The position numbers and the translations under genes are program-made. This document shows, piece after piece, positions 1 to 64,000 of a DNA stretch of 64,000 bases. How positions within the stretch are numbered: the stretch's first letter is position 1; each line of letters starts with the position of its first letter. Source of the stretch: a bacterium (GTDB lineage Bacteria; Zhuqueibacterota; Zhuqueibacteria; Residuimicrobiales; Krinioviventaceae); the NCBI GenBank assembly GCA_963674595.2, contig CAXXFV010000016.1:96001-160000 (forward strand), read 5' to 3'. Below the pieces are notes generated by a model. It had not been told where the DNA came from. It did no database searches and saw only the letters and a program-made list of their open reading frames with translations.

Positions 1-1
1 G

Positions 2-1129
2 CCGGTTATCAATGAAGTGTGTATGGACGTAAATTCAACAAAGGTTGATTCAAATTATTTACATCGTTATGTATATGATCCGCCATTGGGTGTTTTTGCC
101 GAACGTCTTAAAGAATTTCCACATTTACGTTTGAAATTAAAAGGCTATGCTGATTCCAACACAGACAGTGCCACCGTTGAACTTGCCGAGGCACGGGCAA
201 AAGCTGTCCGGGATTCCTTGATTGATTTGGGTGTAGCCGGAAACCAGATAAAATTCGAAGATGGCGAGGTTTTACCGGAACGTCGTGTTCCGGCCAATCC
301 TGTTGACGCCAAACGTGTTTTTCATGAACGCCGGTATGTCAAAGTGGATGCCGAAGGCACCGCAACATATTCTCTTTTTGCACCGGTATTGCATCAGGAT
401 TTTGAGGACGTAAAATTACCGGTTGTTTTCCAGTCTGATATTAAAGGCGTCGTCCCGATAACGGAATGTGTGCTTGGTGTTTATAACGATCTTTATGCTG
501 AAAGTGTGGATATTTTACCATTTGCTGATGGTAAAGGAAGTGTTATTGACAGTGTCATGTGGCATCCTTTTAAAAACCCGGAACGGATTATTGAAGACTG
601 GGTCAAGAAGGAGTTGAGCTATACCATCCTGTTAAAAGATAATATGGGACGGATTTTTAAAACCCATGAAAACAACAGCTTTTTAATTGAATTTTTATTC
701 CTGCGTGAACATCGTATATGTTTTCCGTTGAAATTTGCAAACACAGACCCATTGTATGATTTTTACTGGGCGCGTATTTATTCCATGGCAAACTCGATGT
801 TTAATGAAAATAATATGCGGATGCGTTTTGAAGGCCATGCTTGCGCAATAGGTCCCGAAGAAGTTAATGACAGATTGTCCAAACGACGTGCAAAATCTTT
901 TTATAATGGTTTTGTTAAATATGTTCAGGCCAGAAATCCGGAAGATTTTGAAATGTTTGTCTCCCGAATGGATGAACCAAAAGGTTATGGTGAAAGTTTG
1001 CCGCTTCAGATCGTTCGTTTGAACGGTGATGTTATTCTTATTGGTGATAATAATGATCCGGTTGGAAGAAAATTCAACAGAAGAATTGAAATTGTGTTCT
1101 ATTCCACAGAAAAGTTTGTAATAAAATAA
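2..1129 (+). CDS. OmpA-family domain protein with two OmpA_C-like domains, 5'-partial
   Basis: Frame is open from the window edge. Two OmpA-like motifs: KGYAD..LAEARAKAVR and EGHACAIG..NDRLSKRRA..GYGE..NRRIEI. Confidence 0.8.
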   Translation, partial: PVINEVCMDVNSTKVDSNYLHRYVYDPPLGVFAERLKEFPHLRLKLKGYADSNTDSATVELAEARAKAVRDSLIDLGVAGNQIKFEDGEVLPERRVPANPVDAKRVFHERRYVKVDAEGTATYSLFAPVLHQDFEDVKLPVVFQSDIKGVVPITECVLGVYNDLYAESVDILPFADGKGSVIDSVMWHPFKNPERIIEDWVKKELSYTILLKDNMGRIFKTHENNSFLIEFLFLREHRICFPLKFANTDPLYDFYWARIYSMANSMFNENNMRMRFEGHACAIGPEEVNDRLSKRRAKSFYNGFVKYVQARNPEDFEMFVSRMDEPKGYGESLPLQIVRLNGDVILIGDNNDPVGRKFNRRIEIVFYSTEKFVIK

Positions 1130-1153
1130 GTCCCGTATTATACGGGACTTTTT
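1128..1153. terminator. Intrinsic terminator between convergent genes
   Basis: Perfect 10-bp stem AAGTCCCGTA-tta-TACGGGACTT followed by a T-run. Confidence 0.75.
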
Positions 1154-2011
1154 CTACAGATAATTTCTCAAATATTTGAGGCTTTTTTCAATGTCCTCAA
1201 GAATGGAACCGGTCGAACTGTCCTGTTCCACAATATACCATGCTACGCCTGCTTTTTGTCCCGCCTCAAGCACCGCTGGAATGTCGACAATCCCTGAGCC
1301 CACAGGTACAGGTTGTGTTTTTTCCGAATCTGCCAAATCTTTTAAATGCAGCATCGGGCATCTGTCGCTATACCTGGCGATTAATTCAGCAGGGTTAACC
1401 CCGGCATGATGGACCCACGCTACGTCCATTTCAATTTGTACAAATTCGGGGTGTGTCGTTTCAAATATAATATCAAAAATTGTTTTACCTTCAATTTTAT
1501 CAAATTCGAAGGAATGATTGTGGTAACAAAGCTGAATTCCGGCATCTTTAACAGCCTGTCCGTATTCATCCATTTTTTTGGCAAAAGCTGTGACGCTTTC
1601 CAAACCATTTTCGCGCCATTTTCCCGGCATTGAAGGTACGACAATATTGGGACTGTTGATTTCCTTGTGAAAGTCAATAGTTCCCTGAAGATCATTTTCA
1701 AGAGCTTCGAAACCGATATGTGTTCCGGCACATAATAAACCGGTTTCTTTTAAAAGCTGGACGATTTGCGTTGATGTTAATCCACCATAACCGGCAAATT
1801 CAACAGCATTGTACCCGATTTCAGCAATTTTTTTAACCGTTCCCGTAAAATCATTTTTCAAATGGTCCCGAACCGTATAGAGTTGAATTCCAATTGGAAT
1901 TTGTTTATTGTTTTTCATATTACATCCTGTTAATGATAAAATTCCTGCACTCATTGTTGCGCCTGCAGCTAAAATACGTTTGGTAAAATCTCTTCGTGAA
2001 AGACTATCCAT
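1154..2011 (-). CDS. Tat-exported sugar phosphate isomerase/epimerase (AP_endonuc_2 TIM barrel)
   Basis: SRRDF Tat motif; GIQLYTVRD, YHNH..EF, EMD..W, HLKD, VEQD. AAGGAGG SD favours the ATG at 2011. Confidence 0.88.
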   Translation of the reverse strand: MDSLSRRDFTKRILAAGATMSAGILSLTGCNMKNNKQIPIGIQLYTVRDHLKNDFTGTVKKIAEIGYNAVEFAGYGGLTSTQIVQLLKETGLLCAGTHIGFEALENDLQGTIDFHKEINSPNIVVPSMPGKWRENGLESVTAFAKKMDEYGQAVKDAGIQLCYHNHSFEFDKIEGKTIFDIIFETTHPEFVQIEMDVAWVHHAGVNPAELIARYSDRCPMLHLKDLADSEKTQPVPVGSGIVDIPAVLEAGQKAGVAWYIVEQDSSTGSILEDIEKSLKYLRNYL

Positions 2012-2026
2012 AGTCACCTCCTTAAA

Positions 2027-3430
2027 TTATTCATTAGTTTTTTCTTCGTTTTTTATTTTTGCCATTGTTATTCCGGTATACCCATAAAAAATAGAAATCA
2101 GCGGGTTAATCAGGTTTAAAAAAGCAAAGGGCAGATAGGCAAACGGGAAAACACCCAATGTAGCCCACATATAAGCTCCGCCGGTGTTCCAGGGAATGAG
2201 AGAAGATGTTAGAGTGCCACCGTCTTCCAAACAGCGCGACAGGTTTTTGGATTCCAAATTTGCTTTTTTAAATGCCTTCCGATACATCCGTCCCGGAACA
2301 ATGATGGATAAATACTGGTCCGGCGCCAGTATATTCATGCTGATGCATGTTAATATGGTTGCTAAAACGAGTGAACCGGTTTTTTTTGCAATTGTTAAAA
2401 TGGCTGATGCAATTTTGTCCAGCATACCGGTGACTTCCATGGCGCCGCCAAATGAGAGTGCACATAATATAAGCGCGACTGTAGAAAGCATACTTTCCAT
2501 ACCGCCACGGCTAAGCAAAACATCAACTGGTTTATAGCCTGTTTCCGAAATATATCCGTTTTGGGCCACATCCAATACATTTCCCACAGGCGTATGTTGA
2601 AAAATGACCGCGCAGACTCCACCCAATACAGCGCCGAACAGTAACGCCGGCAAGGCCGGAACTCGAAAGATTACCATAGCGATAACCAGCACCGGCGGTA
2701 TAAATAAAAACCAGCCGATGTTAAAATTGCCTTGGATAACTGTTAAGATATTCTGGATGGTTTCCAATTGAAGATTGTTTTGAGTGTATTTTAATCCTAA
2801 TATTCCATATAAAATGAGGGATATCAGTAAACTCGGACCTGTGGTGAATGCCATGTGACGGATATGGCTGAACATGTCGGAACCGGCAACAGCGGGTGCC
2901 AGGTTTGTTGTGTCCGACAGCGGGGACATTTTATCACCAAAATAGGAACCGGAAATGATAGCGCCTGCCACCATCGGCAGCGGCACACCCAGACCTTGAC
3001 CGACACCGATAAGGGCAATACCGACTGTTCCTGCCGTGGACCATGAACTTCCGGTTGCCAGGGAAACAAGGCTGCATATTAAACAGGTCGCCAAAAGAAA
3101 TATAGATGGGGATAGTATCTGCAAACCATAATAAATCATGGTTGGCACAATACCACTGATGATCCAGGTGCCGATTAAAAGCCCGATAACCATCAAAATC
3201 AAACAGGCCTGCATGGCAATAGCAATCCCCTTGACGATTCCCTTTTCAATTTCTTTATAGGAATACCCCAAATATAATCCCATAAAAACAGCCGCAGCCG
3301 TACCGCCGATGAGAGGAATATGGGGCTGGCCTTTATATAAAAACACATTCAGGCCAAGAAATGTAATCATAATGATGACGGGTATCAGCGCCTGATAAAG
3401 TTTCAAGTCTTTGTATGTTTTGTTGTTCAT
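2027..3430 (-). CDS. nhaC: Na+/H+ antiporter NhaC family
   Basis: GSSWSTAGTVG, GDKMSPLSDTTNLA, SRCLEDGGT and IPWN motifs; polytopic membrane protein. Confidence 0.92.
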   Translation of the reverse strand: MNNKTYKDLKLYQALIPVIIMITFLGLNVFLYKGQPHIPLIGGTAAAVFMGLYLGYSYKEIEKGIVKGIAIAMQACLILMVIGLLIGTWIISGIVPTMIYYGLQILSPSIFLLATCLICSLVSLATGSSWSTAGTVGIALIGVGQGLGVPLPMVAGAIISGSYFGDKMSPLSDTTNLAPAVAGSDMFSHIRHMAFTTGPSLLISLILYGILGLKYTQNNLQLETIQNILTVIQGNFNIGWFLFIPPVLVIAMVIFRVPALPALLFGAVLGGVCAVIFQHTPVGNVLDVAQNGYISETGYKPVDVLLSRGGMESMLSTVALILCALSFGGAMEVTGMLDKIASAILTIAKKTGSLVLATILTCISMNILAPDQYLSIIVPGRMYRKAFKKANLESKNLSRCLEDGGTLTSSLIPWNTGGAYMWATLGVFPFAYLPFAFLNLINPLISIFYGYTGITMAKIKNEEKTNE

Positions 3431-3452
3431 AGAAAATCAAGTATTGTTAAAA

Positions 3453-4340
3453 TTAATTGTTTTCCTGCCATTTTTTTACGATAGAGATGAATTTACTGGG
3501 TTCATCCGTGGCATACCAGCGAATGCCCATATCCAAAAGTGTAAATAGATTTGTTTCTTCAAAATGAAACGGAAATACTTCAAGATCGATACCGGCTTTT
3601 TGTGTAACTGAAATAGCTTTTTGCAATTCGGTTTTATCGAGTTGATATCTCCATTCCGTATATTCCTGCAGGTCGTTTAAATGCAACTGGACCTGGTCCA
3701 GTCCTTCAAACCCGTTTCCAGATGCTTTTTGAAATTTTTCTGTTATTGCTTCTGCAGAGCCGCCGATCCATAACATGGTCCTGACACCATGTGCAATTTT
3801 TTTCAGGGTTTTGCATTCTTCCTGTTTCGGACTGGCAATCAATATCTGTGCACCCAGCGAGTAAGAGTCGATCATGGCACCGAGTTTTTCAAGATTCACG
3901 TTTTTTAAATCCAGATAGATCAAATAGTCCGGATGTTTCTTCATTATATTAAAGACCTGTTCAAGTGTTGGGATGCGCTGGTCTTTAAAAGATTCGTTAA
4001 AAAACGAACCGGCGTCCAAATTTTTTATATCATTATAAAGCATGGAAGAGACTTTATCGTCTTTAATTTCATCCGCTGCATTTGTTGTTCGTGCCAGGGT
4101 CGGATCGTGCAGGCAAATAATGACGCTGTCTTTGGTTGACCGAATGTCTGCCTCCGGAATGCCGCCGAGTTTCCAGGTATATGCAAATGCTGCCGGGGTA
4201 TTGTCCGGCATTTCGTGCAAACCTCCGCCCCGGTGTGCCTGCCAAAAAATTTTGTTGGAATTGTTTTTAGCGGGGTTATTACAATTCATTAATACAAAAC
4301 ATAATGATAACAGAGCGAAAACCTTGATGTATCGGTGCAT
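3453..4340 (-). CDS. Glycerophosphodiester phosphodiesterase, probable lipoprotein
   Basis: AHRGG..PDNT..AF, EADIR.TKD, HD.TL.RTT, IPTLE, TDEP. Confidence 0.88.
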   Translation of the reverse strand: MHRYIKVFALLSLCFVLMNCNNPAKNNSNKIFWQAHRGGGLHEMPDNTPAAFAYTWKLGGIPEADIRSTKDSVIICLHDPTLARTTNAADEIKDDKVSSMLYNDIKNLDAGSFFNESFKDQRIPTLEQVFNIMKKHPDYLIYLDLKNVNLEKLGAMIDSYSLGAQILIASPKQEECKTLKKIAHGVRTMLWIGGSAEAITEKFQKASGNGFEGLDQVQLHLNDLQEYTEWRYQLDKTELQKAISVTQKAGIDLEVFPFHFEETNLFTLLDMGIRWYATDEPSKFISIVKKWQENN

Positions 4341-4450
4341 CTGAAATCCTCCGAAAAGAATAGAGTATATTTTTATGTAATTAAGGAATATTAATTGTAA
4401 AATTCCAGATTAATAATTAAAATTTTTTTATAAAAATATCGGAATTATGC

Positions 4451-4479
4451 TTGACATCCTTTGGCTACCTTTATATATT
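4451..4479 (+). promoter_or_regulatory. Sigma70-like promoter
   Basis: TTGACA-17 nt-TATATT upstream of the GTG start at 4523. The ORF-track TTG at 4451 is the -35 box itself. Confidence 0.6.
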
Positions 4480-4522
4480 TTATAATATTATCGAGTTGAA
4501 TCTGCATTTTGCAGGAGTGAAC

Positions 4523-6601
4523 GTGGAACGACGTACATTTTGTAAATCGGCTGTATTGGGTGCAGGGGGCTTTGCTATGGGTTCTTTTGCCTGCTCGTCT
4601 TTTCAAAACGTTCCATCGATTTTTCCAAAAAGCAAACCACCGGAAAAACTGGACGTTTGTCTGTTGAAATCCGATTTAAGCTGGACAGAGAAAAATTTAT
4701 TAACCTGTCTTCAGGGTTTGGTGAATCGTGAAAGACCGATAATCTATTACATTATTGCCCCTCAGGATAAATTTTGGCTGGATTATTATAAAAGTTCCTT
4801 TGGTGTGGATTATGTACAAGTTGAAGGTCCTGACCAGCTTTATAAAAAATATATGGACCGCATAGCCGGATATGTTCTTTATGATGAGAAAATACCCCAT
4901 TCACTTAATGTGGCTACCACAATCGGCGGTGTAAAAAATGCGTTACCGATCAGTAAAAATGCACAACGATTTGCAGAATCCTGTGGATTGAAACAGATTG
5001 ATGAGGTGCCGCCTGGTTTGAGCGATATGTTCGGATTGTATGAATGGGCCCTGGCAAATTATTTACCCGATTGTTATGACAAAATAATCGCACAACTCTG
5101 TGTTCATTCACCGCACTGGCCGACCAGTACCTATACAAACAGGGATTATGTAATTGCCCACAAAATTTTTTCTCTGGATATTTCATCCTCAGAAAGAGAC
5201 AAACAAGACTATAATCTGTTAAAAAAAATATATCAGCGTTATAATCCTGGTGCAATGGTAATTGGCTGGCATTGTGTGCGGGATAAAGAACACGAGGCCA
5301 TTGGCCTGGCCGCACAATTCGGTCATTACGGGATATGTAACTTGAATACCCCTAATATGAGCGTACATGCAAGTGTTCCGCTTGACCGGAAAAAGAAATT
5401 CAAACAACGGAAAAGAACTGAAAAAGATTTAAAGCTTGAAAATAAAGTATACATTGCGCTTATGGCAACGGACGGTGATGCGGCCTGGTTTATGCGTGAC
5501 CTGGTCGGCACAGATTGGGCTGATCCTTTGCACGGTACGTTCAAGTACAATTGGGGATTTTTGCCCCTGGCTTATGATTTAATGCCGGGAACGGTTCAAT
5601 ACTATCTGGAAAATATGCATAAAAATGATTATTTTGTGGCCGGTCCCGCTGGTGCGGCTTATACATATCCATTCCTGCACCCGGACCCAAAACAGTTTTT
5701 AAAGCTATCCCGATATTATATGAATAAATGCGGTTTAAAAACGGTTCATATGACTAACTGGAATGATCGGGACTGGTGGCAGGAAGTGGATGTGCCGGAC
5801 TTTACACAATTGTTACGTGAACAACTGCCGGAATGTGTCGGTTTTGTGCGAGGTATGGGTGAATCGGCTTTTGAGAAAAGTTATCTTCAGGACAAACAGC
5901 CTTATATTTTCTGCGGAGAAGGTATTCACCGGAACAGTGATATTTATCAGACCTATAAAGATTTTTTGGAAGCGTGTCCGCAGCGCCCGCTTTTTATTTA
6001 TTCATTGGTGAACCATTCGGTACCACTCTATCAAACCAAAGAAGCTTTTGATAAATTTGAAAACGAAAATATTGAATTTGTTCATCTTGATGAATTGCTG
6101 CTGCTTGTTAAAATGGCCTGCAAGCAGGGAATTATCAAAGAAAATTTGTACCCGGATAAAACGAAATTAAAATTGTTATTAGAAAAAGAGGCCAGAAAAG
6201 GCTGGATTTCTTTTTATTCGGGTTTATTGGAATGGAAAAGCCAATTTAATGGCTCTGAAAAGGACTATATAGCGGAAATTAAACAATTGCCGATCGGTTT
6301 GGAACATATTCATGCCGGTGAGTTTTTGGCTTTTTCCACCATTTGGCATGCCATGACACTTGTTAAATTGACCCTTGAAAGCAAGGGAATTTATGTTAAT
6401 CATAAACCAAGAGCGAATAAAAGGTTTATTAAAGAGTTTGCAGACATTTTAAATGTTGATATAATTTTAACGTGCCAACTGATCTGGAACAACTGGCATA
6501 AACAAACTATGGATTATGAGCAGGCAAAAAGTATGGCATTAGATTTCACTGGATTAGCAGATAAAATCGAATACATTAATTTTTTCATAAAGGACGATAC
6601 T
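4523..6601 (+). CDS. GxGYxYP-domain putative glycoside hydrolase with Tat/lipoprotein signal; stop codon missing, reads into the next gene
   Basis: GGAG SD then GTG; ERRTF Tat motif; LQGLVNR..P, TDGD and GPAGAAYTYP motifs. The 3' end is approximate. Confidence 0.72.
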
Positions 6602-7504
6602 ATGGCGGTTATTTGCGGAAAATCAACAAATCGGCGTGATTTTTTAAAAACAACATTACTATCTTTTGGCGCTGTTTTAACGCTGGATATGACCAGGGTA
6701 TCAGCAGCATCAAATAAAACAGTAAAATGGGCCCTGCTCTCTGATACACATATTCCTCAGGATGTGCAAAATTCATATCGTGGCTTTTTCCCTTATAATA
6801 ATCTTGAGAAAATAATACCTTTAATAAAAAATGAAAATTACGACGGCGCCGTCATTACAGGCGACCTGGCACGACTTGAGGGTAAAGTCGGGGATTATGA
6901 AAATTTAAAAAAGCTTGTTCAACCGGCCCTGAAATCTTTTCCTTTTTTAATGTCTTTGGGAAATCATGATCATCGCGATAATTTTAAAAGTGTTTTTTTC
7001 TGATGTGATCTATGGCGAAAAACAGGATATAAAGAAAAAACATGTTCTGGTTGTCAATACCGGCGATCTTGATTTTGTCGTGCTGGATTCGTTATTGTTT
7101 ACCAATAAAACGCCCGGACTTTTAGGGAAAGACCAGCGTGAGTGGCTGCAGGGATTTCTGGAAAAGTCGGATGACAAGCCGGTTGTCTTTTTTTTACATC
7201 ATCCTCTGGATGACGGCGACGGAAGTTTGCTGGATTCCGGTTGAACTTGGTTTTTGAAAATTATTGAGCCGTTTGATAATGTAAAAGCAGTTGTTTTCGG
7301 GCATTCGCACCGATATGATATGGGAGTTTATAAAAATATAAACATTGGATAAACTTGCCGGCTACAGGCTATAATTTTGATGACAGTGACGCAGTTGGTT
7401 ATATTGATGCTGAATTTGATAAAAATGGGTATCGTTTAACGTTAAAAGCGATTGCCGGAAATATGGAGCAAAATAATCAAACAACAAAACTGGAATGGTT
7501 ATAA
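6602..7504 (+). pseudogene. Tat-exported metallophosphoesterase (CpdA/Icc-like), split by about 3 frameshifts that are probably sequencing indels
   Basis: Own ATG and NRRDFLK Tat motif. DTH, GD, GNHD, HHP and GHSH motifs lie in different frames, with shifts near 6995, 7245 and 7340. Ends ...KLEWL* at 7504. Confidence 0.78.
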
Positions 7505-7520
7505 AATGTGAGGGTACATT

Positions 7521-8690
7521 ATGAAAAAACTGAGTCTCCTTTTACCGTTCTTACTTTCTCTTTATTTTGTTTTGTGGTATTCCTGAAAATCAGAAGGGAT
7601 TACCGGAAGCCGAAAGAAAAGAAGGATTTGTACGATTGTTTGATGCAAAAACTCTATTCGGGTGGAAAAATTACAGCGGACCGCAGGTGGTCGGTTATGG
7701 ACGGAATGTTAGTTGGTCCGTCCGATTCTTCCGGATGGCTGGGTACTGAAAAAACGTACAAAGATTTTGTCCTTCGTCTGGAATACTGGATTGATCCGGG
7801 CGAAACCGGCTGGTCAAACAGCGGCATTTTTATCCGGGCGGACAGTACGAATACTCCCTGGAATGAGGGTTATGAAATTCAAATTGATTTAAAAGATGTT
7901 AAAAATCCTACCGGCAGTATTTATAACCGGGGTCCCTACCAAAATTGAGCAGGTTCGTGAAATTGCTCCTGAAAAAAACTGGAACCAGGTGGAAATTAAA
8001 GCTGTGGGTGAACGTATTCAGGTGTGGATAAACGGTCATCAACTGCAGGACGCTACATGGCATGGCAGAGATAACGGTTTTATCGGTGTTCAGCAGCATC
8101 ATAAAGGTGTTACTGTAAAATACCGAAATATTCGTGTCAAAGAATTAACTGAAGCGGATGCGGAACAAGGCTGGATTTCTTTGTTCAATGGAGAGAACCT
8201 GGATGGCTGGTTTGTTCGCGGAAAGGCCCAGTGGGTGGTTTTAGATGGTATTTTAACCGGAATAGATGGTATGGGCCATATATACGCAGACCCTGTTCTT
8301 ACCGATTGTGAAGTTCGGGGAATGTTCCGGGTCAGTGAAAACGGCAACAGCGGCCTCTATTTTCGCAGTAATCCGCCTAAAGATAACCCGGATGGTTTTC
8401 CGCGCGGATATGAAGCGCAAATTAATAATCACGGTGATGCGTTTACAGGATGGTTGTGGAAACCCGGAACACCAACCGGTAAAGCAAAAGACCTTGTTAC
8501 GCGCGACGATCAGTGGTTTTCACTTCACGTTAAAGTTGTTCAGGACAGTGTGAAAATATGGGTCAATGGTCAGTTGATGACGGAACACCAGGATGATGAA
8601 TACAAAAAAGGACATTTTGCCATTCAGGGACATAATCCCGGAATGAAAATTGAAGCCAGAGATTTATATTACAGAGATTTAAGTAAATAG
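7521..8690 (+). pseudogene. Tandem DUF1080 (3-keto-disaccharide hydrolase-like) protein, frameshifted
   Basis: Signal peptide MKKLSLLLP from 7521. Pieces LFDAKTLFGW, NSGIFIR..GYEIQI, WN.VEI..YRNIRVKEL and a second full domain lie in several frames, with shifts near 7560, 7685 and 7930. Confidence 0.8.
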
Positions 8691-8693
8691 AAC

Positions 8694-8727
8694 AAAAAAG
8701 GACCTCTTATAAAGGGGTCCTTTTTTT
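8694..8727. terminator. Bidirectional intrinsic terminator
   Basis: AAAAAAGGACCTCTT-ata-AAGGGGTCCTTTTTT between convergent genes. Confidence 0.8.
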
Positions 8728-8735
8728 ATAATTAT

Positions 8736-9605
8736 TTACTGTAACGGTACCCTGTTGGATACAAATTGTCTGTCAGGGAAATCGTTTCTTAAACGTTCAA
8801 TATCTTTTTCTGAAAGCGCCCAGTTTAAAGCTTGCAGGTTTTCATCCAAATGTTCCGGGGAACGCATTGTAGATAATGAAACAACATTCTGTTGAGAAAT
8901 TAACCAGTTTATGGCAATTTGTGCTGGTGTTTTATTGTATTTTTTACTCATTTCATCAAGCAGTGAAATGTTTTTGGTATTCAATACACCTTTTTCGATC
9001 GGCCGCCAGGCTATAAGATAAATATCATTGTCCTGACAATACTGTAAAACACCCTTAACCTCAGGTTCTCTGTAAATTAAATTGTAATGAACTTGATTGG
9101 CTATAATTTTATTTGTGGTATATGACTGGGCTTCTTTCATCCTTGCTACATTAAAATTGCTCACACCGATATTTTTTACCAGTCCATCTGAAACCAGTTT
9201 GTCCATTGCCATCATGGTTTCTTTTAAAGGAATCTCCGGGTTGGGCCAATGAATAAGATAAAGATCGAGATAATTTGTCTTTAGCCGGTTTAAACTGGCT
9301 TTGGCTGATTTAATTACATCATCAAATGCCAGGTGGGCCCCAACAACTTTGGAAACCAGATAAAGTTTTGATCGATCAAAATCAGAAATTGCACGGCCAA
9401 CAAGGGTTTCGGCATATCCGTCAGCATATAGTTCAGCGGTATCGATATGTGTTATTCCATTATCGATAGCTCTGCGAATAGCAGCAATATCTCTTTCATC
9501 ATTGTTTTGCAGGTCCCGCTCAGATCGTCCTCCCATCATCCATGTACCTAATCCAAAAACAGGAAATGCATATCCATTTTTTAATGTTTTTACCGGGATT
9601 GTCAT
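8736..9605 (-). CDS. Aldo/keto reductase
   Basis: GLGTW, IDTAELY, SK, DLYLIHWP, IGVSNF. Confidence 0.93.
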   Translation of the reverse strand: MTIPVKTLKNGYAFPVFGLGTWMMGGRSERDLQNNDERDIAAIRRAIDNGITHIDTAELYADGYAETLVGRAISDFDRSKLYLVSKVVGAHLAFDDVIKSAKASLNRLKTNYLDLYLIHWPNPEIPLKETMMAMDKLVSDGLVKNIGVSNFNVARMKEAQSYTTNKIIANQVHYNLIYREPEVKGVLQYCQDNDIYLIAWRPIEKGVLNTKNISLLDEMSKKYNKTPAQIAINWLISQQNVVSLSTMRSPEHLDENLQALNWALSEKDIERLRNDFPDRQFVSNRVPLQ

Positions 9606-10489
9606 TATAAATCCAGCTTTTTAAGCCAGTCTAAAAACAAGTCCGGCCAGGAGGTGACCACTCCGCCTTTTACTCCCAGACCGAATCCGTGTCCTCCTTT
9701 ACAGTAGACAATCAGATTGGTCGGAATATTAAATTCATGTAATTTTTGGTATAATTGCATTGTTCCTTCAACCGGGGTGGTTTCATCATCACCGGCACAC
9801 GCTAAAAAGACCGGAGGTGTTGAGGCTGAAATATTGGATGTTAATTCCGCTGTATAAGCCGGATACATTAAGACTGAAAAATCAGGCCGTGCAGATATTT
9901 TTTTAGAAAAATTTAATTGTTCATGTAAAAGTGTCACCGCTGCTGCCAGGTGTCCACCGGCTGAAAATCCCATTACACCGATTTTATTCGGATTAATGCC
10001 CCATTTTCGGGCATTTTCACGCACCAGTCTGACAGCCTGTATACCGTCGGACATAAGGGCCTGTTTGACCGGTAAAGGAGTGTCATCGCCGCGTGGAATG
10101 TCAGCAGGAAGCGTACGATATTTAACAACAAACGCATGGACGCCTGCCTGGTTGAGGCGTTCGGCAATATCATGGCCTTCTTTATCAATAACAATTCGTC
10201 TGTAACCACCGCCCGGAAATATAATGACGGCTATACTGTCTATAGGATGACTCGCCGGGTGAAATGTGATTTCAGGGGTACTGACGTTCGATATAGACCG
10301 ATTCAACCCTTTGGCGTTTTGGTCTTCTGTTCGGTTTTCAGTAGCTTCCTGTTCCGCATGCCGTATCATATTTATTTTTAATCCATTAGGCCACAATGGA
10401 TAGGTTTCGGCCTTTTTTTCTTTTTCTCCGGAACAGGAGAAAAACATGAAAAACATAAAGCCATATAATAGATAATAATAAATTTTCAT
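9605..10489 (-). CDS. Alpha/beta hydrolase (carbohydrate esterase-like), lipoprotein
   Basis: PGGGY oxyanion loop, GFSAGGH nucleophile elbow, DD, GHGFG; lipobox FFSC. Confidence 0.88.
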   Translation of the reverse strand: MKIYYYLLYGFMFFMFFSCSGEKEKKAETYPLWPNGLKINMIRHAEQEATENRTEDQNAKGLNRSISNVSTPEITFHPASHPIDSIAVIIFPGGGYRRIVIDKEGHDIAERLNQAGVHAFVVKYRTLPADIPRGDDTPLPVKQALMSDGIQAVRLVRENARKWGINPNKIGVMGFSAGGHLAAAVTLLHEQLNFSKKISARPDFSVLMYPAYTAELTSNISASTPPVFLACAGDDETTPVEGTMQLYQKLHEFNIPTNLIVYCKGGHGFGLGVKGGVVTSWPDLFLDWLKKLDL

Positions 10490-10501
10490 CTATATACCTT
10501 T

Positions 10502-12418
10502 CTATTTGGTAAATTTTCCGATGGTATGTTTTGCCACTCTGGAAACGTACTTGTTGTCGGGATCGTTCAGAACTTTTTCCAGAAACGGTAAAACAGGTTT
10601 GGCTTTTTCTTCTATTTCATCACAAACCAACGCTGCCTGCAAACGGACCCATTCCTTTTCGCTTTGCAGTCCGCTAATAACTATCGGCAGGCCCATTTCA
10701 TCCAAGTCCATTTTACAGAGGGCACGTGCGGCAGCAATACGTACACTGTCACTGGAATCATTCAAGGCACTGGTTAATTGTTTTTTTGCCTGAACTGTTT
10801 TCAAACCCAAATTCCCCAGGCCAATGGCGCCCCAATACCGTACGGAGACGTCTTTGTCCTCCATTGCCTGTAAAAGAGTTGGGCGGTCAGTCCGGTCCGG
10901 CCGACCTGCCATAGCAGCGACTGCCTGTATTTTAGCAATATCTATTTCCGGATGTGCCTGTCTAAATATACTGTATCGATTTGGATATTTTTTGTCCAGT
11001 TCAGCAAGTTCCGGTTCCGGCAACAGTCCCAAATCTTTAATATCCAATACCCATTTTTGATGTGCATCCCACATTTTGTCCAAAATTTTTGCATATTCCG
11101 GATTGCCGGCAAGATTGTTTAATTCATGAGGATCATTTACTATATCATACAACTCTTCAACCGGTTTGTTTTTTGCCATGAATTTTTTTGAATCCGGTAA
11201 TAGTTTTCCTTCAGCCTGAACACGACGCCATTCCTTCATCATCGGGCCGTTTTCAGCATATTCCATATATTGAGCATAGGGATAATAGGGCTGATAATTG
11301 CGAAGGTATTTAAATCGTTTGTCCCGAACGGCGCGAATTCTGTCATAGCGTTCATCCATTCTGTCCCGGGCCGCATAAATATATTCTCGCGGAGCTGGTT
11401 TATTTTCTCCTAAAAACACCTGGCCTTGCATGTGTTGTGGAATGTCTGCGCCTGCCAGGTTTAATACGGTGGGAGCAAAATCAATGGTACTAACCAGGTC
11501 CGTACATACCGTTCCGGCTTTTTCGTCTTTATTTGTTTGATATTTTTCCGGTATTCGAATAATAACCGGAACTTTAATGCCGGAATCATACAGCCAGCGT
11601 TTTGCACGGGGCATACCGGCACCGTGATCTGACCAGAAAAAGACGATGGTGTCATTTTCAAGATTATCGGCTTTTAACTGTTCCAAAATATCTTTGACCC
11701 AGTGGTCCAAAAGAGTAATAAGCTCATAATAATGAGCCCAATGTTTACGCATTATAGGGGTATCGGGATAATAAGGGGGAAGTGTTGACATTTTGTTTGG
11801 ATTTTGTCGTTCGGCAGATGTGAGAGACTTTGTAAGTTCTTTATGCTCTGCATCGGTCAAATTGACCGTACCTTCATGTGTGTGAGTATAATTGAATACT
11901 GAAAAAAATGGTGTATTCGGATCGGGTCTGTTTCTCCAATGGGCATCGTGACTGGAATCATTCCAGGCTGTTGCCGGAGGATCAAATTGATAATCTTCTT
12001 TGTAATTGTTTGTACAGTAATATCCTTCCTGCTGCAAGTACTCTGAAAAACATTTTATTTGGGCAGGGACGGACGGCTTGATTGACCGTTCCGGTCCTTC
12101 ACCGCCGGACCGCATGTGCATGGTCCCAAGTGAGTTTTGATAAACACCTGAGATAATACAGGACCGGTTTGGTCCACATACCGGCGCAACTGTAAAGGCA
12201 TTTTTATATATTATCCCTTGTTTTGCAAATTTGTCCAGTGTTGGTGTTATTGCATGTGGATCACCGTAACATCCCAGTTGTGCGCTTATATCTTCACATG
12301 AAAGCCATAAAATATTTGGTTTTTGTTTTTTATTTCCAGCCCACGCTGATAGTGGTTGCAGTGATAGGGCTGCTGTTGCTAATCCGCTTTGTTTTAAAAA
12401 AGTTCTACGATTCGACAT
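10502..12418 (-). CDS. Tat-exported Cys-type sulfatase with C-terminal HEAT repeats
   Basis: NRRTFLK; KPNILW; CGPNR (CxPxR); SDHG; ELYD..DPHE..NLA; HEAT-like VRYWGAIGLG and VRIAAARAL. GGAGG SD before the ATG at 12418. Confidence 0.92.
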   Translation of the reverse strand: MSNRRTFLKQSGLATAALSLQPLSAWAGNKKQKPNILWLSCEDISAQLGCYGDPHAITPTLDKFAKQGIIYKNAFTVAPVCGPNRSCIISGVYQNSLGTMHMRSGGEGPERSIKPSVPAQIKCFSEYLQQEGYYCTNNYKEDYQFDPPATAWNDSSHDAHWRNRPDPNTPFFSVFNYTHTHEGTVNLTDAEHKELTKSLTSAERQNPNKMSTLPPYYPDTPIMRKHWAHYYELITLLDHWVKDILEQLKADNLENDTIVFFWSDHGAGMPRAKRWLYDSGIKVPVIIRIPEKYQTNKDEKAGTVCTDLVSTIDFAPTVLNLAGADIPQHMQGQVFLGENKPAPREYIYAARDRMDERYDRIRAVRDKRFKYLRNYQPYYPYAQYMEYAENGPMMKEWRRVQAEGKLLPDSKKFMAKNKPVEELYDIVNDPHELNNLAGNPEYAKILDKMWDAHQKWVLDIKDLGLLPEPELAELDKKYPNRYSIFRQAHPEIDIAKIQAVAAMAGRPDRTDRPTLLQAMEDKDVSVRYWGAIGLGNLGLKTVQAKKQLTSALNDSSDSVRIAAARALCKMDLDEMGLPIVISGLQSEKEWVRLQAALVCDEIEEKAKPVLPFLEKVLNDPDNKYVSRVAKHTIGKFTK

Positions 12419-12448
12419 GATGTCCTCCATATTATCCTGATTGTTTAA

Positions 12449-12477
12449 AAGATAAGAGAGTTTTTTGCTATTGTCAA
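12449..12477 (-). promoter_or_regulatory. Sigma70-like promoter for the sulfatase operon
   Basis: Minus strand TTGACA-17 nt-TATCTT. Confidence 0.55.
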
Positions 12478-12563
12478 TGTATTATCTGAAAAAAACATTT
12501 TTCTTTTTACAAAAAATGGTTATACTCAATCAAACCAAAATTTTTTAAAATTGGGAGCTTAAG

Positions 12564-13486
12564 ATGGGGAAACTAATTTGGTTAGGTATCTGTGTTTTTT
12601 CAAGCCTTGCTATTGTAAATGCTTTTGCAGAAAAAGTAAAAATAGACAGTGTGTTGGATACCAATTGTTTTCGTGTTTCGGACGGCAGGTTTATCGGTCT
12701 GGAAAACATAAAAGCCATTTCAATATACACGAAAAATGAACGGGATGCCCGATTTGCACGTGATATTTTTGGTGAAATAGAAAAAGATATGCTGAACAAA
12801 TCTTTCGAGTTTACTGCAAGCAAATACAATGTACATACGGATATTTATTACGGCCAGTTGTATATTGAATACCCATTTACCAAAGTTTCAGTGAACAAAA
12901 AGTTTTTACAAAAGGGGTATGGTGAATTCGCCGAGTCCGACGATTCAACTCAAAATGGCGAATTACAAAAAGCCGCCCGTATGGCTGAGAAAAAACAAAT
13001 CGGAATTATGGACCCGGAGCGAGGGAACGTTAAAAAGCTTGATGTGCGGGACATTCGTCTGCGTATATTTCCCTTTGGCTGGAATGAGGATTTTGATGAG
13101 CTTCATAGCGATTTTAGTAAATTACCATTTATCAATTTGAACTTGCGTTGGTCAAATGTTAAAATGAAACCGGTACGTCCTTCTCAGGCTGATTTTGCCT
13201 ATGAAGTCGGGCTCCTTTTTTATTTTCTTCCCTATGTAATGACCGGACCGGAAATTCGGCTGTTTAACTATTTTTTATTCGAGTTTAATGCAGGCACTTT
13301 AATTTTACTGCCTTATGTAGGTTTTGAGGATGCATTTTATCCGTGTTATTCGGTAGTGCAGGAATAATTATACCCTTTTCAAGACGTATCCGATTTGAAG
13401 CGTTATACAGCAATTTCGGAATTTATAGCGATAGTAAATTTTGGAATGCGAGGTATTTTTTGTTTGGTGTTGGATTAAGAAGATAA
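12564..13486 (+). CDS. Secreted protein: degenerate thermonuclease (SNase)-like domain plus beta-strand-rich C-terminus; one frameshift near 13345
   Basis: Signal peptide; SNase-like VKIDSVLD...VNKKFLQKGYG...AEKKQIGIM. An alternative frame continues LFGSAGIIIPF...YFLFGVGLRR* to 13486. Confidence 0.55.
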
Positions 13487-13503
13487 AAATATTATATTAC
13501 CGC

Positions 13504-14217
13504 ATGAGGCATATTCGTCAGATAAAATTTGGTGAGCATGGAAAAATTTTGGTTTTGGCCCCGCATCCGGATGATTTTGATGAGATTGCGGTAACCATGC
13601 ACTATTTTTATAAAAAGAATTTTTCCATTTTTTTAAATGTTCTCAGTTCCGGCGCAAGTGGTGTTCAGGATTCTTATATGGTCCATTTTCCCGGCATATC
13701 GAAACAGGAAAAACGTGAACAGGAACAATGCCAAAGCTGTCGATATTTCGGTTTAGGGGAACGGCAGGTATCCTTTATGCGTTTACAACTGGACGATACC
13801 GGTCATTTGTTGGATTGTGATGAAAATTTACAGCAGATCAGGAATGTGATAAACCAAATGAAACCGGACATTATATGTTGTCCGCATGAAAACGATACGA
13901 ATCAGGACCATCGTTTGACTGTTGAAATGGCGGAGAGAGTTTTACAACAAGGTGAACAATCAACCATTATGCTGTTGAATCGTGATCCGAAAACAATTTC
14001 TATGAAAAACAATGTTTTTACACCATTTGATGAACAACAGGCGCAATGGAAAGCGCAAATGCTACGTTTTCACGATTCCCAACATCAGCGAAATTTGCAT
14101 ACCCGTGGATACGGATTTGATGAACGTATTTTGCGAGTAAACCGGGATAGTGCCAAAGAGCACGATTTAAAAGAAAAATATGCAGAGGTTTTTGAAACAA
14201 GATATATAAACAAGTAA
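13504..14217 (+). CDS. PIG-L/LmbE family deacetylase
   Basis: LAPHPDD, R..E, DH, K..ML.FH.SQ motifs. ATG at 13504 preferred over the TTG at 13441. Confidence 0.85.
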   Translation: MRHIRQIKFGEHGKILVLAPHPDDFDEIAVTMHYFYKKNFSIFLNVLSSGASGVQDSYMVHFPGISKQEKREQEQCQSCRYFGLGERQVSFMRLQLDDTGHLLDCDENLQQIRNVINQMKPDIICCPHENDTNQDHRLTVEMAERVLQQGEQSTIMLLNRDPKTISMKNNVFTPFDEQQAQWKAQMLRFHDSQHQRNLHTRGYGFDERILRVNRDSAKEHDLKEKYAEVFETRYINK

Positions 14218-14229
14218 AGAGAGGATGTT

Positions 14230-15318
14230 ATGGCAACATTATTTGGACAAAACTATACAAAGAGAGAGTTACAAAAACGTGTGGGAGACATGTCGCAAAT
14301 TGCCGGGATACGTCCAGTAGAATTTAAAAATGGCAATGAAAAAGGATTGCGTGCTTTGGAATTTACCACAGGCAGTGGTTTACAATTTACTGTTTTGGCA
14401 GACCGGGCCATGGATATATACGATGCAAAATTCAATGGCCAGTCCCTGACCTGGCATTCACAGGCTGGTCCCGTAGCTCCTGAATTTTATGATCCCCATG
14501 ATATCGGCTGGTTGTGGAATATGGCCGGCGGGCTGGTTGTAACCTGTGGATTGACCCAGGCGGGCCCTGCGGAAGTGGACGGTGATGAAGAGCTTGGCGT
14601 TCACGGCCGTATTGCGAACATGCCGGCAAAAAACGTCTCTTTTGGCACGGAATGGGAAGACGATGAATATGTATTATATGCTACCGGTGAAATGCGTGAA
14701 GCCCGAATTTTTGGTTATAATCTGCTGATGCGCCGCAGCATACACACACAACTCGGGCAATCACGAATTCGGATTCAGGACGAAATTATAAACGACGGTT
14801 TTGAAAAAGCGCCGTTAATGTTTTTATACCATTGTAATATGGGATTCCCCATTGTTGATAAAGGCAGTGAATTACTGGCTGTTATTGAAAATATGGTCCC
14901 ACGCGATCGGGATGCTGAAAGTGGTGTGGCAAATTTTGATACTTTTGAAGCACCAACACCGGAATATGCGGAACAGTGTTTTTTTATTGATCATGATGTT
15001 GATGACAAGGGACTTGTCCATGTCGGGTTGGTTAACAGAAATTTTAATAACGGACAGGGATTTGGTGTGTATATGAGTTATTTAAAAAAGGAATTACCGC
15101 AATATACACAATGGAAAATGGTAGGAGAGGGAAATTACGTAGTCGGTATGGAACCCGGAAACTGTATCCCGGAAGGCCGGGCCACGGCACGTAAACGGGG
15201 ATCATTAGAGTTTGTTGAACCCGGTGAAAAACGCACCTTTCATCTTGAGATTGGTGTGATGCCCTCAAACAATGAAATTCGTGCTTTTGAGGCAAAGCTC
15301 AGGGGACTAACAGAATAG
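14230..15318 (+). CDS. Aldose 1-epimerase-like protein (DUF4432)
   Basis: DRAMDI, TCGL..AG, HGRI, LYHCNMG.P, GMEPG; GAGGA SD. Confidence 0.88.
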   Translation: MATLFGQNYTKRELQKRVGDMSQIAGIRPVEFKNGNEKGLRALEFTTGSGLQFTVLADRAMDIYDAKFNGQSLTWHSQAGPVAPEFYDPHDIGWLWNMAGGLVVTCGLTQAGPAEVDGDEELGVHGRIANMPAKNVSFGTEWEDDEYVLYATGEMREARIFGYNLLMRRSIHTQLGQSRIRIQDEIINDGFEKAPLMFLYHCNMGFPIVDKGSELLAVIENMVPRDRDAESGVANFDTFEAPTPEYAEQCFFIDHDVDDKGLVHVGLVNRNFNNGQGFGVYMSYLKKELPQYTQWKMVGEGNYVVGMEPGNCIPEGRATARKRGSLEFVEPGEKRTFHLEIGVMPSNNEIRAFEAKLRGLTE

Positions 15319-15324
15319 TTGAAG

Positions 15325-15359
15325 AACAATCGGTCTGTTGTTAAAACAGGCCGATTGTT
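15325..15359. terminator. Hairpin between convergent genes
   Basis: AACAATCGGTCTGTT ... AACAGGCCGATTGTT inverted repeat. Confidence 0.65.
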
Positions 15360-16185
15360 AATACTCCAGCACAAGCCCTGCACCCACCTCTTCAATCGGT
15401 ACAACCTGTGATAATTCAATCTTTGATTGTAAATCGGTACAATGACAGGCATGGACCGCATCTGGTTTTAATTTTTTCATATATTTTAATGTGCCTTCAA
15501 GCTGTTGCTGTGAAGGATTTTGCAGGTGAAACCCGCCGATAATATCTACAATGCGGTCGTCCCGGCACAGGTTTTTTGCATATTCAATGATATTACATAT
15601 ACCGGCATGGGAACAGCCTGTGATAATTACCAGTCCGTCAAGTGATCTATAAACCAGGGCCGTATCGTCTAAAATATAGTCGTCTGCTCCGTTGGACATT
15701 TTACCAATGGGGTATTGTGCTTCAAATTCAAAAAGACGTTCAATTTCACCCAGATAGATCAAATTTTCAGTCAGATTTTTTGGGGCTTTGCCCAACTCTA
15801 AAGAAAAATGTTCAGCTAATTTTTCTTCGGAAAGCAGCGAACCTATTTCAGGAATTTCTGAAAACGAACGTGTGGAAAACACATGCGGATGTGCCGTCAG
15901 GGACGGTTTTGTATGGTCCAAAGATTCAAGTTTTGCTTCGGTAAATAGTTGCACAAGCGGAAACAATCCCCATGTATGGTCCAAATGTCCGTGAGAAAGT
16001 ACAATTTTATCGGTTTTCAACAGATCAATTTGCATTTTTTGGGCGTTTTTTATAAATGCGTCAGAATAACCAACATCAAATAAAACTGAGGTATCCTCAT
16101 CCTCAATGAAAAATGAAAGACCCGGTTCTCCCAAAAAATACCGGTCAATGAGTGTGTTGTTATCAACCAATACGCTGAGTTTCAT
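15358..16185 (-). CDS. MBL-fold metallo-hydrolase (COG1237-like)
   Basis: LFDVG, SHGHLDH, GCSHAG, GGFH, CHCT. Confidence 0.88.
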   Translation of the reverse strand: MKLSVLVDNNTLIDRYFLGEPGLSFFIEDEDTSVLFDVGYSDAFIKNAQKMQIDLLKTDKIVLSHGHLDHTWGLFPLVQLFTEAKLESLDHTKPSLTAHPHVFSTRSFSEIPEIGSLLSEEKLAEHFSLELGKAPKNLTENLIYLGEIERLFEFEAQYPIGKMSNGADDYILDDTALVYRSLDGLVIITGCSHAGICNIIEYAKNLCRDDRIVDIIGGFHLQNPSQQQLEGTLKYMKKLKPDAVHACHCTDLQSKIELSQVVPIEEVGAGLVLEY

Positions 16186-16216
16186 AGGCACCTCGTATTG
16201 CTGTTTTTAAATGATC

Positions 16217-16247
16217 AAAAAGCTGTCTGTTTAATTTAACAGACAGC
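16217..16247 (-). terminator. Intrinsic terminator after the GH26 gene
   Basis: GCTGTCTGTT-6 nt-AACAGACAGC stem with a U-run on the minus strand. Confidence 0.6.
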
Positions 16248-16287
16248 CCGGTTTTGATATAAAGTTGAAAAAAGAGTAAATTAGTGC

Positions 16288-17352
16288 TTAATGAATATTT
16301 ATTTTAAAATGCCCGTTTTTGTTGGAAAGCTCGTCGAGTGTTATTACTCGTGGATCAGCAAACAATGCCTGTACGGTTTCAGGTTTGTTATGTTTTAATA
16401 AATAGGTATTCCATTCATAAAACCAGCTCCATTGGGGCTGCTGGTCAAGCACAGCCGGCAGGGGCAGATGGCCGACTTCACCCAGGGCAATTAATTTGCC
16501 CTGCGCCAGTTTTAACAAATCATCGTGATGACTTTGTTTCCAGTCATTTTTATAAACATCCGCAGCAAGAATATCGACATATTCAAGGCCCGGAAAATAA
16601 TCGGCATAGGGGTATGCTTCATCACCGGGAATATCGCGGGGCGCATTGGTATTCCAAACCCAGATTAAATTATTCAACTGGTGATAATTGGTAAAATAAT
16701 CATACATCATTCTCCAAAGTTTTGCAAAACCATTCGGACCGGGTTTTTGGCACCACCAGAACCACACACCGTTCATTTCATGATAGGGCCGCCATAACAC
16801 AGGAACATCGGCATCCCGGAGCTGCTTTAAAAATTTTGCCACACGATCTGCCTGGGCACACCAGGCATCATTTAAGTGAGTGCCTTTTGTGGTTAAAGAA
16901 TCCCATTCTGCGGTTGTCAGGGTATCATCCCAAACCCAGATACTTTCCTGACAGCAAGGTTCGCCGTCAGTCGGAAAACAACTGTGCCACATCAGGGTAA
17001 TTATTGAGCCTTGTTTGCTCATTTCTTTTGCACAGTCTATAACACCTTGCCGAATTTCGGTTAAATTCGAGTCTTTACAACCATAGCTGAAATCAGAACC
17101 CCAAATCGCCGGATATTGCCCGACTGTTTCCAGTAATTCGTCGTTGCTGTGTGTGGGAACTTTTAAGGGATTATGCATTCCGGACAAAATGTATTTCCCG
17201 CGAATTTCATATAAAAAATCAAGCAGGGCAACAGCTTTTTTTGAAGCATTGGGATTAACCGGTTTGGGGTGAGAACATTTGGGGCTGCAAGCGCTTATTG
17301 TTATAAAATATAATAACATTACTGCAAATATGGCTTTTAACATGTTTTTCAT
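16288..17352 (-). CDS. GH26 beta-mannanase-family glycoside hydrolase, lipoprotein
   Basis: WRPYHEMNG.WFWW (acid/base Glu), LIWVW, YFPG..YVDI..D.Y, ALGEVG (nucleophile); lipobox ISAC. Confidence 0.92.
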   Translation of the reverse strand: MKNMLKAIFAVMLLYFITISACSPKCSHPKPVNPNASKKAVALLDFLYEIRGKYILSGMHNPLKVPTHSNDELLETVGQYPAIWGSDFSYGCKDSNLTEIRQGVIDCAKEMSKQGSIITLMWHSCFPTDGEPCCQESIWVWDDTLTTAEWDSLTTKGTHLNDAWCAQADRVAKFLKQLRDADVPVLWRPYHEMNGVWFWWCQKPGPNGFAKLWRMMYDYFTNYHQLNNLIWVWNTNAPRDIPGDEAYPYADYFPGLEYVDILAADVYKNDWKQSHHDDLLKLAQGKLIALGEVGHLPLPAVLDQQPQWSWFYEWNTYLLKHNKPETVQALFADPRVITLDELSNKNGHFKINIH

Positions 17353-17644
17353 GGAAAGCTCCTGAGTTTGAGGTTGGTTGTTGGTTTAAAGAGCCGATTC
17401 TTTAATATTCGCCCGAAATACAATGTATTATATTTTTTGTATATAAAGAAGCAGAAAAAAATTTTTTACGGTATTAAAAGTCAGATTATTCTGCTTGCGG
17501 ATAACGATCCCAGGCAAAATTATTTTCAGTCACCTGCTTTCACAAAAAGTTTTGCGGGAATTTTTCTTGATTTTTTCTTATTGTAATAAATAGTTTTTAA
17601 ATGAAATATGAGAGCTGGTTTTAATTTTAAATTTCAGGATTTTT

Positions 17645-18526
17645 ATGGAAAAGAGAATATTAGGCAGAACAGGGTTGCAGGTCGGTTTTATTGGTTTTGG
17701 TGCATTGGAAATCGGAAGAGATTGGGGTTTGGGTCCGGATAAAGTTAAACAACGGCCATCGGAACAGGATACCAAAAATATTTTAAATACTGCTCTTGAT
17801 CTCGGTATAAATTTAATCGACACGGCAAGCGCTTATCATTTAAGTGAAGAACGGATCGGTAAATTTATCGCAAACCGGCGAAATGAGTATTTTCTTGCTT
17901 CAAAATGTGGTGAGCATAATGATGAACCGGGTACGTATTATGATTTTTCCTACAAGGCTGTAAAAGAATCGATTGATAAAAGTTTAAATTTGTTAAAAAC
18001 AGATGTTATTGATATTATGCAAATACATTTCGGGCCCCAGCCGGAAATGGTATTAAAAGATGGTGAAACATTGGCGGCCATGCAGGACAGTCAGCGGGAA
18101 GGTAAAATTCGTTTTTTAGGCGCTTCACCGCCATTTTCTGTTTTGAATAGTTGCATTGAAACAGATGTTTTTGACGTATTGCAAATAAATTACAGTTTGT
18201 TAAACCGTGAAAGTGAAGAATTAATTAAAAAAGCCGCTGATAAAAATATAGGGATATTAATTCGGGGCGGTTTGGCTGCCGGTTATTTGACTGAAAAAGT
18301 TAAAAACGTGTCGCCGGATTATAATCCGGGAAAAATAGATAAAGTTAACAATTTACTTGAGCTGCTTGATAATAACTATGATCTGTTACCGGTTGCCGCC
18401 CTTCAATTTCTTAACAACAATAAAAACATTTCATCTGTATTGGTGGGCACGAAAAATATCCGGTATCTTGAAAAGGCCATTAACGCTTTTGATGTTAAAT
18501 TGCCTGTAGAAATTTCCGAAATTTAA
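17645..18526 (+). CDS. Aldo/keto reductase
   Basis: RILGRTG, IDTASAY, SKCG, SL..LKTD.ID..QIH. Confidence 0.92.
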   Translation: MEKRILGRTGLQVGFIGFGALEIGRDWGLGPDKVKQRPSEQDTKNILNTALDLGINLIDTASAYHLSEERIGKFIANRRNEYFLASKCGEHNDEPGTYYDFSYKAVKESIDKSLNLLKTDVIDIMQIHFGPQPEMVLKDGETLAAMQDSQREGKIRFLGASPPFSVLNSCIETDVFDVLQINYSLLNRESEELIKKAADKNIGILIRGGLAAGYLTEKVKNVSPDYNPGKIDKVNNLLELLDNNYDLLPVAALQFLNNNKNISSVLVGTKNIRYLEKAINAFDVKLPVEISEI

Positions 18527-18611
18527 AAAAAAGCATTTCTTGTATTTTGTATTCTCATATTGTATATTTTGAATGTAAACATGATTATATAATTTAAGAG
18601 GAGGTGTCCCT

Positions 18612-20078
18612 ATGTCTGTTATTACCGGTTTGGAACCCAAATTACTCTGGAAACATTTTGATGAAATCCGTAAAATTCCGCATCCTTCCGGGGAAGAAGA
18701 AAAACTTGCCGAATATGTTATTTCTGTTGCAAAAAAATTAGGACTGGAATATAATAAAGACAGTGCCGGAAACGTTTTGATTCGAAAACCCGGTTCTCCC
18801 GGAAATGAAAATGCACCTGCTGTTGTATTGCAAAGCCATATCGATATGGTTTGTGAAAAAAATTCCGATAAAGAATTTGACTGGGACAAAGATGAAATTC
18901 AACTTGTCATGGAAGGTGAGTGGTTGACAGCCGACGGCACAACGCTGGGTGCTGATAACGGTATCGGTGTAGCGGCGGCATTGGCTCTTTTGGAAGATGA
19001 TACGGTCGTTCACGGTCCTCTGGAAGCACTGTTTACAGTTGACGAAGAACGCGGACTCAACGGCGCCATGTCACTTTCCCCTGATTTATTAAAAGGCCGG
19101 GTTATGTTGAATATGGACAGCGAGGACCTTGGTGTTTTTTCAATCGGTTGTGCCGGTGGTGCCGATTCTCACTTGCACTTTCCAATTCAAACTGTGACGG
19201 CCAAAGGTGATGCTTTGGTAAAAATACATCTATCTGGTTTGCGTGGCGGACATTCGGGAATCGATATTCACGAAGGACGTGGAAATGCATTAAAAATTAT
19301 AAATCGATTGTTATACCAGGTACAAAATGTTGTGCCGTTCGAGTTGGTCTCGCTCGAAGGCGGCGATAAACACAATGCTATTCCGAGAGAAGCCGTAGCC
19401 AAAGTTGTTGTTGCAAAAGCAGATGTGGCTTCTTTAAAACCATGGTTTACCGACAAGATAAAAGACATTCAAATAGAATTTCAACCGGTGGAAAAAAATA
19501 TTACCATTTCTGTGGAAGAAATGAATGAAACATTGCCGCAGGTTATGACAAAGGAAACCAAAGATACCTTTCTGGCTTTGATATTTGCCTTGCCACATGG
19601 CCCCTTAGCCATGAGCCGAACGATTAAGGACCTTGTTGAGACATCAAATAATGTAGCTTCGATCAAGTTTGAAAACAGCGAGGCTGTTCTCAGTTGCAGC
19701 AGTCGCAGTTCAAATGACAATTCTTTGGAAGCAACGAGAAATAAACTGGCCGCTATTGCCGAATTGGCAGGCGCAAAGATTGATCAACCTGAAGGATATC
19801 CCGGCTGGATGCCGAATTTGGATTCTGAAATTTTAAAGATTGCACTGGAGACCTACAAACAAGTTACCGGCAAAGAAGCCCGTTACGAGGCTATTCACGC
19901 CGGACTGGAATGTGGTTTGATCGGTGAAAAGTATCCGGGTATGGATATGATCTCTTATGGTCCGGACCTTCATCATCCGCACTCACCGGATGAACGTGTG
20001 CATGTCGGCACTGTAGAGTCCTTTTTCAAACATACTTTAAAGATGCTGCAAGTATTGACTAAAAAGTATTCAGTATAG
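18612..20078 (+). CDS. pepD: Aminoacyl-histidine dipeptidase (M20)
   Basis: QSHIDMV, TTLGADNGIG, VDEE, DSED, GGHSG, HAGLECG, HSPDE. Confidence 0.95.
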   Translation: MSVITGLEPKLLWKHFDEIRKIPHPSGEEEKLAEYVISVAKKLGLEYNKDSAGNVLIRKPGSPGNENAPAVVLQSHIDMVCEKNSDKEFDWDKDEIQLVMEGEWLTADGTTLGADNGIGVAAALALLEDDTVVHGPLEALFTVDEERGLNGAMSLSPDLLKGRVMLNMDSEDLGVFSIGCAGGADSHLHFPIQTVTAKGDALVKIHLSGLRGGHSGIDIHEGRGNALKIINRLLYQVQNVVPFELVSLEGGDKHNAIPREAVAKVVVAKADVASLKPWFTDKIKDIQIEFQPVEKNITISVEEMNETLPQVMTKETKDTFLALIFALPHGPLAMSRTIKDLVETSNNVASIKFENSEAVLSCSSRSSNDNSLEATRNKLAAIAELAGAKIDQPEGYPGWMPNLDSEILKIALETYKQVTGKEARYEAIHAGLECGLIGEKYPGMDMISYGPDLHHPHSPDERVHVGTVESFFKHTLKMLQVLTKKYSV

Positions 20079-20092
20079 AATTAAAATATAAT

Positions 20093-20130
20093 AAAAAAGC
20101 CGGAAGAAATATCTCTTCCGGCTTTTTTTT
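20093..20130. terminator. Bidirectional intrinsic terminator
   Basis: AAAAAAGCCGGAAGA-aatatc-TCTTCCGGCTTTTTTTT. Confidence 0.85.
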
Positions 20131-20149
20131 GATATATAATCAGCTAATA

Positions 20150-20629
20150 TCAGGTAAAAATAATTTGTGAACCGGCGCTTAATTCATAAAAACGCCCAAC
20201 ATTAATGATTTCGTCCACCTGGGGAATAAAATCATCCATTGTTAATTTAAACATATCTACCGTTGCTTTACAGGCATATATATCTGCACCGGCGTCCTTA
20301 ATCATTTCCAAAAATTCATCAACCGGTGGAATATCCAGTTCATCCATTTGTTTCTTCATCATGGATGTGGCATAGGAAGACATTCCCGGAAGCATTCCCA
20401 GCATTGTCGGGATGTGCATGGCCGGGTTCCCGACAGTTGCTACTTTTAGGTTGTTTACACGTTTTTTAATTATAGCCTCAAGACCGAAAAATGTAAAAAA
20501 GAGTGTTGCCTCAATACCTTCCATACGGGCTCCGTTTGCCATTATCAGACCCGGATAGACACCTTCGAGCGATCCTTTGGAAATGATGATGGATACTTTT
20601 TTTATAGGTTCCAAATTCGTTTCAGGCAT
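20150..20629 (-). CDS. DsrE/DsrF/DrsH-like (DsrE2-type) sulfurtransferase
   Basis: SKGSL, LFFTFFGL, IYAC..TVDMF; single conserved Cys. Confidence 0.85.
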   Translation of the reverse strand: MPETNLEPIKKVSIIISKGSLEGVYPGLIMANGARMEGIEATLFFTFFGLEAIIKKRVNNLKVATVGNPAMHIPTMLGMLPGMSSYATSMMKKQMDELDIPPVDEFLEMIKDAGADIYACKATVDMFKLTMDDFIPQVDEIINVGRFYELSAGSQIIFT

Positions 20630-20644
20630 ATCATTCTCCCAGTT

Positions 20645-20962
20645 TTAAACACATCCTTGTGGTTTACCAAGTCCGGATATTTTGGCGGCTTTTTTTGCCG
20701 GACCTTTTGGAAAAAGATCATATAACTCTTTTGTGGGAATACCGCCGACTTTATTCATGCGCCGGACAGTCGGTGCCTGACCCTTTTCTTTGTAATCCGA
20801 TCTCATAAATTTAATAATTTTCCAGTGGCCGTCTGTCAGTTCCTGAATGTCTTCTTCCTTGGCCAATTCAACGGCAATTTCTTCCGTCCATTGATCAGGA
20901 TTTGTCATAAATCCTTCATCATTTAAATCTACCTGAACACCTGCAATTTCTTTTACCGGCAT
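20645..20962 (-). CDS. tusE: TusE/DsrC-family sulfur relay protein with a single C-terminal Cys
   Basis: DEGF..PDQW, LTDGHW.II.F.R, LY.LFPKGPAKKAAKISGLGKPQGCV. Confidence 0.88.
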   Translation of the reverse strand: MPVKEIAGVQVDLNDEGFMTNPDQWTEEIAVELAKEEDIQELTDGHWKIIKFMRSDYKEKGQAPTVRRMNKVGGIPTKELYDLFPKGPAKKAAKISGLGKPQGCV

Positions 20963-21042
20963 AAGACCTCCTTAAAGTATATATGAAATAATTTTTTCAG
21001 TTTTATAAACAATAGTTCAATCTATATAATTTCCTTGTTTGG

Positions 21043-21705
21043 TTATTCTGCCACATTTGCCTGTGCTGAAATGTTTTTTAATATGACCAGGCCCGTCATT
21101 ATACCTCTTCGGACTTCCGGATTGGACATTTCTTTTAACAGGGCCAGCATCGAGGTTTCTTTAGGCAAATCTGTGTCCAAATTTCGATAAACCGTAATGA
21201 CATTTTGCACAATTCTTAAAATTTCCGGCTGTGTTAACTGTTTTACCGTATCCAAAATCAAAATGATGTTTTCACCTAATTTACGAACATCTTGTTCTGA
21301 ATATGTTGAAACAATACGATCAACAATCTGCAAAGTTTCTTTAAAAAAGATAAAATAGCCTTTTTGCTCCATTTCATTGAGTTGATGCAAAACAGTTTGA
21401 AACATCTCTTTACTCAGAGGTGTTGTGTCTTTAATAAGATCGGTTGCACTTTCCAGTTGATCAAATAAACCTGAAATGGACCGGATATTCCGCAACAGTT
21501 TTTTTATAAAGAAAAACAAGTCCTCTGAACTGAAATGAGGGGCGATTTCATCCAGTTCCTGGACGGTTGATTTGTATACATCACTGATGATAGGCGTTAA
21601 TTCTTTACCGAGCTCATCCCATTTCTTTTGACGCTGCTGGGTAATCATGACCTGTTCTGTAAGAAAGTCAATTTTTTTATGCAAAAGCTGCAGATCCTTT
21701 TCCAT
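21043..21705 (-). CDS. DUF1641-domain helical protein
   Basis: C-terminal SMLALLKEMSNPEVRRG motif; lies directly downstream of sqr. Confidence 0.75.
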   Translation of the reverse strand: MEKDLQLLHKKIDFLTEQVMITQQRQKKWDELGKELTPIISDVYKSTVQELDEIAPHFSSEDLFFFIKKLLRNIRSISGLFDQLESATDLIKDTTPLSKEMFQTVLHQLNEMEQKGYFIFFKETLQIVDRIVSTYSEQDVRKLGENIILILDTVKQLTQPEILRIVQNVITVYRNLDTDLPKETSMLALLKEMSNPEVRRGIMTGLVILKNISAQANVAE

Positions 21706-21722
21706 AGTAATAACCTCCTTTC

Positions 21723-22952
21723 TTAGCGTTTTTTTCCGGCCATGTTCATTTGCGCTTCAATGGGTAATTCCGAACCTTTTATTAACAAATTCCAATATAT
21801 CCATCGAAACATCATTTTACCCCAATGATTCATGCTTGTTTCCTGCAACAGGGAAAAGGGGCCTATTCCCGGCAATGGGAATTTCCCCGGCAATGGTTCC
21901 ACATCATAATTGAAATCGATCAACAGACCCTTGCCAAAACCGGATTCTATAAAACAATTGGCATGACCATCAAAACCCTCTGAAAGAGGTAATCCTTCAA
22001 TATATCGAATAATATTATCCGTCAGTACATCGGCCTGAAAATGTGCAACAGAGCCGGCTTTGGAACTGGGCAAGTCTGTAGCATCACCGAGAACAAAAAT
22101 ATTTTCGTGTTCCTTTGACTGCAATGTGTGTTTATGCGTGGGAACAAATCCCAACTCATCACCCAGTCCGGAACGTTCGATGACCGGATCACCCATATTT
22201 ACCGGAACCGTGACCAGAACATCATAGTCCACCTCTTTATCATCCCACGAAATCAGTTTGTTATTTTCAGAATCAACACGGCTGACACTAAATTCCGGGA
22301 CAAGATTTATGTTTTTCTTTTCCAAAAAATCACCTAAAATTTGGGCGGCTTTGGGTTTTGTAAATGCGCCCGGTAAAGGGGTAACAAAAGTCAGATCTAC
22401 CTTGTCCCGAATACCTTTTTCTGTAAACCACCAGTCTGCCAGAAACAGAAATTCCAACGGTGCAACAGGGCATTTAATAGGCATTTCCATTACATTCAAA
22501 ACAAGTCTTCCGCCTTCCCAATGTTTCAGGAATTTTTGCAACTGACATGCGCCTTCAATCGTATAAAAATCAAAAATATTCTTGTGCCAGTTATCTTTTT
22601 TTAATCCTTCTGTCTCTTCCGGGACAATTCGTGAGCCGGTTGCAATGATTAACAAGTCATATCCGAGGATTTTATTGTTAGCCAGCTTTACACGATTTTT
22701 TTCCGGCTCAATAAGCTCAATGTCTGAAAGAATTAATTCAACAGAAGGGGGTATATAGTCACGCTTGGGTTTTATAACATCTGAGCATGTGTATATATCA
22801 AAGGGTATAAACAGAAATCCGGGTTGATAATAATGTGTTTTGTGCTTGTCAACAATCGTTATGTGCCATTCTTCCTGGTCCAAAAGATGTGACATTTTGT
22901 TGGCCATTATTGTTCCAGCCGTTCCGGCTCCCAATATTAACAGCTTTTTCAT
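21723..22952 (-). CDS. sqr: Sulfide:quinone oxidoreductase (type III-like)
   Basis: GAGTAG, HYYQPG, IATG, KCPVAPLE, GDA..P.SKAGS.AH, GHANCF; both redox Cys present. Confidence 0.85.
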   Translation of the reverse strand: MKKLLILGAGTAGTIMANKMSHLLDQEEWHITIVDKHKTHYYQPGFLFIPFDIYTCSDVIKPKRDYIPPSVELILSDIELIEPEKNRVKLANNKILGYDLLIIATGSRIVPEETEGLKKDNWHKNIFDFYTIEGACQLQKFLKHWEGGRLVLNVMEMPIKCPVAPLEFLFLADWWFTEKGIRDKVDLTFVTPLPGAFTKPKAAQILGDFLEKKNINLVPEFSVSRVDSENNKLISWDDKEVDYDVLVTVPVNMGDPVIERSGLGDELGFVPTHKHTLQSKEHENIFVLGDATDLPSSKAGSVAHFQADVLTDNIIRYIEGLPLSEGFDGHANCFIESGFGKGLLIDFNYDVEPLPGKFPLPGIGPFSLLQETSMNHWGKMMFRWIYWNLLIKGSELPIEAQMNMAGKKR

Positions 22953-23105
22953 ACAAACACCTCTTTTTTAATAGAATACAACACATTTACTGTTAATTAT
23001 ATTGCATTGCTGATATTATCTTTTATTTATGTGATGATTAGGAAATAGAGATGATTCAATGAAAAATGGAATATTATGACTATCTCTATAAAACATGGCA
23101 GATCA

Positions 23106-23133
23106 TGTAACAAATTATTGATAAGAGCGTATA
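23106..23133 (+). promoter_or_regulatory. ECF-sigma-type promoter
   Basis: TGTAAC-16 nt-CGTATA, about 70 nt upstream of the adaptor start. Confidence 0.55.
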
Positions 23134-23203
23134 AGTCCTTGTAACACCCCTTCCTAAAAACTACAAAAGGTTGCCATTAAAATATCACGAGGAGATGTTT
23201 TTC

Positions 23204-24304
23204 ATGAAAGGAAAATCAAAAAAAAGAATTATTTGGATACTGGTTGGTATTTGTCTGATCGTTTGTGTTGTCTTTTTTGTTGCTTTAAAATCAAAAGATA
23301 ATAAAGTAACCCGCCGTGTTGTTAAAGTTGAAAAGGCCACCATTGTTGATAAAGCGCTTGCTGTCGGCTCCATCGAACCGATAAATGAAATCGCTGTTAA
23401 ATCTCAAATTCCCGGTGTTGTTGGTAAGCTGTATGTGAATGTGGGTGATTTTGCATCTGCCGGTGATCCTCTTTTGGAAGTAAAGCCTGACCCCACGCCA
23501 CAAGAACTTGTGCAGACGAAACGAAATGTTGAAATGGCCGCCATTGAACTGGCCAAACTTAGAAAAGAATTGGAACGAAATACCCAGCTAAAAGAAAAGG
23601 GACTAATTTCTGATCAGGACTTTGAAGTGTTGGAAAAACAATATGATGAATCTTTTTTAAAACATAAAATTGCCAAAGAACAACTGGAACTGCTGGAAAA
23701 AGGCAAGGTTAGAATTGCGGATACAAATATTGAAACCGTTATAAAATCTCCCATATCCGGTTATATTTTAGATAAACTGGTTAATGTTGGTGATCCTGTG
23801 GTGCCTTTAACATCTTATCAGGCCGGGACTGAACTGTTACGAATGGCCAATATGTCAAATTTATTGTTCAAGGGGACGGTTGATGAAATTGATGTCGGAA
23901 AAATAAGTGAAAGTTTAAAAGCCGATTTGCAAATCGGGGCATTACCCGGTAAAACAGTCACCGGTCATGTCAGTCTTATTTCTTTAAAAGCACGCAAAGA
24001 AGATAATACAACCGTTTTTCCGATTGAAATTGTAATCGATGAAACAAATGAAGCTGTGCTGCGGGCCGGTTTTTCTGCGAATGCGAATATTATTATTGCC
24101 AAACGCGACAGTGTCTTGTCAATACCAGAGCGTGTGATTACTTTTCGTAATGATTCTGCCTTTGTTTATATCCCTCAGGGAGAGGAAGGCAAAAAAGAAA
24201 TTTTTATTGAAACCGGTTTAAGTGATGCCATTAATATTGAAGTTGTTTCCGGACTTGAAAAGGGCCAGGAAGTGTTGGAAAAAGAAAGTAAAGAAATTAT
24301 ATAG
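23204..24304 (+). CDS. MacA/YknX-like periplasmic adaptor (membrane fusion protein)
   Basis: N-terminal TM, VKSQIPG.V..L.V..GD, coiled coil, IKSPISG, VDEID, GLSD..EVVSGL; AGGAGA SD. Confidence 0.9.
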   Translation: MKGKSKKRIIWILVGICLIVCVVFFVALKSKDNKVTRRVVKVEKATIVDKALAVGSIEPINEIAVKSQIPGVVGKLYVNVGDFASAGDPLLEVKPDPTPQELVQTKRNVEMAAIELAKLRKELERNTQLKEKGLISDQDFEVLEKQYDESFLKHKIAKEQLELLEKGKVRIADTNIETVIKSPISGYILDKLVNVGDPVVPLTSYQAGTELLRMANMSNLLFKGTVDEIDVGKISESLKADLQIGALPGKTVTGHVSLISLKARKEDNTTVFPIEIVIDETNEAVLRAGFSANANIIIAKRDSVLSIPERVITFRNDSAFVYIPQGEEGKKEIFIETGLSDAINIEVVSGLEKGQEVLEKESKEII

Positions 24305-24313
24305 GTCATAATT

Positions 24314-25552
24314 ATGATTCAGTTTAAAGAGACGTTCTTTCAGGTTTTACGGTACATACGTCAATATAAATTGCGTACTTTTATGACAATGTTTGGTCTG
24401 ATTTGGGGGACGATGACAGTCATTTTATTGTTGGCGTTTGGTGTCGGTTTGAAAAAAGCCATGAGTAAAAACATGCACGGTATGGGAGACGGCATTGCCA
24501 TTATGTGGCCCGGAAGTACCAGCATTCCTTATAATGGTTATGGACGTGATCGTCGTATTCGATTTCACGCAGATGACATTCCTATTCTACGTCGTGAAAT
24601 ACCGGAAATTAAATATATCAGCCAGGAATACAGTGAATGGGGGATACCTGTTCGGGTTGGCGATAAAGTCAACAAGACCAGTGTTGCCGGTATAATCCCG
24701 GAGTATGGCCCCATGCGAAATGTCTGGCCCCAGCCGGGCGGACGCTGGCTGCATGATCCGGACATTAAAGACAGAAAACGGGTGGCTTTTATTGGCAACA
24801 AACTTAAGGATTTATTGTTTGGCGAACAAACCAATGCCGTGGGCAAGTATATTATGATCGGTGACTCACCTTTTATGGTTATTGGTGTTCTCAGGAAAAA
24901 AACACAACCTTCTTGTTATACAACACGGGACCAGGACCGTGTATATATTCCGGCCTCAACATTTGAATCATTTTTTGGCCATCGTTATTTAGCCAATATT
25001 GTTTATAAATTGCATGATCCAACTAAAAACGAGTATGTCGAAAATCGTTTGAATCAGGTTTATGCCAAAATGTATGTCTTTGATCCCACTGATAAAGAAA
25101 CTTTGCACATTTGGGACACAACCGAGATGGACAAGTTTATTCATTATTTTTCTCTGGGATTTAATATTTTTATGGGAGTAATTGGTGTGTTCACGCTCAT
25201 TGTCGGCGGTATCGGTTTGGCCAATATTATGTATGTTGTTGTTCAGGAACGGACCCGGGAAATCGGGGTGAAACGGGCCGTCGGCGCCAAACGAACTCAT
25301 ATTATGAGTCAGTTGATACAGGAGACATTTATTATTTTGGGCTTTGGTGCTTTTTTAGGATTTATGCTGGCTGTGTTGCTAATAAAGGCGATCTCGTTGT
25401 TCCCGTTAAAGGATATCGTCGGTCATCCGGAACTGTCCTGGTCCGTTGCAATTATTTCTTCATTAATTTTGGTATTAATTGGATTTATTGCCGGTTTTTT
25501 TCCGGCCCGTAAAGCAGCACGGTTAAATGTTGTCGATTGTTTGAGATTTTAA
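24314..25552 (+). CDS. MacB/FtsX-family ABC permease
   Basis: LRTFMTMFGLIWG, GGIGLANIM...ERTREIG.KRAVGA, PARKAA.L. Confidence 0.92.
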   Translation: MIQFKETFFQVLRYIRQYKLRTFMTMFGLIWGTMTVILLLAFGVGLKKAMSKNMHGMGDGIAIMWPGSTSIPYNGYGRDRRIRFHADDIPILRREIPEIKYISQEYSEWGIPVRVGDKVNKTSVAGIIPEYGPMRNVWPQPGGRWLHDPDIKDRKRVAFIGNKLKDLLFGEQTNAVGKYIMIGDSPFMVIGVLRKKTQPSCYTTRDQDRVYIPASTFESFFGHRYLANIVYKLHDPTKNEYVENRLNQVYAKMYVFDPTDKETLHIWDTTEMDKFIHYFSLGFNIFMGVIGVFTLIVGGIGLANIMYVVVQERTREIGVKRAVGAKRTHIMSQLIQETFIILGFGAFLGFMLAVLLIKAISLFPLKDIVGHPELSWSVAIISSLILVLIGFIAGFFPARKAARLNVVDCLRF

Positions 25553-25569
25553 CTATTCAAGGATGGATT

Positions 25570-26814
25570 ATGCATATTCTTTTACTGTTAAAAGAATTTT
25601 TTGATGATATAAAAAAACAAAAGACCAGGGCTTTTTTAACAACCATCGCCATTACCTGGGGGACATTGACGGTCATTTTGTTGATGGCTTTTGGTGAAGG
25701 ACTGAGCTTTCGTATGCAGCAGGGGATGTTAAACGCCGGTGACCGAATTATTCGCGTCTACGGCGGTCAAACAACAAAAAAATTTATGGGATTGCCGATA
25801 GGCAGGCGCATAAGGCTTGTTGAGGATGACGCTGCCATGTTGAAAAAGTCTGTGCCCCTTATATCCGATGTGAATGCTATGATCGGTAAACATATCCGTA
25901 TCCGTAAAGATGACAAAATTTCTTCCACCTATATGGAGGGAATTTACCCTGCTTTTGAGGTTCTTAGAAGAACACCCCCCAATCCCGGCGGTCGATTCAT
26001 CAACGATATGGACCTTGTCGAACGCCGCCGTGTTGTTTTTTTAGGTGGTGAACTGGCCAAAGAGCTGTTTGGCGTTGCGGATCCCATCGGCCAATCTGTT
26101 TATATCGATGGTCTGCCTTTTAAAGTCATTGGCACCATGCCGAAAAAGTTACAGACATCTATGAATTACGGACCGGATGACCGCCGTGCCATTATTCCTT
26201 ATTCTACATTCGAAAGTATTTACGGCTATCGTTACGTGCAGGAAATTATCATCAAACCGCGTACTGTTGATGTCAGTGAAAAAGTCATCAAACAGGTGCG
26301 TGAGATTATGGGTCGCAAATATCAGTTTGATCCGACCGATGAACGCGCTTTGCCCATGTGGGATTTTATTGAGCAGGAAAAGGAAAGTGCCAAGGTTTTT
26401 TTAGGTATTAACATCTTTTTAGCGGTTATCGGGGTGATGACGCTGATTATTGCCGGGGTTGGTGTGGCCAATATTATGTATGTTGTTGCCAAAGAACGCA
26501 CCCAGGAAATTGGTATTAAAAGGGCCGTCGGCGCCAGGAAGAGCCATATTATATTTCAGTTTATTTTCGAGTCTTTGTTGATTTCTTTTATCGGCGGGAT
26601 TTTGGGGTTATTATTAGCATCCGGTTTGATCAAGCTGATCTGGACCATTCCGGTCAAAGAAGGCGCAACCGAATTTTTATTAAGACCGCTTATGTCCGGT
26701 TCGGTGGTTATCCTTTCCATTTCCATATTGACGCTGATCGGTCTGCTGGCTGGTTTGTTTCCGGCCCGAAAAGCCGCCAATGTCGATCCTGTTGAAGCTC
26801 TCCGTTATGAATAG
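25570..26814 (+). CDS. MacB/FtsX-family ABC permease (second paralog)
   Basis: GVGVANIM...ERTQEIGIKRAVGA, PARKAA.VDPVEALRYE. Confidence 0.92.
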   Translation: MHILLLLKEFFDDIKKQKTRAFLTTIAITWGTLTVILLMAFGEGLSFRMQQGMLNAGDRIIRVYGGQTTKKFMGLPIGRRIRLVEDDAAMLKKSVPLISDVNAMIGKHIRIRKDDKISSTYMEGIYPAFEVLRRTPPNPGGRFINDMDLVERRRVVFLGGELAKELFGVADPIGQSVYIDGLPFKVIGTMPKKLQTSMNYGPDDRRAIIPYSTFESIYGYRYVQEIIIKPRTVDVSEKVIKQVREIMGRKYQFDPTDERALPMWDFIEQEKESAKVFLGINIFLAVIGVMTLIIAGVGVANIMYVVAKERTQEIGIKRAVGARKSHIIFQFIFESLLISFIGGILGLLLASGLIKLIWTIPVKEGATEFLLRPLMSGSVVILSISILTLIGLLAGLFPARKAANVDPVEALRYE

Positions 26815-26824
26815 AATTAATATT

Positions 26825-26862
26825 AAAAAAAGAGGCTGTAAATAAAATACAGCCTCTTTTTT
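26825..26862. terminator. Bidirectional intrinsic terminator
   Basis: AAAAAAAGAGGCTGTA-aataaaa-TACAGCCTCTTTTTT. Confidence 0.85.
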
Positions 26863-26902
26863 CATGGGGTAACTGTTTTCGGAACGGAACAAAAAATTTT
26901 TG

Positions 26903-29275
26903 TTACAATTGCAGCAGCATTTTTATTGTTTTTGTGCTATGGTCTGTTCTCAAACGGCAAAAGTAAATGCCTGATGGCAATGTTTGGTCTGACGGACCTG
27001 TTGCGTTCCATTTAAAATGATAACTGCCCTGGTGAAAATTTTTATCCGCCAGGGTGCATATATGTTGTCCCAGTACATTAAATATTTCCAGATAAACATG
27101 GGAGGATCGTTCCAGAGAAAATTCTATTTTTGTCGAGCTGTTAAAAGGATTCGGGTAATTGTTGAATAATTTAAAATCCTTGATGAGCGGGATTGGTTTT
27201 TCTGTTACACCGGTCGTGTTTTCAAAACACAACAACCCGCTGCCTTGTGTGGCGGCGTATATTTTATCGGGATTTTCCGGATCAAACATGATTTTATTAA
27301 CGTATGCACAACCCTCCGGTAAGGCCGGTTCAAACAAACTCCATGTTTTTCCGGCGTTATGGCTGGAATAGATGTTTACACCGGCGGCGATCACATTGTT
27401 AGTGTCTGCCGGGTTAACAGTAACCGAAAAAATATGTTTATCAGCTAAAAGAGTATCATTTAATACATACCATGACTGTCCGGCATCACCTGATTTTAAC
27501 ATAGCAAAAGAGTTGGCGGTATATAGAGTATTTTCATTTAAAGGATTAAAATAAATTTCATCTAAATTCCAGATATTATTTTGTATGTTTTGGCATGTGT
27601 ACTGCCAGGTGTCACCCATGTTGTTCGACATGTATATGCCGTGAGGACTGTTGATGTTTTGGAACTCTGTACAAAGGTAAAGTGTAGAATAATTACTGTT
27701 TACCGTTAAATAGACGACGTTCATTGATATGTTTGAAAATGTCAGTTTTTGCCAATCACTGCCGATCCCCTGGCGTCGATAAAATCCGTTTGTCGTGCCT
27801 AAAAATAATGTTTCATCCGGCACCGGCAGCAGGCATATTGGAGTACCGAATTCTGATTCGAGGAAAATATCATTCTTAATTATGGCATTGTTTGCTTTTA
27901 TATGATAAATTTTTGCCATATAATCTTTGTAGGTGCCATGATAGCCTTCGAATGAAAGGCAGAACAGGTCCTGTGGTTGCGGACCGGCTTTTATATCAAA
28001 CACAACATTCATCCCGCTGTCAATATCAACGTCCCGCCACTCTGCATCCTTTTTTTTGGCATATAAACCGGCGCCGTCAGTACCCAGATACAACGTTGTT
28101 CCGTCATTATCGCTCATGTTCATGGCATTGTGCGATAAAGCCTTAAGGTTTTTAGACTTTTTTACCCATTTTTTGTTATCTCTGTCTTCAATGTAAATTC
28201 CGTCCTCTGTGCCGACATAAACAGATGGTTTTGTTGTCCCAAGCATGGACCGGACGCAGGTGTTGTCAAGACCGTTGTTTTGTGCGGTCCAGTTTACGCC
28301 GTTGTCTGTGGAAATGTATATACCGTTCCATGTTCCGATATACAGGGTATCATGAATGTTATCATTGTATAATGTACACACGGATTTTGGTAAAACTCTG
28401 TTCATCAGTACCTTTTCCCAGACCAGCCCGTGGTTGGTTGTTTTGTATAGACCGGTATCGCCGCCGACAAACAAAATCGTCGAGTCTGACTCGTCACAAT
28501 AGGTAAAATAAAAAGTATCGTCCGGAAGGTTGCCGGAAATTTCCTGCCAGCCGTCCCGCCCTCCGTCACGGGACATATAAATCCCATCCAGGGTACAAAT
28601 GTACAACCGGTCCGGATCGTGTGGAGAAGGCGTCAGGTGGACAATATCTCTGGACCCCAGCCCGGTATTCAATACATACCATGTTTCGCCGCCGTCGTCG
28701 GACCGGAAAAAGCCGTTATATGGTTGGACAGCTTTATATAGACCCATAAAAATAATGTCGGGTTTTTCCTGGTGAAAGCGAATAGCCGCTATAAATCCGT
28801 TTCCGATCATGGCCAGCGGACGCTCCCATGTCAGGCCCAGGTCCGTACTTTTGTACAGGCCGCTGGCTGTTCCGACCAGCAGACAGTTATGTTGATATTC
28901 AAGGCTGTGTATTGCCGCGCTGTAATAATAGGCCGGATCAATAATAATCTTTTCCCATGATTCTCCGGCATCCGTACTTTTGTACAATCCGCCCATCCCA
29001 TGTGCCCCGATGAAAATAGTATCCGATTGTGAAGAAACTGTCACCATCGACATGAAACTGCCGCCTTCAGGTCCGCAAAATCCCCAGCTTTTGCTGCCGT
29101 TGTTTTTTGACAGTCTCTCCGTTTTTTCAGATGGATGTGATGTGATTTTTGAAAAATTTGTTAAACCGGGATAAAACATGTCTCCGGCATAAAGAAGTGA
29201 TAAAGAAAACCAAATAAGATAAAACAATACCGAAATTTGAACTGTTTTTTTGAAAGGTGACATTTTTTGCTCCAA
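26903..29275 (-). CDS. Secreted Asp-box (BNR) beta-propeller protein with T9SS type A/FlgD-Ig C-terminal sorting domain
   Basis: About 9 SxDxGxTW repeats; C-terminal NYPNPFNSST..IFNVLGQ..SGIYFCRL. The start may be the ATG at 29263. Confidence 0.85.
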   Translation of the reverse strand: MEQKMSPFKKTVQISVLFYLIWFSLSLLYAGDMFYPGLTNFSKITSHPSEKTERLSKNNGSKSWGFCGPEGGSFMSMVTVSSQSDTIFIGAHGMGGLYKSTDAGESWEKIIIDPAYYYSAAIHSLEYQHNCLLVGTASGLYKSTDLGLTWERPLAMIGNGFIAAIRFHQEKPDIIFMGLYKAVQPYNGFFRSDDGGETWYVLNTGLGSRDIVHLTPSPHDPDRLYICTLDGIYMSRDGGRDGWQEISGNLPDDTFYFTYCDESDSTILFVGGDTGLYKTTNHGLVWEKVLMNRVLPKSVCTLYNDNIHDTLYIGTWNGIYISTDNGVNWTAQNNGLDNTCVRSMLGTTKPSVYVGTEDGIYIEDRDNKKWVKKSKNLKALSHNAMNMSDNDGTTLYLGTDGAGLYAKKKDAEWRDVDIDSGMNVVFDIKAGPQPQDLFCLSFEGYHGTYKDYMAKIYHIKANNAIIKNDIFLESEFGTPICLLPVPDETLFLGTTNGFYRRQGIGSDWQKLTFSNISMNVVYLTVNSNYSTLYLCTEFQNINSPHGIYMSNNMGDTWQYTCQNIQNNIWNLDEIYFNPLNENTLYTANSFAMLKSGDAGQSWYVLNDTLLADKHIFSVTVNPADTNNVIAAGVNIYSSHNAGKTWSLFEPALPEGCAYVNKIMFDPENPDKIYAATQGSGLLCFENTTGVTEKPIPLIKDFKLFNNYPNPFNSSTKIEFSLERSSHVYLEIFNVLGQHICTLADKNFHQGSYHFKWNATGPSDQTLPSGIYFCRLRTDHSTKTIKMLLQL

Positions 29276-29676
29276 AATTAAATGGCAAGTAAATAGTTAT
29301 CAACTTGATGTTGCTGAATTAACCAACAATCCCTTAATTTAATAGATTGGAAAAATTGCTTACTGTTATGGATTGTATTAATGAGCCACTTTGTTTTGTA
29401 ACAAATTTATAGGTGTCGTCTCCCAGTATGTTTCAAGTATATATGGACTTTACAAATAAAAGTCCAATTTGTCAATATTTTAAATCCGTTTCTTTAATGA
29501 AAAATTTTTTTCTGAATAAATAGATAATTTTATGGAAATATTATTTCTTTCTGGTAAAAAGTTTCTATTTCTTATTGAATACATCTTGTACTCCGTGCCG
29601 TAATATGTTAAAAATATTCTTTTACCTGCCCATAGCGGATTATTTTTAGGTATATAGACGTTTTAGTACTAGTAAA

Positions 29677-29692
29677 TGGCATAATTGATGCA
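29677..29692 (+). promoter_or_regulatory. Putative sigma54 (-24/-12) promoter
   Basis: TGGCATAATTGATGCA, with GG and GC 10 nt apart, about 150 nt before the giant cargo gene. Confidence 0.45.
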
Positions 29693-29844
29693 ATAGGCTG
29701 CCTGATAAATTAGATGCAAATTTTATTAAATCGTATGTTTTTACAAGTTGTTGTTTTTAATTAAACTAGTGGATGGGTTGTTTGATGACTTTAATGATGT
29801 CGGACACTTTTGTGGCATTCAGGAAACATCAAATATGTAATGCG

Positions 29845-32800
29845 ATGAAAAAATGTTTATTCCTTTTACTGTTTTTGGGGTCATTGGTTTATGCGGCTGA
29901 TCCGATTACTGTGGTGCAATATCCGTTAACAACACGACCGGCAGTTTTAAAAGCCGGCGAAACTTTGTCTGTTTTATGTAAAGCATCGGCTTCGGCTTCC
30001 GGCTGGACGGCACAGATTTCCACACCCTATAATTCGGTTTCACTGACTCCTGCTGCCGTTTATAATTCCGCTGCCGGAGTTTGGACTCTTTCTTCTGTTA
30101 TTCCGGCGGATACGCCCTTTGAATTGTATGATCTAAAGGTCACGGCTTCCGGCGGGATTTCCGACGATGTGGTCCACGCTGTTAAGATATTATCCGAATA
30201 TCGTGATACTTATTATTTCGCACATGTTGCCGACCTGCACATGCCTTCTGTGGCCTGGCAGGGCTATATTGATTATGAAGATAAAAATTCTGCTGCGGAA
30301 TTTATTCAGATTCTTCAGGAATTGTCCGTTATTAATCCTGAATTTGTGTTACAAACAGGGGACATTGTTGATAATGGTCTTCAGGAAGATCAGTTTAAGG
30401 TATGTCAGGAAATTTTTAATGACGCTAAAGTGCCAATTTTCGCCACAGCAGGAAACCACGATGTGTGGCACGACGGGCACACTTATTGGAACCGGTACTT
30501 TAACCCGGTTATGAATTACAGTTTTAATTACGGTGAACACCATTTTAGCGGAATGGAAATGTATCTGGTGCCGACGGTGACGTTTACGGCCCAGCAGATG
30601 CAGTGGCTTCAGGATGATCTGTATCAGTCCATTCAGCGAAACGATAAAATGCGAATGCTTTTTTATCATTATGATGAATCCGAGCAGATTAATGGTGATT
30701 TTTGTAATGATTTTGAGGTTGACCTGACGGTTTTTGGCCATACCCACGAGAATGCAGTGTTTACAAACGGCAGTCGTCCGACTATTCATTTGAACACCGC
30801 TGCAACGATGAATGATCAGGGTAATTATCGTATTATCAAAGTATCCAATGATCGTGTTCAGCAATATCCGTTAATGAAGTTTAAAAAATTAACAACAACC
30901 TTTTTATCGGCCAATGACGGTTCCAACTGGACCAATAAAGCGACGATTGTAAATAATAATAATGTGTCTTTTGAAAACGGCCTGATCAAATTTTTAATGC
31001 AAAAACAATCGGCCGGTTATAATGTAACCGGCGGAACTGTGGAACAGGTTATTCATGCATCAGACATGGATGTATATTATGTATCCGTAAATATCCGTGC
31101 AAATTCAACACAGAATGTTGAAATTGTCAGCGTGACGCCGTTGTCCAATCATCCGCCTCAAATTACGGATTACTCTCCTGATGAAAACCCAACCGTCTAT
31201 GCCGGTGAAGCCTTTTCGTTTCGAATTACGGCAACTGACCCGGATAATGATGCCATGCAATATGAATGGTTTCAGGATGATGTGCTCATTTCAGGCAGTA
31301 CAAACGCTGTTTTAAATTTTACAGCAGATGTTGATTTCAGAGGTGAGACCGTTATTCGGGGACGCGTTTCTGATGGCGAATATTATGCGGAACATCAATG
31401 GATAGCTGATGTGCAAAAACCCAGCGATGGTCCCGAGGTAAAAATAACCAGTTATAATTTCTTTTTGCAAAATGAACCGATGACCATAGAGTGGACAGAG
31501 CCAAAGCCGATTAATGCGTATCTGGAATTTGGTCTTACGCCTGGTGAATATACAGGCAAAGTTTATGAAACCAGTGATGGACAGGCGACTTTTACTCCGG
31601 AACTGGTCGGTATGGAAATCGGCGTAAATTACTGCCGAATATCCGATGGTGCTGTTTCCAGTGATGTGTTTTCTGTTATTATCGAAAGTCCGCAGGCCCC
31701 GGAAATGCTGACGCCAATTGGTGATGTTCAAACATTAACGCCTATTTTTAGTTGGGGACAGGTTCCCGGTGTTCCCTATTATGTTGTTATTTGTTCCGAC
31801 GAAGAAATTATAATTTCCACTGATCCGGTTACGGGAGAATATTCTGTTGAAGGTGCCAATGCCATTTGGGCGACTATCACCTATGAAAACAGCGTCAGTT
31901 ACGGTACCAAAGACCCAAGCGGTACGTTTACGAATGCTCCGGCGCCTATGGCTCCGGGACAAAGTTATTGGTGGGTTGTTTTAAATTGTTACGGTGACAG
32001 TCCGGAATTAACATCACCGGTGAATTCGGGAATTTCCAAGTTTACCATTGATTGCCTTTGCCGGATATTGATGCCCCGGAATTGATTTCACCGGCTGTTA
32101 ATGATACATTATCCGATGAAGTGATTACATTTTCCTGGAAACCGGTTGATGATGCAACGGCGTATCATTTTTATCCGTTCAAAATTGAAGAAGAAGCAGA
32201 TATTGAAACAGCCCGTGGATTATGGCAGGATATTATTGCCACGACCGAATCGCAATATAATTATCCTGCAAAAGATTTACTGGTTGAAGGACGATACCGC
32301 TGGAAAGTTGCCGCTGTTGCTGATAACGGTCTGGAAATGGCCAGTGAATTAAGGAATTTCTATTACAAGGCCTCATCTGCCACGTTAAATATTCGCACTT
32401 ATGATGATAATAATACACCAACTGCGTTTGGTGATGATGTGGCCTTACCCAGGGTTAATATTGCATATAAAGCGCTGCAAGGTGTTTATACGGCCATGCC
32501 TTTGTCTACCGATCTGGACGGCAAACGTATCAATTATCTGGTTTCTCCCGGAATTTATCAATTTACCGTTGAAAAAGACGGATATAATACAATTATCGAT
32601 ACATTGACTTTTGTTGAAAATCAAACATATTCCTTGTCATTTCGGCTCAGTTCAAGCCCCTGTACTGTTACCGGTCGTATTGTTAATCAGTTTGAAGAGG
32701 GTGTTGGAAATGCAAATGTGACGGCTGAACATACCTTGAGGACAGATGTTTTAAAATCCACAATGACGGACACCCGTGGCTATTTTTCGTTGCCATTACT

Positions 32801-35800
32801 TGCCGGACCCTATCGGCTTTTAATTTCCAAAGAGGGTTATACCTCTCCGGCCCCACATTCGTTTTCAATTGAAAGTGATGAGATAAAAGCCATATCACCG
32901 GATTTGGTGCTGACAAAAAATGCCAATATTATTACCGGTACGGTCGTTAATACGGCCCAACAGCCGGTTTATGGAGTTTTAGTCAGGTTGGCAAATGACG
33001 CGTCCGAGGTTTCACAGCGCACAAATGCCGATGGATTTTTTAGTTTTGAAGTACAGAATGGAACATGGACGGTTTCTGTTGAAAAAGATGGTTTTGTTTC
33101 TCCTGCATCCAGACAAGTTACGGTAACCGGAAATTCCAATATCAGTTTGACGCCACCGTTTATTTTACAATCAAATGCCGCCATTATACAGGGACAGGTA
33201 ACAGACGGTCTTTCACCGCTGGCCGGGGTTGTTGTTAAAGCCATTCCATCCGCAGGTACTGCTTTTCAGACAACAACCGATGATTTTGGACAGTTTACTT
33301 TGAATGTTACATCCGGCACATTTACGCTTTATGCGGAAAAAACGGGCTATATTTTTAACCAGTCGATTCAGGCAACGTTGTCAAGCGGTGAAACCCTGTC
33401 AGGACAAAAAATTGTGCTAAGCCCGGCCCAGAGTTTTGTTAAGGGCAAGGTCACAACAGACGGTTACACGCCTTTACAGGGTGTTAAAATATCCAACTCT
33501 GGTGTAAGCGTTTTAACGAATGAAAGCGGTACTTATTCTTTGGGCGTGGAACCCGGAACACATTCCATATCCGCTGCCAAAGAGGGTTATATCAGCACAT
33601 CCCCGGATACTGTCACTGTTGCACCTGGTCAGGTTGTTGAAAATATCAATTTTATTTTGTCTCCTAATGCAAGCGTGATAAAAGGACGTGTTACTTTTAA
33701 TGGTTCCGGTATTAATCATGCACAGGTCAATGCTGTTAATTCGCATACGGTAACGACTTTTTCCGATGAAAACGGTTATTATGTTCTTAATGTAGATGCC
33801 GGCGAATGGCAGATAACAGTTTCCAAAGAAAACTATACGACGGAATCCAAGACGGGTATTGTCATCGGAACAGCGCAAACGCTGTTGGATGTGGATTTTG
33901 AATTATCGTTAAACAGTGGTGTGGTTTCCGGTGTCGTACGTTCGACGAATTCGTCTGCAGCAATTGCCGGAGTAAAAGTAACCGTTTTGGAAAATGGTTT
34001 TTCAACGTTAACAAACCAGCAGGGACGGTTCAGTTTTTCTTTTACACCTGGTGAATATCATCTTAATTTTGAGAAAACCGGGTTTCAATCTGTTCAAAAT
34101 AAAAGCGTAACAGTTACTGTTAATCAGACATCAGAGTTGACTATCGATTTACAGCCGATGGAAAGCCAATTTAACGGCACTGTTTTAACACAAGATGATT
34201 TGCCGCTTAAAAATGTACAGATTTTAGCTGTGTCCGGTACGGATACGACCACAACTTTAACCACAACAGACGGAAAATTTGTTCTCGGTGTTCATGCCGG
34301 GACCTATCAACTGACGGCCGTTAAAAGCGGTTACCAGGACTATTCGTGGCCCCAAAATTATTCCATTGCTAATGGTGAAACAATTCAGTTACCAAATGCA
34401 AAATTAACTTCAGCTTTTATTAAAGTAGCCGGAAATGTACGGGACGCGAGTTCAACGGGTATTGCCGAGGCGCGAATAACCGCAAAAACAACAACCGGTT
34501 TTTCAGCGCAAACGCAAACCTCAGAAACCGGTGAATTCGAATTTGTTGATACTTCCGGCCAGCCCATTCTACCTGCCGGAACCTATACATTGATTGCTTC
34601 GAAAAACGGCTTTCAGCCTGATACGCTTTCAAATGTAAATATTAACAGCCCGGTCACGGACCTTGCTTTTCAGTTGATCAAAAATACCGGTGCTGTCAAA
34701 GGTATTGTTTATCTTGATAACGTCGCTTTGGCCGGAGCAACGGTCACGGCAGTTGCGTCAACCTCAAAAAAATCGTTTTCTACCGTATCACAAACCAACG
34801 GCCGTTTTGAAATTTCCGGACTTGTTTCCGGTACCTATAAGGTTAAGGCGGTTTTTACCGGTGCTTCTGTCCCGGAAGAACAGGTTATTGATGCATCCTC
34901 CGGTACGGATGTGGGAATTTATTTGACATCTAACAAAGGGCACCTGTACGGTACGATAAAAAATGCTGCCTTTAATACGGTCATTAACCAGGCATCCATC
35001 ACCTTGAATAATAATCATGGTGGTGTAAATACGGTTTATAGTGATTCCACTGGATTTTACCAGGCTAAAAGCTTACCGACCGATTATCCGTTTAATATAA
35101 AAATTGTGAAAAAAGGATATCAAACTATTGAACAAAACAGCGTTGTTATCGATTCATCGACACAGCTTGATTATAACCTGGAACCCTTGTACGGTGATAT
35201 TTCCGGTATTGTGTCGCAGGATGGTAATACGCCTGTGGCTGAAGTGATTGTTCATGCTGTTTCTCAACGATATTCATTTTCGGATACAACAGATCAAAAC
35301 GGTACATATCAATTCATTAATATACCGGCGGATTTGTACACTGTTACGGCTGAAAAAGTCGGTTACCGCTCTGATCCCATTGAAAAAAGTGCAGACTTGT
35401 GGTTGGGCGGCGATTTAACAAATTATAATTTTACTTTTATAGAGGCTATAGCAGCCAAATTGACCATTATCGGTCCGGAAAATGTAAAAAACACGGTCGT
35501 TCAAAAATACAATTTTACCGCCAAAACGGCCGATAATCGTGAAGCTGTTATCGATCCGTTATGGTCGGTTAATTTTACCCCGGCGGTTGAATTACTTGAT
35601 CAAAATGGTATCTTGGACCCGGCTAATGATTATATTGGGTCCGTTATAATAACCATTACCGATCAGTTTTCAGGGGCTTTTGCATCGCAAAAAGTATATA
35701 TATATCAGGAAGTGACGGATAAAACGCTTCAAAAAGAGTTGACCGATAAAAGAAATATTCAGCTCTATTTGCCGGACAATTCTGCGGAACAAAAAATCCA

Positions 35801-36404
35801 GTTACAGTTACGTAAACCTGATTTTTCAGATATAAGAAGAAACAAAAAAGATTATCAGGTTATCGGTGATATTTACCAGCTTTCACCGACGACTTATGTT
35901 TTTTCAAGTCCGCTGGAACTGGTGTTTTCTGTTCCTGAAGAATATTTGGATAAAAAAGTCGTTATTGGTAAATGGAATACAGACCGGTTAGAATGGGAAG
36001 TCATTACCAGTGAAAAGATTGGGGACGAACAGTTGCGCGTTTCCACGCATCAACTTGGACGATTTGCCATGCTGGCGCAGGCCGAACCGTTAAGCATTTC
36101 AGATATTAAAATTTTGCCGAATCCTTTTTCACCTTATACAGGTCCGGCTAAAATCAGTTATACTATTACTTCAAATACAACAACAACACCAATTGTAACG
36201 GCCAAAGTTTATAATATGGTTGGAGATTTGGTCAAGATATTAATTGACGCCAAGCCACAGGAACGTGGTGAAAACTTGGTGGAATGGGACGGTTTATCTG
36301 ATATGGGCCGTATGGCCATGAACGGCCGGTATTTGTTGCGTATGCAGGTAAAAGACATGACCGGCACAAAGGAAAAACTGGAAACCTTTGTGTTGATTAA
36401 ATAA
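29845..36404 (+). CDS. About 2,190-aa secreted protein: metallophosphoesterase + Ig-like domains + many carboxypeptidase-regulatory-like repeats + ZU5-like + FlgD-Ig CTD; single frameshift near 32052
   Basis: Signal MKKCLFLLLF; DLH, GDIVD, GNHD, GHTH; repeated G.V....TD..G.F....G.Y....K.GY units; PNPFSP..WDG..G.Y CTD. Adding one T near 32052 joins the 770-aa and 1450-aa ORFs (..FTIDLPLPDIDAP..). Confidence 0.8.
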
Positions 36405-37324
36405 TGAGGCTATGGATGAGATTTCTTTTCTACATTTTTATTGTTTTAATTTCATGTTTGCCGGTAGCGGCTGACATTCCTGCTGCTTACGTTGACATTG
36501 GATTTGGAGCGCGTCCGATGGGTATGGGCGGTGCCTACACGGCTTTGAGTAATGACATCAATGCCATGTTTTGGAACCCGGCAGGAATGACATTTATACA
36601 GGGCAGCCAGGTAACGGCCATGTATACAAAACAATTTGGACTTATTCCCTATGGTTTTGCAGCCTATGGCGGCCAATTTTATGGCAATTATGCCGGACTC
36701 GGATTTATAACGTCCGGGAATGACGTTCTGCGTGAAACAACGTTTTTGGCAAGTTATGCTATCAAGTTTTTTATTCCCTATATAGGTACAACGCGCCTTG
36801 GTGCAAATGTGCGATACCGACGGTCCAGTTTTGGAAACAATCAGGACGGTGGTGAATTCCGAAGTCAGGGAGATGCTTCCGGATTTGGTGTTGATGCCGG
36901 TGTTTTATGGGTCCTTAATCCGAAAACGTCTTTTGGGATTTTTGGCAGAGACCTTTTTAATGCCATGTATTACAACAATACCACCCGGGATGTCAGTTAT
37001 TCTGAAAGTATTCCCCGTACTTTGGTGTTCGGTTTAGCCCGTTCTATTCGACAGGGTGCGTTTTTAACGCTGGATTGGGAACAGGCCTTATATTCGGATA
37101 CTTTTAACAAGGTGCATGTAGGTACGGAAATTCAGGTTTTTCAGCTTATATTTTTGCGCGGTGGATTTTGGCAAAATGTGGAAGGTGATATCAACAGAAA
37201 TTACAGCGCCGGAATGGGACTGAATTATACAGCCCGCCGCGTTGCCGTACAATTTGATTTTGCCTATTTGTTTAATGATTTAGCCAATACACCCAGAGTT
37301 TCGTTAACGGTTTTTTACAAGTAA
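36404..37324 (+). CDS. PorV/PorQ-like (FadL superfamily, UPF0164) outer-membrane barrel
   Basis: GARPMGMGGAYTA..D..A.FWNPAG signature; FDFAY...N..RVSL. The start overlaps the upstream stop (TAATG). Confidence 0.88.
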   Translation: MRLWMRFLFYIFIVLISCLPVAADIPAAYVDIGFGARPMGMGGAYTALSNDINAMFWNPAGMTFIQGSQVTAMYTKQFGLIPYGFAAYGGQFYGNYAGLGFITSGNDVLRETTFLASYAIKFFIPYIGTTRLGANVRYRRSSFGNNQDGGEFRSQGDASGFGVDAGVLWVLNPKTSFGIFGRDLFNAMYYNNTTRDVSYSESIPRTLVFGLARSIRQGAFLTLDWEQALYSDTFNKVHVGTEIQVFQLIFLRGGFWQNVEGDINRNYSAGMGLNYTARRVAVQFDFAYLFNDLANTPRVSLTVFYK

Positions 37325-37327
37325 ATT

Positions 37328-38797
37328 GTGAAATTTATTATGATGAAAAAAATACTATTACTGTTTTTGCTTTTTATTCAACTTCCTGCAATGGCAGAAG
37401 ATAAAGATTTGATTGTTTTTCTGCGAGGCGGCAGAACAGATATTAAATTTTCGTTTTTTGGACAATTGATTACAGGAGACGGTTTATCGCTTGGTTACAA
37501 GTCCAGTCAACCCTGGGATATATGGGACAATCCGGCGTCTTTGGTGACATTTAACCAAAGTTATTTCAATCTGAATTTTCAGCCGCAACTCAATTTTGAT
37601 CCCAATTCTTTGTATGATATCGATGCGGACATTATTGAAAATGTTGATGACGCTATCAAAGATTATCGCGATGAGAATACCCTTGTGGATTATCCGGTAG
37701 TTCAAGGTAATGTCGGACAAAAAGGTGACATGTTTGGTTTTCAGTTGGTAATTCCTTTATCGGACCAAAATTCCCGTAAAAGTGTGATGACGTTTTCTCT
37801 CAGCCGCCCGGTTTTTATGGATTTTGAAGCCAATAATGATGGATTTGATACGCTGATTCGTACCACCAAAGCAGTTGGTGATCAGAATAAAATTATAAAT
37901 TTGCGTATGAATGCGGTTTTGTATGGACAGGCTCATATTAAAGCTTCTCAATATGCCTTTGGATTTTCGCATTTGTTTTCAGATCGTCTGGCAGTCGGTG
38001 TTAAACTTGGCCGGACATTGATCAATACCAAAGTGAACGGTCAGGTGAAACTGAATGGAATTATGGAAACAGCCGGGACCGAATATGCTTTTAACGATCC
38101 GTACGATCCCAGAATTGATTTTGAAGCAGGTGAAACCAATAAACTCGACCAGAATATTAATGCTGATTTTTCCGGACAGGGCTGGAACGCTCAATTTGGT
38201 TTTCTGACATTGCTGACCAAAAGTCTGGTTTTGGGTTTGGATGCAAATATTCAGGAAAGTATTGTTTTGACGGGCAATATGGAAATTGAACAGTATAAAA
38301 TTCCGGCTTTAAATATGGATGCGCTTTCCGGGGATGAAAGTGATGAGGATTTGATAGATCCGGTTAAGCTGGATCTGGCTAAACTGACATTGACGGAAAA
38401 AGTTGATAATAAAGTCAGCCGGCGTCTTTCTTTTCAAATGCCGTCCTCTGTCGGATTACAGCTTTCACGTCAGGGTCGTGTTTTTGAAGCTGTTTTGGGT
38501 TTCCGAAAATATATCGGCCGTTTTGGATACAATTTTTTAGATACAAAATATCAGGCCCATCTTAATTACGGCGTTGATATGGACATTATTCTCGGTGGAT
38601 TTAATATGTCTCTGGGTGCAATAAAAGCTTCTTTGGTGAATGAAGAAGAATTTAAAATCGTTGATGAACTGTCGACCTGGATGCCCCATGGTTCACTTGG
38701 ATTCGAGTTTTTTCTCTTGAACAATATTCATGTCGGGACAAAACTTTTTGTAACACCCACACCGGGTTTGGGTATTAAACTGGGTTATTTTTTCTAA
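37328..38797 (+). CDS. Outer-membrane beta-barrel protein, divergent FadL/PorV-like
   Basis: Signal peptide, WDNPASL motif, amphipathic strands, C-terminal GIKLGYFF. The start may be the ATG at 37340 or 37343. Confidence 0.62.
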   Translation: MKFIMMKKILLLFLLFIQLPAMAEDKDLIVFLRGGRTDIKFSFFGQLITGDGLSLGYKSSQPWDIWDNPASLVTFNQSYFNLNFQPQLNFDPNSLYDIDADIIENVDDAIKDYRDENTLVDYPVVQGNVGQKGDMFGFQLVIPLSDQNSRKSVMTFSLSRPVFMDFEANNDGFDTLIRTTKAVGDQNKIINLRMNAVLYGQAHIKASQYAFGFSHLFSDRLAVGVKLGRTLINTKVNGQVKLNGIMETAGTEYAFNDPYDPRIDFEAGETNKLDQNINADFSGQGWNAQFGFLTLLTKSLVLGLDANIQESIVLTGNMEIEQYKIPALNMDALSGDESDEDLIDPVKLDLAKLTLTEKVDNKVSRRLSFQMPSSVGLQLSRQGRVFEAVLGFRKYIGRFGYNFLDTKYQAHLNYGVDMDIILGGFNMSLGAIKASLVNEEEFKIVDELSTWMPHGSLGFEFFLLNNIHVGTKLFVTPTPGLGIKLGYFF

Positions 38798-38829
38798 TCG
38801 TATAACAATAATTTGTGTTACCTTTCTTT

Positions 38830-38866
38830 AAAAGCAAGCCGTATCTAAACATGCGGCTTGCTTTTT
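38830..38866 (+). terminator. Intrinsic terminator of the cargo-barrel operon
   Basis: AAAAGCAAGCCGTAT-ctaaac-ATGCGGCTTGCTTTTT. Confidence 0.82.
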
Positions 38867-38934
38867 CGTTTATTTCTTTTAAATTATCATATTCAAAACC
38901 AGATAAAATTTTCATTTATGACCGGAGGTTTACG

Positions 38935-39078
38935 ATGCGTTTACAATCTTTATATTATGATTTTTCAAATGGAAAGAAAAACCGATCATTATGGAGATTT
39001 AGTTTATGCAATATTTTAAAATTTCAAATTTGTCTTTTTGCTATGAGGAACAGGTCGAAAACCTTTTTAACGATATAA
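38935..39078 (+). promoter_or_regulatory. Putative leader uORF (47 codons, MRLQSLYY...) with a hairpin covering the ABC-F SD
   Basis: GGAGG SD at 38924-38928, ATG at 38935. 38945-38961 is complementary to 38985-38999, which contains the ABC-F SD GGAGA. Confidence 0.55.
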
Positions 39079-40616
39079 GTTGTGAAATAAATACCGAAGA
39101 TAAAATCGGTCTCGTCGGGGAAAACGGTTGCGGCAAAACAACCCTATTTAAAATTATGCTTGGAGAACAGGATGTCAAAGCCGGTGTTCTTAACAGGAAT
39201 CAAAATTTAAAAATTGGGTACCTGCCTCAAAAATTAATCTTTTCAGAAAATATAACTGTTGCTGATTATTTGTGGATGATTAATCCTGCTTTATTAGCTA
39301 TAAAACAAAAAATTGAAGCGGAAAAAGACTTTACTTCCGACAATATCAACTTGTTTACGGAATTTGAAGAAAAGGGCGGATATTCTTTTGAAAATAAATA
39401 TTTTCGAATTCTGTCCAGATTTCAATTGGATGAAAAACTTGCACAACAAAAGCTTGAACAGATAAGCGGCGGTGAAAAAACAAAGGTGGCCCTGTGCCGG
39501 CTTTTGTTAAAAGATTCCGACGTGTTACTGCTCGATGAACCCACAAACCATCTTGATGTGCAAACATTACAATGGCTGGAGAATTTTCTCAGTTCTATAA
39601 AAATTCCCTATGTTATCATTAGTCATGACCGCAAATTTTTAGACCAGTGCGTCAATAAAATTTGGGAACTGGAAGACAAAACCCTGTCTGTTTATACCGG
39701 CAATTACTCTTTTTATAAAACAGAAAAAGAGACGGATTTTCAGACAAGAATACATACCTATCAATCGCAGCAGAAAAAAATCAAACAATTGGAAAAAGCG
39801 TTTACGGACCGGAAAGAATGGGCGGCGTCTCATCAACAACAAACAGGTAAAGAAGGCAATGCTCATGTTTATGAGAGTATTACCAATGCCGCTAAACGCT
39901 CTATGCAGCGGGCGAAAAATGTAGAAAAACGCATGCAAAAAATGATTGAAAAAGCCAAAGAAGACAAGGTTTTTATTAAAAAGAAAAGGGAATTCTTTTT
40001 ACAAGCCAAGGAAATTAAAGCACAGCACGTATTAAAAGTAACCGGTTTGGGGAAATCCTTTTCAGAAATCCCTGTTTTTAAGGACACAACTTTTACAGTG
40101 GGCAGAAACACCAAACTGGCTATTACCGGTTCCAATGGCTCCGGTAAAACTACCTTATTAAGAATAATTACCGGTTTTATTAAACAGTCTGGCGGGACTT
40201 TTTCGTGGACACCTGCCGCCAGGATCGGATATTTCAGCCAGGAACACGAAATCCTTGATGAAGATAAATCCATTCTTGAGCAAGTGCTTCAGGGAGATAT
40301 GGAAAAAATGACCTATGCGAGGACCGTGCTGGGCTGTTTAAATATTCGTGGTGACCGTGTTTATCAGCAAATAAAAACAACAAGTTTGGGTGAAAAAACA
40401 AAGGTTGCTTTGGCAAAAATTCTGGTTTCTGATGTGAATGTGTTGGTGCTGGATGAGCCGACAAATCATTTAGAGATCTCTGCTCGTGAAGCGTTGGAAA
40501 AAGCATTGGTTGCTTTTCAAAATCCCATAATTTTTGTATCACATGACCGTTATTTTGTGGAAAAACTGGCAACAGACCAGTTGGACATGGATTCGGGAGA
40601 ATATAGAGCTGTTTAA
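39006..40616 (+). CDS. ABC-F ATPase, ribosomal-protection (VmlR-like ARE) type
   Basis: Two NBDs (GENGCGKTT/SGGE/LLDEPTNHLD and GSNGSGKTT/SLGE/LDEPTNHLE), no TM segments, long interdomain linker. Confidence 0.88.
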   Translation: MQYFKISNLSFCYEEQVENLFNDISCEINTEDKIGLVGENGCGKTTLFKIMLGEQDVKAGVLNRNQNLKIGYLPQKLIFSENITVADYLWMINPALLAIKQKIEAEKDFTSDNINLFTEFEEKGGYSFENKYFRILSRFQLDEKLAQQKLEQISGGEKTKVALCRLLLKDSDVLLLDEPTNHLDVQTLQWLENFLSSIKIPYVIISHDRKFLDQCVNKIWELEDKTLSVYTGNYSFYKTEKETDFQTRIHTYQSQQKKIKQLEKAFTDRKEWAASHQQQTGKEGNAHVYESITNAAKRSMQRAKNVEKRMQKMIEKAKEDKVFIKKKREFFLQAKEIKAQHVLKVTGLGKSFSEIPVFKDTTFTVGRNTKLAITGSNGSGKTTLLRIITGFIKQSGGTFSWTPAARIGYFSQEHEILDEDKSILEQVLQGDMEKMTYARTVLGCLNIRGDRVYQQIKTTSLGEKTKVALAKILVSDVNVLVLDEPTNHLEISAREALEKALVAFQNPIIFVSHDRYFVEKLATDQLDMDSGEYRAV

Positions 40617-40728
40617 ACTATTAAATGATAACATAGGTTTTAAAAATGTATTTTTTTATTGAAATTTTCTGAAAACTGTGTTAGATTCCATTTTGGTATT
40701 AATTTGGTATAAGAATGTGAGGTTTCAT

Positions 40729-40971
40729 ATGCCGGCAATAACTTTAAAAAATATTCCAACAGATTTGTATGATGAAATAAGGAAAAATGCAGAGATAAAT
40801 TTTCGTAGTATTAATAGTGAAATAATATTTCGTCTAAAACAATCTGTCGAGCATAAGAGGATTGACCCCAAGTTATTAATTTCCAGGATTGAAGACCTTC
40901 AGGCCAAAATAAAAATCCCAAATCTAACTGATGAAATATTACATCAAGCTAAAAATATGGGGCGCCAATGA
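40729..40971 (+). CDS. Arc/FitA-like ribbon-helix-helix antitoxin
   Basis: MPAITLKNIP.DLY..I...A..N.RSINSEII..L; overlaps vapC by ATGA. Confidence 0.85.
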   Translation: MPAITLKNIPTDLYDEIRKNAEINFRSINSEIIFRLKQSVEHKRIDPKLLISRIEDLQAKIKIPNLTDEILHQAKNMGRQ

Positions 40972-41363
40972 TTGTTGTCGATACAAATGTGATCGCCTAT
41001 TTATTTATTAAAGGAGAAAAGACTGAAAGTGCCAAGTCATTGTTGTTGTACGATTCTGAATGGATAGCTCCCTTTTTATGGAAAAGTGAGTTTCGAAATA
41101 TACTTGCGCTGTATTTAAGAAAAAAATATTTAAGATTTGACGACGCTTTATTAATATTAAATGAAGCAGAAAATTTTATGAGTGAAAATGAATATGAAGT
41201 TAATTCAAAAGAAATTTTGGAGCTTGTAAATAATTCGAATTGTTCAGCCTATGATTGTGAATTTGTAGCTTTGGCAAAAAGATTAAATCTTAAATTATAC
41301 ACGTTGGATAAAAAAATATTTAAAGAATTTCCAGAATTTGTAAATTATATCAATGATTTTTAA
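40968..41363 (+). CDS. vapC: VapC PIN-domain toxin
   Basis: IVVDTNV, E, SAYD.EFVALA, TLDKK; acidic tetrad present. Confidence 0.9.
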   Translation: MIVVDTNVIAYLFIKGEKTESAKSLLLYDSEWIAPFLWKSEFRNILALYLRKKYLRFDDALLILNEAENFMSENEYEVNSKEILELVNNSNCSAYDCEFVALAKRLNLKLYTLDKKIFKEFPEFVNYINDF

Positions 41364-41561
41364 TCTTATTAAGACTTGGTATCAAGCTTAAAATGGTTTT
41401 TAGGGGATATATGGGTAGTTTCTCAAATTATCAAAATCTATTGTATTTCAGCATAAATTTAGTTTTATTGGTTGATGAAAAAAATAGTCTGTTTTAACCG
41501 GGCGTCCTGAAAATGGACGCCGTTATAACTTGCTTTAGTCCCAAAAATCCCGGAGCTGAAA

Positions 41562-42638
41562 ATGATAAATATACAGGCAAGTGTTTCCAAAGGCTGGCTG
41601 CATCACCAGGCTGGTTTTATCTTTGATAAACAATATTATATGGATCCGATGTACCGTCGGGAAACAGACCAGCGTATTCATCAATTTGTTGAAAATCAGT
41701 TTCCGGATTATCCTGTTTATAATATGGAATCGAACCTGGTGCAGGCCGATTATGTTAGTCCAAACCATATCCTTGTGGGTGGTTTACAGCCGAATATGAT
41801 CCTTGGGACGCTGCTTGGCGCTGAATTTTTATTTTTTCCGGATAAAGATTCAGACATTGACCGCGCCCCTCTGGCTGGTATCGATCCTGATGATTTGCCT
41901 AAAGTAGATTCACTTCTCAATCATCCCTTTTTAAAAGAACTGGAACAGCAAATCTCTACAATAAAAGAGGAGCACCCGGAGCTAAGGATTATTCCGCCTT
42001 TTTTTTGGGACAATTCCGGTCGGGCCACGATTCATGGTATTTTTACAACCTCCTATAAACTGATCGGTGAAAATGTTATGATGATGATGGTTATGGAACC
42101 TGACAAGCTGCATAAATATCATCAATGGATTACCGATGCTTATATTTTGCTCTTGAAGCATTTTTCTCAAATTGGCGATTTTCCAATTACATCCGTACAT
42201 ATTGGTGAATGTTCCGGGACCATGATTTCCCCGCACATGTACAGCGAGTTTTCGGTTCCTTATTCCAGTCAAATCGGACGAAAATTGGGTGCTGTCCGTA
42301 TGCATACCTGTGGAAAGTCCGATCATTTATTAGAGGTTACAAAAAATATTGACAATTTGAAGGTTATCGATACGGGTTCCAATACGTCGGTTGCTAAAAT
42401 GCGACAGGTATTTGGACCTGATTTTGAATTAAATCTTGCTCCGCCTGTGGAAATTTTGTTAAAAGAGATACCAAAACAACGCGTTATAGAGTGGCTGGAT
42501 CAGGTGTTGTCTGAAAATAACGGCGGTCCGCTTCACATCGCCTATCATCTGGAAGCGGAATACAATTTTGAAAATTGTCTGGCCTTGTGTGATGAATTGG
42601 TTAAACGAGGTTTGACACGTCCGGGACGAGTTTTTTAA
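41562..42638 (+). CDS. URO-D / MtaA-CmuA superfamily protein
   Basis: HG..TT..KL.GE, HIGEC, IS...Y.EF..PY, HTCG; consistent with a URO-D-like TIM barrel. Confidence 0.65.
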   Translation: MINIQASVSKGWLHHQAGFIFDKQYYMDPMYRRETDQRIHQFVENQFPDYPVYNMESNLVQADYVSPNHILVGGLQPNMILGTLLGAEFLFFPDKDSDIDRAPLAGIDPDDLPKVDSLLNHPFLKELEQQISTIKEEHPELRIIPPFFWDNSGRATIHGIFTTSYKLIGENVMMMMVMEPDKLHKYHQWITDAYILLLKHFSQIGDFPITSVHIGECSGTMISPHMYSEFSVPYSSQIGRKLGAVRMHTCGKSDHLLEVTKNIDNLKVIDTGSNTSVAKMRQVFGPDFELNLAPPVEILLKEIPKQRVIEWLDQVLSENNGGPLHIAYHLEAEYNFENCLALCDELVKRGLTRPGRVF

Positions 42639-42662
42639 TAGGACTAAAATTTCGGAGTATAA

Positions 42663-44171
42663 ATGACAGCAGAATTAGCGACCCGTTTCACAACTCTGGA
42701 TTGGTTTATTATATTTTTTTATATCTGTTGTATCACCGGAATCGGTGTTTTTGTGAACCGTTATGTTCACAACACTGCCGGATATATGGTGGGCGGTCGC
42801 TCCGCCGGACTGGCCTTAAACACAGCCAGTTATATTGGAACAGAACTCGGACTGGTGACGATTATGTATGCCGCCATCGAAGGTTTTAATCGGGGCTTCT
42901 CTTATTTAATTATCCCGCTTTTATCGCTGATTGCTGCTTTTTTTCTGGGTCGTACCGGATTTGTCATCACCCGGTTACGGGAAATGAAACTCACCACAAT
43001 ACCCGAGTTTTTTGAAAAACGGTTTAACCGCAAAATACGAGTCACCTCAGCTTTACTGATTGCGTTTTCCGGCATTTTGAATATGGGACTTTTTCCCAAG
43101 ATGGGCGCTACTTTTATTACCTATGCAACGGGATTGGCCGCAACCGGCGATCCGACGCTGGTTGTTAATATCGTCATGTCTGTTTTAATAATACTTGTTG
43201 TTTTGTATACGGTTATGGGCGGCATGGTGGCTGTGATTGTGTGCGACTATATTCAGTTTACTGTGCTGAGCATCGGTTTGTTAATAGGCCTTTATTATTC
43301 CCTGACACTGCCGTCTTTGGGATGGCATAACATAACAACGACCATGGCGCACGTTGGCGGGGAACCTCTTTTTAATCCGTTTCACTCTAAAAGTTATGGT
43401 GTCTTGTACGCTGTGTGGATGTTTGTCATTTATATGACCTATGGTTTTACCTGGGGGCCTGTTGCTTCCCGGGCGCTGACCGCCAAAGACCCGAAAACAG
43501 CAAGACGAACGTTTTTATTAGGTTCACCCGGCCAATTTATACGTCTGGCTATTCCGGCCATGTTTGCGTTTGCGGCTTTTACCTATTTTTATTCACATCC
43601 TGTTTTGGCTGAACATTTTTTCCCCGGCGGTCAACCGGATGCACTCAAAGCGCCGCAGGCCATGCCCTTGTTTTTGGGACAGATCATTCCGGCCGGACTT
43701 ATCGGGGTGCTTGTGGCCGGACTGCTGGCGGCCTTTATGTCCACGCATGATTCCTATTTTTTAACCTGGGCCTCGGTTATCAGCCGCGATATTATTTCTC
43801 CTTTTAAAAAAGGCAAAATTACCGACAAGCAGGAAATATTCTATGCCAGAGTAACCATTGTGTTTATCGGTCTGTTTCTATTGATTTGGGGATTGTGGTA
43901 TAAACTGCCGGAGAGTGTTTGGACCTATATGGCAATTACCGGCAATATTTATGTTACCGGTGCAACCGCCGCTATAATCGGAGGCGTCTATTGGAAAAGA
44001 GCATCCAGCGCCGGCGCCCTTGCCGCCATGTTGGGAGGTTTGTTTTCTGTTCTTGGTATCGTTCCGGTAATATCTGAAAATATATCCATGGGAGTGTTGG
44101 GACTTGGAAATTATATAATTTGCGGTGTGCTGCTGATTGTGTTTTCATTGATTTTCCCGGATAAAAAATAA
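42663..44171 (+). CDS. Sodium:solute symporter (SSS)
   Basis: Y.VGGRS, TIPEFFEKRF, YT.MGGM.AV..D.IQ, AAFMSTHDS, YWKRAS..GA. Confidence 0.92.
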   Translation: MTAELATRFTTLDWFIIFFYICCITGIGVFVNRYVHNTAGYMVGGRSAGLALNTASYIGTELGLVTIMYAAIEGFNRGFSYLIIPLLSLIAAFFLGRTGFVITRLREMKLTTIPEFFEKRFNRKIRVTSALLIAFSGILNMGLFPKMGATFITYATGLAATGDPTLVVNIVMSVLIILVVLYTVMGGMVAVIVCDYIQFTVLSIGLLIGLYYSLTLPSLGWHNITTTMAHVGGEPLFNPFHSKSYGVLYAVWMFVIYMTYGFTWGPVASRALTAKDPKTARRTFLLGSPGQFIRLAIPAMFAFAAFTYFYSHPVLAEHFFPGGQPDALKAPQAMPLFLGQIIPAGLIGVLVAGLLAAFMSTHDSYFLTWASVISRDIISPFKKGKITDKQEIFYARVTIVFIGLFLLIWGLWYKLPESVWTYMAITGNIYVTGATAAIIGGVYWKRASSAGALAAMLGGLFSVLGIVPVISENISMGVLGLGNYIICGVLLIVFSLIFPDKK

Positions 44172-44182
44172 GGAGCGCTGTC

Positions 44183-44326
44183 ATGGAATTGTGGATATTG
44201 TTTTGGAAAATAATATGTTTTGTGGGCTTTACCGCATTTATCCTGACCGTATTGTTTATTGTGCCTTTTGGCGCCAGGGACATTATAGGGCTTTTTAAAA
44301 GCCTTGGAAGGAAAAGAACACATTAG
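44183..44326 (+). CDS. 47-aa single-TM membrane protein, probable SSS accessory (absent from the ORF track)
   Basis: AAGGAG SD at the SSS stop; MELWILFWKIICFVGFTAFILTVLFIVPFGARDIIGLFKSLGRKRTH*. Confidence 0.72.
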   Translation: MELWILFWKIICFVGFTAFILTVLFIVPFGARDIIGLFKSLGRKRTH

Positions 44327-44353
44327 ATGCTGTATGCTTTAACAGATAACACC

Positions 44354-44382
44354 TTGACTTTGTTCTGTTAAAGTTTTAAATT
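44354..44382 (+). promoter_or_regulatory. Sigma70-like promoter inside a 10-bp inverted repeat
   Basis: TTGACT-17 nt-TAAATT. CTTTAACAGA (44337-44346) and TCTGTTAAAG (44364-44373) flank the -35 box; the repeat could also be the upstream terminator. Confidence 0.5.
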
Positions 44383-44412
44383 TAATTTTCTGTCTAATTG
44401 AATTATTAAAGT

Positions 44413-44787
44413 ATGAATATGAAGTCGTTGTTACGATCAAAATTTTTATCATTTTTTGTTATACTTTTTTGTATTTTGTTAAACTATACAGTTTTTTCGA
44501 ATTTGCATTATCATCTGTATAGTGATGGAAAAATAGTTGTACATGGTCATCCTGTGAATCATAAGGGTTCAGATTTACCTGCTGAATCCCATAATCATTC
44601 AAAATTAGAGATGCTCATTTACTCTTCAATAATAATCAATCTTGGGATTTCTTTACAATTATTTTTTATTACGCTTTATCTTTTCAAGTTGTTTTTAGGG
44701 TTTTTGGGGCATATTCAAACATTTTTTAAAGACTTACAATTTTCGTTTTATTTCTTTCTTAGAGCACCTCCATATATCCTGTCTTAA
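44413..44787 (+). CDS. His-rich membrane leader protein ending in a RAPP ribosome-arrest-like motif
   Basis: Hydrophobic segment, HYH..DG..VVHGHP..H....HNH loop, second hydrophobic segment, LRAPPYILS*. Confidence 0.75.
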   Translation: MNMKSLLRSKFLSFFVILFCILLNYTVFSNLHYHLYSDGKIVVHGHPVNHKGSDLPAESHNHSKLEMLIYSSIIINLGISLQLFFITLYLFKLFLGFLGHIQTFFKDLQFSFYFFLRAPPYILS

Positions 44788-44963
44788 AAATTTATATAAT
44801 TTATTAAAAAATTAGGCTTGTATTAACCTGTCTCTTTTATTGTGCTATTTATTTAGACAGGTTCATAACGTCTTTATGTGGATTATAATAATCTGCTCAT
44901 AAGCGTTTTTGCCCTGGTTTGATTTATTTAACTATTTATCAAGTATAATCGGAGATTTGGATT

Positions 44964-46289
44964 ATGAGGTTTAAACCTTTTAAGGTGTTTTTATATTGGA
45001 TTATTTTTATTGCTTTGATTATTGCGAACAGTCTTTTTGCTGATGATCAGAAAAATGAAAATAAAATTTCAGAAATGGACCAGAACCAGAATTATAAAAT
45101 TCAAAAGTTGGATTCGTTAATAATTGTACTGGAAGAAAAGATTAATAAAAAAGAAAAAGAAGACGCTTTAAAAAAATTAATGGAAGAAGCTAAAGCACTT
45201 TCTTCTCAACAGCGAAAGAAAAGTTCTGGGATTGGGAAAAAATTTCACTCCGGTGCCAGACAGCAATCCGGTTTGAATCCAAACATCAGTCTTGGTGGAG
45301 ATTTTTTTGGTGCTGTCAGTAGTGAAAAAAATGAATTTATAAATGAACCCAGTGATTTTAATTATGGTACAAACAGATTTGAGTTACGTGAAGTTGAGAT
45401 CAGTTTAAATGCACCGTTAGATCCGTTTACCAGGGGAAAAACCCATATTTCTTTTACAGAAAATTCTCTCAGTGTTGAAGAAGCATATTTACAGTGGCTT
45501 AATTTGCCATTAAATATGAATTTAAAAATGGGTTTGTTTAATGCTGAATTTGGGTTGTTAAACAGATACCATGATCACGCTTTGCCTCAATTTGACAGAC
45601 CAAGAGTTTTGGTCAATACTTTTACCAGCGGTTCCTTGGGTGGTTTTGGGCTTTCGGGTAATTTTTTACTACCGAGAATTCTTTTTTCTGATGCGTCCAA
45701 TTTTGATGCCAGTATTATTCGTGGGGGTAACAATGTGAGCTTTACCAGCGAAGGTGATTATAATCTGATTTATACTGGCCAGTTAATAAATTATTATGAT
45801 ATTACTGAAGATACTTACTTTGAGTGGGTGCTTGGCGGTGCCACCGGGTATAATGATGCTATGGAAGAACACAGAAGCTATCTTGGAAATTTGGGTTTTG
45901 TTGTTAAATGGATTCCAATCGGCAGGGAAAAATACAAAACTATAGATTGGAAAACAGAGTTTCTTGTAAACAAACGAAAGGGACCTGTGGAAACAGTCAC
46001 AACCCGAGGTTTTTATTCTTCGCTTCAAAATAAACTTAATGCAAAATATTGGCTTTCTGCAAGGATTGGTTATTCCGAGTTGCCCTTTGATAAATGCCAA
46101 AATGAACGGGATTATACTCTGTGCCTTGATTATTGGCAGAGTGAGTTTGTATTTTATCGTATTCAATACCAGTATTTACAGCGAAATATCACTCAATATT
46201 TCGATTATACCGGAGATATGCCGGATTATCATACAGTTTTATTTCAAGTATGTTGGGCAATGGGCCCACATAAACATGAAGCCTATTAA
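44964..46289 (+). CDS. Outer-membrane porin-like beta-barrel with N-terminal coiled coil and His-rich C-tail (metal-uptake associated)
   Basis: Signal peptide, LNPNISL.GD, ELREVE....PLDPF, EEAY, FG.LN..H.H, SEF..YR.QY; ends GPHKHEAY. Confidence 0.78.
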   Translation: MRFKPFKVFLYWIIFIALIIANSLFADDQKNENKISEMDQNQNYKIQKLDSLIIVLEEKINKKEKEDALKKLMEEAKALSSQQRKKSSGIGKKFHSGARQQSGLNPNISLGGDFFGAVSSEKNEFINEPSDFNYGTNRFELREVEISLNAPLDPFTRGKTHISFTENSLSVEEAYLQWLNLPLNMNLKMGLFNAEFGLLNRYHDHALPQFDRPRVLVNTFTSGSLGGFGLSGNFLLPRILFSDASNFDASIIRGGNNVSFTSEGDYNLIYTGQLINYYDITEDTYFEWVLGGATGYNDAMEEHRSYLGNLGFVVKWIPIGREKYKTIDWKTEFLVNKRKGPVETVTTRGFYSSLQNKLNAKYWLSARIGYSELPFDKCQNERDYTLCLDYWQSEFVFYRIQYQYLQRNITQYFDYTGDMPDYHTVLFQVCWAMGPHKHEAY

Positions 46290-46325
46290 AAGTAATTTTT
46301 AATATATTAAAAATTGGAGAATTTT

Positions 46326-47402
46326 ATGAAACGCCTATTTTCTACGAGTTTTCTGCTGTTTTTTCTCGCATTGTTTTTCGTAAGCAGCCCTTTATTATAT
46401 TCATCGCAGAATCGACATCGAAATCGTGCAGGACAAAAAAGTAAACCTTTAAATATTGTCTGTTCTTTTTCAGACTATGCATCAATAGCAAAATTTATTG
46501 TTCAGGATTATGGTACTGTTGATTATATCGCATCCGGGGAACAGGACCCCCATTTTGTCCCTCCAAAGCCGAGTTTTGCCATGAAATTAAAAGATGCTGA
46601 TTTGTGGATTACAACCGGTATGGATTTGGAAGGTTGGGCGCCTGTTTTGCTGGACAAGGCCAGAAATAAAAAGATTATGGACGGTGAAATTGGTTTTGTG
46701 GCAGTCTCTGATGGTGTTCAGATTTTGGAAAAGGTAGAAAAAGCTGATCGTACTGAAGGTGATATTCACCTGATGGGGAATCCTCACTTTAACACCGGGC
46801 CGACAAAGTGGAGAAAAATAGCTGAAAATATAACAATCGGATTGCAAAAGGTCGATCCGGATAATGCTGATTTTTATATTTCCAGAAGAGACGCATTTAT
46901 CGATAAGGTTGACAGGGCGCTTTTTGGAGATCAATTAGTTGAAATGTTTGGCGGCGAGTTGTTAGTTAATCTTTTGAATAACAAAACACTTTTCGAATTT
47001 TTGGACAAGGATTATGAAGGCGGCAAGCTGGTTGATATACTGGGAGGCTGGTTAAAAGAGGCCCTGCCGTTTCGCGGAAAGAAAATAATGGCTTACCATA
47101 AAAACTGGGCCTATTTTTCCGATATTTTTGGTTTGGAAATTGTGGGCTATATTGAACCCAAACCGGGTATCCCGCCGTCTGCAAAACATGTGCAGAAAAT
47201 GATTAGACTGATTAAAGACCAAAACATCGGAATTATGCTTGTAGCAAGCTATTTTGAAAAAAAATCCCCACAAATGATTGAAAGCAAAACAGGGATTAAA
47301 GCTTTGTTTTTACCGCTTTTTGTGAATGGAATCCCGGAAGTTACGAATAATTTTGAACTCGTCGATTACTGGATTAATCAGATTAATGCCCATATTAAAT
47401 AG
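46326..47402 (+). CDS. ZnuA/TroA-family (cluster A-I) metal-binding protein
   Basis: QDPHFV.PKPS, G.DLE.W, GDIH..GNPH, YHKNW.YF, EPKPGIPPS.KH. Confidence 0.9.
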   Translation: MKRLFSTSFLLFFLALFFVSSPLLYSSQNRHRNRAGQKSKPLNIVCSFSDYASIAKFIVQDYGTVDYIASGEQDPHFVPPKPSFAMKLKDADLWITTGMDLEGWAPVLLDKARNKKIMDGEIGFVAVSDGVQILEKVEKADRTEGDIHLMGNPHFNTGPTKWRKIAENITIGLQKVDPDNADFYISRRDAFIDKVDRALFGDQLVEMFGGELLVNLLNNKTLFEFLDKDYEGGKLVDILGGWLKEALPFRGKKIMAYHKNWAYFSDIFGLEIVGYIEPKPGIPPSAKHVQKMIRLIKDQNIGIMLVASYFEKKSPQMIESKTGIKALFLPLFVNGIPEVTNNFELVDYWINQINAHIK

Positions 47403-47413
47403 AAAGATGTAAT

Positions 47414-48244
47414 ATGATAGAAAATTTAATATTTTTATCTGCCCCTATTACGGCAAGTGTTTTACTTGCCGGTATGCTGAGTTATTTTGGCAATCATATT
47501 CTCACCAGAGGTATTATATTTATCGATATTGCACTGGCACAAATTGCCGCGCTCGGTACAATGATCGGACTGTTATTCGGTCTGGTTGAAGGTTCGGGCG
47601 CCATAGAATTTGTGTCATTGGGATTTACGGTCGTTGTCATTGCTGTATTTGCTTTGACCAAATTTGAAAAACAAGTGATACCCCAGGAAGCCATTATAGG
47701 AATTATATATGGATTGGGTTTAGGGCTTGCGATGTTGTTAGCTGAAAAAATTCCCGGTGGGTCAAATTATATAACAAAAACGATTACCGGAAACATCCTT
47801 TGGGTAACCTGGGACGTCATATTGTCCTGTTTGGTTTTGTTTGTTTCTATTTTTATCATTCATTTTATTTTTAGAAAACCATTTATGCAAATTTCAGAGT
47901 CCAGAGACAAGTTGCCGTTTTCAATTAATAAGGTCCGAATGTATGAACTTTTGTTTTATATTACATTCAGTATCATCGTTGTTCGGGCTGTTCAGATTGG
48001 TGGTATATTTTTGGTTTTTGTTCTTTTAATTGCCCCTACTGCAATCAGTACTCTGTTTACAAATAATTGGCTGTATCGGTTCATTTGGAGCTGGATCATC
48101 GGTATTGTTGGTTCTGTTGCCGGCGTCTATATCTCCTATGAGATGAATATTTCCAATGGTCCCGCTATTGTTTGTTTGCTGGGCATAATGGTGTTCCTGT
48201 GTGTCGGGGCAAGATTGCTTTTTAAACTAAAAGTAAAAAATTGA
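47414..48244 (+). CDS. ZnuB/ABC-3 metal permease
   Basis: FG.H...RGIIFIDIALAQIAALG, QEAIIGI.Y, GNILWV, GGIFLVF..LIAP, GPAIV. Confidence 0.88.
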   Translation: MIENLIFLSAPITASVLLAGMLSYFGNHILTRGIIFIDIALAQIAALGTMIGLLFGLVEGSGAIEFVSLGFTVVVIAVFALTKFEKQVIPQEAIIGIIYGLGLGLAMLLAEKIPGGSNYITKTITGNILWVTWDVILSCLVLFVSIFIIHFIFRKPFMQISESRDKLPFSINKVRMYELLFYITFSIIVVRAVQIGGIFLVFVLLIAPTAISTLFTNNWLYRFIWSWIIGIVGSVAGVYISYEMNISNGPAIVCLLGIMVFLCVGARLLFKLKVKN

Positions 48245-48256
48245 TATGGAGATATT

Positions 48257-49117
48257 ATGATTGCAGCCTTACAATTTATGATTGCACCTTTTATTGCGTG
48301 TTTGTTATTAATTGGTATAAATATTTATTTTGGAATTCATGTCATCAAGCGTGAAATTATTTTTATTGATATTGCCCTGGCACAGATCGCTGCCCTGGGT
48401 GGGACAATTGCTGCTGTTTTACAAATGAGCCATTCAGAAGGTGTACATCACCACGATGAACAGAGCCTGTTTGTATATTTGTTTTCAATAGGTTTTACAA
48501 CTATTGCCGCTGCTCTGTTTGCTTTTATCAAAAATAAAAAGTTAAATATTCCTTTGGAATCTTTGATCGGCATTGCCTATGCTGTTGCTGCAACCGGGGC
48601 GGTCGTTATTCTGGACAAAGCTGCCGGTGGAGATGTTCATGTTCATGAAATGTTTGCCGGATCTATATTATGGGTTAGCTGGCAACAAAATTTATATTTA
48701 TTCCTGGCTTTTGCTGTTATTGGTTTGTTTCATTTTGTTTTTCGAAAAAAGTTTTTTCAACTATCTGATAATTACTATGGAAAAAAGTCAAGTATGTTGT
48801 GGGATTTTTTGTTTTATGCAACCTTTGGCATAACGGTTGTTCATTCCATTGAGGTTGGAGGTATTTTAACGATATTTGGATTTTTAATCATTCCGGCAAG
48901 TATTTCGGCCTTGTTTTCAACCAGTTGGACCAGTCGTATTATTACCGGTTGGGTTATCGGAACGCTGGTAAGTGCTGCGGGATTATATTTATCATGGACG
49001 GTTGATATTCCCAGTGCCCCTACGGTGATCTTGTTTCTGGGTGTGGCATTGGTATTGGCCCTGCTTTTTAAAACAATACAAAAACATTTGTTCAAAAAAT
49101 CAGAAAAAGCGGCCTGA
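48257..49117 (+). CDS. ZnuB/ABC-3 metal permease (second paralog, HHH loop)
   Basis: FGIHVIKREIIFIDIALAQIAALG, SHSEGVHHHDE, GSILWV, WDFLFY.TFG. Confidence 0.88.
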   Translation: MIAALQFMIAPFIACLLLIGINIYFGIHVIKREIIFIDIALAQIAALGGTIAAVLQMSHSEGVHHHDEQSLFVYLFSIGFTTIAAALFAFIKNKKLNIPLESLIGIAYAVAATGAVVILDKAAGGDVHVHEMFAGSILWVSWQQNLYLFLAFAVIGLFHFVFRKKFFQLSDNYYGKKSSMLWDFLFYATFGITVVHSIEVGGILTIFGFLIIPASISALFSTSWTSRIITGWVIGTLVSAAGLYLSWTVDIPSAPTVILFLGVALVLALLFKTIQKHLFKKSEKAA

Positions 49118-49220
49118 TATTATAACAATTATTGGCAGGGTGCCGTTTGCTGACATTTTTATTGAGTGTAGTAAATTGTGCCCTGCGAATTTTTGTCATG
49201 TATTGTTTTTCAGGGAAAAT

Positions 49221-49901
49221 TTAGAAATAAATGTGAAACAGCATTTGAATGGAATCCATTTCATCACGAATAACAAGAGAACTGGAACAGTCTGTCTCTC
49301 CTTGTGCTTTTTCATAGCGACAACCGAATCCAAACTTGTGGAATAAAACCATAAAACCAACTTGAGCGCTGAAAAAAATGTCTGCGCTGGTTTCATCTGC
49401 ATGAGTATAGTCAAAGTCAAACGTCCTTCTTTCCTCATGAGAAAGTTGAATTTCCCTTTTTCTTTTATGGCTGTTATCATTGATAAAGGGAATATTGAGC
49501 ATATAAGATGAATAGACATTTATTGAAAATGTCTTACTTTTAAATAAATGATATCCCACTTTTATCGGCAGATTTAAATGTTGAATGTTTATTTTCATAT
49601 TTCCATATACTATATCAGAATCTTGAATGAAAAAGTTTGAAGGCCATGTTATATTCTCCAGGAAAATTTCCCGGCGTGCATAATTCAGCCCAAAGCCAAA
49701 GTAGCCGTTAAATGAACGAATAGGATAAAAGTCTTTATGTATACCGAAACACAGTCCTGGTTCACTTTTGCTGTCTTCATTTCTTAAAGTTGAGCAATTT
49801 ACGCCGATTTCAATATTTGTCTTTGCGGCGTTGGCTTTGCTTGTCAGGCTTGTGCATAGAATAAATATGATAGAAAAAATAGTTAATTTTACTGGTTTCA
49901 T
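49221..49901 (-). CDS. Outer-membrane beta-barrel protein (PorT/OMP_b-brl_2-like)
   Basis: Signal peptide, G.N.S.L, L.LPI.VGY, C-terminal ..FHIYF. Confidence 0.7.
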   Translation of the reverse strand: MKPVKLTIFSIIFILCTSLTSKANAAKTNIEIGVNCSTLRNEDSKSEPGLCFGIHKDFYPIRSFNGYFGFGLNYARREIFLENITWPSNFFIQDSDIVYGNMKINIQHLNLPIKVGYHLFKSKTFSINVYSSYMLNIPFINDNSHKRKREIQLSHEERRTFDFDYTHADETSADIFFSAQVGFMVLFHKFGFGCRYEKAQGETDCSSSLVIRDEMDSIQMLFHIYF

Positions 49902-49924
49902 TGTTGCCCTAATATATATGTTGA

Positions 49925-50506
49925 TTATTTATTTATTGAAAATTGAACACCTATTTGAAAACAGCCCTGTGAGTTTTGCTGTTTGCGGGATTCCAGGATT
50001 TTTTCTCTGGCCTCTTTTTTTGCCAACGATTTTATAATGTAGTAATTTATAAACGGACCTGTTATAAACCCTGCGCCCATACCTACCAATGCATAGCCTA
50101 TTTCATCGTTATTGTTTGCGACTAAAGCTCCGATACTGCCGCAAATATATGCTCCTAATAAAGCGCCAAAAACAATACTGCTTATTTTTTCTTTTGCCCC
50201 AAATTTCATGGCTTTTTTTATTTCCTCGTCTGTAATGATGATATTTTCTGATTGCTTGGTTTCGTCATCGGTCGCTGCGAGTGTTAACAATTGATGGCGG
50301 AACATAAAGTTTTTAGCTGCCAAAGTATCCTGATGTAAAGTTTTGCGTTGCACCAGGATATTTTGCTGCGAAATGGCCGTGCTTTTTTGGCAGGAATTTA
50401 TATTCTTTTTTGTCGAATGGTCCGGCGGTACCCGGATTCCAATTGCTGCATACAGATCTACAGTGAGCATCGTGAATATAATGAGGAATGTCGCTTTTGT
50501 TTTCAT
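49925..50506 (-). CDS. Hypothetical exported protein with two Gly-rich hydrophobic helices
   Basis: Signal-like N-terminus; GALLGAYICGSIGALV and ALVGMGAGFITG; ends FQIGVQFSINK. Confidence 0.55.
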   Translation of the reverse strand: MKTKATFLIIFTMLTVDLYAAIGIRVPPDHSTKKNINSCQKSTAISQQNILVQRKTLHQDTLAAKNFMFRHQLLTLAATDDETKQSENIIITDEEIKKAMKFGAKEKISSIVFGALLGAYICGSIGALVANNNDEIGYALVGMGAGFITGPFINYYIIKSLAKKEAREKILESRKQQNSQGCFQIGVQFSINK

Positions 50507-50588
50507 GATTAACTTTTTTAAAATTGATATTAGATTTGGTAAATTAATAGAAAGTTGAAAGCCGTTTAAATTTATTGGTATCTACATA

Positions 50589-50731
50589 CTAAAAATAAAT
50601 AGAAATACCCACGTTAATTCCTGAAAAATCGAAAATATATGATTTCGTTACATTTTTAGTAATCCGAATGGAACTATTTTGTTCTAAATAATAAGCTTTG
50701 TTCTGTACAATTATAGTATAAACTTGTTCAT
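50589..50731 (-). pseudogene. Remnant of an outer-membrane protein gene (internal deletion)
   Basis: GGGGAG SD and ATG (MNKFIL*), then in another frame ...YIFDFSGINVGISIYF*, a typical terminal beta-strand ending in Phe. Confidence 0.45.
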
Positions 50732-50774
50732 AAAAAGCTCCCCGTAAAACCCTGGATTGATATGTGTTTGAATA

Positions 50775-50803
50775 ATGATAATTACTATTTCGGATAAAGT
50801 CAA
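50775..50803 (-). promoter_or_regulatory. Sigma70-like promoter
   Basis: Minus strand TTGACT-17 nt-TATCAT. Confidence 0.55.
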
Positions 50804-51011
50804 GTTTTCTTTATCGTCTTGAAGAATTGTAGCGGTGCAAAAAACTGATTCATTGACGGCAAGATGCCTCCGGTATAATCGTTTTATACTGCCCTAACAG
50901 AGGAATAATTTTTTAAATTATTGTATCACAAAACCTATCCCCGACTTGAAATCCGTAAATAAAAGCTTTATATTTAAAAGACGTGATATTATTATATTAT
51001 GGAGAAGCGAT

Positions 51012-51416
51012 ATGAAAGCGTGTCGTGAATGTAAGCATACTGTCAGTGAACAGGCAAATGCGTGTCCCAATTGCGGCGCACCTTATCCTGCAAAGGATAA
51101 GTGGGACGGCTGGGGATTTGAATACAAGTCCGAAACAACAATAGCCGGACTGCCGCTGGTGCATATTTCTTTCAAATACCGGCCAAACCGTATGCCGGTT
51201 CCTGCAAAGGGGATTATCGCCATCGGACAGTTTGGTATTGGTGTGGTTAATATCTCACAATTCGGCATCGGATTTTTTAGCGTCGGACAGTTTACCATTG
51301 CCGCCTATGCTCTGGCACAGTTTGCTGCGGCCTATTCTTTGATCGCCCAGATTGGTTTTTATTTAAATGTCGGCTATGGACAGGTTGTCTATAATCTTAC
51401 AAAAATTTTTCCCTAG
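51012..51416 (+). CDS. Zinc-ribbon protein with Gly-rich hydrophobic repeats
   Basis: GGAG SD; CRECK...CPNCG; GLPLVHI, KGIIAIGQFGIG-type repeats. Confidence 0.75.
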   Translation: MKACRECKHTVSEQANACPNCGAPYPAKDKWDGWGFEYKSETTIAGLPLVHISFKYRPNRMPVPAKGIIAIGQFGIGVVNISQFGIGFFSVGQFTIAAYALAQFAAAYSLIAQIGFYLNVGYGQVVYNLTKIFP

Positions 51417-52687
51417 GAAACCATGTTCGAATAATGCTCTGACAGGGAGAAAATACCTCCGCTGTGGCGATAAAAGTCATTATCTGTTATAAAAAAACCG
51501 TGTTCGATTTTGGTCCAGGGTGCGTTGTTATACGGATGATAGCTAGTCATCTGGTGCCAGTTTTTATAATTTTGATGTCCGTTGGTTTCCAATAATCCGG
51601 TAGACAATCCGGGCATGGGCGCCAGGCGCGCGGCAATGTTTTTGTTCCAATCCACTAAAATGGGGTTCACCGTCAAATCCGCACAAAAACAGGGAACTTT
51701 AGCCTCATGGGCTGTTCCGGCTGTTTTAAGGGTCATGCTCAATGTTTTGGCAATCGGTTTTAGTGCAAAAATATGATAACCCATATCAATTCGTTGTTTT
51801 GCTTCCTTGTCCGTATGGATGCTTTCATCTGCGGTAATGGGGACTCCCAAGTCACGTACATCTGTCTCATACTCCAGGGGAAAAGGTTCTTCAAGCATGA
51901 AAATTTGATCAAACGCCCCGATTTTTTGTGAATAATCAAGTAAAGAGAGTATCATTTCCTTGTTGGGATAACGTCCGTTGGCGTCCAGATAATAGAGGAT
52001 TTTATTATTAAGAGTATGCGGTGTTTGAAAATGCCCGACGGTTTCATGGATTTGTAAAAGCCGTTTTTTATCCTGCTCAAGCATCTGCTCCGGCGGTCCG
52101 GGACTGCCTGCTTTAATTTTTAGAATATAATGTCCATTTTCAACTGTTTGTTTTATTTCAGATAAAGGCGTATTGTATGATATAAGCGGTATGACGGTGA
52201 TTTTGCTGTGTTGATGCGAAAGGGCCGGTCTGTATGATTGAGGAAGCAAATCGTCAAACAGGGTAATGTTCTTTTCCTGCGCGTAGAGCAGCCATGCGGC
52301 ATTGTCCAGGGCAACCAGTGCGTTTAATACAAACGATTTTGACAGGTTTTTATAACCTGTGCGTTTTTGACCATATTCCCATACTTTTGGCCATAGGGCA
52401 TCCAGCATTTCTATCGGAGAGTTGAATTCCTGATTTATCGCCTGTTCAAGCCCGTTTTGCAGCAATTCAAACATGAGGGCATTGCTTTTGTCTTCCAAAA
52501 GGTTGCTGAAAATTACCGGATCCGCCCATAACGGGTTGAATGTCCCCAGTCCGATGCTGCTATACCCGGAATCGGTTTGCAGCATGGTAACCGATTGCAG
52601 GCTTTTCTGCATATAACTGCCTTTAAAACCGAACGGCTGAATAAAAGGCTCCGGTTCAAAATTGGCTGCTGTTTTGATGATTTTCAT
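51413..52687 (-). CDS. Enolase-superfamily protein (Ala-Glu epimerase-like, function unknown)
   Basis: KIK, DANGRY, EEP, ADES, ALKP. Confidence 0.8.
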   Translation of the reverse strand: MKIIKTAANFEPEPFIQPFGFKGSYMQKSLQSVTMLQTDSGYSSIGLGTFNPLWADPVIFSNLLEDKSNALMFELLQNGLEQAINQEFNSPIEMLDALWPKVWEYGQKRTGYKNLSKSFVLNALVALDNAAWLLYAQEKNITLFDDLLPQSYRPALSHQHSKITVIPLISYNTPLSEIKQTVENGHYILKIKAGSPGPPEQMLEQDKKRLLQIHETVGHFQTPHTLNNKILYYLDANGRYPNKEMILSLLDYSQKIGAFDQIFMLEEPFPLEYETDVRDLGVPITADESIHTDKEAKQRIDMGYHIFALKPIAKTLSMTLKTAGTAHEAKVPCFCADLTVNPILVDWNKNIAARLAPMPGLSTGLLETNGHQNYKNWHQMTSYHPYNNAPWTKIEHGFFITDNDFYRHSGGIFSLSEHYSNMVS

Positions 52688-52722
52688 GGCCGCTTTTGAA
52701 TTTTTATTATTTATTCAGGTAT

Positions 52723-55248
52723 TTACGATAAAAATGTTTTTAAAGCCTCATACACTTCATCTCTGCTGCCGAATGCCTGGTGACATTCCGGTAAGGAGCG
52801 TAAAAATCTTTTGCCATAGCTTTTTTTAAGAATACGATTATCAAATACGATCACAGAACCCCGGTCTGTTTTGCGCCGAATAAGTCGCCCAAACCCCTGT
52901 TTAAATTTGAGAACAGCCATGGGAACAGCATATTCCATAAAGGCATTGCCGCCCTCTTTTTCAATGGCTTCATATCTGGCTTCGATAACCGGTTCGCTGG
53001 GCACCTGGAATGGAAGTTTGGTAATAATGACCGATTCCAGGGCGTCTCCTTCCACATCAACGCCCTCCCAAAAACTGTCTGTTGCAAAAAGCACGGATGT
53101 TTTGTCTTTTTTAAACATTCGCAGCAGTTCATGCCGGCTGGCCGTGCCCTGTTTCAGAGGTGTCAGGCCTACCATGTCCAGAGATTCCTGCAATTGCTGG
53201 TAGACAATGTGTAAAAGACCATAGGACGTGAATAGAATAAAGGCGCGGCCGTCTGATATGGTAACGGCCTTGAAAATGGCCTTAGCCAGTTCTTTGGCAA
53301 AGGTCGGGTGCCCGGGATCGGGCATGTCCTGAGGAACTGCAATAACAACCTGTTTTTTATAATCAAACGGCGCCGGAAGGATCAGTTCTGTACGGCGTTG
53401 CTGAGATATTTGATCAAGACCGAGACGGTCAGCCAAATAGTCGAATTTTTTATCAACAGTCAGCGTTGCCGATGTTAAAACAATTGTTTTAAAAACATCG
53501 AACACGGCCTTGTTCATCATGTCTCTGACGAATAACGGTGAACTCATAAAACGGAGAATATGTTGACCGCGGTATCCGTTTTTAACTTCCAGCCAGCGTA
53601 TGTTTTCTTCATCCTGTTGAAAGACAACATTGTCTATCGTATCGGCGGCCATATCAATTCGTTCTGCCTGGGCTTTTATTTCAATCAGCGCTGATGACCA
53701 GTCCTCATTGATCGTACTTTCCACTTTGGCGGCAAAATTAACCAGTCTTGTTAGTGCGGCTGAAAATGTTTTCAGTGATTGTATATAGTCTTTAAAATAG
53801 GAAGCCAGCCCGGAATTGATAATGAGTGCTTGCTGGACATGCGGCAACAACCGGATTTTCAATTCGTTATCCAGAGATTCCTGTGTGTTTTCTTTGACTG
53901 TATGAAAAAGTTGTTCCAGCAGATCATTGGAAAATTCCGTGAGATGGTCCAGTTGGGAAATGAGCTGGGTGTCAATCATCTGCAAAATCTGATCAAGGTC
54001 ATTTTTATCGATTTTTTTCTGGTTTCTTATCGCTTTAAATTTTAACGTCGGCAAATATCCTTTTGCCATTGATTTGTGTCTGCGATAAAGCCGGTTTAAC
54101 ATTCTGCTTATACCGGCGCGTGTAATCTGGCTGCCGAAATAACTGGTAGCCACCTGTTCAATATGATGCGCTTCATCAAAAATGATACGCTGGTAGGGGG
54201 GAAGGACGGCCGCGCTGTCCGGCAGTCCGATATGGTGCCGAATAGCCAGGTCAGCAAATAAAAGATGATGATTAACAACCAGAATTTGGGCACGGGTGGC
54301 TATTCTTCTGGCTTTGTTGACAAAACATTCCCTGAAAAATTTACATTTGCTGCGTGTGCAGGTGTCACTTTCCGAGGCAATTTTTTCCCAAATATTATTT
54401 GACGGTATGTATGATAAATCTGCTTTGCTGCCGTCTTTGGAATCTTTGGCCCAGCCGACCAGTGACTGGAGTTCGCTTTTTTCCGAATCTTCGGCAATGA
54501 CATCAATATCTGATTCAATTTCTGCAACTTTACGCATACAGACATAATTGCTGCGGCCTTTAACCAGGACCGCCTCAAAGGGTATATCAATTGTTTTTTG
54601 TAAAAAAGGGATGTCTTTTTTTATCAACTGTTCCTGCAGGTTGATAGTATTTGTTGAAATAACAATACGTTCTTTGTTTTGGTGGGCCCAGTGTATTGCC
54701 GGCAGGAGGTAGGCCATAGTTTTGCCGGTACCTGTTCCGGCTTCTATAATGGATATTTTTTCCTGATTAAAAGCCTGACAGGTATAATCGATCATATCCA
54801 ACTGTTGCGGCCGGTCTTCAAAACCTTTTAATTTTGAAGAAATGACACCGCCGGGTTTTAACAGGGCTTCAATTTGTTCTGTTTCAAGCGGTATGAGCTC
54901 TTTTTTTTGAAAAGGCTCTACGACAACATATATATCAGTAACTTTATTATTGACAATGTAAAAAGCTACACTGAAATCATCCAATTGGGCGGCGATGGAC
55001 ATATCGGCGTCGGAAGGTGTCAACATGCCGGAAGGGTGATTGTGAATGACCACATCCGCTTCCCTGGCAAGTTTCATGATCGCCGGAACCGCCATTTCGT
55101 TTCCCCTGGCAGCAACATCCACTTCGTGGACAATCAAATCGTCTTCGATATAGCCGACGAAAAAGACTTCGTTTCCCATAGCATCATCGATTGCTGCCCG
55201 CATTTTTTCAACGATTTCAGGGGAAATATATTTATGTACCCTTTGCAC
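52723..55248 (-). CDS. DinG/YoaA-family Fe-S helicase with N-terminal JAB/MPN domain
   Basis: NEVFFVG and HNHPSG..PSDAD; RPQQ, EAGTGTGKT, KGRSNYVC, C..C...C, DEAH, SATL, WEGVD, QGFGRLIR. Confidence 0.92.
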   Translation of the reverse strand: MQRVHKYISPEIVEKMRAAIDDAMGNEVFFVGYIEDDLIVHEVDVAARGNEMAVPAIMKLAREADVVIHNHPSGMLTPSDADMSIAAQLDDFSVAFYIVNNKVTDIYVVVEPFQKKELIPLETEQIEALLKPGGVISSKLKGFEDRPQQLDMIDYTCQAFNQEKISIIEAGTGTGKTMAYLLPAIHWAHQNKERIVISTNTINLQEQLIKKDIPFLQKTIDIPFEAVLVKGRSNYVCMRKVAEIESDIDVIAEDSEKSELQSLVGWAKDSKDGSKADLSYIPSNNIWEKIASESDTCTRSKCKFFRECFVNKARRIATRAQILVVNHHLLFADLAIRHHIGLPDSAAVLPPYQRIIFDEAHHIEQVATSYFGSQITRAGISRMLNRLYRRHKSMAKGYLPTLKFKAIRNQKKIDKNDLDQILQMIDTQLISQLDHLTEFSNDLLEQLFHTVKENTQESLDNELKIRLLPHVQQALIINSGLASYFKDYIQSLKTFSAALTRLVNFAAKVESTINEDWSSALIEIKAQAERIDMAADTIDNVVFQQDEENIRWLEVKNGYRGQHILRFMSSPLFVRDMMNKAVFDVFKTIVLTSATLTVDKKFDYLADRLGLDQISQQRRTELILPAPFDYKKQVVIAVPQDMPDPGHPTFAKELAKAIFKAVTISDGRAFILFTSYGLLHIVYQQLQESLDMVGLTPLKQGTASRHELLRMFKKDKTSVLFATDSFWEGVDVEGDALESVIITKLPFQVPSEPVIEARYEAIEKEGGNAFMEYAVPMAVLKFKQGFGRLIRRKTDRGSVIVFDNRILKKSYGKRFLRSLPECHQAFGSRDEVYEALKTFLS

Positions 55249-55260
55249 CTAAAGTCCTTT

Positions 55261-56226
55261 TTAATTATTTGTGGACTGGGGTGGTTTTAAAAGTTCCGCA
55301 TCAAAACCGGCGGCACACAGGTGCTGTGGGAATTCATCAAATCCATGGGTGGTGTAAATCTTTTGCGGATTGACCTCTTTAACAAAGGTAAAAAGATCGT
55401 TATAGTCGGCATGATCGCTGAGAGGAAGCACCTCATCGCTGTTATAGCGAAATCCGTTATCTCCGTTAGACCAACCGGACAACAACACAGAACGTCTTGA
55501 ACGGGGAAGATTATTAATATGCCTGGTTTTATAAAGATGCGGAGGCAGGATAAGCACTTCGCCCATGGCTAGGGTCCCTTCGCGCCAGGGTGCACAATTG
55601 GGGAAAGTTACACCAAATTCCTGATAGACCTGTGCAAATTGCCATGCATATTTGTGCACTCTGACGGCATACCCCAATTCACCGATAATTTTCATAGCTT
55701 CCTGGGCTTTGCCTAATCCATAGCCTAAAACAATTGGTGTTATCCTCTGATGAAAACATTGTTTGATAAAATCATCCAGTCTGTCCACAACATTTTCAAT
55801 ATTATTGTTAAATTGATAATCCGGATGACCAAAAGTCGACTCCATAATAAGGACATCAGCTTGCGGGATTTTTATGGGTTCCGAGGTTTTGCTGTCAGAA
55901 AGTTTAAAATCACCGGTATAAAGAAGCGAGGAATGATCGTTTTTTATCAGAATCATGGCAGAACCAAGAACGTGTCCGGCCGGCAGTAGCTGGATTTTCA
56001 GATCATCCAGTTCCAGGGTTTCATTAAAGTTTAAAACAATCGACTCTTTTTGCCGTGCTCGCATAGCATGAAATCGGGCTGTTATCGGCGTTGCCAGAAT
56101 TTTATCGTGGTTTTTTAAATGGTCAGCATGTCCGTGTGATACAAATGAAAAACTGGTCTTTCTATGTGCATCGAGCCAAAAATCCAGTCCGTTTATTTTA
56201 ATTCCTTTATCATCATAAAAAAACAT
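55261..56226 (-). CDS. Beta-CASP MBL-fold nuclease
   Basis: SHGHADH, AGHVLGS, YTGD, MESTFG, LGKAQE, LSDHAD, THG. Confidence 0.88.
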   Translation of the reverse strand: MFFYDDKGIKINGLDFWLDAHRKTSFSFVSHGHADHLKNHDKILATPITARFHAMRARQKESIVLNFNETLELDDLKIQLLPAGHVLGSAMILIKNDHSSLLYTGDFKLSDSKTSEPIKIPQADVLIMESTFGHPDYQFNNNIENVVDRLDDFIKQCFHQRITPIVLGYGLGKAQEAMKIIGELGYAVRVHKYAWQFAQVYQEFGVTFPNCAPWREGTLAMGEVLILPPHLYKTRHINNLPRSRRSVLLSGWSNGDNGFRYNSDEVLPLSDHADYNDLFTFVKEVNPQKIYTTHGFDEFPQHLCAAGFDAELLKPPQSTNN

Positions 56227-56238
56227 GCTGCTCCAGTC

Positions 56239-56808
56239 TTAATTGATTTTTTGAACAAAGTATTGGTGAATTCGGGTATCGTTGGTCAGTTCCGGATGAA
56301 AGGTTGCAACAAGTATATTTCCCTGTTCGGCCATAACGGGCTCATTATTATGAGTTGCCAAAATTTGGACGTTTGGGCCGCAGGACATGATTTTTGGGGC
56401 GCGTATAAAAAAACCTTCGTATGACTCTTTTGAATCTGTGTTCCATAAAAGATCAACAGTGTCGATAAAAGAATCTATTTGCCGACCATAGGCGTTTCGA
56501 TTTACGGTAATATCAATAAGCCCCAGTGGTTCAACATGGTTTGAAGTGACTTTGTTGGCAAGAACAATTAATCCGGCACAAGTGCCAAAAATCGGGTTGT
56601 CCTTGCCAAAAGCGCGTATATCATCCCATAAATTATGTTTTATCATCAATTTTGTCAATGTTGTTGATTCGCCGCCGGGGATAATCAACCCGGAACAGGC
56701 AGATAGATCCTGCTGTGTTAAAACAAGCCGGGTTTGAATACCCATAGAGGCTATCATTTGCTGATGTTTTTCATAATCCCCCTGTAAAGCCAGTATACCG
56801 ATTGTCAT
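56239..56808 (-). CDS. pdxT: PLP synthase glutaminase subunit
   Basis: LALQGD, PGGEST, GTCAG, RNAYGRQ.DSF, FIRAP, FHPE. Confidence 0.97.
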   Translation of the reverse strand: MTIGILALQGDYEKHQQMIASMGIQTRLVLTQQDLSACSGLIIPGGESTTLTKLMIKHNLWDDIRAFGKDNPIFGTCAGLIVLANKVTSNHVEPLGLIDITVNRNAYGRQIDSFIDTVDLLWNTDSKESYEGFFIRAPKIMSCGPNVQILATHNNEPVMAEQGNILVATFHPELTNDTRIHQYFVQKIN

Positions 56809-56825
56809 AGTCGTTTTTAATACTC

Positions 56826-57710
56826 CTACCAGCCTCTTGATGCCATACGTTCTTCGGCCGGGAGTGTGGCAATGTCGATTCCCGGCATTGCGTCACCAAG
56901 ATTTTCAGAAACACGGGCAATCAGATCAAAATCCATAAAATGTGTTGTAGCAGAGACAATGGCTTTGGCCATTTTTTCCGGTTGTGTTGATTTAAAAATT
57001 CCACTGCCGACAAAAACGGTTTCTGCGCCTAATTGCCGCATAAGAGATGCATCTGCCGGTGTGGCAACACCACCTGCTGAAAAATTGGGGACCGGTAATT
57101 TACCCAGTTCTTTAACTTTACGAACTAATTCTACAGGTGCTCCAAGGTTTTTACCTTCGGTAACCAATTCTTCATCACCAAGGCTGACGATGCGTTTGAT
57201 GCCTTTTTGCACGGATCGCATGTGAAAAACAGCCTCAACAATATTTCCTGTCCCGGCTTCACCTTTTGTACGGATCATAGCAGCGCCTTCGGCAATACGG
57301 CGTAATGCTTCGCCCAGTTCCCGGCAGCCGCAAACAAAGGGTACTTTGAATTTTGATTTATCTACATGGAACTCTTCGTCGGCAGGTGTGAGAACTTCAC
57401 TTTCATCGATAAAATCGATACCCAACGATTCTAGTACCTGGGCTTCGGCGAAATGTCCGATACGGCATTTTGCCATAACCGGGATCGATACCGCTTTTTG
57501 GATACCTTTTATCATTGATGGGTCCGACATTCTGGCAATGCCGCCATGGGCTCGAATATCAGCCGGTATACGCTCAAGCGCCATAACAGCAACAGCGCCG
57601 GCATCTTCAGCGATTTTAGCTTGTTCCGGTGTGGTAACATCCATAATTACGCCGCCTTTGAGCATTTCTGCCAGACCTATTTTTAATTTCATATCTTTTG
57701 CATCTATCAT
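56826..57710 (-). CDS. pdxS: PLP synthase subunit
   Basis: [43 protein letters not shown] end. Confidence 0.98.
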
Positions 57711-57741
57711 AAATTTATCCTCGTGTTAATATTTTTCTATT

Positions 57742-59943
57742 TTATAAACCAATTCGTCGTTTTCCTCGTCTCCGAATATCCGAACCTTGAGTGTTGTTTT
57801 GTTCTCCGGTGTGTTCATCGCATGACATTGTTGGAACATGTCGAACGTCGGCTATTTCTTTTATCACGTTCGGACAGAAAGGTGTAGCTAATAATTTTGT
57901 ATCTGAACAAATCTCAACATCGACTATACCCTCCGGTCTTTCAAAATCCATAACCGGCAGGTGTAATGTATCGTGTGCTGCTTTAAAGAACGGTGCGGTT
58001 ATCGGCAACGCTGCCCGGGCACCGGACTGTTTCTCTCCCAAAGACATAACAGGATCATCCAAACCAACCCAGACACCTGCAACCATTTGAGGTGTAAAAG
58101 TAACATACCAGGCATCTGTAAAGTCGTTTGTGGTCCCTGTTTTTCCTCCGGCAGGCCTCATAAATTTATATACGGACCGTGATGCGGCGCCGGTACCGGC
58201 CGAGGCAACGGTCTTTAATAAATCAGCAAGAATGTAGGCTGTTTCTTCACGCAATACACCTTTGCTCTGAGGAATCGATTTTTCCAGAACATTGGAATAT
58301 TTATCTTCAACTCTTAAAACAGAAATCGGATCTACAAGTATTCCCTTGTTGGCAAAAACGCCAAAGGCGGATATGATTTCAATTGGTATAACACCGACAG
58401 CACCAAGGGCAATAGCATCAACAGCGTCTAAAGGTGTGGTTATGCCCAAATTACGTGCATATCTTATTACCTGTTCAGGTGGAATATCTTCCTGAACAAT
58501 CCGGGCGGTAACCAGGTTAAGAGATCTTCGTAAAGCTTCCCGCATGGTCGTTTTTCCGCCTATGGAACCATCATAATTTCTAGGGGTCCAGCGTGATCCG
58601 TCTGCCATGTGTACCACTATTGGTTGGTTCAATTTTTCATAATAGGGCATATAACCGTTATCCACAACAGCGGTATATACAATGGGTTTAAAAATAGAAC
58701 CGGGCTGACGGATTGCCTGTACAGCTCTGTTAAACTGGCTTTCCATAAAGTCTCTTCCGCCAACCATCGAAAGAATATGGCCGTCTCTCGGGTCTAATGC
58801 TACAAACGCTACCTGAACGCGGCATTTTTCGCTTATCAGAGAATCAACCAATGCTTTGTTTTGCATAAGCTGTTCCAGCGTTTGTTCTTTCAGCAAGCTT
58901 GGCGGAACCAGATATGAAAAATTCTTTTTACGCCGCATATTGTAATTGACGACTTTTTGCAGATTGGGTAAATGGTTTGCTATCGCACGTTCAGCACAGG
59001 CCTGGACCCGCGTATCCAGGGTTGTGTAAACTTTCATTCCACCCTTGTACAAATCCCAGCCATATTTTTTTTGTAAGTTTTGGCGAATATATTCCGTGAA
59101 ATAGGGGGCAATCCCTAAATTATAATCTTTTCCATGTTCTACAAGTTTTATTTCTTCCTGATTGGCGTCATTAAATTCTTGTTCTGTAATGATATTTTCG
59201 GTATACATACGGGTAAGCACGAGTTTTCTTCTATGTAGGGCCCGATCAAGATAACGATATGGGTTGAGTGCTGCCGGACGTTGAAGCATACCTGCCATTA
59301 AAGCGCATTCGGCAATCGTCAATTCACTCAATTTTTTATTAAAAAAATGAAGAGCCGCTGCTTCAACACCGTATGTTCCATGAGCAAATGACATGTGGTT
59401 CATGTACATTTCAAGGATTTCAGGTTTTGTATAGGTCCGTTCCAATTGAATGGACGTTAAAATTTCTTTAATTTTTCGGCTAACGGTTTTTTCCGGAGTT
59501 AAGTACAATCTTCTGGCTAGCTGTTGTGTAAGTGTTGACGCACCCTGTTCTTTGCTATGGGTGAAAAGATATTTACCGGTAACAAGAATTAAACGGAAGG
59601 GTGAAATTCCCCAATGGTCATAAAACCGATGGTCTTCTGTTGACAAAACAGCCAGAGTAAGCATTGGTGGTATATTTGACAAGGGAGTATAAACCCTTTT
59701 TTCTGTAAAAAATTCTTTTAAAAGCACACCATCTGCAGAATATACTTTGGTTGCCAGTTCAGGGGAATAGTTTTCCAACTGTTCAAATGTAGGAAGACTC
59801 TGTGTCAGGTAAACCAACCATCCTGATCCAACCAGGCAGATTAATACAACTGCTGCAATTAATATACGAATAGGACTTTTCCAAAAATTGCGGAACCAGG
59901 ATTTTTTTGATTTTTGTGTGTTTATAGTATGTTTTACAGTCAT
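57742..59943 (-). CDS. mrcA: Class A penicillin-binding protein 1A
   Basis: EDHRFY.H.G, GASTLTQQLA, RKIKE; SIFK, SLN, KTGT. Confidence 0.92.
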   Translation of the reverse strand: MTVKHTINTQKSKKSWFRNFWKSPIRILIAAVVLICLVGSGWLVYLTQSLPTFEQLENYSPELATKVYSADGVLLKEFFTEKRVYTPLSNIPPMLTLAVLSTEDHRFYDHWGISPFRLILVTGKYLFTHSKEQGASTLTQQLARRLYLTPEKTVSRKIKEILTSIQLERTYTKPEILEMYMNHMSFAHGTYGVEAAALHFFNKKLSELTIAECALMAGMLQRPAALNPYRYLDRALHRRKLVLTRMYTENIITEQEFNDANQEEIKLVEHGKDYNLGIAPYFTEYIRQNLQKKYGWDLYKGGMKVYTTLDTRVQACAERAIANHLPNLQKVVNYNMRRKKNFSYLVPPSLLKEQTLEQLMQNKALVDSLISEKCRVQVAFVALDPRDGHILSMVGGRDFMESQFNRAVQAIRQPGSIFKPIVYTAVVDNGYMPYYEKLNQPIVVHMADGSRWTPRNYDGSIGGKTTMREALRRSLNLVTARIVQEDIPPEQVIRYARNLGITTPLDAVDAIALGAVGVIPIEIISAFGVFANKGILVDPISVLRVEDKYSNVLEKSIPQSKGVLREETAYILADLLKTVASAGTGAASRSVYKFMRPAGGKTGTTNDFTDAWYVTFTPQMVAGVWVGLDDPVMSLGEKQSGARAALPITAPFFKAAHDTLHLPVMDFERPEGIVDVEICSDTKLLATPFCPNVIKEIADVRHVPTMSCDEHTGEQNNTQGSDIRRRGKRRIGL

Positions 59944-59968
59944 AATAAAAATGTCGCAGTTATAAACT

Positions 59969-61000
59969 CTAATATTTACGGATATGAGTTAGTACTTTAC
60001 GATAAGCATTGAGGTCTGATAATACTTTACCAGTGCCGCGCGCAACAGCCAATAAAGGTTCTTCCGCAACGATAACCGGCAGGTTTGTTTCCTGTCTCAA
60101 TCGCTCGTCTAGCCCGGCAAGCATTGAACCACCACCTGTCATTAATATGCCGCGATCCAGAATGTCTGCGGATAATTCCGGCGGTGTTGTTTCCAGACAT
60201 AATTTTACGGAATCTACAATGGCGTTAACGGTTTCTGTTAATGCCTCCTGGACCTGTTTTGCTGTAATCGATACGGTTTTTGGAATTCCGGCAACAAGGT
60301 CCCGTCCTTTAACAGACAAAGAAGCTTTATTTTCATGCGGGGCCGCAGAACCGATTTCACATTTTATATTTTCTGCTGTATTTTCACCAATTAATAAATT
60401 GAATTTCTTTTTAAAATATTGAACGATGGCATCATTCATTTCATCGCCGCCGATTCGGATAGAGATGGAATTGACGATACCAAAAAGGGATATTACGGCG
60501 ATTTCCGTTGTACCACCACCAATGTCTATAACCATACTGCCGACAGGTTCATCGACCGGTAATCCGATACCGATTGCGGCAGCCATAGGCTCTTCTATTA
60601 AATAAACTTCGCGGGCACCGGCGTGTTCCGCCGAATCTCGAACGGCCCTTTTTTCTACTTCCGTTATTCCTGAGGGTACACAAATAGCTATGCGCGGTCT
60701 GGGAACACGGGTTGGAACAGCTTTACGTACAAAGTAACGTATCATTTGTTCCGCAAGGTCAAAATCTGCAATCACACCGTCTTTGAGGGGGCGTATTGTT
60801 ATAATTTCTCCGGGTGTTCTTCCGACCATTTCTTTTGCTTCATGTCCAAAAGCAACAATGTCCTGATTGCGTTTGCTGATAGCAACAACAGAGGGTTCGT
60901 TTAAAACGATATCCTGATTTTTTGCATAAACTAATGTATTAGCCGTACCAAGATCTATTGCCAGATCATTAGATAACATATTTCCAAAGTTGAATTTCAT
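59969..61000 (-). CDS. mreB: Rod shape-determining protein MreB
   Basis: DLGTANTL, RPLKDGVIADF, EEPMAAAIG, DIGGGTTE, TGGG. Confidence 0.97.
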   Translation of the reverse strand: MKFNFGNMLSNDLAIDLGTANTLVYAKNQDIVLNEPSVVAISKRNQDIVAFGHEAKEMVGRTPGEIITIRPLKDGVIADFDLAEQMIRYFVRKAVPTRVPRPRIAICVPSGITEVEKRAVRDSAEHAGAREVYLIEEPMAAAIGIGLPVDEPVGSMVIDIGGGTTEIAVISLFGIVNSISIRIGGDEMNDAIVQYFKKKFNLLIGENTAENIKCEIGSAAPHENKASLSVKGRDLVAGIPKTVSITAKQVQEALTETVNAIVDSVKLCLETTPPELSADILDRGILMTGGGSMLAGLDERLRQETNLPVIVAEEPLLAVARGTGKVLSDLNAYRKVLTHIRKY

Positions 61001-61064
61001 GACTGTCCTTTACGTACTTGGGAGTCAAGGGGGTATCTTTATTAATAAAGGAAAACAATAAAAC

Positions 61065-61664
61065 TTAATTGTTTTCGGCAAGATAATTTGTTATTGTCGA
61101 ATCATATTGACTTGTTCGCTTAAAAGCCGCCGTTGCCAGTTTTTTACGCGTTTCAAGGGAAACTGTTCCATCATTTTCGAGTTCCGTGATTATGCCGGCA
61201 TACTGTTCCGGATTTGTAACAACAGCAACACCGGGAAAATTTTTTGCCGATGCACGGATCATACAAGGACCGCCTATATCAATGTTTTCCAGGGCATCAT
61301 CCAAAGTAACATCCGGTTTAGCAATGGTTGCTTCAAAAGGATATAAATTCACAACGACCATATCAATAGGTGTAATATTGTGACTAATCAATTCCTGCAT
61401 TTGACCGGCATCATTTCGTTTGGCGAGAATGCCGCCGTGGATGTTCGGATGCAGCGTTTTTACACGTCCGCCTAAAATTTCCGGAAAATTGGTTACATCA
61501 GAAACAGGTGTCACCGGAATGTTGTTTTCTTTCAAATGACGGGCTGTTCCTCCGGTCGATAAAATTTCTACATTGTTTTTAACCAGGATTTTCACAAAGT
61601 CTAAAAGTCCGGTTTTATCATAAACGCTTACCAGCGCACGTTTTATTTTTATTTTATCTGTCAT
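61065..61664 (-). CDS. purH: Stand-alone IMP cyclohydrolase (N-terminal half of PurH)
   Basis: [44 protein letters not shown]. Only 199 aa. Confidence 0.9.
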
Positions 61665-61814
61665 ATAATCCTCTCCCGGATTGAATTTTAAAAATTATCA
61701 AACGGTAATATAATGATTTTTTTTACTTCAAGCAACACTGGAAATTTTAGTTGAATGAATAATGAGGAAGAGTGTGGAGGTTGTATTACAGTATTATATG
61801 CAACAGTAAATTTT

Positions 61815-62459
61815 TTATTCTTTGTTATAATCAAGTATATTTACTTTTCTTCCACAAATTTCAATACGTTTTTCGGCAAATAACTGGATAGCTTTTGAGA
61901 AAATTTCATGTTCCACGGTAAGCACGCGTGCCGCTAATGTATCAGGCGTGTCATCGTTTAAAACGGGAACACATTTTTGCATAATCGGTGTACCGGTATC
62001 GTATTCATCATCAACCAAATGGACTGTTGCGCCGGAGACTTTACATCCATATTCCAGAACTGCTTCGTGGACAAAATGTCCGTAAAGTCCTTTGCCGCCA
62101 AAAGAAGGAAGTAATGCAGGATGTATATTTAAAATTTTATTTTTAAACTGACGTATGACCGTATCAGGAATTTTTTTCAGATAACCGGCCAGAACAATCA
62201 TGTCTGTATCATGCTGTTTGAGGATGGTCAGCATTTTGTCTGCAAAATCCTGTTCATTTTCAAACTGAATTTGAGATAAATGATAGGCCGGAATGTTTCT
62301 GTTTTTCGCTGTTTCCAGGGCGCCCGCTTTGGATTTGTTGCTGATGACAGCAACGACCGTTGCATTTAGCGAACCGTTTTCTATATTTTTCAGGATCGCT
62401 TCCAGATTGGATCCTTTGCCTGATGCAAACGCGGTGATACGAATTGGATTGTTTTTCAT
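61815..62459 (-). CDS. purN: Phosphoribosylglycinamide formyltransferase
   Basis: SGKGSNL, LAGY, NIHPALLP, GATVHLV...YDTG, EH. Confidence 0.97.
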   Translation of the reverse strand: MKNNPIRITAFASGKGSNLEAILKNIENGSLNATVVAVISNKSKAGALETAKNRNIPAYHLSQIQFENEQDFADKMLTILKQHDTDMIVLAGYLKKIPDTVIRQFKNKILNIHPALLPSFGGKGLYGHFVHEAVLEYGCKVSGATVHLVDDEYDTGTPIMQKCVPVLNDDTPDTLAARVLTVEHEIFSKAIQLFAEKRIEICGRKVNILDYNKE

Positions 62460-63394
62460 TGTTTGACGGCAGCCTCCAAAAAATGAATTTTTTTTGTTGA
62501 GGTATCTATTTCAATTTGGCATCCAAGCGGCATGGTAAATTTACTGATCCCATGTCCATAGGGAACATTGGCCACAATTGGAATATCGTATTGTTCTAAT
62601 AAATCATTTAATATTTGTTCAAATTCAAGTGAATTTCCGTTACCGGATGAACAATTTACAAAATCTCCCAGTATTAGTCCATTAATTTTTTTCAAGATAC
62701 CGGCGTTTTTTAAATGCGTTAAATTACGATCTATTTTGTACCAGTTTTCACCGATCTCCTCCAGTAAAAGAACAGCGTTATTCATGTTCGGTATAAAGGG
62801 TGTGCCGAGTAAATTGACGAAAATTGACAGACAACCGCCAATTAAACGACCTTTACAGCGGCCCGGTTTTATTATTTTAATCGGAGGATCATCAAGGTTT
62901 ATATCATGAACGGGATGGCCGTGTAATGCGTTCCATAAACTGGCCTCTGTCAACGAATCCATGGGTTTTCCCAATTCAATAGCCGGCATGGGACCGGATA
63001 GGCTCACCAAACCTGTTTGTGCAAAGATTGCCAATTGCAGGGCTGTGATATCGCTATAGCCGACAATAATTTTAGGGTTGTTTTTTATTAAATCGTAATC
63101 AATTTTATCCAGCAATCTGCCGGAGCCATAACCACCCCGGGTGCAAAAAACAGCCTTGACTTTTTTATCCGAAAACATATTGTGCAAATCTTGCAAACGC
63201 TGTTCATCTGAACCGGCCAAATAACCATACTCATTCAGGTAATGATTTCCTGATTTTATTTTGTACCCGCAATTTTCAAGATATTGTATTCCCTGTGAGA
63301 GAATTGTTTTTTTCTCACCGTATGCCGGGCCGGCCGGTGATATAATACCAATTAAATCGCCTTTGACGAGTTTGGATGGTTTTATGGTGACCAT
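62456..63394 (-). CDS. ldcA: LD-carboxypeptidase (S66)
   Basis: RGGYG, GYSDIT, GGCL, LEE, GH; Ser-Glu-His triad present. Confidence 0.92.
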   Translation of the reverse strand: MVTIKPSKLVKGDLIGIISPAGPAYGEKKTILSQGIQYLENCGYKIKSGNHYLNEYGYLAGSDEQRLQDLHNMFSDKKVKAVFCTRGGYGSGRLLDKIDYDLIKNNPKIIVGYSDITALQLAIFAQTGLVSLSGPMPAIELGKPMDSLTEASLWNALHGHPVHDINLDDPPIKIIKPGRCKGRLIGGCLSIFVNLLGTPFIPNMNNAVLLLEEIGENWYKIDRNLTHLKNAGILKKINGLILGDFVNCSSGNGNSLEFEQILNDLLEQYDIPIVANVPYGHGISKFTMPLGCQIEIDTSTKKIHFLEAAVKQ

Positions 63395-63419
63395 TATTTA
63401 TCCGATTAAGGGTATTAAT

Positions 63420-63443
63420 AAAAAGAGCCCGTATTCGGGCCCT
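63420..63443 (-). terminator. Possible intrinsic terminator
   Basis: Minus strand GAGGCCCG-aata-CGGGCTC-TTTTT. Confidence 0.5.
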
Positions 63444-63461
63444 CAAGTTTATTGGTTATGT

Positions 63462-64000
63462 TTAACGTAAAAATCGTTGTATTTCATAAATTGACAGCGG
63501 ATCAATTAAACGATAATCCCCGAAACCGGAATAGTCCATAAAATCAAAGCGACGGTTTAACCAATAATAGTACCAAAGTTCATAGGGTTTGGTTGATTGG
63601 GGATATGCATTACGGTCAATATCATCCGGCGCTCCAAGTAAAATATAAATCATACCCATATCAGTTTTCCAGCCTTCTCTTCTCATGACTGAAAAGTTTT
63701 GATTGGCAAAATCAATGCGTTGATAATGGGCTTCCATGGCTTCGTTTAGTTCCGTTCCCGGTGTTGGGTCATGACGTTTCCAGAATTTTTTATATTCTTC
63801 GAGTTTTTTATTGCCTTTGGCTTTTTTCAGCGCTTGCCACTCTTTTTTGGTGGAAATATACTTGATTTGTTCTATGGCTGTGTCCAGGTCTTTTGCACTT
63901 TGCGGGAGTTCTCGCCAGCGTGCATAAAAATTCTTTTCAATTTTTACGTCATCTTTGCCATGGATTTTAATTTCCAGTTTATATTTATCATGGATCAGGC
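63462..64000 (-). CDS. GWxTD-domain protein, 5'-partial
   Basis: Frame open to the window edge; FWKRHDPTPGTELNE and GWKTDMG.IYI.LG.PD. Confidence 0.9.
   Translation of the reverse strand, partial: LIHDKYKLEIKIHGKDDVKIEKNFYARWRELPQSAKDLDTAIEQIKYISTKKEWQALKKAKGNKKLEEYKKFWKRHDPTPGTELNEAMEAHYQRIDFANQNFSVMRREGWKTDMGMIYILLGAPDDIDRNAYPQSTKPYELWYYYWLNRRFDFMDYSGFGDYRLIDPLSIYEIQRFLR

Follow-up and report, generated by a model that had tools for sequence, protein, structure and literature searches.

A six-histidine leader ORF ending in RAPP, a candidate metal-sensing arrest peptide, heads a porin-ZnuA-ABC-3 operon

We propose that the small ORF at the head of a porin-ZnuA-ABC-3 operon encodes a RAPP arrest-peptide leader that would sense a metal, probably zinc, and work like CruR, a reading to which we assign a probability of roughly 0.65. 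We infer its stalling, its response to metal and its coupling to downstream expression. The operon (Table 1) lies in the window, i.e., the whole 64-kb stretch of DNA that was analysed.

Table 1. Features of the leader, its surroundings and the downstream operon (positions in the window).
Feature	Position	Strand	Basis
Perfect 10-nt inverted repeat (CTTTAACAGA, 17 nt, TCTGTTAAAG)	44337..44373	+	Repeat search
Leader ORF, 124 aa, ATG start	44413..44787	+	Unnamed six-His/RxPP family member
Predicted periplasmic sensor loop codons (H32-x-H34, H44-x-H46-P47, H60-x-H62)	44506..44598	+	Conservation and spacing
AGA GCA CCT CCA (Arg-Ala-Pro-Pro), presumed ribosome-arrest site	44761..44772	+	Arrest function from literature
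Predicted long-range helix, 5' arm (leader's last codons and stop)	44765..44786	+	MFE and centroid fold
Intergenic spacer, 176 nt, with internal 9-bp hairpin (about 44825-44863)	44788..44963	+	Fold and inverted repeat
Predicted long-range helix, 3' arm (GGAG Shine-Dalgarno-like element, ATG at 44964, first porin codons)	44951..44971	+	Fold
Outer-membrane porin, 441 aa, N-terminal coiled coil and beta-barrel	44964..46289	+	AF2 and Foldseek
ZnuA-family periplasmic metal-binding protein, 362 aa	46314..47402	+	PF01297, E 4.4e-39
ABC-3 permease 1, 276 aa	47414..48244	+	PF00950, E 5.1e-29
ABC-3 permease 2, 286 aa, paralog of permease 1	48257..49117	+	PF00950, E 1.7e-19

The leader starts with a basic N-terminus (MNMKSLLRSK), and hydropathy places two hydrophobic segments at residues ~10-28 and ~64-98, between which lies a loop carrying seven His (residues 32, 34, 44, 46, 50, 60, and 62); an eighth, His100, follows further on, and since C20 is the sole Cys there is no CxxC. 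RAPP occupies residues 117-120, followed by YILS and a TAA stop, and its codons contain, as RNA, the anti-Shine-Dalgarno-like sequence ACCUCC. The AF2 model (pLDDT 83.8) consists of a helix (3-29), a beta-hairpin (31-35/41-45) and a second helix (64-115), with the first four His on both strands of the hairpin, between the two long helices. The leader is thus a small ORF with an N-terminal localisation signal, according to hydropathy and the 3-29 helix, just upstream of transport genes.

The porin matched no Pfam family and no sequence family, but was modelled as a beta-barrel (pLDDT 83) whose best Foldseek matches were Campylobacter jejuni MOMP (5ldt, E 2.9e-11) and OprP (2o4v, E 4.5e-11; TM 0.52/0.55); MOMP, OprP, Omp32, and OprO stood on top of 263 PDB matches at E ≤ 0.001. 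The nearest solved relatives of the binding protein were YcdH (E 2.6e-17) and Synechocystis ZnuA (E 3.6e-14), and its DPH, NPH, and H-x-x-WAYF motifs align with the latter. The three aligned His positions are presumably the zinc-type ZnuA ligands and, judged by this alignment, the protein keeps a three-His zinc-type site. The ATPase signature LSGG[QE] was absent from the window, including the DNA after permease 2, and from 17 related loci, so that the importer must draw on an ATPase encoded elsewhere or on a shared one. An earlier note on this DNA had described a leader of 124 residues with two hydrophobic segments, seven loop His, RAPP and no CxxC, 176 nt ahead of an operon of a porin, a substrate-binding protein and twin permeases; every detail of the leader was borne out, the next ATG lies at that distance, and the beta-barrel model, the PF01297 match and the two PF00950 genes agree with the operon as described.

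An exhaustive search recovered homologs of the leader in 290 cluster representatives, whereas a word-index search with the leader protein alone gave no match. Motifs were counted on the 149 short members; one protein of 1647 residues with 29 matched stretches (P0002), taken as a repeat artefact, was excluded from every family count. Members are about 120 residues long, with an N-terminal membrane anchor, a short His loop and a second hydrophobic helix. Three HxH pairs occur in 144/149 short homologs and CxxC in 3/149, while a C-terminal xxPP within 20 residues of the end is present in 146/149 (RAPP in 90, RGPP in 31, RSPP in 10, other variants in ~15), with R(A/G)PP situated 1-15, mostly 2-3, residues before the stop. 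RSPP and the other variants, being of uncertain arrest strength, count against the arrest-leader reading. Across 101 sequences H32, H34, H44, H46, H62, P119, and P120 (window numbering) are invariant, and H60, P47, G39, and R117 are at least 90% conserved. The spacing between HxH and HxHP is 12 in 136 of 142 members, that between HxHP and the last HxH is 16-17 in 123 of 142, and RxPP follows the last HxH after 53-59 residues in all 142 measurable members, although the sequence in between is barely conserved. The leader of the window, with spacings of 12, 16, and 57, matches the family profile at E 2.9e-29 and contains all invariant columns.

No Pfam (E up to 1) or NCBIfam family model was matched by the leader. 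The weak NCBIfam rows for Na+/H+ antiporter subunit C and a HypB prefix (E 0.04-0.15) fell far below cut-offs, and DUF6769 (PF20558), which Atlas proposed at a score of 0.93, is absent from the genome. The DUF2946 profile (PF11162) matched neither the leader nor anything in the whole genome, the same profile matching 2 of 14 control genomes. By these profile comparisons the family is a separate, large and unnamed one outside DUF2946. Its hosts belong to the window's own phylum and to Bacteroidota, and cultured carriers include Sunxiuqinia elliptica and Fibrella species.

We collected 51 family loci from related genomes, 48 of them with downstream DNA, and found a TonB-dependent receptor or a porin/ZnuA/ABC-3 importer downstream in 44 of the 48. 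The receptor was the next gene in 28 loci and lay within three genes in 2 more; a porin-like gene with ZnuA/ABC-3 genes followed in 13, and a cut porin-like gene in 1 more. One locus (L031) has receptor and importer operons in series, each headed by its own leader. The window's genome holds two further family copies, in tandem, before a TonB-dependent receptor, and tandem copies were also found at L007, L010, L012, L019, L020, and L040. PDB and NCBIfam searches with the receptors returned generic matches and no substrate-specific model. The earlier note had asked for co-conservation of the His loop and terminal RAPP/RGPP, and for homologs placed upstream of metal transporters; the three HxH pairs (144/149), RAPP or RGPP (121/149) and the 44 of 48 loci agree with it, and the xxPP count (146/149) speaks against loss of the motif in orthologs. 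Its view of the leader as a His-liganded version of a DUF2946-type leader held for the His loop and the conserved RAPP, but not for kinship, the family being separate from DUF2946.

In three genomes (L001, L002, and L003) orthologous porin-ZnuA-ABC-3 operons, with porins 43-50% identical, are headed at the same place by leaders with CxxC and RAPP. They resemble the leader of the window in their N-terminal anchor, their HNH motif and an SRAPP that only three to seven residues separate from the stop; they differ from it by a CPAC motif and by the absence of HxH pairs two and three. They matched neither DUF2946 nor any other Pfam family. Homology between them and the six-His family was considered and rejected, as profile comparison aligned the RAPP tail only (probability 10.9%). 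The occurrence of such leaders before the same operon suggests a ligand set that changes from leader to leader ahead of an unchanged operon.

R[AG]PP is rare in the genome, with 22 occurrences among 17,599 six-frame ORFs of at least 60 residues (whole 6.6-Mb genome). In eight of these cases the motif is no more than 12 residues away from the C-terminus of an ORF of at most 250 residues, and 6 of the 22 are C-terminal in small His/Cys membrane ORFs before transporters. This rarity, together with the family-wide conservation of His and RxPP, indicates that the features of the leader go beyond chance. Another RAPP leader in the same genome precedes an RND efflux system.

The conserved features could also belong to a stable two-helix inner-membrane metal-binding protein acting in trans, e.g., a periplasm-facing zinc chaperone or a receptor or importer subunit, in which RxPP would contribute to structure or to interactions, or would slow translation to help membrane insertion. 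The AF2 model is confident and resembles a real hairpin-plus-two-helix protein, the six conserved His could make a permanent site, and tandem copies could be subunits. We nevertheless regard this reading as unlikely: helix 2 and the tail are kept in length and poorly in sequence, so that a role as spacer fits better than one as interface; the gene always comes first, just upstream of its target; unrelated CxxC and RAPP leaders occupy the same spot of orthologous operons; and RAPP/RGPP is reported to be strongly avoided in proteomes and to stall in many contexts (PMC12992588).

RAPP-type ribosome arrest peptides include ApdA, ApdP, ApcA, and CruR. Our preferred reading, the arrest leader, draws on reports that RAPP/RGPP arrest is robust (PMC12992588; PMC10951233) and on CruR (Bp2923, DUF2946/PF11162) of Bordetella pertussis, in which metal is described as relieving arrest and turning uptake genes off, and a fixed CxxC-RAPP spacing as functionally required (PMC9426467). 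[quoted passage not shown] Its RAPP is C-terminal, with the stop three to four residues further on, its periplasmic ligand motif keeps a constant distance from RAPP, and a long spacer separates its gene from that of the TonB-dependent transporter. By the same description, the leader of the window differs in having six His rather than CxxC, an extra hydrophobic helix between sensor and RAPP, a family sensor-RAPP spacing of 53-59 vs. 45, a porin and ZnuA-type ABC importer as target with zinc as the likely metal (copper in CruR), and hosts in its own phylum and Bacteroidota instead of Proteobacteria.

In the proposed mechanism the N-terminus of the leader would remain cytoplasmic and the His loop would be exported. 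The ribosome would stall at Pro-Pro, as at RAPP in ApdA, ApdP, and CruR, at which point the loop would be just out on the periplasmic side and helix 2 would span the exit tunnel and translocon. At low metal the stall would persist, and the ribosome covering the leader's last codons would keep the operon on in one of two ways: it would hold open the helix that pairs the leader end with the porin Shine-Dalgarno element and start codon, or it would block Rho, the route taken in CruR. Metal, most likely Zn(II), would make the loop fold around the ion and pull on the nascent chain, leading to release of the stall, termination and lower downstream expression.

The first of these routes resembles CutF (DUF2946) of Rhodobacter capsulatus, reported to be a nascent exported sensor that stalls at a C-terminal proline motif and melts an mRNA stem-loop hiding the ribosome-binding site of the next gene (bioRxiv 10.1101/2025.02.05.636593). 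A comparable mRNA helix is predicted at the leader end and porin start in the window, whereas CutF, as reported, belongs to another protein family and controls a detoxifying oxidase, with copper inducing the stall. Since an uptake operon would be controlled here, we expect the opposite polarity.

An arrest leader with another ligand, namely Cu(II), Ni(II), Co(II), Fe(II), Mn(II) or a metallophore complex, or one with reversed, CutF-like polarity, seems improbable to us. Several divalent ions bind His-only sites, and NicO and DUF1007 genes follow the receptor in L051; the three-His zinc-type pattern of the binding protein and its nearest solved relatives, which are zinc proteins, point to zinc instead, and the ligand set lacks the Cys and Met that Cu(I) would call for. 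Reversed polarity has a precedent in the reported behaviour of CutF (bioRxiv 10.1101/2025.02.05.636593) and would suit the RAPP leader before the RND efflux system, which metal should induce, but for an uptake operon the expected response to its metal is repression rather than induction. A monitor of secretion or insertion comparable to SecM or MifM, whose stall would report translocon or YidC capacity with the His incidental, shares the RAPP ending and N-terminal localisation signal described for ApdA and ApdP (PMC7897499), but is hardly credible given six conserved His and no sec or yidC gene downstream in any of the 48 loci.

For the zinc-sensing arrest leader, the RNA folds give a mixed picture. 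The predicted duplex between leader end and porin start (-16.2 kcal/mol) was reached by 39 of 500 shuffles and is not significant alone, and the whole region folded with z -1.97, 10 of 200 shuffles folding equally well. At the receptor locus of the same genome the leader's last codons likewise pair with the start region of the next gene (z -3.24), while over 49 loci the mean z was -0.44, with 8 of 49 in the 5% tail and 9 of 49 above +1. CCU encodes the first Pro of the motif in 29 of 59 leaders vs. 70 of 264 other Pro codons (p 0.001, among kin that are not independent), and leaders with CCUCC showed no enrichment for SD-bearing targets (17/26 vs. 13/23, p 0.57). Within the spacer we found no terminator-like site and, counting by eye, no obvious C-rich, G-poor Rho-loading tract.

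Small RAPP/RGPP ORFs upstream of TonB-dependent receptors have been catalogued in silico by Fujiwara et al. (2025, EMBO J, PMC12992588), and the six-His family appears in the file uORF_List_RAPP.csv of that work, in rows giving a 'hypothetical protein' upstream of a 'TonB-dependent receptor'. As far as the main text of that paper was examined, it does not describe the family, contains 'zinc' 0 times and uses 'histidine' for Streptomyces proteins only; in the supplements searched, among them part of file 6, the terms 'ZnuA', 'zinc ABC' and 'metal ABC transporter' are absent. Our literature searches on zinc or histidine RAPP leaders, including Bacteroidetes TonB-dependent uORFs, found no such paper.

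The all-histidine site, the second membrane helix and the tie to zinc-type importers set the family apart from known sensors. To our knowledge, metal-sensing arrest peptides have been shown for copper only, and in the DUF2946 family only (CruR and CutF). If the proposed mechanism is true, arrest-peptide metal sensing would take in a further metal, additional groups of bacteria and ABC importers, and would explain hundreds of 'hypothetical protein' genes before TonB-dependent receptors. With different sensor loops occurring naturally before a single operon, the family also offers a model for ligand signalling from outside the membrane to the ribosome. More tentatively, and with a probability below one half, the six-His/RxPP family as a whole may be a widespread nascent-chain switch for zinc, and the first arrest peptide to sense a metal without cysteine or copper. 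In that case the window's phylum and Bacteroidota would gauge periplasmic zinc during leader translation, and the leader would gate both outer-membrane receptors and the porin-ZnuA importer and could replace Zur or act on top of it; tandem leaders would give two-input control, and swaps of the ligand set (six His, HNH..CPAC, HNH..CP) on one operon would retune the sensed metal.

The RNA-library match was a single contig of 194 nt (46983-47176), which lies within the binding-protein gene only and leaves the leader uncovered. A promoter-like site is predicted upstream of the leader at 44354-44382. A promoter-like -35 hexamer lies between the arms of the inverted repeat of Table 1, ~40-75 nt ahead of where the leader begins; the repeat could be an operator or the terminator of the upstream gene.

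Translation of the leader, the first ORF of the importer operon, gave a protein with a basic N-terminus, a first hydrophobic segment spanning roughly residues 10-28, a loop with histidines at positions 32, 34, 44, 46, 50, 60, and 62, a further hydrophobic region, a long one at about 64-98 (hydropathy), and the C-terminus LRAPPYILS followed by the stop; C20 is its sole cysteine, and 176 nt separate it from the next ATG. This bears out the earlier note, which had described the ORF by its length, two hydrophobic segments, seven loop His, RAPP, and the gap to the next gene.

Locations of the leader, its operon, and the other features discussed (L-numbers, fetched loci, of which L007 and L059-L061 are from the own genome; C-numbers, contigs; others, window positions)
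Feature	Location	Strand	Description
Sodium:solute symporter gene	42663-44171		upstream of the leader
Small ORF	44183-44326		47 aa, hydrophobic, no family; 12 nt past symporter gene
Inverted repeat	44337-44373		perfect 10 nt, 17-nt gap; flanks promoter-like -35 hexamer upstream of leader
Operon	44413-49117		leader, porin-like gene, ZnuA, two ABC-3 permeases
Leader	44413-44787	+	124 aa
5' arm of pairing	44765-44786		spans Ala-Pro-Pro-Tyr-Ile-Leu-Ser-stop codons
3' arm of pairing	44951-44971		contains GGAG, ATG, first porin codons
Porin-like gene			first downstream of leader; 441 aa, no Pfam family; modelled beta-barrel with N-terminal coiled coil, pLDDT 83
ZnuA-family binding protein			after porin-like gene; PF01297, E 4.4e-39
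Two ABC-3 permeases			after binding protein; PF00950, E 5.1e-29 and 1.7e-19
Tandem leaders, own genome	C23 (L007 10938-11827)	minus	before single TonB-dependent receptor (TBDT)
Two HNH..CP leaders, own genome	L059 327-3347, L060 347-3069 (C16, C23)		FHNH..PD..H..CP with KRGPP or SRAPP ends; before TBDTs
His-rich leader, own genome	L061 4-6437 (C28)		132 aa, end QRAPPVFC; directly before OEP/membrane-fusion/AcrB-CzcA-type RND efflux operon
Two-leader locus	L031 1-12279	one strand	leader, porin, binding protein (ZnuA), permease, permease, second leader, TBDT
ICMT/PEMT-like membrane methyltransferase gene	L030 4702-5199		in or after porin-ZnuA operon; Pfam-supported
ICMT/PEMT-like methyltransferase gene	L001 4676-5314		in or after porin-ZnuA operon; judged from translation alone

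The leader matches no family in Pfam or NCBIfam, and a word-index homologue search with it found nothing; HMMER, run exhaustively against 1.84 billion cluster representatives, returned 290 matches at E ≤ 0.001. We counted motifs in the best 150 of these 290, leaving out P0002 (1647 aa, with 29 matched stretches). Among the resulting 149, a C-terminal xxPP lies within 20 residues of the end in 146 (RAPP 90, RGPP 31, RSPP 10, GPPP 4, KSPP 4, KAPP 3, RPPP 2, HAPP 1, RLPP 1), and the three homologues without it (82, 84, and 107 aa) look truncated. Three HxH pairs are present in 144 of the 149, and CxxC in only three. When the window protein was aligned with 100 of the listed homologues, H32, H34, H44, H46, H62, P119, and P120 were invariant and G39, P47, H60, and R117 at least 90% conserved, at a mean column identity of just 27%. 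Spacing was measured in the 142 of 150 sequences having both motifs by the patterns used: the first two HxH pairs are 12 residues apart in 136, the second and third 16 or 17 apart in 123, and the third pair stands 53-59 residues from RxPP in all 142, suggesting that the second helix and tail, weakly conserved, act as a spacer whose length is fixed. The AF2 model built from the alignment (pLDDT 83.8) has a helix at 3-29, a beta-hairpin at 31-35/41-45 that bears the first four His, a lower-confidence loop, and a long helix at 64-115; these four His would lie on one face of the hairpin.

Members of this family, which we call six-His/RxPP, stand before a narrow set of genes. For 51 relatives' loci we called ORFs by script and compared 106 same-strand downstream ORFs with Pfam. 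Of the 48 loci with downstream DNA, 28 have a TBDT as the next gene and two have one within three genes (one of them followed by NicO and DUF1007); in 13, ZnuA and/or ABC-3 genes come after a porin-like gene, and one has a cut porin-like gene, 49% identical. The others hold a PepSY_TM-like cluster (one), a cut gene without family (one), and seemingly unrelated genes (two, one with a leader lacking PP). Both targets can occur together: at L034 a TBDT is followed by porin-like and ZnuA genes, and at L031, where each of two leaders has its own target, the proteins are 56-68% identical to the window's four. The TBDTs downstream of leaders match only generic models, none of them substrate-specific. 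Besides the window's copy, the own genome has a tandem pair immediately 5' of a TBDT, making three in all; among the 51 relatives' loci, five (L010, L012, L019, L020, and L040) likewise have tandem leaders before a single TBDT. Such pairs could form a two-input or amplified switch.

As for the importer itself, structure comparison showed that the model of the 441-aa protein resembles MOMP, OprP, OprO, and OmpF-type porins (5ldt, E 2.9e-11; 2o4v, E 4.5e-11, TM 0.52/0.55). Among solved structures, the binding protein is closest to B. subtilis YcdH (E 2.6e-17) and Synechocystis ZnuA (E 3.6e-14), and its DPH, NPH, and H-x-x-WAYF motifs align with the latter's; we take these motifs to hold the three zinc-ligand His, the later of which are replaced by Glu and Asp in manganese-type binding proteins. 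This alignment points to, rather than proves, zinc as the substrate metal. No ATPase gene follows the permeases, and the ABC signature LSGG[QE] had no match across the window's 64 kb and 17 related loci (three orthologous operons, L001-L003, and 14 further), so the importer must either borrow an ATPase from elsewhere in the genome or work differently. Upstream, the inverted repeat could be a repressor operator (e.g., for Zur) or the terminator of the symporter gene, and the 47-aa ORF may encode a small symporter subunit. A methyltransferase-like gene accompanies the porin-ZnuA operon at L030, and a putative one at L001 (see table).

RAPP/RGPP leaders of other kinds head related operons. In three genomes, orthologous porin-ZnuA-ABC-3 operons (L001-L003; porins 43-50% identical) each begin with a small ORF having a membrane anchor, HNH, CPAC, and SRAPP 3-7 residues before the stop; these leaders have no Pfam family at E ≤ 10 and, by profile comparison (probability 10.9%), no similarity to the six-His family past the RAPP tail. 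Beyond its six-His copies, the own genome has three further leaders ending in RAPP/RGPP. Two (L059 and L060) resemble those CxxC leaders but have lost the second Cys; for the third, before an export system, the opposite polarity would be expected. R[AG]PP occurs 22 times in the 17,599 six-frame ORFs of at least 60 aa in the own genome, eight times at the C-terminus of small ORFs, and six of these eight are such His/Cys leaders.

According to Fujiwara et al. (2025; PMC12992588), RAPP/RGPP are excluded from proteomes and show enrichment at the C-terminal ends of small membrane or secreted proteins whose genes lie 5' of those for TonB-dependent receptors, PCu(A)C, YcnI, PepSY, and others. The uORF list of that study includes six-His members, annotated 'hypothetical protein' and placed 5' of TonB-dependent receptors; the paper's main text has 'zinc' 0 times and 'histidine' only for Streptomyces proteins, and 'ZnuA', 'zinc ABC', and 'metal ABC transporter' are absent from the part of the supplements searched, though they may be mentioned elsewhere in them. 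In our literature searches, no publication described a RAPP leader linked to zinc or histidine. CruR belongs to DUF2946 and combines CxxC with RAPP at a 45-residue spacing that matters; its arrest is described as necessary if the TonB-dependent transporter encoded downstream is to be expressed, and copper, sensed via CxxC, relieves the arrest, leading to Rho-dependent termination (PMC9426467). For CutF, a copper-induced stall is described to melt a stem-loop hiding the cutO ribosome-binding site (bioRxiv 10.1101/2025.02.05.636593). The earlier note had interpreted our leader as a metal-sensing stalling peptide, and the comparison among homologues supports this; we infer every functional step of the mechanism. 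The leader is not, however, a variant of DUF2946: the six-His family is separate. The proposed arrest-leader principle is that of CruR and CutF; the protein family, the all-His sensor, the extra membrane helix, and the ZnuA-type importer as target are different. Unlike CruR and CutF, the six-His leader is probably specific for zinc.

RAPP is known to arrest translation in the E. coli PURE system. How stalling would reach the downstream genes was considered in two ways. Within a 251-nt stretch that includes the spacer, the two arms listed in the table pair in both the MFE and centroid structures (z -1.97; an equally good fold arose in 10 of 200 shuffles). If a ribosome stalled while the Pro-Pro codons occupied its P and A sites, the 5' arm would be covered and the start site of the porin gene thereby exposed, an arrangement known from secM-secA and cutF-cutO. 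By itself, the duplex (-16.2 kcal/mol, matched by 39 of 500 shuffles) is weak evidence. Pairing is clear at the TBDT locus of the own genome (z -3.24), where the Pro codons carry CCCCCUCUGG, complementary to CCAGAGG in the ribosome-binding region of the receptor gene. Family-wide tests were mixed: across 49 loci the mean z for leader/downstream-start pairing was -0.44, with eight in the 5% tail (about 2.5 expected) and nine above +1, a signal diluted by start codons that the ORF caller sometimes got wrong. The first Pro codon is CCU, which makes CCUCC, in 29 of 59 leaders vs. 70 of 264 other Pro codons of the same genes (odds ratio 2.7; p 0.001, although kin are not independent); CCUCC leaders did not precede SD-bearing starts more often (17/26 vs. 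13/23). The output may therefore be either start-site unmasking or protection from Rho, the mode shown for CruR.

A search with the family profile returned 108 proteins, none with a precomputed Pfam domain; the only informative names are 'hypothetical protein' entries, from the cultured carriers Sunxiuqinia elliptica and Fibrella species, from a Parabacteroides sp., and from Bacteroidales/Bacteroidota MAGs. A JGI entry among the 108 bears the label NRAMP transporter, which we take as a mislabel. In the ESM Atlas, all 30 nearest clusters are without Pfam family, and Bacteroidota is the commonest source. Within the window's own phylum, which is small in the collection, 46 of 167 genomes (31 of the 105 of high quality) have a match at E ≤ 1e-5.
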